Assembly (NCBI GenBank): GCA_951406725.2
Contig: OX597820.1
Span: 113,522,001-113,586,000 of the forward strand
Origin: Octopus vulgaris
Lineage: Eukaryota
Length of the DNA stretch: 64,000 nucleotides
Reading direction: 5' to 3'
Shown here piece by piece: positions 1 to 64,000 of the stretch. The notes below the pieces were generated by a model. The model ran no database searches. It was given only the letters and a program-made list of their open reading frames with translations, and was not told the DNA's origin. Every line of letters starts with the position of its first letter. The first letter of the stretch is position 1. The translations under genes and the position numbers were made by a program.

Positions 1-86
1 TATGTCGTGACTCATGATCGAAATCTTACAAAAATACTCTTTTCTGCAATAACACGTTCCGTTGTTGCAGTGTACGCACACACAGG

Positions 87-141
<55 letters not shown>

Positions 142-764
142 GAACACACATACAGGAACACCGATACATGCAAAACAAATACTTGTGTGACATTCCAAAT
201 GAGCATGTTGATTTAATGAATAACTGTACACATACATACACATGCACTCGCACACACGCACCTACACACGCACGCACACACGTACACGCATATACAAAAC
301 ACACACACATACACAAACACATGCACACCCACACAACATATGTATATATACATATGTATATATATATATATATATAGTATATATATATATAATTAATCCA
401 AACAAGAAAACACACAAAAACACAACAACGCGTGCATATGTATATATATATATATATATATATAATTTTAAATAAATGTACACATACATTCATGTGTTAA
501 CGTGTTACCTATGTGTCTGTGTGTTATGTATATATATATCATAAATATACACGCACGCACACACACACGCACAGATACTCCTAGACATAGACCTACATTC
601 GTGTGTTCGTGCGTTCATACGCGGAAACACATTCATGGATAGATATATGGGTATTTATATGTGCGTGCGTATGTGTGTGAATATACACATACAAGCATGC
701 GTTAAGCATATATTACGTTATAAATACATACATACATACAAACATACATACATACATACATACA

Positions 765-798
<34 letters not shown>

Positions 799-814
799 CA
801 TACATACATACATT

Positions 815-846
<32 letters not shown>

Positions 847-2467
847 CATACATACATACATACATTCATACATACACATGCACGCACGCACACCAACATA
901 TATATAATAAACACTCTCATTCATATCTATGAAACTACATACCGACATGCAAGCAATCATACATAAGCATACATATATGTGTGTTTGTGTCAGTGTGAAT
1001 TCGCGCGTGCGTCTGTTTACATACACGCATAAACACACACACATACATACATACATACATACATGCATGCATGCATACATGCATACATACATACAAACAT
1101 ACATAGATACATACATACATGCATACATACATGCATACATACATGCATACATACATACATACATACATACATACATGCATGCATACATGCATACATACAT
1201 ACATAGATACATACATACATACATACATACATGCGTACATATATGCATACATACAAACATACATAGATACATACATACATGCGTACATACATACACACAT
1301 ACATACATACATACATACATACATGCGTACATACATGCATACATACATGCGTACATATATGCATACATACAAACATACATAGATACATGCATACATGCAT
1401 ACATACACACATACATACATACATACATACATACATACATACATGCATAGATGCATACATACATACATACACACATACATACATTCATATATGCATGCAG
1501 ACATGCATACATACATACATACATACACACATACATACATACATACATACGTACATAGATACATAGATACATACATACACACATGCATGCATACATACAT
1601 ACATACATACATACATACATAACATACATACATACATGCATACATACATAGATACATACATACATACATACACACATACATACACACATACATACACACA
1701 CACATACATACATACATACATGCATACATACATACATACATACATACATGCATACATGCATACATGCATACATACATACACACATACATACATACATAAG
1801 TACATACATACATACATACATGCATACATACATACATACACACATACATACATACATGCATACATACATACACACATACACACATACATACACACATACA
1901 TACATAAATACATACATACATAAATACATACATACATACATACATACACACATACATAAACACATACATACATAAATACATACACACATACATACATACA
2001 TACATACATACATACATACATACATACATACATACATACATACATACATACATACATACATGCATACATGCGTACATACATAAGAAGAGACAACAAACGG
2101 CAATGCTTCGAGTGTGCAAAAAAGATTCCTGATACAAGACGTGATGTCAGTTGCACGTAAATGCATCGAATTAAAATATCAGTCCCTTCCTATGTCTGTG
2201 TGTGTATGTGTGTCGGAAATGTGCACGTCCCTATGCTGATCAGTGTGTGTATGTGTCTGTGTGTGTGTGTGTGTGTGTGTGAGAAAGAGAGGGGGGAGTA
2301 TGTGGGTGTGCGTGTGTGCGTATAAAAGAACTATAGAGAAACAGAGAGAAATGTATGCATACATACCTATGTATATATGGACATATAAATAGATAGAGAG
2401 ACAGCAGGCAGACAGGCAGACAAGCAGAGAGACAGACAGATAGATAGATATATACATACATAGATAC

Positions 2468-2549
<82 letters not shown>

Positions 2550-2553
2550 GGAC

Positions 2554-2639
<86 letters not shown>

Positions 2640-2640
2640 G
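1..2640. repeat. Compound microsatellite block: (CA)n, (TA)n, a long degenerate (CATA)n array (~720-2080) and (GATA)n/(GACA)n (~2390-2640)
   Basis: Repeat units read directly; the long MYVC/HTYI ORFs are translations of the tetranucleotide array. Confidence 0.97.
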
Positions 2641-2946
2641 GAAAATAAGAAAAGGTAGAATATGCTAAAATTTTATTATGAAGAACATTTTAGTACCGGT
2701 TTCTAACTTAGCTATTTTTTCAACTTAGAGTAAACCATGAAAAACAATTAGATTGTGGAAAAATGAAATGAAATATTGTCTTTTTTAATATTTCCTTAGT
2801 TTTCAAATGCAAGGAACATATTCGTTTTTTTCAGTTGTCTCTGTCACTTTCTTTTACTTTTGTGGGTTCTAGGTAGTTAGCGGCAGCTAGTTTGATATGA
2901 AATCTTGTTCTTGATTGTTTAAGCAACAGTAGAGAAAGGAGGTGGG

Positions 2947-3037
2947 GAAGAAGAAGAAGAAGAAGAAGAAGAAGAAGAAGAAGAAGAAGAAGAAGAAGAA
3001 GAAGAAGAAGAAGAAGAAGAAGAAGAAGAAGAAGAAA
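2947..3037. repeat. (GAA)n trinucleotide microsatellite
   Basis: Perfect gaa run. Confidence 0.97.
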
Positions 3038-3089
3038 AATGCGGGAGTAGTAGTGGTAAGACAGTAGCAGGATGTTGGTGGAATCCTCT

Positions 3090-3740
3090 TAAATGGGTTT
3101 ATATTTTGTGATAAAGAAAGACTTTATTAATGCGCTGACAACAGGTTATACCGTCCCTAAATTGATAGAGAGGAAAAATTCCGAAGCTGGGTTGTTTGTT
3201 ATTGGCGCAAATGTCGATGTGTTCGCTGAATGCTATTTTTCTGTTTTTCGGAATTTTAATCTAGGTTCTGTGAAGAGCCATCCTTTGGCGTAGACTGTTT
3301 TGGGTTTGGCCTATGTATTGCTCACGACACCCAGGGTAGGTTAATACACATATCAGGTTCTCCGAACACATGTGAAGTTGCTTTTCATTGTGAAACATTG
3401 ACCCTGTTTGAAAAAAGAATTAGATTGACGCATATACCACAGTTAGGTCTTCCACATTTTTTTACTGACAGCTTCAGTGATGTTGTTGAGCGTATTCGGG
3501 CTTGTGTTAGGAGACTTTTCATAGATTTGGGCTGTCTTTTGCTTTTTATGATGGTGTGCGTTTGGAGGATGATTAAATTCATTCTTTTTAGTATGGGAAT
3601 GTTTTGGAGGATGGTGTCGAAGGCTTCATGAAGAGGGTTGTGTGTAGAGATGTATGGTAGGTCTTTTGGTTGTAAATCCTTTTTAATTTGAGATGTCTGA
3701 GTTCGTGGCTGTTGAATAGTAGGGCATGTTGAAACCATAT
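3090..3740 (-). mobile_element. Penelope-like element fragment: RT-to-GIY-YIG linker and degenerate GIY-YIG endonuclease
   Basis: ORF 3385..3738 contains PYISTHNP, IIKSKRQPKSMKSLLTQA and KKCGRPNCGIC (PLE linker plus Cys knuckle), followed by frameshifted SNFTC...YV sequence. Confidence 0.8.
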
Positions 3741-4140
3741 ATCAATTAGTGATGGTAGTTAATTCGCGATACACGAAACACTACATACGTGCACACACAT
3801 ACATGTACACACACGCACATACAAGCACGCACACACACATACACACATGCATACACACATGCACACGGACACACGTACACACCCACAAAGGAACGCACAT
3901 ATACCTCCACTCACACACGTCCCCACGCGCGTACACACACACGCACATGCGCACACGTACATGTACACACACGCACATGCACACACGTACATGTACACAC
4001 ACGCACATGCACACACGTACGCACACATACACGCCCGCACACTCGTACACCACACACATACAAAAATACACACACATACATACACTCCCACACTCACTGA
4101 TACGCACACTCTTTTCTCTTTGACTTTCCTCTGTCTCCTG

Positions 4141-4174
4141 CTTCTGATGAAGAGGTTTGCTCGAAACGTAAAAC
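4141..4174 (+). ncRNA. Minimal type-I hammerhead ribozyme motif
   Basis: tt CTGATGA a GAG gtttg CTC GAAAC GTA aa: intact core, 3-bp stem II, palindromic ACGT stem III, GUA site; stem I is weak. Confidence 0.6.
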
Positions 4175-4259
4175 ATCTTTTCTTTCCTTCTCTGAGCGTC
4201 TTATTAATACTTTCCAAGTACCACGTCCTCGAGATGTTGCTTTTTTCTTGTCCGTTTTT

Positions 4260-4270
4260 CCGTTTTTTAT

Positions 4271-4306
<36 letters not shown>

Positions 4307-4351
4307 AGAGAGGAGGTATAAATTGAAAAAAATTATTTCTCCGTTTTTTAT

Positions 4352-4387
<36 letters not shown>

Positions 4388-4420
4388 AGAGAGGAGGTAT
4401 AAATTGAAAAAAATTATTTC
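4260..4420 (+). repeat. ~80-bp tandem duplication containing a (TA)n tract
   Basis: ccgttttttattaac(ta)n ttataaagagaggaggtataaattgaaaaaaattattt occurs twice back to back. Confidence 0.9.
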
Positions 4421-4549
4421 ACCAATTGATATGATATCCATACAGCTGCGATCATAACTTGATCCATTAAAGGAGCTTTTTTTATGAGTTCCACCAGATG
4501 AGTTAAATATATATATACATACATATATATAGATATATATGTGTGTGTG

Positions 4550-4626
<77 letters not shown>

Positions 4627-4652
4627 ATGTATATATATATGTGTGTGTGTGT

Positions 4653-4685
<33 letters not shown>

Positions 4686-4775
4686 GGGAGAGTTTACGAA
4701 AACAAAAAGACGAAAACAGGTGGTGTACAAAACAAACAGATGTATTAGTATAACGCTCAGGAATAGAAAAAAAGT

Positions 4776-4811
4776 CTTTTACGTTTCGAGCCTATGCTCT
4801 TCTACAGAAAG
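4776..4811 (-). ncRNA. Minimal hammerhead-like motif with a CUGUAGA core variant
   Basis: Minus strand: cttt CTGTAGA a GAGC atag GCTC GAAAC GTA aaag; stem I cttt/aaag, 4-bp stem II; same family as the 4141 motif, opposite orientation. Confidence 0.55.
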
Positions 4812-5784
4812 GAACACAGAAAAAAACAAGGAGAGAATAAAGCACATATATGAACAGATATGCAGATTGAACTATCCTCCAAGGTAATAGCTTAATTGCT
4901 AACTGATATATATAGAAGATAGACACTCTATGTCAGCAATTGAAGAAGGACTCCGTGTAGGTTATCTCTGAGGAGCGATCAATAAATGATGAAACGCGCC
5001 ATCAGGAGACTCACACCCTTCTTCCTTCCCTACAGCAAAGCTACAAAATGAACGACTTTACATTCTTTATATTCTTATATGGACAGGAGAAAATATCTAT
5101 TCATGAGACCTGTACACGTGTTTACATTACAATTACATAACGAAAGGTTATGATGATGAACTGTGTATACTGATATCTATTCATAGTTGCCCACAACTTT
5201 GAAAAATATCGTTATGTTCGTCCGTCGGAACGATATGAACCATCTGGTCGTCCTTTAGGGTGACTGGTGATTTGCGCGGTGACTTTGTTTAAAGTGAAGA
5301 AGAGTTGTGTACCATCGACCTCACTTTCTCGTCTGTGACCACCTTCAATCCAATGACAAGACCCGGAAAAGACGATTGGGGATGGAGACAGGTACAAAGG
5401 ATCACCAGGACGGCTTATTTACCTCATCTTGCCTAGGCACCCCACAGTGCTTTCCTGCAACTTTCCCCTCAATTCTTCCATGAAGGTTTCTTCTACAGAA
5501 TCTGTGGGATTCAATCTTCAAAAGCATAGGTAGGAAAGCCTAATATGCTAATTATCCTACAGTTGGGTCCTTACTACTCTGGGTCACAGTAATAGTAAGC
5601 AATAGTAGCTAAGCGGTGATTTTGTACTCCTCATAACCCTGGATCTCCAGAAACAGGATCGCTCTACCGAACGTTGTTAAAAGTCATATCTTGGATAATT
5701 GAAAGATGTATGTATCAGATAATTTGCAAGTACGTTGTCTAAGGCCAGAGTGAGAATATCTTTCTCCCTCACTCTTAATAAGTT

Positions 5785-8250
5785 TTATTATTATTATTTT
5801 CATATACACACAACAGATTAGACTGTTGGAAAAGAACAGAATCCTAACATCGGACTACAACAAGTAACCTTAGATGCCAAGAACCCTCCTAAATATCCTA
5901 GTTGTCCCTAATAACACTGTTTTCTGGAGCTGTACTGAAATGGGTTTTATGCCTATTTCCTCTATCCATCTGTTCAGATCTTTAAGCACATATAACTACT
6001 GGGATACAGTTTACCCGCACTTTCCATAGTCTCTGTAATCCAATAGCTAAGTCCTGGTACTTTGCTATTTTTTCTACACTTCTCATATTAATTGTTTCCT
6101 CATTTGGGAATGTAAAATCAATTATCTGCAACTTTCTATTCTATTTACTACTTCTATTTACTATTTCTATTTACTACTACAAATCAGGCCTTCTAGCTTC
6201 TATTACTCCGTCAGTCTGAATGTTAAAGTTCCACTACATCTTGTATTTCTTACTTTACTAGGTTCATGTTCATGCCATTTATCAGTATCTTCAAATCCTA
6301 GCTTTCTACATAGCTCCCAGTGGAATACTTTCCCTAGGTTGTCATGTCTTTTTTTGTATTCTTTTTGTACCAGCATGCTACATTCACTTACTATGTGAGT
6401 AACGCTTTCCTCTTTTGATTTGCATAATCTACATTGCGAATCTACTCGATTTTTATCTATCTTGGCTTTTATCCAATTAGTCCTTAATGTTTGATGTTGT
6501 GCTGCTACTAACAAACTTTCTGTCTCCCCCTTAGCTTTTCTTTCTGCAACCATAACCATGTCTCACTATTATTTGCTGCAACTATCTTTGAGAATCTACG
6601 ATGCAACTCCTTCTCCAGCCAGTCATGTAATTTCTGTTCTTTTTTCAGGATTTTAACTTTTATTGGTGTTTTGGTTTTCCTATGTCTTGCTGTGGCTCTA
6701 GCAGCTCTTAAGAAACTTTCTTCACTGTTACCTACAGAGGAGTCTATATCTACTCTAGCTAACTCCACGCAGTCTTTTACTGATATTAACTCTCTTAGGC
6801 CTTCCTTTCTAGGTAGGTATAATCTTGCTACTTCTGCCCTTGGGTGGGGTCCTCCATTCATATTGAACTCCTTCCTAGTTCTTCTGTCTAGATTTGCTAA
6901 TTCAGTTTTTGTTGAGTATCAAAGTAATGATACTGTCCAAGTATTTACAGCCTTCACTAGATTCGGACCATTTAGCTTTGATTTCATGAGCTTCCTCACC
7001 CTTCTGATGTACTCCTCAGTGTTTCTTTTCATTTCTATAGTTAGTACTCTGTCAGATTCTAATACTCCTAGATACTTATAACTCTCTCCTACTTTCAATG
7101 ATTTTCATATCTGGCCATCTGGTAACTGGATGCCTTTGCTGTTGACTAACTGACTCCTTCTCATGACTAATATTGCACACTTATCTGGGACAAATTCCAT
7201 GCCTATATCTTCGCTGAAGAGTCTTACAGTCAGTATTAACGTATCTATCTCTTTTTCATTCTTACTAAAAAGCTACATCAATGTAGAGCAAATTGTCAAT
7301 TTTTCTATTACTATTTCTGAACTGATACTCTGCCTAGGGGGATCAAACATGGGACAAATATTAAAGGGGATAGCGAGTCCCCCTGGAAAATTCCTCTTTT
7401 GATATTAACTTTCTCTAAGCCTTTGTCACATGAGTAGACATCTACTTTCCATTTCTTCGCGTTAAAGTTAATTAATTCTCTTATGTTGTCTCTTATACTG
7501 GGTATATTCAAATATCCATTTATCCATGAGTGTGGGTTCATGTCATAAGCTTTCCTATAATCTATCCATACTATTGTTAAATTTTTCTTTCATTTAGAAT
7601 TACTTTCTCTCTATATAATAGATCATGCGGTCCTCTAGCCTTCTTCCTGCAACCTTTCTGTTCTACTGGTAGTAAATTCTGGTTGTCAAGGTACTCGTAA
7701 ATGCTTTATGAAGGCATTCCTGTTAACAGCTTCCACACTAATGGTAAGCAAGTGATTAGTCTATAGTTGCTGGCTGTATTATCTTTGCTCTTATCTTTCA
7801 TGTGTATTGTCCTCCCTCTAGTCATCCAATCTAGTATTATTCCTCCATTAAGGCAACCCTGAAATTGTTCCCTCAGACTCCCATGTAAACTACTGAATTT
7901 CTTTAGCCAGTACCCTTGAACTAAACCAGGTCCCAGGCCCTTCCACTTCGGTATTTTTCCCAACACTTTACTCATTAATGCACCAGTTTATCTTAAATGA
8001 GGTTGCTTGTCACTCACTACTTTTTCCCTCACTTTATTTAACCACACTGCATCTCCATTATGATTGACTGGCTTATCCCTGATATTACTCCAGAACTTTC
8101 TAGCTTCTTCTGGATTAGGTTTTTCATCTTCACTACTTCGTTCTCCACTATTTATTTGGTAACAAAATCTCCTCTGGTCTGTCTCAAATAATCTATTCTG
8201 TTGATACTGATCTGTTGATACTGATTCTGATATCTGAAGAGCTTGCCTGC
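5785..8250 (-). mobile_element. 5'-truncated, frameshifted R4/Dong-clade non-LTR retrotransposon (RT, CCHC knuckle, restriction-like endonuclease)
   Basis: Fragments GPGLVQGYWLKK, NYRLITCLPLVWKLLTG, RGIFQGDSLSPLIF, RLYLPRKEG, CRLCKSKEESVTHIVSEC...KRHD, RRPDL, EKIAKYQDL and LQKTVLLGTTRIFRRVL; ends in a short (TAA) tail near 5785. Confidence 0.93.
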
Positions 8251-8269
8251 CTGCTACTGCTACGATGCG

Positions 8270-8278
8270 CTGTTGTTG

Positions 8279-8327
<49 letters not shown>

Positions 8328-8357
8328 CATCATCATTATTACTACTATTACTATTAT
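8270..8357. repeat. (GTT)n/(TTA)n microsatellite at the 5' junction of the R4 element
   Basis: Direct reading. Confidence 0.9.
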
Positions 8358-10699
8358 GGCCAGGCTCCAACCTGGGCCGCAGCAACAAAGTCTACTCGCC
8401 ACACTTGTCGGTTCATCTTCACTGCCTCGATGTCTTGAATATATTTCAGGCCTGTATCTGCAATCAAGTTGTAAATGTAAGTATGACAACGTTTTCCTCT
8501 TCTTACATCACTATGAAGTGGGCTCCATAAGACCAATTTGGATACTTCCAGTTTAGGGTGAACAATGGGAAGCGTTTCTTGGCCGAAAGAGCAAAAATCC
8601 TGAAAAACTCACTTGACCGAGAGATGTTTAGCCAGTGTCCTCATCAGAGGAAATTCATGTTAGAAACATGGAATTTTTGCCAACTAGGGAAATGCTGCTA
8701 TCATCAGTCATCTTTGGGCTAACAGAAACTGATCTAAGGGAGATAACTCTGTCCCACCCAAGGTTTTGCCAGTAGAGTTTTGTTCCAGAATTTTATGTTT
8801 ACAAAATTGACTGACCATAACATTTTCCTCCCTGCAGTTGTGTGCATTCCGACTATTTGAGCCTGACGAGTCACCTATGCATCTAAGCGCTTTATAGGTG
8901 CAAAACCAATGTTCACTCTCTGACTAGCCATAACAGACAACCTTCTAACGCTCCAATTTTTTCTAGAGTGTGCCTCTTTTCGGATATATGAACTACTGAC
9001 CAATATATATATATGTGGTATTTTACAGACAAGAAAGTAAATTTCGAACATAGTATGGCTGTGAAAACAGCAGAACGATAGGTTAAATACTCTTAGAAGT
9101 CGGAAAAAAGTTTCTAGAAAGACCCTAGGGGAGTCGAAACGGTCTGCTGTCAACAATTACTGTCAATTTCAAAGCTAACTAATAGCTCTCGAATGCAGCC
9201 ATACCTTCTGATTGAATCATGTAAAAGTCATATAGATAGAGAGAGACAGACAGACAAAGAGACAGAGAGACAGATACGTGCGCGCGCGCACATACACACA
9301 CATATATGCGATTGTACATATTGAGAATTTTAAAGTATCGAACTATTCGATATCAGTTTTGATATTTTACTGATATTGGCATTCATACAGGTATCTATAA
9401 ATTTTACAAATATTTTGAAATCTCTAATTGATAGAAAAGATGTGTCAGAAAGTTTTTTTTATATATATTTAATTACTGTTTACAAAGTCAGAAACAAATA
9501 AAATACAGTAATTAATTGGCATTCATAGAAACATCTTCATGGCAAATTAAACTGTTTTCTTTTCTAATTCAGCTGAAAGATCTCTTAACTGGGAATTACA
9601 TCTTTCTAAACCACACAGAAAAATAACCTTTTAAGTGAAAATAAACAGTTCTTTGTTTTTAATTTAACAAAATTAAATGAAAGTTCTTAATGAAGGACGC
9701 ATAAAAATTTATTTTGACTTTTCTTTTATTTTTTCAAAATAAACTCCAGAATATTGAGGCATTTTCATGAATTCTCTGAAAAGCTTGATTTCGATTTTGT
9801 AAGCTATAATCAAAAAGTCCCCTCGTTTTCCACTTATAGTTGTTATAGAAAGTATGGCATTATAGTCCATTGAACTTTTTAACTCTAAATTCCTGTTTAT
9901 ATTTAAGTTGTAGAGCGGACTTTTGCCACTGTTGTAAGTCCTTTGACGACGGTTGTCGCTCTGACAGATAGTGTTATATTCCGAATTCGTTGAAAGAATG
10001 GTTATATCTGGCACTGTTGTTATCCTCAAAAGGTTGGATCGATATAACGTCCACTCAGTATCACAGTATGATTAGTATATCAGCAGAGACACGACTATCA
10101 ACATAGACTACACGTACGCTCGAGCTTCCCAACCCTCCCCTGTCCACCGGCTAATGGTCTATTTATAATGGCTGGCTACTACCACTTTTTACTGGGAGGG
10201 GTGTACAGTTTTACTATGCAACGATTTAACTCTTAAATTTCGGTAGTGCTTTCTCTGCATAAATTACTCAACCTGTTAGAAATTAGAGGGTTTGATGAAG
10301 TGCAGTTGGTTCGGGATAAAAATCTTAAAAAATAAAGTATGGCATGAATTCGATTGAAACTTTCTGATACGATATAACGACCGTTGATGTATATTGTGAA
10401 AACAGTTTATATATTTTGAAGTTCATTTCTAACTCTTACCCTATCACTTTTACTTGCCAATGTAAGTTGAATACTGTTTAATTGGTTACAAGTGAGAGAT
10501 TTTGCGTATATTTACAAAATATTGATTACTGGACATTGATTTCTAAATAGCTTATTCATAAGTATATCATAAATATATCTTTAATAAATAATATCATCAA
10601 AAACTAACTATTAACTGCTATTAACCTCGAAAATCGAAGGAAGTAAGACAGAAATTTACTTACTATAACGCAAAAGTATAAACACATATCGCAAACAGA

Positions 10700-11780
10700 A
10701 AGTGTCTTAACAGGACGTTCTTTCCAAAATGAGGCTGAACATCAGTTATCGCCCAGATGAGTGGCTAATTCCAGTTTTTTACCTTCAAACAACACTTTTG
10801 AACCGTGGTTTCATGCAGTGCTATATTTCGTGACAGTTGCGAATATCAGCGTTCTAGAACGTTATGTTAAGATCTCTTGAATACTTTGTTGGGATCGAAA
10901 GGCGAAGGTTAATTTTCGGTGAAGAGAGTCACTAGTATCTACACTGCTTTCAAATGTCCTGCAAGCAGTAGATCACCATTTTGAACTTCCAATTTGTCGA
11001 ATTTTTATGGTAACCAAGAACAAGTGTTTCTTCATTAACACTTTTAAATTTCATACATAATTAATTCTTCATTTTCAGTAAAGTTTTTGAAATATCTTCT
11101 CTGCATTTTTTGTTACCTTTTTTGGGGGGGCGGGGGGGTATTTTTAAAACGAAATGGAAACAAACCAGCATCAAGATACTTTTTAACATAATTTTTATGT
11201 CATGGAGGATATTTAAATAACTCTACATCTTCAATTGTTCAAGCTTCCTTTAGTAACCTTACTAAAAGGATATTCTTGTCAAAAAGATTGTTTCTAATAT
11301 ACTTCAAACAGATTTCAAGGCTCATAAGAGTGGATTCTCTTGAAAAAAGTCCTTTAAGAGCTATCCAAATGAAATGAATCACAGAGCTATGGCCTCTAAA
11401 ATTTTCCGAATGTTATATACTAATAGTCGTTCATAGAATTACACTTAATGCCTTGGGGCTGCATTGTTTCAATTCAAAATAATCTTCCGATCATACATAC
11501 GAGGCTGTTTCAGCGTGTTCTGCAGTCCTGCATAAGTTTCATTTCCTTATCATTAAATCAGTCTTCAACAAAATCTTGAAGTTTCTCATTTTGTTTCAAA
11601 AGTGACTTCCGAAAAGTATTCCTAACTTTGCTTTTTACAGCAGAGAAAACATCTTGAAGATTTGGAATAATAAGCTGTTCTACAAGTCTTAGTTGTAAGA
11701 TATTTGGGGAAAAACAGTAAAAAAGACATTTTAATTCTTCATCTCTGAAACTTCATTTGATGCAGCTGTAACAACTTCAC
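10700..11780 (-). pseudogene. Highly degenerate hAT-family transposase remnant
   Basis: Minus-strand translation near 11450-11650 gives FRKSLLKQNEKLQDFV...KEMKLMQDCRTR*NSLVCMI, matching the hAT D-x-x-TRWNS-x-x-x-M motif; boundaries approximate. Confidence 0.55.
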
Positions 11781-11781
11781 T

Positions 11782-12077
11782 TGACAGAGCGGAGTGAATG
11801 ATGTGATCGCAGAGTGCCGAAAGTACAAGATCCGGTGAGAAGGTTATGTCACAAGGTTCACAAACAACAGGTGGACGCTGCAGTTGCTGAATGGTATCCA
11901 AGAGATAAAAAAAACTGCCCCTTGGAAAGCCTCCACGACAATGTAGACACAATTTGGTCAAGAAATTCGAGTCAAATTGGAAAAGAATGCCGCAATCAAG
12001 ATAAAATTGAAAGCGTATTGTGAGAAGCGGTGTATAACAGCATCTGATGGCCTGTTCGGTACCGTGGTGATGCTGTG

Positions 12078-12078
<1 letters not shown>
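11782..12078 (+). mobile_element. RTE-clade LINE 3'-end fragment
   Basis: Translates across frameshifts as KIR*EGYVTRFTNNRWTLQ..EWYPRDKK..PLGKPPRQ, matching the RTE C-terminal W-x-GHV-x-R...RW...EW-x-PR...R-x-x-GRP pattern. Confidence 0.7.
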
Positions 12079-12136
<58 letters not shown>

Positions 12137-12340
12137 AATGTAAAAAAATACAAACTGGGACAAGAACGTGAAACATTTAGAAGACGATACAAAAAACATG
12201 GACGGTACATTCGAAGCCTTCAATCATCAGTCAAGAACCGGATCATCTTAGCAATTTCGGCTGGATACATACATATTAATAAAATATGTATATATTTTTG
12301 TTTTGAGTTATGTTTTTCCTGTTTGCATAACCAAGCTTAT

Positions 12341-12465
<125 letters not shown>

Positions 12466-12566
12466 AAAATTGAGGGAGATAAATTAATATTAATTTTAAT
12501 ATCAATTTAAAACCAGTAGTCCAGCATTCAAAAAATCTGAGGAGTCAGAGAAAATTCAAATATATG

Positions 12567-12728
12567 TGTATATTGGCAGGGCTGGCCTGCTAGGTAGCCG
12601 GCCAGAATGCTAGAAAAAGATCATCAACGATCAAACTACAAGGGAAATTTCCTTTGTAGTTTGATCGTTGATGATCTTTTTCTAGCATTCTGGCCGGCTA
12701 CCTAGCAGGCCAGCCCTGCCAATATACA
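12567..12728. repeat. 162-bp loopless palindrome (81-bp arms, one mismatch)
   Basis: tgtatattggcagggctgg...caaactacaagggaaa|tttcctttgtagtttg...ccagccctgccaatataca, centre at 12647/12648. Confidence 0.95.
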
Positions 12729-12999
12729 TATATATATATATATATATATACAAAATATATACATATTGGTGTTCCGTATTTGTTGTCTGTGAACTCGTGA
12801 GCGTTCTGATAATGCATTCCCTGTCCCACCCATATATATTTCGTCGCAATTCGCAATACCTTTGTTAATAGTTTCTTTAGGCTACTTCACTTTGTTTTAT
12901 GATTGGCAAATTTGTTTGGATGATGTTAAAAATATTTTGGTGATACGGATTGTGTGTTACTAGAAATGGTTTTGAGCTCCTTTGAGGGGTTTGTCTAAT

Positions 13000-13480
13000 C
13001 AAACACTCAGCAAAAGGCAATCACATAATCTAAAGAAACTATTAACAAAGGCAAAATTCAACACGAACAAACGGGATAACGCATTCACAGTATCAAAATG
13101 TAATGATAACAAATGTTGAATGTGTCAATACATGCAGACGGGTAGATCCATAAGAACAAAAAATTGACATATTTTCACAAATGCAGATATGAACTGCAAA
13201 AGCAGTAATTTGATCTACTGCATTAAATGCCCGAATTGCGGGGAATTATATATAGGCGAGACAGAGAATATATTATCGGAACGGTTACGAGTCCACAGAC
13301 AACAAATCTGGAACATCAATGTTCGCCAAATTCCATTGAGCGAACATATAAAGGCATGTGGTCAGAAAATGTTTTTTAATTTTTTCTTTTCTACAAACTA
13401 CAAGACACAAGTGAGGTTGGAAGAAAGATGAAAGAAAAATGGTTTAATTAAAATATTCAAAGCTGTTCTGAGCGGAAATA
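13000..13480 (+). mobile_element. Penelope-like element GIY-YIG endonuclease fragment with stop codons
   Basis: KRQSHNLKKLLTKAKF...CNDNKC*MC...MNCKSSNLIYCIKCPNCGELYIGETENILSERLRVH. Confidence 0.9.
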
Positions 13481-14500
13481 ACAGCAATAATATAACAACC
13501 GGTTAAAGATGTGGATTAATAAATATAAACAAACTACAGATATCGGTACGCCTGTCAAACCATGATGTTTAAGAGCATGCGAATTGATCAAAAAGGTATT
13601 CTAAAAATTCAGCTGGCTGGACCGTTCTAAGAGGTGCTAAAGTTGTGAAGAACTCAACTTTCAGTTAAGCACATTGGAAATCTTATGAGTACACTATGTA
13701 AGAAAGCACTAATTTAAAATACCATAAAAAAAGACGTGACAATCATACTATGTTTTAACTTTATTCGACTAATATATATGTATATATATAACAAAAGGAT
13801 GTGTTATAATACTATTTCTCATATACAAACACAGCCATACCAACAATCTGACATACCTCCATCTTCAGCTGCCCTACGGATATCATTATGGTTTCGACAC
13901 CTGAGCAGTACCATTCAATCCGGCGGTGTCAACAGCACTAAAATGTGTTGTTTGGGAACAAACATACCAAAGAAACCACAACTTTCAAACACAAATACCC
14001 TATGTACAACAGTATCGGTAAATAAATTCAGTAAGTAATTTATAACCAACTCCTAAATACGTAACTAAACAGCAACCAAAACTTTAAGTCATACAAAAAA
14101 TATTCTTTACAGTCTTCCATAGTATAATAAAAGTGAAAGCTTAATAACCACATTCATTCAATCTAAATAAAGGTAGGATTAAACACTAACTTTAAAATTA
14201 AACTACAACAACGAAACATAAATTTATGCACATCTATATCGGTATTAATAGTAAACCTACAATAACTAAATTATATAATAATAGCGACCAATTTTTAAGT
14301 CCATACAAATACTAATCCCACCAGTCTTCCATAGTTACTACTATAATAAAAGAGTGAAAGCTTTATATTCAATTCTCACCAAAACAAAACACGATTGAAT
14401 TTGATTTAACGAATAATATAATAATTGTGAAATACATAATGAGTGAAATACATTATTTCATAATTCAACAGTTTGCCCATTGCACCCTGTATATATACAT

Positions 14501-14533
<33 letters not shown>

Positions 14534-14553
14534 CACATACATACATACATACA

Positions 14554-14585
<32 letters not shown>

Positions 14586-15090
14586 AGTATCATATATATA
14601 TATGCGTGTGTTTGTGTGTGTGTGCGCGCATACATAAACTTACTTGGAAATGGATGCGTGGCGTTCAATTAAATATTAATATAAATAATATATATATATA
14701 TGCATATATGGGTACAGGACGTTACCAACTCTGTAAACAACATGAACTATGAAAACAAACAAGTTAAATTCGCAAACAACGAGAGAAAAAATGGAAAACG
14801 GGATAAGTAATACAAAGAACGACCCTTCATCAGTTGTCGGATGTCTATCAACTCCTCATTTCGAGTATTCAACGACAATATGATCTTCGAAGACAGTTTC
14901 TCTCATAAATACCAAAATAAAATTTTGGATTTATGGAGGGTCAAAGTTGGGAACAAAAACAGGACAGTGGAGACATACAAGGAAACCAAACAAAAACAAA
15001 CATGGAGGGTCGTTAGACCAGAACGAGAGGAAAATATTGACAGACATATGCATACATTCATATATATGTATGTATGTATGTGTGTGTGTG

Positions 15091-15132
<42 letters not shown>

Positions 15133-15324
15133 AACCACATTATTTATGTGACTTCACGGCAGGAGGCGCAGATGAGGGCAGCTGCATGCATCTGTCATGC
15201 ATCAGATGGCGTTTGCTAAAAAGCATCCGTGAGGTAAAACCGTGTAGCAAACCAAATGGCGGTGCTCCAGCATGGCCACAGCTCATTAGCTGAAACTGGA
15301 AAATCAAAATCAAATCAAATCAAA

Positions 15325-15359
<35 letters not shown>

Positions 15360-15365
<6 letters not shown>

Positions 15366-15858
15366 TGTACATTTAAACACATAAGAGGTATCCGTCATAG
15401 GATTCCTTTCACGCCAGAAGGAACAGCTAAAGTCCAAACCACTATTATGGATAAAAACTCGAAGGGAATGAAAAATAAAAACATTCACCATCTATCTCCT
15501 GGACCATGGTTTCTGACTATTTTTTAGCAAATAAAATAATTTACTAGGCGACGTCTTCATCAACAGGTACGCCTAGATTAAACATATAAGTACGAGATAA
15601 ATGTAGCATGTGCCTTTTGTTTATACATTATAATTTTACAAACCCACTGCGCAAGTGCAGTTTTTGTCGGCAGCGAAAAGATACCGACATTTCTTCGAAC
15701 AATTTTCCAGAATAAATTATCAATAATTAATAATATCAGGGTAATAATGATTTTAGAAATTTTTACTGCCTGTAAAAATAGTCAATAGTCTATATATTAT
15801 TCATTTAAATACAGTGTACATTTAAACACCTAAGAGGTATCCGTCATAGGGTTCCTTC
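15360..15858 (-). mobile_element. Terminally redundant ~449-bp non-coding unit containing a hammerhead motif (retrozyme/pLTR-like)
   Basis: ~47-bp direct repeat (tacagtgtacatttaaacac...ccgtcatagg) at 15361 and 15810; next to (TA)n. Confidence 0.6.
15498..15567 (-). ncRNA. Type-I hammerhead motif with a C3U substitution
   Basis: Minus strand: cctg TTGATGA a GAC...GTC a GAAAC CATG GTC cagg; stem I cctg/cagg, palindromic ACCATGGT stem III, GUC site. Confidence 0.65.
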
Positions 15859-16022
15859 ATACAATAGAGCACTCAATGTAAATTCAGTATATAATATTCT
15901 CATTGATTATATTTAACTAAAGTTTTATGTATACATGTGTGTGTGTGTGTGCGTGTGTGTGTGTGTGTGTGTGCGTGTGCGTGTGTATATGTATGTATAT
16001 ATATATGTGTGTGTGTATATAT

Positions 16023-16059
<37 letters not shown>

Positions 16060-16116
16060 ATTAGTGATTGGAAGAAATGGAGTTGAACGAAGATTGCACA
16101 GAATTCCTTTTATTAC

Positions 16117-16198
16117 ATTCTACACATGTTTCAAAGGCCACAATTTTCCAAATTCTGATTAAATAAGGATACCATATTGCAGCTTTCTCTTCAGGAAA
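16117..16198 (-). ncRNA. Type-I hammerhead motif with extended stem II
   Basis: Minus strand: ttc CTGAAGA g aaagctgcaat...attgtggccttt GAAAC atgt GTA gaa; stem I ttc/gaa, ~11-bp stem II. Confidence 0.7.
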
Positions 16199-16203
16199 AA
16201 CCT

Positions 16204-16276
<73 letters not shown>

Positions 16277-17209
16277 TAAAGAAATAACTAAATAGATTGC
16301 ATGGGTATAGACATTATTGATGCTAGGATGAAATCTCTCTCCCCAACTTTACCATAACTGTTACACCGTTATTTCTACCCCAACCTCAGCCGCCAGTAGC
16401 AGTTTATGGAGTTCGAGGTCGAAATCTTTTACAATTTCCAATTGTTTTGGAATTGTCAAGAAAATTTCAATCAGTCTCAAAGACCAAAAGTTATCTCTTA
16501 TACGCGTTAGCTTTATTTAAATTAACTAATTTAGATAGCCAAAGTACTCTAAACTAAATTAATTTTATCTAAAACTTTTTAGATGTATGTACATTCATCC
16601 AGCATTGTACAAAATCGGATTTCTATGCTAATCCGGTTTTTAAATGATTTATCAAATTCAGTTTTCTCTTTTCCATTGAAGTTTTTTTTATCATTTTGCT
16701 AACAGAATGTCCTGTTGTTGGAAGGAACTTATTATATTTGGTTTCAGCCATGATTCCTTGAATAAACTTGCCTCAGGCAATGGAATTAAATCTAAAATCA
16801 TCAAGAGCAACAAGTTATTTTTTCTTGCTTTTTGTCTTTTTTTATGTTCTTTTGTGTTGTTTTCGTTCTTCATTTTTTTCAGTTTTTATTTCAGTAGATT
16901 TTGAAATAAGAAGATGAACTCAGGGATTTTGTGTCTTTTTGCTTCTCATTCTTAAAGATTAATTCTTATCTTCATTCATAAAATCACTGATTTTTTTTTT
17001 ATTTTTGATGTTATTAAGTCAGCTAACTGTTCAGGAGTTGAATCACCATAACATTTTAGTCTTTTTTATACTTTTATCAATCTTAAAGCTTAATCTTTAG
17101 TCTTATATTTTATGAACTGCTGTTAACTACACTAATAGTCACCTACAAATGATTTGGATTCTTTTATTTTCACTTTCACAAATTTTATCATTTTTCACAG
17201 ACTCATTAG

Positions 17210-17400
17210 AGCATCGGAAAAAATATAAATGCTTTGCAGTATCTCTTCCTGCTGTTTACGTTCTGAGTTCAAATTCTGTCGAAATTAACTTTGCCTTTCC
17301 TCCTTTCGAGGTTCGGTAATACAGGGCACCAGCCAAGCACTATATTCGATTTAACAAACTACACATCCTCATCATTCCAAATTTCCGACCTTGTGTCAAT
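17210..17400 (+). mobile_element. Diverged copy of SINE family A
   Basis: cgttctgagttcaaattctgtcgaaattaactttgccttt matches the family-A core at 32633. Confidence 0.7.
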
Positions 17401-17407
17401 TATATTA

Positions 17408-18192
17408 AGCAGTTAATTGTGGCTACTAATTAACTGAAATATATAGGTAAATACTTTAGGCAAATATTTTTAATTTACCCGCAAAAAAGAAAATTACGAC
17501 AGAACATCAAAGCACTACAAGACTTTAATCTTTTTCCCATACTTAATATTTAGTCTCATATTTTATGAACTACTCTTAACTGGACAAACAGTTGAATCAC
17601 CACAATACTTTAATAATTTCTTTAATCTTTAATCACCCACTTTCGTCTTTAGTCTCTTCTGTTCTTCTAAAGTAATTCCAAGCATTTGACATGTTTGACA
17701 TAATATGAAAAGGAGGATATGTTTACTTCATACAATTAATTTATTAATGTTTTATAAAATAAAAAATATTAAAAAATTATTATTCAAATTTAATGCTTTA
17801 TCTAATACTGCATTGGTGGAGAAAGCAGGTAATATTATAAAGCTATATCAATATTAATATTAAAAATATTAACAAAATGCAATCCACTTTTTATTATGCT
17901 TAGTTTGGAATATATTACATTAAAATTGGTTTGTAATTATAAAAAATATGTTAATTAAAAGTTAACGTTATGCATGACTCACCGAATTAGTCCAACAGCC
18001 TTAGGACACATTGGAGAATTAAACGTGTCGTGAGCTGGAAACGTCTTCTGGAACTGTAATGGTGTGCCAATTGTATGAAGTAGTTAATTGTAGCTACTAA
18101 TTAACTGAAATATTAAAGTAAATATTTTAGGCAAATATTTAAAATCTACAAGTGGAAAAGAAAATTACGACAGAACATCAGACGCTATAAAG
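17408..18192 (+). repeat. Dispersed ~110-bp direct repeat (17408-17522 and 18079-18192)
   Basis: agttaattgt(g/a)gctactaattaactgaaatat...gaaaattacgacagaacatca is present twice. Confidence 0.8.
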
Positions 18193-19051
18193 GTGGCTGT
18201 CGAGTTAATCACGATAGCAATGGATCAATGAGAGATAAATAAAACAATATTTGTGATGCGTTAATTGAGATATTAACGGATCTGCGAAAGAGAAATTAAA
18301 CAATATTGGTGACAAGACCGCAGATTAATGAAGGTATTAATGACAGAAGAATAACAAAGTCATTATGATGAACAGATATAGGACATTAAGGATGTAACTC
18401 TGAAAAAGAACAAGAATATTGATAACTAATATCTTTTCGGTAAGTTTATTATTGTTTGTGTCATACACAACGAACGACAGACAACATTGAGGTAACTACT
18501 GTCAGGTTGATTATTAACGGCAAGAGAAACGACAAATGATTAATATGACTGGTCATTAATCTGACTTAATAACATGAAGTTTGTGCTTCTAAGTGAAAGA
18601 TAAAACAACACAAAAGAACTGTAGATTTTATTAGAGTTAAAGATTACTATAGAGAATAGCAACTTTGATATAATACAGAAACAACGACGTAATTGAATAA
18701 ACAGTGAAAACTATGAGGAACGCTAACATAAAACAGTTATTTACGAACGTTTATTTACTTGTGAATTATTATAAACTTATCTCAGCGTCATTTTGTAGCC
18801 GGAAAACTGAAACAACTGTCTGAAAGGTGATTCAATTTTTATAGCTTGAAAGAAAAAAAAATCGTTACGGTTTTTTTTTTATTGAACATAATGGCGATGC
18901 CTCATAATGATCCGGTTGAGAGAAGTAATATTAAAAGTGTAAACTGTGTTATACAATGATGTTTATGTATATATATATATATTGTTAGTATATATAAATA
19001 TATATATATATATATAAAAATAAATATATTTATATATAAATATATAAATAA

Positions 19052-19083
<32 letters not shown>

Positions 19084-19207
19084 AATATATAAATATATAT
19101 ATATAAATAAATATATATATATATGTGTACAAATAAATATATATATATGTATAAATAAATATATATATGTATAAATAAATAAATATATATATGTATAAAT
19201 AAATATA

Positions 19208-19244
<37 letters not shown>

Positions 19245-19479
19245 GCAAAATGATAAATAAAACATATGCATATATACATACATATATGTACGTACCTACA
19301 TCTATATGCATATATACATACATATATGGGTACAGGACACCAAAAAAACATCGAACACAATGAGAAACGAAAACATAAAAACAAAAACAAGGAAATGGAC
19401 ATTTTTTTAAACAACGAAAAACCAGAGTAAAAGACATACAACACAAAGAAAATTCCCCTTCTTCAGCCGCCTCTGTTTC

Positions 19480-19526
<47 letters not shown>

Positions 19527-19679
19527 AATCCGATAGAGTTGTAATTCTTTGTGAAGAGGTTTTGGAGGAAGTATATCTAAACGGAAAGTCACAAAGTCTG
19601 TGTGTGTGTGTGTATGTGCATGTGTGTGTGTGTGTGCATATATGTGTGTGATTGTGTGTGTATATATGTGTGCGTGTAT

Positions 19680-19920
19680 CACGTGATCAATATTGCTATA
19701 TGTTGCCCGTCACAATGAGCATTGCATCGTTTTAGGGTCTCAAATGATGCCACCCTGCTGGCTACGTGAGCAGGCTAACGTTCATCCTGATCGGAAGGCT
19801 AACCCGTCGCGAGGGTTACGCATTTACAGCGGAGTGGACAGGAGCAACGTGAAATGGAGTGTTTTGCTGAAAAGCATAACGCGCCGCTCGGTCCAGGAAT
19901 CGAACCCACGATCTTGCGAC
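19680..19920 (-). mobile_element. tRNA-derived SINE fragment (B box plus core-like segment)
   Basis: Minus strand: gtcgcaagatcgtgggttcgattcctgg...agcaaaacactccatttcacgttgctcctgtccactc. Confidence 0.6.
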
Positions 19921-20003
19921 GTGTGTGTGTGTGTATGTGTGTGTGCTTATGTGTGTGTGTGCTTATGTGTGTGTGTGCTTATGTGTGTATGTGCTTGTGT
20001 TTG

Positions 20004-20075
<72 letters not shown>

Positions 20076-20330
20076 CTTATGTGTGTGCACGTGCGAGAAA
20101 GTATAATCCACCGCCGCACCGCTGCCCTTTCAAAATGCCTGGGGTGAACTGAAGCTATAGCAACGGATAATTGCCCAAGGTGGCATACAGGGAGATCGAA
20201 ACTTGAATCGACTTAAACAATTAATTTTGCTACTTTGATAACATGTATGTGCGTATGCGTGTGCGTGAGTGTATGTATGTGAACATGTACATCTATATCT
20301 ATTGTATATCTATGAATCTATCTATGTATA

Positions 20331-20382
<52 letters not shown>

Positions 20383-20464
20383 ACACATACACACACATAT
20401 ATTTATTTGTCGTGCAATATATGGATTCATAGAATCACCTATCACAGTTTATGCTGTTTCTCTG

Positions 20465-20497
<33 letters not shown>

Positions 20498-21429
20498 ATG
20501 TGTATGTGTGTGAAGACAGGAGAGAAGAGAAGAGAAGAGAAGAGAAAGGAGAACAATCTAACGGCCTAACTTGAACTATGAACAAAAAAAAAGATAGCAA
20601 TTTATTTCAAAATGGCTGGAAATTAAATGTTTTCGAGCCATAAGTTCAGATTTATTGGGTCTTCTGTTTATCACAGTTGGTTTGGATGATTACGATGGCA
20701 TTTCCTATATGGCAATCATTCATTCTTGCTCCCCTAATTAAATTAGTATTACAGCCTCTAATCTTCGAGTTACAGAGTTAAAGTAAAAGCGAGAAGAATA
20801 AAATAATACTAAAAATCAATAGTCCCGGTTGATGCAGGCATAAACATGCACCTATGGCTGATTAGATACACATATGTACACACCCAAATGCATTTAGATA
20901 AATTCCCACATCATCGTGAAATTAATTTTATTGGTGAAACAAAGATGAATGATTTCAAAACATGAAAACTAGCACTAATGACGAAAGGGGTAAAAATGAG
21001 GCCTCTATACGTCACTTGACGTGCTATAACCAGCAGCCAGATCTTTCGCAATTCTTACACTACCAGTTTAAAAGTTGGAATATATTGTATAAAATAGCTT
21101 ATCAGATAAGAATGTAGTATACGTAAGACAAAAGAAATACAACTACAACAAAATAGAACGTGTTAAACATAAGACAAAGAATTATCGATTGATAAAAAAA
21201 AAAGAACACAGTAAACAAAAGACAAATGAAATATAAATACATCAGTAAATATTATAAAAACACTGTTATTGAACAGCATCATTACTAAGTAAGAGATTCC
21301 GACCTAAATCGGATGAGATCTTTATAATCTCATCACATATTGTATCGCTGGTTATTTTCTGATTAAATAACAGAAAAATTCGAGAAAAAAATATACAAGT
21401 CCGAAATATATTAAAGAAAAATGGAGAGA

Positions 21430-21990
21430 ACTATTATGCAACAAGTTATCTGCGAGAAACAAGAATGATAAAGTCAACAATAGCTCAAAAGTTCTGGGCT
21501 GATAATAGAAACAGAACGTTCTTATTCGTAGACAATCACAAAAAAAATTCTATGAACAAACCAATGAAGCCAGAGGCTAAAACCATGTGTAGATTTCATA
21601 ATCAGCACATTAAAATGACTGACTACATTATTTCTCCTTCGCTGGTCCTTGTAAATTTAAAATATGTCTATTGGGTAACAGGCCGACATTTCGACATTGG
21701 AACTAAGAAATTGTATATGTACGAATTACAGTATATGACAAAGATCTGACTACAATCCTCGGGAACGTGCTTGACAAGGCTGACAAGAAGCTCTACTAGA
21801 AGCGTCCAGCTATAATTATCTTACGAATGACTGCAATAAGAATAGCTACTCACTTCTTAGCAAAACATCGATCGGAAGGAAGTTGAGAAACTATCAAAGT
21901 ACAAGGATCTTGAAATAAAAATAAATATAATATGGGACATGAAGTAATACTAATAATAACTGGAATATGAGACATAGTAAACAACGAACA
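21430..21990 (+). mobile_element. Old degenerate R4/Dong-type LINE C-terminal fragment
   Basis: RKEVEKLSKYKDLEIKINIIWDM near 21872-21945 parallels KEMEKLSKYKDLEIEVTRMWNL at 49726. Confidence 0.6.
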
Positions 21991-22129
21991 AATATCATTC
22001 AGCGGAATTTTCGCCAGTGGGCAGAAAATTACCCGAAACAGTTTCATGAAAGATCTCTACATAGTAAATGGGTTACTCTGTGATGTGCTGTTTCAAATTT
22101 TGGCGTTTGTAGGAGGGGGGAACACTTTT

Positions 22130-22655
22130 GTGGGGAGGAAAGCCAAGTGGTTACTGTAACATCCAATCGGTATACGGAGGGGCTGTGGAACATTCTGTAG
22201 CTAAAACTCTCAGTATTTGGAAATTCAGATGTGTGGTTTCAACAGGATCGGGCCATCGCTCACATTGCGAGGATGTCAATGGAAGCTTTGAGAGACACCT
22301 AATTTCCTTCCACGGTGACGACACTAGATGACCTCCACGGCCACTCGATCTTGCCCCCTGTAATTACCTGAAAACTGAAATCTGTAAACATCAACCAACA
22401 ACTATTGACGAATTAAAGACTGCTATATGCCAAACAATTTCAGGAATACTACCGGAAAGGATTCGCCGAGTGAAGTAAAAACTACACAAATCATCAAAAA
22501 TACTTTGCGATAGGACGCCACCATTTGGAGGATATCATTTTCAAGATCAAATGGAATAAACGTTATCAAAATATATTTTGATTATCATACGTTGGTCTTT
22601 CTATCAACCTGAAAATGTGGGAGGTTTTTCGATCGTATCTTGCGTACACCTGATT
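22130..22655 (+). mobile_element. Degenerate Tc1/mariner-superfamily transposase 3' remnant
   Basis: LISFHGDDTR*PPRPLDLAPCNY resembles WPPRSPDL-x-P-x-D; followed by a TIDELK-like segment. Confidence 0.55.
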
Positions 22656-23489
22656 TTACAACTCCACGTACAATTTAAAAATAAAACTGCTATGTTTCTT
22701 ATTCTATGCAAGACACATGCAACTCAAGAGCACAGTTCATGTGATGTATTTTCTGTCAAACTGACGCATCATACACTCTATACGGTTGTCGCCCAGTAAC
22801 ATTACATAACCCACACAGACAATTACTACACAGCACAATAAATAATACAGCACTTAACTCTCTTATATATAAGGCTTTTGGAATGTGTGAGCATTTTGTA
22901 AACAAACTTATATGCGCTTCGTGTATCGGTATTCTACATAAATGAGACACAATCACTACACAATACATAAAAATATTACAACACTTAATTCCCTTTTATA
23001 TTCCACTCTACCACGCCACCAACAATTCACACAACACATACTTTATACACTTACCACCGGATAACATCCCATTCATTACACAATACGCACTTTAGACCAT
23101 CACCAGACTTTATAAAATAACAATTAACTCTTATATATTCGACACCCGACACTATAACACATCTCACACACCACCAACAATAACTCACAAAAAAAACTCT
23201 CTACAATTGTTAATCCACACAGCACTTATTCAACTCAGCCACCACACAACACTTATTCAACTCAGCCACCACACAACACTAAAACACAACACACAAATAT
23301 CACAACACTTACAATCGCCATTATCTAACCGAATATCGCATTAACACATTTTCGACACAACAAACGGCTGAAACAACAAAGCAAATGCCAATACGAAGCA
23401 AGCGCAATCTGATGTCCCTCAAACTTGCTGCGTAAAATTTGCATGAAGCTGTTGAAAGTCTGGTGATGATGGTGATGATGATGATGGTT

Positions 23490-23625
23490 TCAATTTATGG
23501 CACAAGGCCAGCAATTTCGAGGGGGAGGGTTAGATCGATTACATCGACCCCAGTGCTCAACTGGTACTCATTTTATCGACCCCGAAAGGATGAAAAGCTA
23601 AGTCGACCTCGGCATAATTTGAACC
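23490..23625 (-). mobile_element. Partial SINE family A
   Basis: ctggtactcattttatcgacccccgaaaggatgaaaagctaagtcgacctcggc. Confidence 0.8.
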
Positions 23626-23813
23626 CCAAAATTGAGACGAACACCGATTTCTGTGTGGTAGGCTTGATAATTGCCAGGAGTTTCCTTAATATGAACCAAT
23701 TTTCCTTAATTTTCCAAGTTTCCTTAATATGAAAATTAATCCACAAATAAAGTATCTTTATCCACCAATGCAGTGTTGAGCACTCATTCTCATTGGTCGA
23801 TATTTACGTGTAA

Positions 23814-23861
<48 letters not shown>

Positions 23862-23975
23862 ACATACATACATACATTACATATATATATATGTACATAT
23901 ATACCTACCTACCAACATACATACATATATATATATATATACAAATCAAAATAAAAACATGATGCCAAGGATTCA

Positions 23976-24022
23976 GCGGTACATATGTTTCGGGCCTTTA
24001 TTAGACGGATTTCTTCAGCCGC
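23976..24022 (-). ncRNA. Hammerhead motif with the 5' strand of stem II deleted
   Basis: Minus strand: gcgg CTGAAGA aatccgtctaataaaggccc GAAAC atat GTA ccgc; lacks ~30 nt present in the right-arm copy. Confidence 0.6.
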
Positions 24023-25961
24023 GCACAATTACTACTTCAAGGACATGTATTACGTCATAAATTCTACGTTGGGGATGCAAATCTTCTCAGTCGCGTACGA
24101 AATAGTGGGGCACCAGCACAAAAACGAAGCGTCCATCCCGTCTTTCACTCAATGTAGGATGAGGAAGTTTGGATGCTGAGGTAATATAAATAATTAAATA
24201 AATATATATATAAATACACACAGACGTGAAGAAACCTGGTAATATAAATAAATAAAGATAAAGATAGAGGAGCGAGAATTAAGGACGAAAGATAAGAAAA
24301 TATAAAAAAAATAAAATAAATAAAAAATATAAATATAGAAATATAAAAAAAGAAATATAAAAAAATATTGAAAAATATAAAAATATATAAAAGGATATAA
24401 AATATAAAAATATATTTAAAAAATATAAGGATAAGGGATATAAAGTGGTAAAGAACTAACAAGGTGGTCAGAAAGATGACATATTCTGGTTGTAGAAGCC
24501 TACGGGCGTAGCGGCGGGTGTCATAAATCAACTAGAAAGTCTGGAGACCCAGTATATGGTTAATTACGGTTGTCTGGTTTGTGGCTAAACCGTTTATCTA
24601 TTTCCTCGTAAATTGCCTAGTGGTCAACATGTACATACGTACACGCATGTATACATATACTCATATACACGCATACATATACACACGTATACACATCCAC
24701 GCGTATACATACATACGTACTCTCGTGTAAAAATATATCGACAGGGGTGCGCATATACATCCTTCCCGCTACGTACGTATATCTAAGCTGCCTCTGCACA
24801 CGCACTCGTATACACACAAATACATACTCACGCGTACATATGTAAAGTCCGCCCGTCTACCCACCCACATACGTATATGCTCGCATACATAAATATCTTA
24901 ATATACACATACATACGGAAAAAGGCGCATGTAGACGCGCATACGTACGTATACACATACACGTACATGCGCACATACAGACACACTCACACACACACTC
25001 ATACACATGAGGAAGTAAATCTCTATGCTTATGGACAAAGATATGCATACACCCACACTCACGCCCACACCCACACATATGGGGGAGTGAATACCTATGC
25101 ATATACACAAAAATATGCATATATGCATATGCACAGACACAGGTATAACAAGTAGATCTATTCCCGCACACAGGCAAGATGGACCTAGATGTTCAAAATG
25201 TCTGTCTTAGAGTGGCGTGACGGTTGCAAACCATTGTACTAACATTATAAGTGGGTAGGGTAATTAGCAGGTTACAGGGGTGTACGAGTAAATCAGAAAA
25301 GAAAGAGACAAAGAAGAAATTAAGAGGCAAAGAAAAAAAAATTGAGAAGGGATAAGAACAAAAGTAAGTAAAAACAAAAGTAAAAAATAATAATAAAAAT
25401 AAAAACGAGAATCAAAGAAAATAAAAGAAAATAAGAATGCAAATTAAAAAAATTAAAAATATAAAACAAAGATAAAGATAAAATGGGGACAATAAATTGA
25501 GCACTGGATAGAATGAGTGGAGGTTACCGAATTATATCCCTTATATTTTTTTTAATATATTTTTATATTTTATATCCTTTTATATTTTTTTATATTTTTT
25601 ATATTTCTTTTTTTATATTTCTATATTTATATTTTTTATATTTCTTTTTTTATATTTCTATATTTATTTTTTTTTTTCATTTTTTTATCTTTCGTCCTTA
25701 ATTCTCGCTCCTCTATCTTTATCTCTATTTATTTATATTACCAGGTTTCTTCACGTCTGTGTGTATTTATATATTTATTTATTTATTTATTTATTTATAT
25801 TACCTCAACATCCAAACTTCCTCATCCTACATTGAGTGAAAGACGAGATGGACGCTTCGTTTTTGTGCTGGTGCCCCACTATTTCGTACGCGACTGTGAG
25901 GATTTGCATCCCCAACGTAGAATTTATGATGTAATACATGTCCTTCAAGTAGTAATTGTGC

Positions 25962-26039
25962 GCGGCTGAAGAAGGCCATAGACACACATTATGCATTGTT
26001 ATAAATCCGTCTAATAAAGGCCCGAAACATATGTACCGC
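25962..26039 (+). ncRNA. Type-I hammerhead ribozyme motif, apparently intact
   Basis: gcgg CTGAAGA a GGCC...GGCC c GAAAC atat GTA ccgc; stem I gcgg/ccgc, palindromic ACATATGT stem III. Confidence 0.78.
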
Positions 26040-26146
26040 TGAATCCTTGCCATCATGTTTTTATTTTGATTAATATACTCTACCACCTACACCACCAAAT
26101 GGTATATACAGGTGCTTACAATTATCAAGTATTCACTCTGAATTTG

Positions 26147-26176
26147 TATATATATACACATACATGCATAAACACG

Positions 26177-26220
<44 letters not shown>

Positions 26221-26461
26221 CCTATATACATATATATATACACACACACACATACATACATATATATATACACACACACATACATACATACATATATATA
26301 TATATACACACACATACATACATATATATATATATACACACACATACATACATACATATATATATATATACACACACATACACACATATATATATACACA
26401 CACATACATACATATATATATATATACACACATACATACATACATACATATATATACACAC

Positions 26462-26492
<31 letters not shown>

Positions 26493-26592
26493 TACACACA
26501 CATACATACATACATATATATATACACAGACATACATACATATATATATACACACACATACATACATACATATATATATACACACACATACA

Positions 26593-26668
<76 letters not shown>
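26147..26668. repeat. Compound (TA)/(CA)/(CATA) array
   Basis: Direct reading. Confidence 0.95.
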
Positions 26669-26669
<1 letters not shown>

Positions 26670-26755
26670 TGATAAAACGGTAAGATAACAAAAGAAAGAA
26701 AGAGACCTCAATATTATGTAAATAGAGGAAATTTATCTATACAATACAATAGCCA

Positions 26756-26816
26756 GATAACCGAAGAGATGGTGTTGTGGATTTCCACTTCGGCATCTGA
26801 AACTCAGAGTTTTATC
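26756..26816 (+). ncRNA. Hammerhead motif with a U4C core variant; homologue of the 31721 motif
   Basis: gataa CCGAAGA GATG...CATC t GAAAC TC a GA GTT ttatc; stem I gataa/ttatc. Confidence 0.6.
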
Positions 26817-27060
26817 TTGACTACCGAGTAATGTAACATATTGTATAGATATATATATATGTATATATATATATAAAGAGAGAGCGAGAGAGAGAGACAG
26901 TAAAGCTTATTTGCTTATTAAAGTGGTAGTCCTGATTAGGACGAATTTTACTGTTATTTAGCCCCAGGAAAGCATCGTCTCCAGCTGGCTGTCGGCACAC
27001 TAACTGCGTCCTTATATTTTCGAATAAGGGAACTAGTGTCCCCACTCAGCTCAAAGCAAT

Positions 27061-27107
27061 ATCTGTGTACCAATGGTTTCTAAGTTATTTCTCTTCATCA
27101 GTACAGA
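27061..27107 (-). ncRNA. Hammerhead motif, inverted partner of the 27965 copy
   Basis: Minus strand: ctgta CTGATGA agagaaataactta GAAAC CATTG GTA cacag. Confidence 0.6.
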
Positions 27108-27208
27108 ATAATCACTTGACTAGAGATGGCGACACTAGTTCTTGTTCGAAGTATATACTTTTCAATGTGACACACAGATTCTGATCTCATAAATAGAAAA
27201 ACTATTAC

Positions 27209-27406
27209 AGTTCTATATTTAAGAGATGAGGAATTATGTACATGTATTATTTACATTATTTACATTTGACGGATATTTGTCCTCATCTTGTTTGTTGTCA
27301 ACGCAACGTTTCGACTAATATACCCCCCAGCCTTCATCAGGTATCTCGGGGAAATTTCTAACCCTGGGTTTTCATTCCTAAGGTATTTTTTCAATGTTGC
27401 TGTTGT
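27209..27406 (-). mobile_element. Inverted 3' part of the tRNA-headed hammerhead SINE (hammerhead motif ~27296-27346)
   Basis: Reverse complement of 27540-27654 with an extra ~30-bp internal segment; CTGATGA aggctgg...ttagtc GAAAC GTT. Confidence 0.75.
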
Positions 27407-27418
27407 TCATATGCCCGT

Positions 27419-27489
27419 GGGCATATGGCGTAGTGGTTAAGAGCGCAGGCTACTAACCCCAAGATTTCGAGTTCGATTCGAAGCAGTAA

Positions 27490-27539
<50 letters not shown>

Positions 27540-27654
27540 GCAACAACATCGAAATTTCCCCAAGACACCTGATGAAGGCTGGAGGGTATATTAGCCGAAA
27601 CGTTGCGTTAACAACAAACAAGATGAGGACAAATATCCGTCAAATGTAAATAAT
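27419..27654 (+). mobile_element. tRNA-derived SINE-like element: Pol III head, (AAT)n linker, hammerhead motif (27564-27609) and tail
   Basis: A box tggcgtagtgg, B box gttcgattc; then gacac CTGATGA a GGCTGG agggtata TTAGCC GAAAC GTT gcgtt. Confidence 0.72.
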
Positions 27655-27964
27655 ATAGAAAAACTATTAGTTCTAAATTTCTGAGCGAGAAATATGCAGC
27701 AAAAGTACTCGAGTAAAGTTTATTTGCCAACGTAAAGTGGCAGTTCTGATTAAGAGGAATGTTACTGCTATTTAGCCCCAGGAAAGTACCAATGATTTTG
27801 GGGTTATTTCCCTTCACCAGCACAGAATAATCGCTTGGGATATTTCTCGTTCAGAGATTTAGAACAAAATTTTTTTGTATTTATGAGATCAGTGACTGTG
27901 TGTCATTTTGAAAAGTATATGCTTCGAACTAGAACTAGTGTCACCATCTCTAGCCAAGCGATTA

Positions 27965-28012
27965 ATCTGTGCTGATGAAGAGAAATAACCCAGAAACCAT
28001 TGGTACACAGAT
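27965..28012 (+). ncRNA. Type-I hammerhead motif with a 7-bp stem I
   Basis: atctgtg CTGATGA agagaaataaccca GAAAC CATTG GTA cacagat; a third degenerate copy at 27786-27825 (-) shows stem II as GGG/CCC. Confidence 0.72.
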
Positions 28013-28179
28013 ATTGTTTGACTATGAGAAGATGCTAATGACTGAAAGGAACAATGTTTTCGTTGATTAATCATCATTCCTCTTTTTTCCACTTCGAAGC
28101 AAGACTATGAAAGAAGACAGTGGCTTGTGATTATTTAGCCAGATATATCACAAAATTCTCACGTCCCACTGGTTGTTTT

Positions 28180-28490
28180 AAATAGTTAACACCGAGGATT
28201 ATCTGAGTATTGTGATTCCACGTGTCTATCCTTTGGTACAAATATTATTTCTGATGGTAGCGCAATCTTCCAGGAGGATAATGCGCCGAATTTACACAGC
28301 TAAAGTGGATAGAACTGATGGCAGTTCTATCCACTGCCATCATCACTGAAAGAGCTAAAGCAGGTTTCCCTTAATACTCATTCAGAGCCTGTGTAAACCA
28401 ATTCCTCGACGTATTAAAACAGTAGTTAATGTCAAAGGTTGACCAAATCCATATTCAATTATAAAGGGGGTTTTCCATTATTTTTTCTTA
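28180..28490 (+). mobile_element. Degenerate Tc1-like transposase 3' remnant
   Basis: NTEDYLSI...SAIFQEDNAP (second catalytic D motif, FQ-x-DNAP) and later SIPRRIKTVVNVKG-like sequence. Confidence 0.65.
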
Positions 28491-28599
28491 CTTTTAAATA
28501 TATATAAATACGTATACACTTATACACAAGCACATATATATGTATATATGTATGTTTATATATATATATACATATATATGTGTGTATGTACGTATATAT

Positions 28600-28646
<47 letters not shown>

Positions 28647-28816
28647 CGTGTGTGTGTGTGTATATATATATATATGTATATATATGTGTGTATCTTTTAT
28701 TAAACTTTTAATACTTTTGATATTTATAAAAATAAATAAATAAATAAATGAAAAATTAATTAAAATTAATTAATTAATTAATTAATTAATAAACAAAATA
28801 ATATATAAATATAAAA

Positions 28817-28887
<71 letters not shown>

Positions 28888-29173
28888 ATATATATATTTA
28901 TAATTTATAAGTTTAAATTATTTTAATAATTATTTAATTTTTAACTTTTATATTTTTAAATTAATTTTATGTATTGGCTTATGTTTTTCACTGTTTGATT
29001 TGCCTAATAGTGGTTTTATCTCTAATTTAATATAATATAATATAATATATTTATACTATAAAATTGGATTTAATCCTAAATCTAATTTTTCCCTGTAAGT
29101 TTGGATTTATTCCCTAATATTATTATTACCATATAAAAATTCAATTTAGAAATACTAAATCAAATTTCACAAA

Positions 29174-29230
<57 letters not shown>

Positions 29231-29481
29231 TAGAAAAAAAAACACCTTTTATCAATTTAAAATGAACAATTAAATTACACCATCTAGAAAATTACATATA
29301 ATAGAAATATTAAAATTAAAATAATAATATACCAAAGATTAAGTAAATTGCAAAAAAAATAATAATAACGTATATATTTGGTAGCAGTGCTGGAGCATTA
29401 CCTTAAGTGGTTTTAGTCGAATAAATCGAACCAGGAGTTATTCTTTGTAAACCTAGAGATTAACCTATTGGTCTATGTGTG

Positions 29482-29536
<55 letters not shown>

Positions 29537-29538
<2 letters not shown>

Positions 29539-30265
29539 TTTGTGTTATATTGCCTTTCAAATGCTGTGTCTTTACTGTGATCTCCTTTTTTGTAGAAGAA
29601 ATAGCTATAATCTCTTTGACTGCTATTTCTAAATTCGGTGTGCGGTAAGGCAATTCGTTGCTAAACCCTTAATTGCTTAGTATTACTTACATTTTCCTCG
29701 AATGAGGCTTTTACATGCCGAAGACTACTTGGTGTAATTGATAATTATTCCAAATTAATTAATTTCACCCTTCATTGTTACTCATAACCATATTCATCCC
29801 AGTAAATGACCACAGCACTTTGTCTTGGCTACACGCGGGTGGGAAGGGACTGGTGACACAAGCTTTCATTCATACTTTGAATTTGGTGATACTAGCTGTG
29901 GCTTCTAGCTCGCTCTGATACTGAGTTGAGTTGGTGCCTTCTAGTATCTCAAAATTCAATATTCAATCATTCATGATTGTTTGTATCCTGCGCTGATGAG
30001 AGAAGAAGTCTGGGTAAGGTAGAATTATCTAATTCTTATGCTTTCCTAAGACTTGATCTCGAAACGTACGTCCGTAGGTGACTTAAAACTGTATGATAGA
30101 TTGCCGTTAATTCATTCTCTCTTACCTGTTTGTGTTTGCCTTTCAAATGCTGTGTCTTTACTGTGATCTCCCTTTTAGTAGAAGAAATAGCTATAATCTC
30201 TTTGACTGCTATTTCTAAATTCGGTGTGCGGTAAGGCAATTCGTTGCTAAACCCTTAATTGCTTA

Positions 30266-30269
<4 letters not shown>
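29537..30269 (+). mobile_element. Terminally redundant 586-bp non-coding unit embedded in (TA)n and carrying a canonical hammerhead (retrozyme/pLTR-like)
   Basis: ~135-bp direct repeat at 29550-29683 and 30136-30269; (TA)n directly on both sides. Confidence 0.75.
29987..30078 (+). ncRNA. Canonical type-I hammerhead ribozyme motif
   Basis: cctgcg CTGATGA GAGA ag AAGTCT...AGACTT ga TCTC GAAAC GTAC GTC cgtagg; 6-bp stem I, long stem II, palindromic ACGTACGT stem III, GUC site at 30070-30072. Confidence 0.88.
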
Positions 30270-30328
<59 letters not shown>

Positions 30329-30353
30329 CACATATACACACGCACTCACACAT

Positions 30354-30739
30354 TTCTTTTTACTTGTTTCAGTCATTTGACTGTGGCCATGCTGGAGCAC
30401 CGCCTTTAGTCGAGCAAATCGACCCCGGGACATATTCTTTGTAAGCCCAGTACTTATTCTATCGGTCTCTTTTGCCGAACCGCTAAGTGACAGGGACGTA
30501 AGCACACCAGCATCGGTTGTCAAGCAATGCTAGGGGGACAAACACATACACACATACATATATATATACATATATACGACAGGCTTCTTTCAGTTTCCGT
30601 CTACCAAATCCACTCACAAGGCATTGGTCGGCCCGGGACTATAGCAGAAGACACTTGCCCAAGATGCCACGCAGTGGGACTGAACCTGAAACCATGTGGT
30701 TGGTTAGCAAGCTACTTACCACACAGCCACTCCTGCGCC
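30354..30739 (-). mobile_element. Full-length SINE family B (bipartite, with an internal microsatellite)
   Basis: Near-identical reverse complement of 61999-62390. Confidence 0.92.
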
Positions 30740-30751
30740 ATATATACACAT

Positions 30752-31162
30752 ATACACTGAGTCATTTCATAAATAAGCGGTTTTTTTCAATTGCATGAAC
30801 TAAAAGTTGGAGGGGGACAAGATAAACTACCTGCATCAACTTGCTATAAAAGCAGGTAGTAATTTTACCTTGTACTTATTCTTAGTGCAAGTTTTGAAGA
30901 GTACGGTTAGATTTTAACAGTTATTTTTTTCAAAGCTACAATGGAAGTGACAAAGGAGCATATTCGGCATATTTTGCTTTATGAGTTCGATAAAGGCAAC
31001 AACGCAACGGAACGTGCGATGAATATTAATGCAGCATATGGAGATCGAACAATAAGCATAAGCTAGTGTCAACGGTGGTTCCAGAAATTTCGAACCGGAA
31101 ACTAAAGTCTAGAAGACGAGACTCGTCCTGGAAGATCTGTAGAGCTCGACGAGGACGTCCAG
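30752..31162 (+). mobile_element. mariner-like element 5' fragment (N-terminal HTH)
   Basis: From 30941: MEVTKEHIRHILLYEFDKGNNATE...CQRWFQKFRTGN*SLEDETRPGR. Confidence 0.88.
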
Positions 31163-31349
31163 GCATATAGATGTGTGCGTACGTGCGAGTATGTGCGTAT
31201 ATAGACGTGTTTTACTCTTTGCTTATTTTTATACGCCCTTACACCTTTCTTTCTGTATTGTTACCCTTAGCCCTGTTTTTTTCTTGTGCTTGTGCGTATA
31301 TAGACGTGTGTATGAACTTTTTTGGTGCGTGCGTGCGTGTGTGTAGGAT

Positions 31350-31450
<101 letters not shown>

Positions 31451-31720
31451 ACGAATGGTGCGGGTGAGAATGTGTACGTTTCAAGTGAGGGTGGATGAAT
31501 GTATACTTTTAGGCGCATGTACGTGGGTTTGCGGGCGCGCATGTGTATGTATGGACATGCGCGCTTACGCGAATACTATGGACTTATTTATCCCCTTACT
31601 TTTACTCCTTCCCCTCACTTAGCGGTCATTCAAATACCTCTTTTTTCTTAATAACGGTCGATCACATAGTAATTTCCTTTTGTATTACGGTCATTTTCAC
31701 AGCATTGTTTCCGACGGCCG

Positions 31721-31781
31721 GGTAACTGAAGAGATGGCGGCGTTGATTTCCATCCCGGCATCCGAAACTCGGAGTTTTATC
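31721..31781 (+). ncRNA. Type-I hammerhead motif
   Basis: ggtaa CTGAAGA GATG...CATC c GAAAC TC g GA GTT ttatc; near (TA)n at 31817. Confidence 0.7.
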
Positions 31782-31813
31782 ATGGCTACTGAATAATTGT
31801 CACATATTGCATT

Positions 31814-31868
<55 letters not shown>

Positions 31869-31891
31869 GTATAAATGAAAGAGAAAGCTGC

Positions 31892-31928
<37 letters not shown>

Positions 31929-32133
31929 TAGAAGTATATATTACTGCTTTCCTACCCCTCTCTAATTTTCTCTCCCTTCCCTCTGTCCATTCATCCCCAC
32001 TCAATCCAACCCCTCTTCATCCCACTTTCCTCCCCCTCCCCGATCTTTTTCTCTGTTTTCCTATTGTCTACCGTTGTATCCACCATTCATTCATTAAGTT
32101 TAAGTGTGTGTGTGTGTGCGTGTGTGTGTGTGC

Positions 32134-32237
<104 letters not shown>

Positions 32238-32632
32238 CAGATTATGTCTCTCTTTGTCAGCTCAGCAATGTGTTAAATTTTCTCTGTCCAGCTTAATTTA
32301 TTTAAAGACGTAAACGTATCCAGCTCAACTAGTTCCCTCTGCTGGAGAACACTAATGAGGACATTTAAATGCAAAATGATGCGACTGATTTCCCCTTCTC
32401 TACCATACCACCGTATCGAGTTCAAGTTGCTTGAGGCTGGACTAACAACTGTGAAGGAGTTGCAATTCAAGAGTAACGGATAGAGATAGGGACTTAAAGA
32501 GAAATGGCGGGTGGCAATGGTGAACTGGTTGGAGTAAAAGCGTATGGGGGGGGTATAGGAAGTGAAGGAGAAAGGATTTTATTTTTAGCTTATTTGTTTT
32601 TATCTTTTATGCTTTATATTCTTTCTTGTAAG

Positions 32633-32863
32633 GGCGGCGAGCTGGCAGAATTGTTAGCACGTCGGACGAAATGCTTAGCAGTATTTCGTCTGCCGTTACG
32701 TTCTGAGTTCAAATTCCACCGAGGTCGACTTTGCCTTTCATCCTTTCGGTGTCGATAAATTAAGTACCAGTTACGCACTGGGGTCGATGTAATCGACTTA
32801 ATCCGCTTGTCTGTCTTTGTTTGCCCCCTCTGTGTTTAGCCCCTTGTGGGTAGTAAAGAAATA
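32633..32863 (+). mobile_element. Full-length SINE family A
   Basis: ggcggcgagctggcagaa...gagttcaaattc...gtcgactttgcctttcatcctttcgg...gtaccagttacgcactggggtcgat; near-identical copies at 50633 and 60896. Confidence 0.92.
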
Positions 32864-32869
32864 TATATT

Positions 32870-33095
32870 CTTTGTTGTTTCAGTCGTGAGACTACGGCCA
32901 TGCTGGGGCACCAGCTTGAAGAATTTTTAGCCGAATGAATCGATCCGATCCCAGTACTCTTTTGGTTGCTTCCCAGCCTGGTACTTAATTTACCGGTGTC
33001 TTTTGCCGAACCGCTAGTTTACGGGTCGTAAACACACCAATGCCGGTTGTCAAGCGGCGATGACTGGACAAACACAGGCACAAACATACACGCAC
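32870..33095 (-). mobile_element. SINE family B, 3' half
   Basis: ggccatgctgg...ttttgccgaaccgcta...ccggttgtcaagc. Confidence 0.8.
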
Positions 33096-33107
33096 ACACA
33101 TATGTAA

Positions 33108-33169
<62 letters not shown>

Positions 33170-33238
33170 ATATAAATATATATATATATATATAAATATA
33201 TATATATATTCACACACACACAAACAATACATACATAT

Positions 33239-33305
<67 letters not shown>

Positions 33306-33416
33306 TATATACATACATATATATATATCAAGGGTTGAACAGAAAGGATACAAGGAGAAAAGTTAGACGAAAGCAGAGTAAACGGGAAAGTAGATCACTT
33401 TTTACTTTATATATAT

Positions 33417-33803
33417 TCTTTTATTCTTTTACTGGTTTCAGGCATTTGACTGCGGCCATGCTGGAGCACCGCTTGTAGTCGGGCAAATCAACCCCAGGAC
33501 TTATTCTTTGTAAGCCTAGTACCTATTCTATCGTCCGCCTTTGCCGAACCGCTATGTTACGGGGGACGTAATCACACTAGCATCGGTTGTCAACGATGTT
33601 GGGGTAACAAACACAGACACACAAACATATACATTTTTATATATTAATATATATATATATACACGGCGAGCTTCTTTCAGTTTCCATCTACCAAATCCAC
33701 TTACAGGGTTTTGGTCGGCTCGAGGCTATAGTAGAAAGCATTTACCCAGGGTGCCACTCAGTGGGACTTAACCCGGAACCATGTGATTGGTAAGCAAGCT
33801 GCT
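33417..33803 (-). mobile_element. SINE family B, nearly full length
   Basis: Colinear with 30354-30739. Confidence 0.9.
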
Positions 33804-33983
33804 TTATTTCATAAAAATTTGCCATAAAGGTATTACAAAGAGTAGCTGCGGGCTGGACATATACATTGATGAGGTGAATGATGAAATAAGGATGATATTG
33901 ATGAGAGAAGGCAAAAGCGCCCGCCGATTTTCTTCTTCTCTAAAACATTGTTCTCTTTTTTTTTTTTTAACAGAACAAACAAA

Positions 33984-34024
<41 letters not shown>

Positions 34025-34699
34025 TGTGTGTGTGAGAGAGAGAGAGAAAGAGAGAGAATGGGTGTGTGCGCGCGCGTGTGTGTGCGCGCGCGTGTGTGTG
34101 TGCGCGCGCGTGTGTGTGTGCGCGCGCGTGTGTGTGTGCGCGCGCGTGTGTGTGTTCTCTTCTGTTTTTATTTGAAATCTTACTTTGAGGAAGGTGCTGG
34201 TTTCTAGCAAAAATACAAAGCTCAGTCTTTGCAATGTAGATAACAAAAACAAATTAAACTTGAGAAAAGTCTTGCATAGTTCCATTTACAGATATTATTA
34301 TTTTTTTTTTTTGTATTTTACGAATTAGCTGGTTGTTTTCTTTTCCTGAAAACGCTAGCTTATCCAGATTGTCACCTTGGCTTTAATGACAAAAACCAAA
34401 AACACAAATTACTTTAAAAGTGAATTTATAATCTGGATATAGAAGCTGGAACTTTCAAAGCAGTTCCTTGTGGTTATCCTGTCGCTCTTTGGTTTTCGAA
34501 AAGATATTCACATCAGTGGGGCAGCTGACCTCTATGACGGGACACGTTTTTTTCTTGTTTATCCCAAAAACCAATATCCAACCTCTCGTTTACACTCGGC
34601 AGAAATTTGGATGAGAATATTCCACCAATATTCCCTGCTTGATGCTTGTGTATATATTTAATAACAAAGGGACTCTCTATATTTATTCCATGACAGTCT

Positions 34700-35470
34700 T
34701 TTTTTTTTTTTTAATGGCATTGTTTTAGCGACATCACGTCACAATGGGAAGCAGTACCTTCATGACATTTTTGGGCAGCTGCTAATCGTATGTGTGGTGT
34801 CCTCTGCAGAAATAAGTAATCTACATTTTCGGTTGTATTTTGGGGGCCCCAGGGGTTTCACAGTCTCTTTTGTTTATACGGCATTTCGTAGCCATCTCCT
34901 TTTCTTGGATTGCAAATGAATTGCCTTCGAAGTATAATATGATGAAGCGGTCACGAATCCATTACGGCCTTCTTTTAGTCTTTGGGAAACATACCTATGC
35001 ATAGATTTTTAGAGCTTTTTTTTATGTCTAGTATGCTGAGCGTTTCACATCCAGATCTTCTCCGAGGTACGTCAGTCCAGGTTTTTGAGAGTTGTATGAG
35101 AAGTCATCCGGAAGAGAGTGCTTCCTGAAAAGCTCACAGTCGACTCGTAGAATGCTGTCCTATTCGCTTTTCAGCACTAAGCTACTGTATTTTGCTGCTT
35201 TTGTTTAACAGGTGCTGTCTGAGAAAGACTATACGACATTCGAAGTCTGTCTGCACTAACATCAAGCCTTTGCCTTAATTTTTCCTTAGATAGAGCCTGT
35301 CGATATCACTATTTCTGTAGAAGTTTCCAGTTGATGTCAAGAATGTTTATAAAGTAGATTTCCTCTATAGACCAGTCATGTTGGAATCAACGCTGGTACT
35401 GAAAATGCATTGTGGGATAGTGTCTTGTAGTAAGAAGATAGTCCTGACTACCATATTTTTGGTGTGATTT
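34700..35470 (-). mobile_element. Very degenerate APE-type LINE ORF2 fragment (endonuclease end plus linker)
   Basis: Minus-strand fragments PKIW..QDYLL...DSN and DIKKALKIYA*VCFPKTKRRP*WI; weak and frameshifted. Confidence 0.35.
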
Positions 35471-36409
35471 TCTTGGGTCTATCTTTATTCACAGGATCTT
35501 CGTATGTATGTATGTATGCATGTATGCATGTATGTATGTATGTATGTATGTATGTATGTGTGTATGTATGTATGTATGTATGTACGCAAATATGAACAGA
35601 GAGAGGTGGGAATGATAGAGAATATAGTTAGCGAGAAAGAGAGAAAGAGAAAGATTTAGTAGACTATTGGTGGTTGTGATTCGTGAAGAGATTAGAGAGA
35701 AATCCTTAGATTTTAAATGAAGACAACAGCAAATGTGTAAAGCAATGAGGCAGACATGGATCGAGTGAGGCGGGATGAAGCAAAGAGAATCGGAGTGAAA
35801 TGTAGAGAAGTAAGTATAATGAAGATGGGACTGAAAAAAGTGAAGCTAACAGCGAAAGAATGGGGTGAGAGACGGAAAGATTGAGATAGAAGCGGATAGA
35901 AAGGAGGAAATTAAGAACATTTGGGATGAAATGAAATGTGTAAATGGAAAGAGGATAGAGATGTAAATATGGTTGAATGAAACAGAGAACGGTGGAAGGA
36001 AGCGAACTGGAGAGACACGAAATAAAGTTAAATGAGGCGGAGTGGTGATAAGGAGAGAGAAGTGTAACCAAGGTCGTTAAGGAGCGAACGGTGCAATAGA
36101 GAAGAAAGAAATGTGATTGATAAAGCTGGACCAAGTGGGACGAAGTATAACGAAATTAGACGGAGTGGTACGGAATAGGAACAGTATGACATGGAATAAT
36201 GATATGGTGATTTGTTGACAAGAATAAATTTTATGCAATTTTTTAAGGTGTCTGCCTCAGTGATTTAGTTAATTAGACTGTAATTAGATTTTGAGAGAAG
36301 ATATGAGAAAGGTGACATCGGTGTACAGAATATTGTTGGTAGTGGTTAGGGTGTGGGTGATGGTAAGAGATGTTAGCGGTGGGTGAAAGTTGTTGGAATG
36401 ATAGCTTTT

Positions 36410-37000
36410 GCGGTGGTGGCTGTGGTGGTGGTGGTGGTGATTGTGGTGGTGGCGGTGGTGGTGGTAGTGGTGGTGGTGGTGGTGGTGGTGGTGGTGGTGG
36501 TGGTGGTGGTGGTGGTGGTGTGGTGGTGGTGGTAGTGGTGGTGGTGATTGTGGTGGTGGCGGTGGTGGTGGTGGTGGTGGTGGTGGTGGTGGTGGTGGTG
36601 GTGGTGGTGGTGGTGGTGGTGGTGGTGGTGGTGGTGGTGGTTGTGGTGGTGGCGGTGGTGGTGGTGGTGGTGGTGGTGGTGGTGGCGGCGGCGGTGGTGG
36701 CTTTAGTAGTAGTGGTGATTGTGATGATGATTATAGTAATGGTGGAGGTGTAGATGTTGATTTTGTTTGAAGCGCCGGCGATGGTAATGTCAGCGTTGGC
36801 GGCTGCGGCGATGGTGGTGGTGAAGGAGGTGAAGGTGATGGTGGTGGTGGTGGTCGTCGTCGTCGTGGTAGAAGTGGTGGTTCTGGTGATGTTAGCGTTG
36901 GCGGCGGCAGCGGTTGTTGTTGTGGTGGTGGTGGTGGTGGCAATGTTGGTGGGGTGGGGCAACGGCGGTCATGACGTTAGTAGTGGGGGTGGGGTGGTGA
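36410..37000. repeat. (GGT)n-rich trinucleotide array
   Basis: Direct reading; source of the poly-G/V/T/P ORFs. Confidence 0.95.
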
Positions 37001-37224
37001 TTATGATAGTGGTGATTAGAGTTTTAGTAAGTCTTAGTGATTACAAAAGAGGGACGTTGTGTAAATTCTGAAGTGCAGAAAACATGGACCATTATGTGTG
37101 GGGAAAGGTTGCCTCTTACCAACGTCCTTAGCAATGCTTAAGGGTATTCTCGAGTGTGTGAACTATTAAAAGAGCAGTGACAACAGTAACAACAACATCA
37201 AGGAGAGATCCTCTACGTCAATGA

Positions 37225-37420
37225 ATCCCAGTCCTTTTGCTCTTGTGGAACTGGACGGTGCTCCAGTCCACTCAGTCGTAAATGGGTTCCAGTAATATCC
37301 AGAACCTATAACAGACCAGCGCTCCATTCATGGGCGACTGGGTTGCAATCTCAGTCTCTTATACGCCATAGAAGCCGGGTTAAGCTCTGGCCTTATGAAC
37401 CATAGGGCTCATGACAGATT
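37225..37420 (+). mobile_element. Diverged SINE body fragment
   Basis: gctccagtccactcag...taaatggg is shared with the 19680-19920 element. Confidence 0.4.
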
Positions 37421-38348
37421 TCAATCATAACACTATGTAACAAAATTTTTATTTTATTTTTTTGTCTTAGGCCAATAAGTGTTACTTCCTATTTACTTCT
37501 ATCTAGAAATCAAAGGAAATGGCTACTATTCCTTTCAAACTTTGCTTCTGTAACTTGGACATCAATGTTTTGAAACTGACCAATTTTCCATTACATTTCA
37601 GATTCAGCACTGAGTTGCTGAAGCAGAAATATCGTTATAGCAAATATTCTGCTCAATACCACAGATTTTCTTGTCGGTTGCTTGATCTTAACTACTTGAG
37701 CATGTCCCTTAGTGGCTGACAATATGTACATCTCTGATGATGAGCAGGAGTAGTGGGGGGGCACCATAGCTATGTGTTGAGAGGGATTCTTGGAGGTTTG
37801 AATAAATGTAGCCACAGCTAAGTTTGAAGGAAATATCAGCCATTCTTCATAGTTTCTAATGATAAGCAAAAATGAAATAACGGTTGCTACTCAAGGACCA
37901 AAATCGTGTTGCACAGTATAAATCGTCGATCCCGAGAATTGTATGGAGGCTGCTGTCTTTCCTCTTCTGTCTCAGTTACAAGATCCAATATCGAAAAGCA
38001 AATGGTAAATATTACTTACGTAAGCTACAAGAACAAGAGCATGGAAACAAGAAACGACAAAGATTTTTCTACAATGTAACTTGTCCAGCTCAGTGTGTAA
38101 ACATGTAGCGAATATCATTAAACGAACTCTTCACTGATTGAGTAGTTCAATAAACCCTTAGTAATTTAAACTGAAAGAAGTGAGTGACTACATTATTTTT
38201 CTAACGCAGTTGTTCACAACTGGGACCCATTTAAGATTTTGTTGATAAAATTTATGTGCAATCAATTACTTATACTTCTACAATACACGAAATCTTTTAA
38301 CAATTTCTTTTATTCAATTCCCAATAATGTTTGCTTATAAAGATTTTG

Positions 38349-39152
38349 GGATCTTTTCGGTTTGACCGGCAGTTTTTTAAAATAGTTTCTATGTAACTAA
38401 ACACTTTTAAACTTCGTATACTGGTAGAATGTGTTTATGAAACATCATTTTCTCTTGGCTTTATTGAGAAAATTTTGTAGTTTGTAAGATATTTGTAAGA
38501 TATTGTCTTCAATTTTGGCAATTTCAACCAATCAATGACGTCTATTGAGGTGAAAACATTATCTGCCGTAAAATTTTCTGGCGGTGAAATATGAAAATGT
38601 CCCTCGTTTAGAAACAGATTGGATTTATTTACATTTCTGAAGAAAAAAAAGATACCTTTCCCCCACCCACCCACCCTACCCCTAACCCTAACCTAAACCC
38701 TAACCCTAACCTTAACCCTAACCCTAACCCAACCCCTAACCCTAAAACAGATTGAAATGCAATAGATCGATACAAGGGCCATAATTATGGGTGGACACTA
38801 AAGAGGGAACGGTTTTGTTATCCAGCTCTGTTTACGAGTGACTCCTCAGTTTATGGCCATAGGGTATCTTTTTTCTCATAAATAACAGGGACAATTTTAT
38901 ATGACACTGGAAATAATTGTTGTTGATACATTATGGCAGAAATCGTTTTCACCTCAATAGACGTCATTGATTGGTTGAAATTGCCGAAATGCAAGAAATT
39001 AAAGACCAAATATCTTACAAACTATAGAATTTTCTCAAGAAAGCCAAGACAAAAGATGTTTTATAAACACATTCTACCAGTATACGAAGTTTAAAATTTT
39101 TTAGTTACATAGAAATTATTTTTAAAAACTGCCGTTCAAACCGAAAAGATCC
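38349..39152. mobile_element. MITE-like non-autonomous DNA element with ~220-bp terminal inverted repeats and internal telomere-like repeats
   Basis: ggatcttttcggtttga... (38349-38571) versus ...tcaaaccgaaaagatcc (38931-39152). Confidence 0.88.
38674..38745. repeat. Interstitial degenerate (CCCTAA)n tract
   Basis: About 12 ccctaa-like hexamers. Confidence 0.9.
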
Positions 39153-39882
39153 GGATTTTTAAACATTGAATGACGATGGGGGGTCCACCCGAGTGAAATG
39201 GGAGGTCCAGAGATGTTAAAAGGTTGAGAACCTCTGTTCTAACAGCACAGCTTCACATAATTGATGATTGAAGACATCCTGCTTCGCAACCACAGTAGGA
39301 TGATGGCAGTTTGAAATATTGGTCGATAATAAAAAATATATATACATGCAACACTTCAACATTCTTATATCCGCTTATCTCTCAGTATATTTTCTTTTAT
39401 TTGTGTGAAGACATTATGCATGTATAACTTTGTTCTTCGATCGAATTTTTAGGGAAATGAGATTTTTTAAGTCACCTTGTTTACTATATTCTTTATTCAA
39501 AACTCAGAACGTTAAGAAAAATGTTTATATTTAATCTAGAATTATTTATTGCTTTCTTCTGTCTTATTTTTCTTTATCTTTCTACGAATGAATAATTTTC
39601 CTTTTTATTTAACTGAAACCATAACTATTACAACATTGTTTCTCCCATGTATAAACATGTGCCTTTGCTCTTTGTTGTCTTTTGGGAGTCGAATTGACAA
39701 ACGTTAAAACTTTGAATGAAATCCCCTGCGGTTTTTGTTCTGGGTTCAAATTCTGATTGAGCCAAATTTTCTTTTCACGCTCTGGAGTCAAATTAAACTA
39801 GCAGAGATAATGGAACATTCGAGAAAACGCTTTGGAGCTTTGTTATGTTTTTTAGGTTTTTTTTTTTTTTTTGCTATCTTTT

Positions 39883-39930
<48 letters not shown>

Positions 39931-40749
39931 TTAGACAAGATGGAAGGTAATGCCCCTGGCCATTTATAGGACCTCCCAAACTTACGGGAGAGAAGAATGA
40001 AAGTAAATTCAAACTAGTGGCCTAACCTGAATTCTTGCGACGGAGTGAACTCCATTAAAGGTACTCAATGTGCCAGATGGTGGTGTTAAGCCGGGCGACG
40101 CCTTAAGTCCACCATTCAAGTATGTCATGGCGGTATTTCAACTCAGAACGCAAAACCCGAAACAAACACCATGAGGTATCCGATCCGACGTTCTTACAGC
40201 TCCTCCAATCCATCTGCCTGAATTGGTACGTTTTTATCGACCCCGGGAAAAAATAAAAGTAAAGCTGGCCTGGGCAAGACTTGAACTCTGAGCGCGGAGA
40301 GTCGGAACAGTTATCAGGAAGTATTTTACCCGAAGCTCTAACGCAGAGTTGTCAAATTCGTTTGACTTTGCTAGCCGGATAGAAGCTGTTTAAACAGGGA
40401 CTCAATGCTGTGTAAGTAGTGCTCCAGCATGGCCACAGTCACGTAGCTGAAACGAATAAAAGGATAAAAGAATATTCATTCTGCATACGTTCCAGGTGAT
40501 TCGAACGTAAATGTAATTATCGCTGTTGTATTTTGTCAACTTATTTCTCATTTGTATAACTCCGCCATAAACACTCTGTCGTTTACTCCTCCTCCTCCTC
40601 CTCCTCCTCCTCCTCCTCCTCTTCCTCTCACATTATGAAGCTGCTGCTTGGTTGTTTGTTTGTTGAGCGAAACGGTCTTCGTCCCAGAGCTCGCAAGATC
40701 GCGCCTCAGGAATGTCTGTAGTGGGAGAAGTCCGAAACGTGGTCCTTTG

Positions 40750-41056
40750 CTATTCGTAAGACCCGCAGAAGAGAGAGCAGGTCAACCCCTGACACCGAGA
40801 GCATCGACGGATGGATGAATGCGCATCCAGGCTCAGCGGTTGCGTAGGAAATCGGGGATAAGAAACAGGAAGAAAGAGTGAGAGAAAGTTGGAGCTAAAG
40901 TGTACAACAGGGGTCGCCACCACCCCCTGCCGGAGCCTCGTGGTACTTTGGGTGTTTTCGCTCAATAAACACACACAACGCCCGGTTTGGGAATCGAAAC
41001 CGCGATCCTCCGACCGCGAGTCCGTTGCCCTAACCATTGGGCCATTGCGCCTCCAC
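40750..41056 (-). mobile_element. tRNA-derived SINE family C
   Basis: Minus-strand head ggcgcaatggcccaatggttagggcaacggactcgcggtcggaggatcgcggtttcgattccc (A and B boxes) plus a unique body. Confidence 0.75.
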
Positions 41057-41544
41057 TGCTGCTGCTACCGCTATTGCTACTACTACTACTACTACTATTA
41101 CAACTACAACAATAATTAATATTACTGTTACAACTACTTCTACTACTACAACAACTACGATGATGACAACAGCAACAACAACTACTACTACTACTATTAA
41201 TACTGTTGCTACTGCTGCTACTACTACTACTAAATGCAATAACAAAGGGGATACCAATCTGATCCTCAAACGCGATTACTACCATGAGCCAAAGTCTCCA
41301 AGCTGTCACTCGACCTGCTGGAAATAACTGTCAGTCCTGATGGTCACGGATGAAATGGATTGCGTTTATCCATAGGCCTGCTTTGTCAAAACTGGCCTCG
41401 GATGAAACAACAATAACCTCAAAACCAGGAATAACCACAGTCACAACAACAAAAGTCCCCATTCCACTACTGCTGCTCCTGCGGCTGCTGCTACCGCTGC
41501 CGCTGCCGCTGCTGCTACTGCTGCTGCTAATACTACTGTCGATT

Positions 41545-41578
<34 letters not shown>

Positions 41579-41940
41579 GGAGGAGGAGGAGGAGGAGGAG
41601 GAGATTGTTGCTACTACTGTAATAACAATAGATGTTTGTATTTTTAAATGCGAGATCATAAGTTTAAATGCCAAAATCGTGTCGAATACGGCTTTGACTG
41701 AGGAGAAAAAAAATGTTATTTTATTCAACAGACAAAGATTGGGAAACACCACGAAAGTCACTCCAAGTTCAGCCACACTGAAACCTTCAAAAGATGACAT
41801 TCTCTCATATGGATCATTAACCGTTGCCATTTCCAACTGTCATATAACTGTCGATCGAGGCAGAGAGGGAAAGTCACTAGTAGTGGTATTCTGGATTATG
41901 TGTGTGGGATGGGTTAGAAGTTTGTATGTGTTTGTGTGTG

Positions 41941-42065
41941 TACCAGGGGGTGCTGAAAGTTCCTGGTTTTGGTTAAAAGAAAATATAGGAGGATCGTTTA
42001 ATTATGATTTTATCCAACATATTTACCTCTCAGATTCACTCATTCTTTGCAGTGGTCCTACTAGC
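41941..42065 (+). mobile_element. mariner-derived MITE fragment (left TIR)
   Basis: tac(c/g)agggggtgctgaaagttcctg; body matches 51245-51325. Confidence 0.7.
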
Positions 42066-42380
42066 ATCTTCTAGCTTTCTAACCAGGTCTCCTTCTTTCC
42101 TAAATTCTTCTAACACTATTTCTTTACTAAAACCCTACCGCCTCTACTCAAATATCCCTTTCCGGGGTTAGCCACCATGGGTTGTTGACGATTGCACCCG
42201 ACAACTTCCAATGACGCACACAGCAACTAGTCTAAAAACACCACCTTAGCTATTGCTCTCATCCAGGACCTCCAACGGGCTATCCGGGTCCACGAGGCTT
42301 ACCCGTACCTTGAGATCCAAGCCTTTTCTAAACAAAACATCCACTGCGCCTCTCATCCCAGCATTGAGCAGCAGTCATGA
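42066..42380 (-). mobile_element. Tx1/L1-like AP-endonuclease fragment
   Basis: Minus strand GAVDVLFRKGLDLKVRVSLVDPDSPLEVLD...GVFRLVAVCV resembles GVA-x-LFR...DP-x-GR...FRL-x-x-VYAP. Confidence 0.5.
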
Positions 42381-42814
42381 CGTCAGAATTTTGGGAACCA
42401 GAGTGAATCATCATGATGCAGGTAACTCATTCCTTATATTTAGATGGCTTCCAATCCTCCATGTCAGCTAACATTTTCTCAACTACTCCTTTAATCTTTA
42501 TGCTCTCCAATGCCGTTGAATGGAGCTGATTCTCAAAAAAGATGACATATAAAATCACCAAATTTAACCTGAATACCTTCTAAGGCTACATTTGATAATG
42601 TAGTGTTAGATACAAGGAAACCTGAAAAATAAGACAAGATGGTCGTGGCGCGCATGTTTAGGATTTACGTGGATTTGGTCATGGCTTACGAGGGGCTAGA
42701 CAACAAGAACACCAGAATCCAACAACACAACTATAAGTCCACGATCCTTACCCCACAATCACGTCAAGACAACCACTTCACAAAAAATACCTAAACACTT
42801 CAGTAAGACAGACA

Positions 42815-42885
42815 ACCACACTGCAACTACCACCAACCACACTGCAACTACCACCAACCACACTGCAACTACCACCAGCCACACT
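42815..42885 (+). repeat. 21-bp minisatellite, 3 copies
   Basis: accacactgcaactaccacca repeated. Confidence 0.85.
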
Positions 42886-42922
42886 ACTGCTGTCACATCA
42901 CCGACAAACAGACAAATAGACA

Positions 42923-44440
<1,518 letters not shown>

Positions 44441-44559
44441 CAAGAGAGTGGGGAGGCATGGTCTGTGAGATTATTTTCGTGTTTGTGTGTGTATGTTTAA
44501 ATGTGCGCCTGAGTGATTGTGCGAATGACGAAATGCGTAAGACAGTGTTTAAATGTCAG

Positions 44560-44720
44560 AGGCCATGCCATAGCCGAGAGGGTTAAGACGCTCGCTTCAC
44601 AAGCATGAGAACACGGGTTCAGATCCACTGATGGTTTTTTGAGCACGTCTTTTTAATACGGCCTCAACTCAAGTTTGTGTCTGAAATTGATAGGGTGGAA
44701 ACTATAAAAGTCAGTCTTGT
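44560..44720 (+). mobile_element. Diverged tRNA-derived SINE head
   Basis: tagccgagagggttaagacgctcgct...cacgggttcagatccc (A/B-box-like). Confidence 0.45.
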
Positions 44721-44987
44721 TACATTCCACTTATAGCACTGAATTAATATAAGTTCACGAATGTCTGCGGTGCACTCATCCACTTACTCTTTACTTTACG
44801 TACTGGGTAATTCAAATGATAAAATAATTGATATCCATTAACCATGTAGTTTTATGTCAATGCGTATGTGTGGTATATTTCGTTGCTTCTAAATGAAAGC
44901 GTGTGACGTGAGTATATTTCGTTTCTGTCTTCCACTGTAATCTCATTCACTTGTAACAAGCATCCCAATACAATAATATAAATGTTA

Positions 44988-45778
44988 CTTGCTTGCTTGC
45001 TTACTTGGTAGGTTGCTTGCTTGGTAGATTGCTTGATTGGTTGGTTGGTTGGTTGGTTGGTTGGTTGGTTGGTTGGTTGGTTGGTTGGCTGCTTGGTAGG
45101 TTGGTTGATTGGTTGATTGGTTGGTCGGTAGGCTGGTTGGCTGCTTGGTTGGTTGGATGGTTGGATGGTTGGATGGCTGCTTGGTTAGTTGGTTGGTTGG
45201 TTGGCTGGTTGGTTGGTTGGTTGGTGGTTGGTTGGTTGGTTGGTTGGCTGCTTGGTTGGTTGGTTGGTTGGTTGGCTTGTTGGTTGGTTGGCTGGTTTGT
45301 AGGTAGGTTGGTTGATTGATTGGTTAGATGGTTAGATGGTTGGTTGGTTGGTTGGTTGGTTGGTTGGTTGGTTGGTTGGTTGGTTGGTTGGTTGGTTGGT
45401 TGGTTGGCTGCTTGGCTGGTTGGTTGATTGGTTGGTCGGTAGGTTGGTTGGCTGCTTGGTTGGTTGGATGGTTGGATGGTTGGATGGCTGCTTGGTTGGT
45501 TGGTTGGCTGCTTGGTTGGTTGGTTGGTTGGATGCTTGGTTGGTTGGTTGGTTGGTTGGTTGGTTGGTTGGTTGGTTGGTTGGTTGGTTGGTTAGTTGGT
45601 TGGTTGGTTGGCTGGTTTGTTGGTTGGTTGGTTGGTTGGTTGGTTGGTTGGTTGGTTGGTTGGTTGGCTGGTTGGTTGGTTAGTTGGTTGGTTGGTTGGT
45701 TGGTTGGTTGGTTGGTTGGTTGGTTGGTTGGTTGGTTGGTTGGCTGGTTGGTTGGTTGGTTGCTTGATTGGTTGGTTC
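44988..45778. repeat. (TTGG)n tetranucleotide array
   Basis: Direct reading; source of the WLVG ORFs. Confidence 0.97.
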
Positions 45779-47023
45779 ATTGATTTCTCCAGCCGTGCTT
45801 TACATTATATAGAGAGGGAGAAAGAGAGAGAGTACAAGGAGATAGAGAGAGAGTTAACATAAGAGTTGTACAATTTTAAATGAAATGTTGCAGAGACTGG
45901 TATTTCAACAGAACAATAGAACAGATTGCAATTATGTAGATATAAAATTTACAAATATAGTAACATACGAGCAAAATGACCCCCGTCCAATGGACGGTGC
46001 TGAGTTGTCAAACATTTAAACCAAATTTTCTCAAAACAACTTGTCCGACCGTCCCATAGGCCTCCCCTTTGAGAAACACTGATTTAACCTAAATTTGAGA
46101 CACCAGCAAAAGAAAAAATAAGGATAGACTTTTTTTCTATTCCAAAGAAAAACGATTTTATTCACATAAATATGCAACCGAAGAGTTTAAAGTACCAGTA
46201 AGTACATCGCAACAGTTGCTGTACTTACGCGTACAAATGCACGTTCCCACGGCTTTATCGATCTCATTCTCACCTGGAATCGATTTTTGTAATTTTTTCA
46301 AGACTTATACACGCCCTGATATCGTCGGTATCTACATGTCAAATTTGAGCGCAATCGGATGGAGGATGCCCGAGATCCTAGAAGACACACACACAGACAG
46401 ACAGAACGGATTTTATATAATAGATATTCATTGCAAATATACAAGTACGAAATTTGTTTTTATCTAATCTTAGTTAAGGTAATAATTTTTTTTCTTTTTC
46501 GTTTGTTGAAAACTAAGTATTCATTTCATAATTTTGAATAAACACCAAGAAGTTTGATAGAAGTTAAATTATAATAATTGTATGTTACGCCATTTCCCCC
46601 GATATTACGCATGGTGGCAAAACTATACTTCCTAAGTTACTCGATATACTTCCTAAGTTACTCTAGTTTGATACTTTATTTTATCTAAATAAAGATAGGT
46701 GAAAGGCAATGTTGACTTCGGCGGGATTTGAACACAGAACGCAAGTGTCTGTATCTAAATACATTCCGCAAACCCTTTGGTCCGAAGTTCTACCGATTCT
46801 TTCAAATCCACTATCCATTTCTATGATTATGTGTGCTCTTACGCAGAATTAATTGATCGTCAGCGCTTGGATTGGTATTTCATTTAGGTTTATGAGTGTG
46901 TGCGGGTATTTGTTGTATAGAAGACAGAGATAGAAATAAATGGATGGATGGAAGAATGGATGGAAGAATGGATGGATGGATGGATGGATGGAAAGATGGA
47001 AAGATAGATAGATAGATAGATAG

Positions 47024-47082
<59 letters not shown>

Positions 47083-47361
47083 TTTCATTATTGTCCACGT
47101 AGGGCTGAACACAGATTGGACAAATAAAAATGTAGAGCTTTTCTTTTCGAAAATGAAAAAAGGGAGGAAAATAAGTAAAAAAAAAAGTAATATTCCGATC
47201 AAAAGGGATCGGGAAAGAAAACGATCAAAAGGGATCGTGTATAACAGAAGAATTTTAAAGATGTAAAAAGTGAGCTTAGGTTTATCAGTTGATAGAAAAG
47301 CCTACGGAAAAGACCACGGTAACCTCAGGCAGGGCGGGGATAAACACATGATAGCAAAGTG

Positions 47362-47487
<126 letters not shown>

Positions 47488-47552
47488 TACAGGATCATGC
47501 TCAAAGTGGTTTCGTACTCGCACGCACCATCTTTGCTACATTCACCCACGGT

Positions 47553-48825
47553 AACGTTATAAGGTGTAGGGACGTTATAATGTGTAGGTGACGTTATAAG
47601 GTATAGGGACGTTATAATGTGTAGGTGGCGTTATAATGTGTAGGTGGCGTTATAAGGTGTAGGTGACGTTATAATGTGTAGGTGACGTTATAAGGTGTAG
47701 GGATGTTATAATGTGTAGGTGACGTTTTAAGGTGTAGGGACGTTATAATGTGTAGATAACGCTATAAGGTGTAGGGATGTTATAATGTGTAGGTGACGTT
47801 ATAAGGTGTAGGGATGTTATAATGTGTAGGTGACGTTATAAGGTGTAGGGAGGTTATAATGTGTAGGTGACGTTATAAGGTGTAGGGACGTTATAATGTG
47901 TAGATAACGCTATAAGGTGTAGGGATGTTATAATGTGTAGGTGACGTTATAAGGTGTAGGACGTTATAATGGTAGATAACGCTATAAGGTGTAGGGATGT
48001 TATAATGTGTAGGTGACGTTATAAGGTGTAGGGATGTTATAATGTGTAGGTGACGTTATAAGGTGTAGGGATGTTATAATGTGTAGGTGACGTTATAAGG
48101 TGTAGGGACGTTATAATGTGTAGATAACGCTATAAGGTGTAGGGATGTTATAATGTGTAGGTGACGTTATAAGGTGTAGGGACGTTATAATGTGTAGATA
48201 ACGCTATAAGGTGTAGGGATGTTATAATGTGTAGGTGACGTTATAAGGTGTAGGGATGTTATAATGTGTAGGTGACGTTATAAGGTGTAGGGATGTTATA
48301 ATGTGTAGGTGACGTTATAAGGTGTAGGGACGTTATAATGTGTAGATAACGCTATAAGGTGTAGGGATGTTATAATGTGTAGGTGACGTTATAAGGTGTA
48401 GGGACGTTATAATGTGTAGATAACGCTATAAGGTGTAGGGATGTTATAATGTGTAGGTGACGTTATAAGGTGTAGGGATGTTATAATGTGTAGGTGACGT
48501 TATAAGGTGTAGGGATGTTATAATGTGTAGGTGACGTTATAAGGTGTAGGGACGTTATAATGTGTAGATAACGCTATAAGGTGTAGGGATCTTATAATGT
48601 GTAGGTGACGTTATAAGGTGTAGGGATGTTATAATGTGTAGGTGACGTTATAAGGTGTAGGGACGTTATAATGTGTAGATAACGCTATAAGGTGTAGGGA
48701 TGTTATAATGTGTAGGTGACGTTATAAGGTGTAGGGACGTTATAATGTGTAGGTGACGTTATAAGGTGTAGGGACGTTATAATGTGTAGGTGTCGTTATA
48801 AGGTGTAGGTGACGTTATATTGTGT
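47553..48825 (+). repeat. Minisatellite of alternating 18- and 19-bp units (37-bp dimer) with a 222-bp higher-order repeat
   Basis: gttataaggtgtaggga(c/t) + gttataatgtgtaggtgac; the variant agataacgctat recurs at spacings 148,72,148,74,148,74,148,111. Confidence 0.95.
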
Positions 48826-49257
48826 GGGTAAGGATTGGGTAATATTACATTATATTACTGACAATGTATTGTGCAAGTGATACATTTTGTGTGTAACATG
48901 GTCACGTATCGGCCACTTGATACTGTGTGGATGTTTGGGAATTATATTCATAATATTTTATTGCGTGTCTAATATTGTAATGTACATAGCAGTTCTATTT
49001 CTATTGTTGACGTCACAGTGTACGAGATAAGTTGTGTGTATAGCATCGAGAATAAGACATGCAGAGTTGCTCCCACTAGAGCAGTTCAAAAGGGTAGATT
49101 ATTAAATTTGAATCTGGTCGAAGGTATCAATAATGATCTGCAACAGTAACACAGGAAGTGTCTCTATATATCAGTAGTTGTCATTGCTGGTTACTATCTG
49201 TTATAAACTTGTCGTTTGTGTGATTGAAGGAAGAGGTGGAAGTGAACGTTAGCCGTG

Positions 49258-49341
<84 letters not shown>

Positions 49342-49420
49342 CGTTTCTTCCATAATTAATGCTATTATTATTTGTTTGCAGAGAGACAATATCACTACGA
49401 TACACAACCACTCCAAGCTC

Positions 49421-49467
<47 letters not shown>

Positions 49468-49501
49468 CATCATCATCGTCAATAATAATAATAATAATAA
49501 T

Positions 49502-49574
<73 letters not shown>

Positions 49575-49576
<2 letters not shown>

Positions 49577-50060
49577 GAGAGAAAGCAACCATACTCTGGG
49601 ATATGCCGATACACACAGACAGAGAAATTAAGGCCAACAGACCAGATATAGTTGTCAGAGATCATGAAGAAAAAAAATGCTTTTTAATTGATGTATCAAT
49701 ACCGGCAGATGACAACGTGTCTCTAAAAGAAATGGAGAAACTCTCAAAATACAAAGACCTGGAAATAGAGGTAACTAGAATGTGGAATCTGAAAACAGAA
49801 ACAATTCCTATCATAGTAGGTGCATTAGGCATGATAAAAAAATATTCAGACAAATACATAACAAAAACACCAGGACTTACAAACACATATAACATACAGA
49901 AAATTGCACTACTAGGCACTGCCCACATCCTACGCAGAACACTTTCCATACAATAACCATCAGAGCATCACAACAAATCACAGCACATACCCAAGGCACA
50001 CAGAGCTGCGCTCGGTAGTGAAGTGAAAGCACGCTATAAAAATAAAAATAAAACTACTGA
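49575..50060 (+). mobile_element. R4/Dong-clade LINE 3' end (open RLE endonuclease frame plus 3' UTR) inserted in (AAT)n
   Basis: ILWDMPIHTDREIKANRPDIVV...CFLIDVSIP...EKLSKYKDL...IIVGALG...IQKIALLGTAHILRRTL; (AAT)n at 49481-49574 and 50060-50155. Confidence 0.95.
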
Positions 50061-50087
50061 ATAATAATAATAATAATAATAATAATG

Positions 50088-50154
<67 letters not shown>

Positions 50155-50155
<1 letters not shown>

Positions 50156-50345
50156 CCTTTCTACTATAGGCACAAGGCCTAGAATTTGAAGGAAGGGGGA
50201 TAATCATTCACACTGACCCCAGTACTTGACTGGTACTTAATTTATCGACCCCGAAGTCGACCTCGGCAGAATTTGAACGTAGCGACGGGCGAAATACCAC
50301 TTAGTATTTTGTCAACGTGGTAACGATTCTGCCGGCTCGCCACCT
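50155..50345 (-). mobile_element. SINE family A with internal deletions
   Basis: ctggtacttaatttatcgaccccgaagtcgacctcggcagaatttgaa...gccggctcgcc. Confidence 0.85.
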
Positions 50346-50632
50346 TAATTCAAAACGTAGCGACGGACGAAATACTACGAAGCATTTCTGGATGCAAACG
50401 AAAACCACATTGTGAGATATTCATGCATCAGAAACATGTGTCGGGCAGATTGATATTAAATACACTATAAAACTCATTGGAACAACAAAAAATGTATAAT
50501 TCTCATTATTGTTTGAATTGTCTTGGATGCAAACATATGTGTGTGTATACAAGTTGTAATCCATGCTGGATCCTCGAGAAATGCATATGTATATTCATGT
50601 GAATCCAATATATATATATAAATGCATGAAAT

Positions 50633-50858
50633 GCGGCGAGCTGGCAGAACCGTTAGCACGCCGGGTGAAATGCGTAGCCGTATTTCGTCTGCCGTTACAT
50701 TCTGAGTTCAAATTCCGCCGAGGTCGACTTTGCCTTTCATCATTTCGGGGTATATAAATTAAGTACCAGTTACGCACTGGGGTCGATGTAATCAACTAAA
50801 TCACTTTGTCCGTCCTTGTCTATCCCCTCTGTGTTTAGCCCCTTGCGGGTAATAAAGA

Positions 50859-50860
<2 letters not shown>
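50633..50860 (+). mobile_element. Full-length SINE family A
   Basis: Near-identical to 32633-32863. Confidence 0.92.
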
Positions 50861-50947
<87 letters not shown>

Positions 50948-51231
50948 GATTTATTTTAAATGAGATATGCCTAGCATTGAGGTTTTTGGTGAATTCTATT
51001 TGCATATCAAAACTGAAAACTGGAAAAATTAACCTTAACTCTTCAGACAGAGATTCAAAAGTAATATTATTTTTAGTATTATTTTTTAATCTTTACCTGA
51101 AGGGTTACGGTTAGCAGATTTAATCCCTTTTTTTTTTTTTTTTTTACAAGTACCTCCCGTTCTGTAATGAAACATGTGTAACATAGAATTAAAAATATAT
51201 CAACTTTTCCAGTTTTCTTTTTTGATATATA

Positions 51232-51430
51232 TGAGGGAAAAAGTAAATACAGGAGGATCAGTTAATTATGATTTTATTCAATATATTCCTCTCTTAGATT
51301 CACACACTTACCGCAGCGGCCCCTCAGTTTTTTTTTTTTAATCCCTGTTAAAGAACTCGGAAGGTTGGGTCCCCAACCAGGCCTTTCGCGACACTCTTAA
51401 AGTCAGGAACCTTTCAGCACCCCCTCGTAT
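51232..51430 (+). mobile_element. mariner-derived MITE (right TIR ending cagcaccccctcgta)
   Basis: Right end is the reverse complement of the TIR at 41941; TA flank. Confidence 0.7.
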
Positions 51431-51499
51431 AAATATATTGTGTGCGTGTGCCAGTTACCGTTTACATTGCATGTAAGCGACCAAGATTAAAACAATCCC

Positions 51500-52260
51500 T
51501 TGAAGGGGACGCCGGTACAAGGGCGGTAGCAAAAGATATTAGTGATGTGGAAGGGCTAGGAACTGTGGTGTAAACGTTTCAAGGAAGATGACACCAGCCT
51601 TGAAAACAAACCAAGGACAAAGAGACCTTTTGTTGTGGAAAATATAGCCTTGCCTCAAATTATTGAACAACAGCCTAGCATAAGTACCTGTACATTGTCA
51701 GCAGAAATTGGTCCTCCATAAAATGTCATCAATCGACACCTCCATATGCTCGACCTTGTGAACATTTGCAAACAACTGCTGGGAAATACCCACTAAGGTA
51801 CCAGTTTTTAGCATCGAATTGTAATCGGGGATGAAACAATGGATCTATTTTTGTTATAGCAGAAATCAGTGGCTTCGTTCCGAACCTTTTGTCAAACAAG
51901 AATGGTTTGAACAGGTCATGTCGTATGTTTGGTGGGATTTCAATGGGTTATTGGACTTTGAGCGTGTTCCAGATGATTCTGCAGTGAGCGTTAACATTTA
52001 GCCTCTACAACTACAACGAGTGTATGATGATTTGAAAGTCTGCTACACGGCATTGGTCAACCAAAAACGGGTACCTCTACAGCATGACAATATTCCAGCA
52101 CACATTGTGACCAATGTGACCAAGAGAAAATTTGAGGAACTTGAGGGGCTGGACGTTCTGCCTCACCCTTTCCCACAGTCCAGAACTTGTACCATCAGAT
52201 GGCTCTTTTCCTGCTGGGACAGAGTTTCGACAATATAGAAGAGATTGAAAATGGGTTTAG
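51500..52260 (+). mobile_element. Degenerate mariner transposase
   Basis: WCKRFKEDDTSLENKPR, RIVIGDET, MSYVWWD, LQHDNIPAH, LDVLPHP. Confidence 0.88.
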
Positions 52261-52334
52261 GGAGTGATTTAAGCATGGATTTGAGTTATGCATGTATGTA
52301 TGTATTATGTATTATTGTATCATACACACACACA

Positions 52335-52389
<55 letters not shown>

Positions 52390-52644
52390 TATGCATATTG
52401 ATCGTTCTTAAGAATTATATACAAATATATGTATGCTCTTTGGTAATGATTTCTTAATAAAAGAAACGTAAAGTTAGAAGCGATTCTCTTCCCTTAAGTA
52501 GCACGCTCTATCTTTTGAATAGCAATTCCTAGTAATTGCACCAAGTGTGAGTGTGTATGTATGTATGTATGTATGTATGTATGTATGTATGTATGTATGT
52601 ATGTATGTATGTATGTATGTATGTATGTATGTATGTATGTATGT

Positions 52645-52842
52645 ATGTATATAATTAAGAGAAATAGCCTCTATTAAGTAATTCAATAGTGAAAGACTAT
52701 CTATATCAAAGAAAAATTTAAATATACTGTAATAAATATTATAATATTTATTATAGTATATTTGAATTTTTCTATATGATATAGATAAAGTCTTTCACCA
52801 TTGAATTACTTAATAGAGGTTATTTCTCTTAATTATATACAT
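52645..52842. repeat. ~195-bp loopless, slightly diverged palindrome
   Basis: gtatataattaagagaaata...aataaatatta|taatatttatt...tatttctcttaattatatac, centre at 52741/52742. Confidence 0.92.
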
Positions 52843-52933
52843 ATATATTATATATTGTGAAATTTGATTTGGAATTGCTAAATTGAATTTTTCCTTGTAA
52901 GTTTGGAATTATATTCCCTACTATTATATATAT

Positions 52934-53026
<93 letters not shown>

Positions 53027-53123
53027 TTAGAGATAAAACCACTATTATGCAACTCAAACAGTGATAGACATAAGCCAATACATAAATAACAAATAATATA
53101 TATATATATTAATATGATATATA

Positions 53124-53155
<32 letters not shown>

Positions 53156-53224
53156 GTATGTATATATATACATATATATTCAAAAAGTATAAAATGAATG
53201 ATGAATATAATATAATAAGTAAAA

Positions 53225-53326
53225 ACACTACGTACGTTTCATGGCTATAATTAAATTCGAATTACAATTAAGTTTAAATCCAATTGAAATAAATTCGAAC
53301 TAAAATTATAGTCAATCTTCAGGTTT
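53225..53326 (-). ncRNA. Type-I hammerhead motif with a long AT-rich stem II
   Basis: Minus strand: ac CTGAAGA t tgactataatt...aattatagcca t GAAAC GTAC GTA gt; palindromic ACGTACGT stem III; stem I is short. Confidence 0.62.
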
Positions 53327-53499
53327 ATGATAATAGTTAAATAAATAAGCAAATAGAGTTGGGTTTGACAAAATAATGAAAACAAGTAGCATCATAGCAC
53401 CACAATTTTTAAATATCTATAAAACCGTTAAAAAGTTTATTTTAATGTTTTTTTTTTATTTATTATTAATGTTACTTAACTATGTTTTTGCTAAAATTG

Positions 53500-54140
53500 C
53501 TGTTTCTTTTCAGATTTCATCAGAAAAAAGTAATTAAAATTCATTAAAATGACAGCTCAGTCGGACTTTGAAAGAGGTCAAATTGTTGGTGCTCGTATGG
53601 CAGGCGTAACGAAAACAGCCAAAATGTTTAGTATATCAAGAAGTACTGTCTCAAAAGTAATGACAGTAAAGAAAGAGGGGGGAAACCTCCTCGTCGAAAC
53701 AAAATTCCGGAAGAAAACAAAAACTTAATGACCACCTCGAGAACCCAGTTTCCACAAAAACTGTTCACCGTGAGCTGCACAAAGATGCAATCAGAAAACC
53801 ACTACTTTCAAAAACAAACGTTGCAAAGCATTTAGAGTGGAGTAAAAACCTACAGAATTGGTCCCTAGAGCAGTAGAAGAATGTTATTTTCTCGGACGAG
53901 TCATCCTCTACCTTTTTTCCGACTACCAGCCGAGTATACGTGTGGAGAAGGCCAAAAGAAGTATTTGACCCAGACTGCTTTCTTCCAACTGTTAAACATG
54001 AAAGAGGATCTGTGATGATCGGGATGGGGGCTGTATCTTAGAAATCTGCCGGCTCAATAGTTTCCCTTCATGACAGAATTAATAGTCAAGGCGATTTAAG
54101 CATTTTACCTGATCAAATTCATCCTGTGGTTGCGGAACAT
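53500..54140 (+). mobile_element. Tc1-like transposase remnant (5' two-thirds, with deletions)
   Basis: SDFERGQIVGARMAG, ISRSTVSKVM, VSTKTVHRELH, KNVIFSDES, RVYVWRRPKE, PTVKHERGSVMI. Confidence 0.92.
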
Positions 54141-54344
54141 ATATATGTATATATATATGTACATGTATATGTATATATATTTGTGTATGTGTGTATGTGT
54201 AAGAGGGAAAGAGAGAGATTAGGAGTTCATAAATTTGTACAAGAGTTAGAGTGTCCTTAAAACCGTCGGCCTGTATAATATTTGATGTCAAGGGAATAAC
54301 TTATTAAACAACTCTGAACGTATTCATACTCACTGAATAATGCC

Positions 54345-54826
54345 GTTCTGATTTAGGTACAATGTCAGCCAGCAAATTTGAAGGAGTGATTAGTAGATAC
54401 TCTCGACTCTAGGATTTGACCACTACTAAAATTTATGAACTTTTAAAGCATGAAAGGTAAAGTTGGCTTGATTTGAACTTAGAATACTAAAAACCGGATT
54501 ACATGCCGTAAAGCATTTATTCCACCACTCTAACGATTCTGCTAAATCTCCGCCGCTACACGTTCTTTCTAATAAGAGTGTATGGAAAAAGAAGGAACAA
54601 TCCAGTATTAATCCTTTCTATTATAGACACAAGGGCTGAAATTTGAGGAGAGGAGGGATAGTTAATTACATCGACTCCAGTACATGACTGGTACTTATTT
54701 TATCGATCCCGAAAGGATGAAAGGCAAAGCCGACCTCGGCGGAATTTGAACTCAGAACGTAAAGACAGACGAAATACCGCTAAGCATTTTGTCCAAAGTG
54801 CTAACGATTCTGCTATCGTGTTGCCT
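54345..54826 (-). mobile_element. Two tandem SINE family A-related copies (diverged 54345-54555; clearer 54611-54826)
   Basis: gatcccgaaaggatgaaaggcaaagccgacctcggcggaatttgaactcagaacgt. Confidence 0.8.
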
Positions 54827-55689
54827 ACAATCCTATATTAACCAAAATAGTAATGCTCAATTCGTAAAATCAATTAATTTGAATGATAATTAATTAAATT
54901 TGTAATTACTCATTTATAATGAATATATAATTATTTGTAATTAGAAATATAGAGAAGACATTTAAAAATCAAGAATTTAGTCAGGATAATAAATGTATAA
55001 ATACTTCATGAGAACAGCGAACATCTAAACAATAAGGTTCACTCTTAATACCTTCTGTAAGATTCGAACGTGAAAATACTAATCGCTATTGTATTTCTTC
55101 CTCGGAGGATATCGCCTTTCTTTAATTAGATTACATCAATATATCGCGTGTGTTATATATGAGCACACATCGTCTAAAGGGAGATGTCTCCGATGGCGAA
55201 ATATAACAGATATCAACATGTTCACGTTCGAACCAGCCAGGGCTTATTAAAGATCAACAGGTAGATTTTGTTTATACTCTTGCTGTTTTGTGTTCACCTT
55301 AAGAATTAAATATAATTTGTTCGACAGACATCAGTAAGCTTCAACAAACAGTTTACTAGTAATTCTTATAAACAAGAATCGGTATTCTTGTTTATGTTTA
55401 TTGATCAGGGATAACTATCACTGAAGAGACGCTCGATATCGCTGAATAAAAAGTCCCCTTACGTCATTGAATCGTGTATCATGAACACACATTGCCTGAA
55501 AGGAAGAGCTGTTTTCCGATGATGAAATACAACAGTGATCGGTATGTTCTCTTTCGAATCTGCCAAGACGTATTATGAGTGGACTGGAACGTCATTAATT
55601 AAATTTATAGAATATAAATGTATAACAGTATGCTTAATTATATTTAAAAGAAACCATAATATCGAATATATAAACAAAGTAGATACACA

Positions 55690-55729
<40 letters not shown>

Positions 55730-56154
55730 TATCACGCACAAATGAGAGCAAACACACACACACGTAAGTATGGATGGATGGATGGATGCAAGCATGTATC
55801 TATGTATGTATGTATGTATGTATGTATGTATGTATGCATGTATGTATGTATGTATGTATGTATGTATGTATGTATGTATGTATGTATGTATGTATGTATG
55901 TATGACTATGAATCTTATGATTTATTAAATTAAATGTATAAGAAATTATAACATGTAATAATGTAAATAAACAATGTAGTTTTGAAGATTGGAATGCAGG
56001 TGTACACCTGGTATAGAGATTAGAAACTTTTGAACGATAGAGAATAACCGAAATGTAATAAAACAACAATAGTTAATTTAAATCTACCTGGGTGTATGAT
56101 ACGGAATATGTAAATAAAGAAAGAAATCTTCTCCATGACAGAATACAGCGTATG

Positions 56155-56549
56155 GCTTTCTCATGGGTTTGAATCTGCCCCAAGCATATTTGAACTGGTA
56201 ACAAGTTTGTATTAATGCACTTCATTGCTTAGCGCTCTCAGCTCCGTATTTTATTTACGGTGAGCCACTGAATAGCGCAACCATTCATGAAATCATGACG
56301 GGGCATGCCTCTTGTATCAGTTCGCAGCGTTTGCCTTTCCGGTCTCTGTGGCTGAAAAAGCGATAACCACTCCGAAATGCATGTATCCCACAGTCTGGTT
56401 AATGTACGTTGTGAGCTGAGTGTATTTACACGTATTTGTCAACAGCAAGAATTTTACAGTGAAAGGTTTTCTCACTGGTTCAGCTTTCTTACTGCCACGA
56501 GCATGTTTGAACAGGTAACAAGTTTGTATTTACACACAATACTGCTTAG
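56155..56549 (+). mobile_element. Old terminally redundant ~317-bp unit with a decayed hammerhead motif (56346-56393)
   Basis: Direct repeat agcat.tttgaac.ggtaacaagtttgtatt at 56183 and 56500; ctgtgg CTGAAAA ... GAAA TGCATGT ATC ccacag. Confidence 0.5.
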
Positions 56550-56901
56550 TGATATATAAATAAAGTATTGATAATTTAAATCTAAAAGTAGACACGGCTG
56601 TCGCTCACCAGTGTTTCTGTAATTTGTACCACGCTTTCGTTTTATGCCCATACAGTCGTGATCAGACAAAGAGACCTACTCGATCGAGTGGAACATGGAG
56701 GAAGTGACCGCTGGAGAAATATTTGAGCTGCACAAGCTGTTAGCTAGAATTTGCTCTCCGATGAGTAGACACGAGCAACGTGAAAATGATGGGTCTTGCT
56801 CAAGGATACAATTCTCCACTCAACCGTATTCCCAACAATTTAATCATTAGGTCATACACCATCAAAAACACCTCTCATAGTCGAAAATATAATATATATA
56901 A

Positions 56902-57225
56902 ATCAAAAGGCAATCTTTATATCCAACTTAACGTGGGTGTTGTGTTAGAACACAGAATACTGCGTTACTTACCATGAGAAGTTCTCTCAGATGGACTCGT
57001 GATGTATAAAAGCACTTGCATTTATAGTGTTGACAGACGAAAAGAGAAGACCAAGCAGGACAAAGTCAAGTGATCTGGAGTTCTCGTCTGTCGACGATAT
57101 AGGTATGAGTGTTTTTATGTACCAGGAGTCCCTCTGAGAAGTCTTCCTCTCGAGATAAATAATACAGAGTTCTGTTTTCTAATACAACATCCAAGTCATT
57201 TTGGAGATAAAGATTGCCTTTTGGT
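56902..57225. repeat. Diverged inverted repeat (~140-bp arms, ~45-bp spacer)
   Basis: caaaaggcaatctttat...gacagacga versus tcgtctgtc...ataaagattgccttttg. Confidence 0.8.
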
Positions 57226-57262
57226 GTTAATACTGATTCTGTCACTATTAAATGTTTATATA

Positions 57263-57349
<87 letters not shown>

Positions 57350-57379
57350 CTGAAAAAATTTCTATTTATATTCCACAGT

Positions 57380-57523
57380 ATGGTAGGAAGCTTGCTTCCC
57401 TACCACATGGTTCCTGGTTCAGTTCCACTGCGTGGCACCTTGGGTATGTGTTTCTACTATAGCTTAGTGCCGACCAAACCCTTGTGAGTGGGTTTGGTAG
57501 ACGGAAACTGAAAGAAGCCTGTC

Positions 57524-57527
<4 letters not shown>
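57380..57527 (+). mobile_element. SINE family B, 5' half
   Basis: accacatggttcc...ccactgcgtggcaccttggg...ggaaactgaaagaagcctgtcgt. Confidence 0.85.
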
Positions 57528-57576
<49 letters not shown>

Positions 57577-57598
57577 TATGTGTGTGTGTGTGCGTGTG

Positions 57599-57630
<32 letters not shown>

Positions 57631-57659
57631 TGTATGTATATACAACTCTCCATCCACTA

Positions 57660-58770
57660 GGGATTATATATTAAATTATCTTTGAAGCCACTGCTGGGAA
57701 ATACCCAAACCGTCGTCTTGGTATAGGCCAACGTTATAAGATGAGTATTTATACCTCGATGTGTTTAATGTAAACAAACCCACAAGATCACAGATGTCAG
57801 CACTATCATATGACCACAGAGATACATCAAATAGTTCATCACTATACGACTTTTCTACCCATGCTAATCCTTTTCTGGACAATAGTGTTTTCCTCGCATG
57901 CCTGATGAAATCTAGGTCCATAAGGTCAATTTCAGCTTATGATATATCAAATTCAATTAATTCAATAGCTTTATCAAGCAGCGATCTAGATATACAGGGA
58001 TAAACGTCTATCATATCAAACTGGGTGAATTTAGTCGTATTCTTATTCTTGATATTCTTAAACCAATATGTTACAGTAATACTGTTACTCCATTATTGAA
58101 ACCCAGTAATTTCCCTAATTCTAATATTAATATTCTAAAGTGTTTTATTAGCTACCAGCCCAGTTTCAGATTTCGCTGAGGTTAACAATATACGAGTAAG
58201 ATTATATTAGAAATTGAGCTTATAATCTTTTAAAGTAATAAAAGCCTCTCACTTAACTAAGCGTTCTAATCTCTCATTGATATGACTATGTTTAGCGAGG
58301 AATTTAGCTTCGTCATTGATATCATTGTATCTCTCTACGTTAGATTTCTTATATTAAGAGGAAAAGTTGACTTTTAGCAATTTATCGTATAAAACATTAG
58401 TAACTTTATATAGGTTATTTGTCTTATCCCAAAATACGAAATTCTTTTTAGAACTTCTAAAGTCTTTAATATCAGATTTCATTTTAGTTTGAAAGGAGTT
58501 ATGGTATTTACAAAATCTAATATTGGTGACTAAATTAAGGAGGTCAGACTCAAAGGGGACTAAATCTTTAACAATAGGAGGGTATTTACGTGTCTTTAAA
58601 TCATAACGTTCTCTATGAGGGAGTAAATCTGGAATCAGAAAATGAAGCTTTCCATCTCATCCGTTTCACATGATCTTCAAATTTCTCAAGTATTATCCTG
58701 AGATATAATGTATTTGGTGATGTAGATATATTCTTAGTAGAGAAATCCATGTGGTATAAATCCATAACAA
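57660..58770 (-). mobile_element. Penelope-like element: N-terminus plus reverse transcriptase (stops, 3'-truncated)
   Basis: MDFSTKNI...KRMRWKA, GDKTNNLYKV, KEAFITLKDYK-like segment, FTQFDMIDVYPCI, FDVSLWSYDSADICDLVG, GLYQDDGL. Confidence 0.9.
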
Positions 58771-58990
58771 TGTGTCACTCAACAAAGCAATCACGCCAAC
58801 CATATGGCAGTTATGAACTTGCAGTGAAAAGCCACTGTTAGGAGGGGTACAATGTACTGATCCGTGATAGAGAATTCAACATAAGAATGTACTCCATCTG
58901 GTGAGAGATAAATATTATTTATTTCAAGGTCACAATACATGTATTAAAGCGCTACTAATAGTTTTATATGTTGTGTGTATATGTAAATAC

Positions 58991-59111
<121 letters not shown>

Positions 59112-59142
59112 TATTGTGTACGTATGTGTGTGTGTGTGTGTG

Positions 59143-59480
59143 TGTGGTAAGAAACTTGCTTCTCAACAACATGGTCCCCGGTTCAATTCTACTGCGTGTT
59201 TCCTTGAGCAAGTATCTTCTACTATAGCCTTGGGTCGACCAAAGCCTTGTGAGTGGATTTGGTAGGCGGAAACTGAAAGAAGCTCGTCGTATACATACAT
59301 ATATATATATATATTGGTGAGTTTACGTCCCCGTAACCTAGCGGTTCGGCAAACGATACCGATAAAATAAGTACTAGGCTTACAAAGAGTAAGTTCTGGG
59401 GTCGATTTGTTCGACTAAAGGCAGTGTTCCAGCATGGCTGCCGTTAAATGATTGAAACAAATAAAAGAATAAAAGAATAA
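59143..59480 (+). mobile_element. SINE family B (internally shortened)
   Basis: Colinear with 61999-62390. Confidence 0.88.
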
Positions 59481-59709
59481 ATATATATATCATTTAATCT
59501 TAGATAATAGGCTGGGATTTCGTGGAAATCTGAGGAGTTATTTTTATCAGCTCAAGCGGCCATGGAGAAGACTTTGGTCATTGACTCCAAGTAAAATGTC
59601 CCTGACCAGGTTTGCAAAGAGACTTACAATGAAAGGATTTCCAACCATAAAACCCCGCCGTTTATTAATGCCTCAAGGAGTCTCTAACAGCATGTCATGT
59701 TACCCACCA

Positions 59710-59988
59710 ATGCTGGTCAGACCTGGCTGCGGACCGTGATGTCTGGCGTCACGAGATCTTCAATGCAGTCAAGTTTGAGGAACAAAGAAGAGACGCACTT
59801 AAAGACAAGAGACGCAGGAGGAAGGCGCGAGCCGCTTCTGACACCATACCGGATGTTACCTTCGTCTGTGGACACTGCTCACGGACCTGCCTTTCCCATA
59901 TCGGACTTGTCAGTCATGAGCGTGCATGCACGCGACGTGGACAGCCTTCCTGATCTTCGTTCGCGAAGCCGAGCCATGATGATGATGA
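59710..59988 (+). mobile_element. RTE-clade LINE 3' end with C2H2-like finger and (ATG)n tail
   Basis: DLAADRDVWR...FVCGHCSRTCLSHIGLVSHERAC...* (stop at 59951-59953), short UTR, atgatgatgatg tail. Confidence 0.9.
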
Positions 59989-60895
59989 CAATGTCCAATA
60001 TATTTCCATATCAATCCATCTGAGAATGACTTTGAAACGGTGATATAACCTTCCTGATTTAAAGTGACCCAAAATAAAACCTCTCATCCAAATGTCAAGT
60101 TAATTTATGATCCAAACACCTACTTAATATTGACTAAGTTATTTTCTAAAGTTTTCATTATTTTAAAATTATTTTAAATAAAGGCAGCATATTTCAACGA
60201 AAATTTAGTAATAAAAAAAATTGGGGGGAAGGATCCTTTCGTTACCATATTAGCTTGCATCACGACTTGCAAATCTTCCCTGAAATCCATCTTACTATCT
60301 TTTAACACTCACTAGTTACTGTAATTCGGAATACATTATGCCTTAAAAAATGGAGAGACGTGGTTGGACTGCTTATAATGATTTTTCTGCTGGGTCAGGT
60401 CCGACTTGGGGTTAAAACAACAGCCACAACATTAACACAACTAAAGACACCAAAAGTCTTCGACAAACATCACCACCAGCATCACAACCAGACTTACTAC
60501 ACTGTAGTAACCTATTGATGTACGTGTAGTAGTTTTTTAAACATTCATTTCCGCCTAAAGATGGCAATTTACGGCCAATTAAAGCCTAGCTTTGATGTGC
60601 TCTTGCGCCGGCGCATTAGAACTGGCTGTAATAACGGTTAGCCAATAGCAGTTAGTCAGGCGTACAACCAATCAAATTGAATGAGGGTTTCTTTCTATAG
60701 GGGGTTGATCATCAAACGAAAAACATCTTTAGTGTTGGTGTTAGTAAGTGGTAGTGGGGGTGATGGTGATGGTGGTAGCGGCAGTGAGATGATTGCATGT
60801 GTTAGTGGTGGTGGTGGTGGTGGTGTGGTTATAGTAGATGATGGTGGAGATGGTGGTGGTAGCCGTAGTGGTAGCGATGGTGACGGTCAATGGTG

Positions 60896-61126
60896 GTGGC
60901 GAGCTGGCAGAAAGGTTAGCACGCCGGGCGAAATGCGTAACCGTATTTCGTCTGCCGTTACGTTCTGAGTTCAAATTCCGCCGAGGTCGACTTTGCCTTT
61001 CATCCTTTCGGGGTCGATAAATTAATAACCAGTTACGCACTGGGGTCGATGTAATCGACTTAATCCGTTTGTCTGTCCTTGTTTGTCCCCTCTGTGTTTA
61101 GCCCCTTGTGGGTAGTAAAGAAATAG
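60896..61126 (+). mobile_element. Full-length SINE family A inserted in (GGT)-rich sequence
   Basis: Near-identical to 32633-32863. Confidence 0.92.
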
Positions 61127-61537
61127 CTATATGGTGGTGGTGGTGGTAACCGTAGTAGTAGCGACGGTGACGGTATATGGTGGTGATGGTGGTGGTAATG
61201 GTGTATTGTGATGTTGGTGGTGATAGTGTGGGTGATTGTGTTTAGCCCCAGGTCAACCACTTTTGAGCAGATATATGGTAAAACAGTGTTTAGACCAAAA
61301 TGCTCCTATTATCTTTTGCAGACTAAAAGTCGATCTGGAATACATTGTCAAATATCCGCTCCCGGCATTTTGTCTTTATTGCAAAGCATGATTTGAGGGA
61401 GATTTGTCTATTATTTCTAGCAAATCGATCGACTGTGTTGTAACTTCTTCGTTAACTCATCCATTGCAATGTGACTGGTACCGTGCGTGTGTGTGTGAGA
61501 GAGAGAGAGACAGACAGGCAGACAGACAGAGAGAGAG

Positions 61538-61613
<76 letters not shown>

Positions 61614-61998
61614 TGGCTATGATAGGGTGTTTAAGAGTGTCTTGTAGTACGTATGTGATGCATGTAGTGCGCATGTGTTTAGAGAGTGTGGTAACGATTG
61701 ATGGTTTAATTGAAATTAAAATGGGAATTAGGACGAAGGAAGGATGAAAGGAAGAATATTAAAAAAAACGTAAAGAAACAAGTAAAATTGTTTTTAAAAA
61801 ATGAGAAAAGAAAAGGAAAGAATAAAAGAAACAAAGAGAAAAACGAACGAATCAAACACAAAAAAAGAAAGAGAAAGAAGGAAGAAAAGAAAGAAAGAAT
61901 GAATAAATTAATGAAAATTAGAAGAATCTCTCAACACGCAGGAGTGATCCTATAGGATACACACACACAAACATATATATATTTATAATGTATGTATA

Positions 61999-62515
<517 letters not shown>

Positions 62516-62759
62516 AGCCAAAATAAGTTTATGACCGATGATGACAGTTCTATTCCTTCATAAATATATTTTTAACAAAACTGTATAAAATTATTTTACG
62601 TTTTACAGTTTATGTAGAATTTTTTTTCTCTTTCCCATGATATAGACATTATATATCTTTCTACAATTCGAATAATTTTAACGCGCAATTAATTCAAATG
62701 ATTAGAAATTGTCGGCAAAATACGTTTAATTCCGTACCAAGATTGTGCAAATTAATAAA

Positions 62760-63505
62760 CGAAATGGGTGGTCATATGGCTGGTCGTACTTCAGTTTTGT
62801 TTAATACTCAAACATTGTTACACATTAAATCTCTATGGGAAAGCGTCGTAGTATCAGCCCAGTTACTAGATGAAAGATCGTGTTGTTTCGTCACCAAAAT
62901 GTGTCCTTCGTGAATGTTAGCAAGCAATCAGGATGCAGCAAAATGGCTTGTGTTCAAGCATGGAAGCTTTATCACGCCACTGGCCAATCCAAAGATCGGC
63001 TAAGGACGGGCGCTCCAAGAAAAACAACAGTACAAATGGATCGGCGAATTCATAGGCTCTCTGAAGGTAACCAAATACTAATAGCAGTGGACATTTGCAA
63101 GCAATTATCTAATGAAACTGACATCAGATTTGTACCACAAACTGTCAGAAAGCACCTAAAAGAATTTGGACTGTTCGGCCAGATCGCTCGAAAGAACCCG
63201 AAAATTTTTGAGATGAACCGGCGGAAGCGGATCAAGTTTGCTAAAAGCCATTTTGAATGGACGGCCGAATACTGGTCAAAAGTTCTTTGGAGTGACGAAT
63301 CCTGCTTCTGCATCATTGGATCAGAAGGAAAGACTTATGTGAGACGCCGTCCAACTGAAGAATTCCATCTTAAGTGTGTCAAGAAAACGGCGCAAGCGGG
63401 AGTGGGGTAATGGTGTGGGCAATGGTGTCAAGGTTGATGGCAGACTGAACAATGTAAGCCATCTGCAATTAGTAAATGAAAATGTGCTGCCATATTTAAA
63501 TAATC
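62760..63505 (+). mobile_element. Tc1-like transposase remnant, truncated before the second catalytic D
   Basis: ORF 62880..63410: RTGAPRKTT..DRRI, TVRKHLKEFGL, RRKRIKFAK, WSKVLWSDESCF, YVRRRPTEEF. Confidence 0.92.
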
Positions 63506-64000
63506 AGATGCCATCGGAGGAATGGAAGGAAGGAATTACAGCCGTGTTTCGTGGTCTGCTACCACAACAGCTCCTTTATAGGATCCAGTTAGCTCAAGAC
63601 ATCATCAGGAGGAACCACGTCCGGTTTCGGACCCTACTCCTCTACCGTTTTGACGTGGCGGGGTCCCTCCCTTTCGGAGGTGTCTTCAGCTCTGGTGTTG
63701 TGTACATATCTTCTTTCTTCTGTTCCCTGACCTCTTCGATGTATCGTCAGCCGGTGACTGACTGACTTGCCAAATTTTTCCCTTTAAATACCTGCCGCTA
63801 GGCTCCAGCAGGCAGCCCCCAGCAAGTTGTCACGTGACACTGTCTCACCTTAACTGATTAGTGAGGCGCGTAGTCTTAGCCCGCGCATTCTCTAAACGAC
63901 CGTCACCTTGTCAATCAGCGAGGCTGATTCAGTGTCAGCTTGTCTCACCTAGTGATGTTATTTCCCGCTCCAGCAGGAGAATTGCCCCATTCATAAAGCG
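63505..64000 (-). other. GC-richer unclassified insertion, possibly a retroelement terminal repeat, running off the window end
   Basis: Abrupt composition change; minus-strand tatttaaa followed ~18 nt later by tcagt (TATA/Inr-like). Confidence 0.3.

Follow-up and report, generated by a model that had tools for sequence, protein, structure and literature searches.

The present study identifies, with near certainty, a block of repeated sequence in a 64,000-nt stretch of the Octopus vulgaris genome (contig OX597820.1, positions 113,522,001 to 113,586,000; hereafter the window) as a head-to-head pLTR pair of a Penelope/Poseidon-type element, a pLTR-only insertion lying inside a single 15-bp target duplication. 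The pair belongs to an abundant, decayed Penelope, and its short copies probably derive from RNA that started at a tRNA-derived head, with RNA polymerase III (Pol III) the likelier enzyme. The first-pass annotation had read the block as a SINE, a reading that mostly fails because the unit of head, linker, hammerhead and tail is found behind the stop codon of a Penelope/Poseidon RT-endonuclease ORF.

The components that had been reported, i.e. a head with A and B boxes, an (AAT)n linker, a hammerhead and an inverted arm, were all located where claimed (Table 1). The inverted copy of the 3′ part, said to lie directly upstream, is present but longer than described, since it also holds the complete family middle, a 36-nt outer extension and 9 nt of the head. 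The forward arm ends at the upstream one of two 3′ ends that occur in the family. The 15-bp direct repeat, put forward earlier as a candidate target-site duplication, is exact, and an uninterrupted paralog of the interrupted host repeat (27840-28021, minus strand) matches both flanks and carries the 15-bp site once, so that the repeat is a true target duplication. The host repeat around the insertion (26900-27201 and 27670-28021) is made up of interleaved direct and inverted pieces of 54, 52 and 148 nt. Elsewhere in the window, positions 62874-63410 presumably hold a Tc1/mariner-like transposase fragment, judging by its motifs.

Table 1. Features of the insertion and its surroundings, in window coordinates.
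Feature	Position	Strand	Basis
Older host repeat interrupted by the insertion, outside the element	27051..27192, resumes 27670-27695		89% to 27872-28021, 83% to 27840-27884 minus strand
Left target-site duplication	27193..27207	+	Exact 15-bp repeat and empty-site paralog; final 2 nt common with tail end
36-nt PLE tail on inverted arm, N-terminal codons of the PLE ORF	27206..27241	-	One-end tail statistics; in-frame joins in L347 and L349
Inverted pLTR arm, middle and 3′ end complete, head and linker mostly deleted	27206..27418	-	112-nt arm pair 93% complementary; alignment
Damaged hammerhead of inverted arm (stems I and II)	27300..27345	-	Sequence; folds otherwise
Head-to-head junction, 9+2+9 palindrome, centre 2 nt before tRNA position 1	27408..27427		Recurs in 18/43 head starts
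tRNA-derived head	27419..27495	+	tRNA spacing; best match tRNA-Arg(TCG); after ORF stop in 27/30 long copies
A box	27426-27436	+	At tRNA position 8
B box	27471-27479	+	At tRNA position 53
(AAT)n linker, then 32-nt deletion in the family middle of the forward arm, taking the family ATG (start codon)	27496..27550	+	Sequence, alignment
Minimal type I hammerhead, PLE type; predicted cut after 27604	27564..27609	+	Column counts over 78 copies; folding; PMC4209133 features
PLE ORF coding start overlapping hammerhead; tail-less arm end	27565..27654	+	tblastn to P0004; 3′ end histogram
Right target-site duplication	27655..27669	+	Exact 15-bp repeat and empty-site paralog

The autonomous partner came into view at a random locus (L110) where the head lies directly behind the end of an ORF. 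Among 30 loci assembled at this ORF end, the query locus included, the head came next in 27, the body was present in 27 and both were present in 24, with an inverted 5′ arm upstream of the ORF in 19. When 30 loci, the window copy among them, were anchored on the head, 25 had a tail within 500 nt, which bears out the linkage that the first-pass annotation had asked to see; together the two sets of loci rule out chance adjacency of head and tail. The ORF codes for a reverse transcriptase (RT) and a GIY-YIG-like endonuclease. Its RT matches PF00078, the closest database proteins are 54–61% identical, and relatives carry PF00078, PF28514 and PF26215. The C-terminal domain aligns to an Anolis protein (P0045; E 1e-23) and to the PF01541-annotated P0108; the PF01541 profile itself gave no match in this domain, where the endonuclease motif reads YKGET. 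In an RT tree of 22 rows, where clades are named by proxy via Anolis and Schistosoma proteins, the partner groups with P0003-P0006 (96/97) on the Anolis and Schistosoma side and is separated from the Neptune-like families of the same genome (100/100). Its RT-EN linker lacks the extra Zn-finger motif seen in a 781-aa family of that genome (Neptune/Nematis type). ORF, tandem pLTRs, footprint and linker are all those of the EN+ Penelope/Poseidon clade.

Candidate partners were drawn from a GIY-YIG search with Pfam, in which 148 of the 150 scored among 6,136 candidates matched, and from a motif pattern (1,788 matches). Other PLE families, Neptune-like and more, were rejected as partners, their 3′ ends being without the shared unit. 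Many open 781-aa frames mark a young PLE family of Neptune-like type at L091, L092 (G000:C16) and many further places; its 3′ region is rich in CCAAT/TATA, its hammerhead is a U3-A8 variant and its 3′ ends lie in (TA)n. Among the 1,788 motif hits, the matches listed came mostly from another abundant GIY-YIG family (L167-L196), whose long pyrimidine-rich 3′ regions are unrelated to the unit. None of 46 pattern matches in viral contigs encoded a relative. No intact ORF was found in the 30 long copies of the partner that were scanned, the longest open frame being 343 aa, and copies lie 5–6% from the column majority; the family therefore looks dead. If the rate given in the accessible part of PMC13282606 applies, its age would be roughly 14–17 million years, CpG sites included.

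The tail had been described as unique, a description that does not hold: it is common to the PLE ORF and encodes its start. With tblastn against a five-sequence database and composition correction off, residues 18-48 of P0004 aligned to window 27565-27654 at 58% identity with one stop. In a partial tandem (L347), the frame of a tailed pLTR stays open from its ATG, across the hammerhead and the tail, and on into the conserved N-terminus, with residues 18-130 of P0004, an intact relative, aligning at 37%, and L349 shows the same in-frame join of tail into ORF. Because the unit runs in frame into the ORF in tandems, hammerhead and tail are the first codons of the ORF; P0006 and a distant relative from a metagenome (L358) likewise read through their own hammerheads. 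The comparison of the tail with PLE pLTRs, recommended at the outset, accordingly assigns it to a pLTR that overlaps the ORF start. Such overlap with the first codons is known in Poseidon_Ac and Pen2a, according to the available text of PMC11167929 and PMC3846280. Near the tail-less end, a GTAAATAAT repeat (window 27645-27654, and family copies) varies in length by 9-nt units, and the reading frame is therefore kept.

Insertion footprints were compiled from 146 distinct insertions, 87 of them two-armed and 62 with both outer ends in the body. The tail of ~35 nt was found at one end in 55 of these 62, at neither end in 6 and at both ends in 1, and tail-less ends cluster ~35–45 nt upstream. Duplications of 9–18 bp flank 38 of the 55 one-tailed insertions (7/10 ORF-bearing, 31/45 others) versus 9 of 300 mismatched pairs. 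The PLE footprint known from the consulted portions of PMC11167929 and PMC3846280 comprises an inverted 5′ arm, an optional tail of 30–40 nt at one end and a short duplication. The linkage to the ORF and the footprint of one-end tail and duplication support the earlier proposal of mobilisation by Penelope-type machinery and not by a LINE. For Poseidon_Ac in vitro, the excerpts of PMC11167929 describe the tail as the stretch between two internal reverse-transcription start sites and uncut RNA as the template. Over 42 arm pairs, 10 private variants were common to both arms versus 3.7 expected, and paired arms agreed at 59/74 family polymorphisms versus 65% between loci. The two arms of one pair thus often, but not always, derive from a single template, and with agreement at only 59/74 sites a simple fold-back fails to explain all pairs.

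The hammerhead of the forward arm was found as claimed, with a 6-bp stem II and a single stem I mismatch. It has the core CUGAUGA plus one extra A, a GUU site and no loop 3 (AACGUU palindrome), and stem I pairs at 4/5 positions; the stem I mismatch and a stem II wobble are private changes of the window copy. Column counts over 78 copies agree in every feature, a stem I of 4–5 bp included, with the PLE minimal hammerhead as outlined in the part of PMC4209133 at hand, i.e. a type I core, an extra base after position 9, a G10.1-C11.1 pair, a palindromic 15.2-16.2 and a stem I of 4–5 bp. The lowest-energy fold of the window copy differs from the ribozyme, stems I and II do form in an intact copy (L056), and folding energy is unexceptional (z -0.35 to 0.32). 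Cleavage is predicted to need a dimer or a protein. Hammerhead-cut RNA was rejected as the template, since none of 86 arms starts at the cut. RNA reads (6% of two runs from a related organism) came equally from both strands and showed no pile-up of starts or ends, the cut site included.

The A and B boxes of the head keep exact tRNA spacing. The best match among 8 tRNA types was tRNA-Arg(TCG), with z 7.8 for this copy and 10.4 for a second copy; the comparison set was harvested from 30 tRNA loci of the same genome and is incomplete, so that tRNA-Arg(TCG) is an uncertain candidate parent, the best of the 8 types compared. ARAGORN called no tRNA in the head, and Rfam called neither head nor hammerhead. 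Both boxes are intact in 9 of 25 decayed long copies. Seven tRNA-Cys-like genes are clustered within 3 kb at another locus (L322). As for the linker, a short LINE fragment with a restriction-like endonuclease, which we take to be Dong/R4-like, lies between two (AAT)n runs in the window (49481-50155), and the end of the same LINE lies upstream of the linker in two headless copies (L008 and L019); because the LINE end precedes the linker in these copies, the linker is a landing site for the LINE.

Copies of the element end sharply at the head. Among arms reaching the head start, 21/23 stop there, and 24/30 head-pattern loci start within ~10 nt of the head; five of the six run-on loci extend 180–890 nt, and three of these five are duplicates of one locus. 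The 43 head starts comprise 7 of ORF type, 18 fold-back palindromes and 18 other junctions, 36/43 stopping at the head, and at the 18 junctions without a palindrome the match to the source is 61–78% at -1 to -4 and 22–33% at -5 to -9. Copies that reach the head mostly end 2–8 nt upstream of it, ~30 nt behind a TATAAG that overlaps the stop codon and, for the majority of 11 long copies, lies at -34 to -29. In 4/4 runs, from two organisms, the fold-back junction at -7 is listed as a loose end. From this sharp 5′ edge, and a TATAAG suitably spaced for a start at -4 to -2, we infer the position of the RNA 5′ end. The tRNA-derived module at the repeat start likely marks the RNA start; a putative Pol III-type promoter is present there, and the whole element is likely read from it, possibly by Pol III.

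Some tRNA genes also carry upstream TATA boxes, and TATAAG at -34 to -29 would fit a Pol II start equally well; an Inr-like TCACT lies upstream of the head. An alternative explanation, which we consider unlikely, is a Pol II-driven Penelope in whose pLTR a tRNA or SINE inserted passively, the A/B boxes being idle and the edge reflecting either a start set by TATAAG or a stall or fold-back at the palindrome. Rotifer pLTRs have TATA/Inr promoters and 5′ palindromes in the available account (PMC3846280), and a short palindrome is present here too. In the distant relative L358, a TATA is kept 47 nt upstream of the hammerhead even though an A/B module is present, and the ORF start has two T4 runs. 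This alternative would not account for the exact tRNA spacing of the boxes, for copies that start at tRNA position -4 to +1, or for the same edge at the 18 junctions that have no palindrome. Moreover, the canonical pLTR TATA is missing: one lies 35–48 nt before the hammerhead in 8/11 relatives versus 1/25 copies of this family. Along the 2.7-kb unit, for which base shuffles expect ~6 shared T4 runs, the 13–16 aligned long copies have none that occurs in more than 2 of them, and shared T3 sites are extended in 0/14 cases versus 23/86 in four other PLE ORFs (Fisher p 0.035). Codon shuffles do not make the T4 absence significant (P 0.09–0.72 per segment), which suits a Pol II origin, and the signal is weak; 3 of 79 relatives have T4-free aligned spans of 1.4–2.3 kb and no A/B module, all three with T4 elsewhere in the unit. 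Pol III RNA lacks a cap, and translation from a Pol III transcript is therefore unexplained. Autonomous elements have been argued to require Pol II, in the portion of PMC10886601 consulted.

Nine insertions in 600 kb of evenly spaced stretches extrapolate to ~42,000 genome-wide (Poisson range 19,000–80,000). Exact 23-nt patterns gave 3,244 matches for the head start and 7,376 for the hammerhead, with 0 for reversed controls. Part of the unit is present in 20/24 listed runs from six organisms; among the runs listed in the run search, no RNA run held the unit. Short copies vastly outnumber long ones, with 2/86 arms entering the ORF (one of the three arm sets having been ranked by likeness to the window copy), they retain the internal promoter, and they are slightly less diverged than ORF-linked copies (median 5.1% versus 6.2%). 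These patterns could reflect a self-propagating Pol III SINE that arose from the pLTR, is transcribed alone and is copied in trans by the Penelope protein, which we regard as quite improbable. A comparison of 51 short with 27 ORF-linked copies, sampled from the ~42,000, gave 14 polymorphic columns and none that was diagnostic (lowest uncorrected p 0.046), and the three polymorphisms outside CpG sites are distributed in the same way among short and ORF-linked copies. In addition, as reported in the accessible text of PMC11167929, a template of the anole element has to include ORF sequence past the tail (first 172 nt, starts at 111-118); should this also apply to the present family, short copies would lack that sequence. 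The short copies are thus read as apparent products of the same sources as the ORF-bearing copies. The independent Pol III SINE of the first-pass annotation finds no support, given that the autonomous element carries the whole unit (24/30) and that no short-only variant was seen.

Under the preferred reading, in which short copies come from Penelope RNA that starts at the head, a tRNA or SINE probably inserted first, gave rise to the head and took over the promoter slot. By extension from the anole Poseidon, the element protein would nick AT-rich DNA and reverse transcription would begin on uncut RNA at two fixed sites within the ORF start, so that one end carries the tail and the other does not. 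Synthesis begun in the transcript's first repeat would run out of template at the 5′ end of the RNA, located at the head, after ~290 nt and leave SINE-like copies, while synthesis begun in the second repeat would leave ORF-bearing, 5′-truncated copies.

Two octopus tRNA SINEs, OR1 and OR2, were reportedly described by Ohshima and Okada in 1994. They are similar to the present family in being abundant repeats with a tRNA-derived head, and differ, by description only, in that this unit has no room for a CORE domain, because the head and (AAT)n are followed by PLE coding sequence. Both are named as CORE SINEs in the passages available from PMC4758252 and PMC4824008. A close likeness is to Poseidon_Ac and Pen2a (PMC11167929, PMC3846280, as far as their available text goes), which share an RT then GIY-YIG ORF, a pLTR over its first codons, a hammerhead at the ORF start, an optional tail of 30–40 nt, an inverted arm, a duplication and a junction palindrome. 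Unlike Pen2a, for which the same part of PMC3846280 gives a TATA/Inr promoter, the stretch from stop to ATG here is almost all tRNA-derived A/B module plus (AAT)n. The analogy with the schistosome Sm-alpha repeat drawn in the first-pass annotation holds for the layout, in that Sm-alpha and Sj-alpha have a Pol III-type promoter and then a type I hammerhead (PMC6765202, PMC8490949, in the parts consulted), but fails for the ribozyme, whose cut does not set copy ends in this family. Those repeats are tandem, with ribozyme-cut monomers and no partner described in the same excerpts, whereas this family consists of dispersed inverted pairs over an uncut site and has a partner carrying the same unit. 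Copies are head-to-head or single and do not form head-to-tail arrays of retrozyme type. Animal non-LTR retrozymes resemble the short copies in being non-coding, hammerhead-bearing and related to PLE pLTRs, and differ in forming tandem arrays and circular RNAs; the portions at hand mention no head derived from a tRNA (10.64898/2026.07.22.740005, PMC7761336). A small-RNA-derived Pol III promoter within a terminal repeat is also found in the TRIMp3 elements Cassandra, Helenus and Ajax, where it is proposed to stem from a SINE insertion; these are LTR elements that carry PBS and PPT and are not autonomous, whereas here the element is a PLE and the module sits in the autonomous form (PMC10886601, available part). 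In the literature covered, with repeat databases and most subscription papers outside its scope, no PLE with a tRNA-derived pLTR was found, and the family may already stand in Repbase, Dfam or SINEBase under some name.

A comparable arrangement was seen in the metagenome contig L358, which has an intact ORF with 38% identity to P0004 and is not sister to this family in the tree. Of 11 relatives in which the interval from stop to hammerhead is defined, it is the one with an A/B pair there (0/3,000 shuffles). Its module best matches tRNA-Arg(TCG) (z 5.1) and is followed by AAT repeats; L358:2757-3000 holds a tRNA-like stretch ending in CCA, the AAT repeats and an ATG directly before the hammerhead core, and a TATAAG was noted by eye ~30 nt upstream of the module. 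We put forward as tentative, and on balance doubtful, the fuller possibility of an autonomous Penelope transcribed by Pol III over 2.7 kb from a captured tRNA promoter, with T4 purged from its ORF and translation without a cap, possibly via a hammerhead-made circle that rejoins the ORF where it is cut in its first codons; the tRNA-promoter design would then recur in L358 and may explain repeats of Sm-alpha type.

On these findings, tens of thousands of repeats that look like SINEs belong to a Penelope element, a reassignment that bears on repeat annotation in genomes said to have SINEs as a major class. Thousands of natural insertions map both reverse-transcription starts and the RNA 5′ end, and so offer a test of the 2024 in vitro model of PLE insertion. 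If the head does work as a Pol III promoter, a retrotransposon that codes for protein would go against the expectation of a need for Pol II in autonomous elements, and this would raise the questions of uncapped translation and of what a hammerhead does within the start of a coding sequence.
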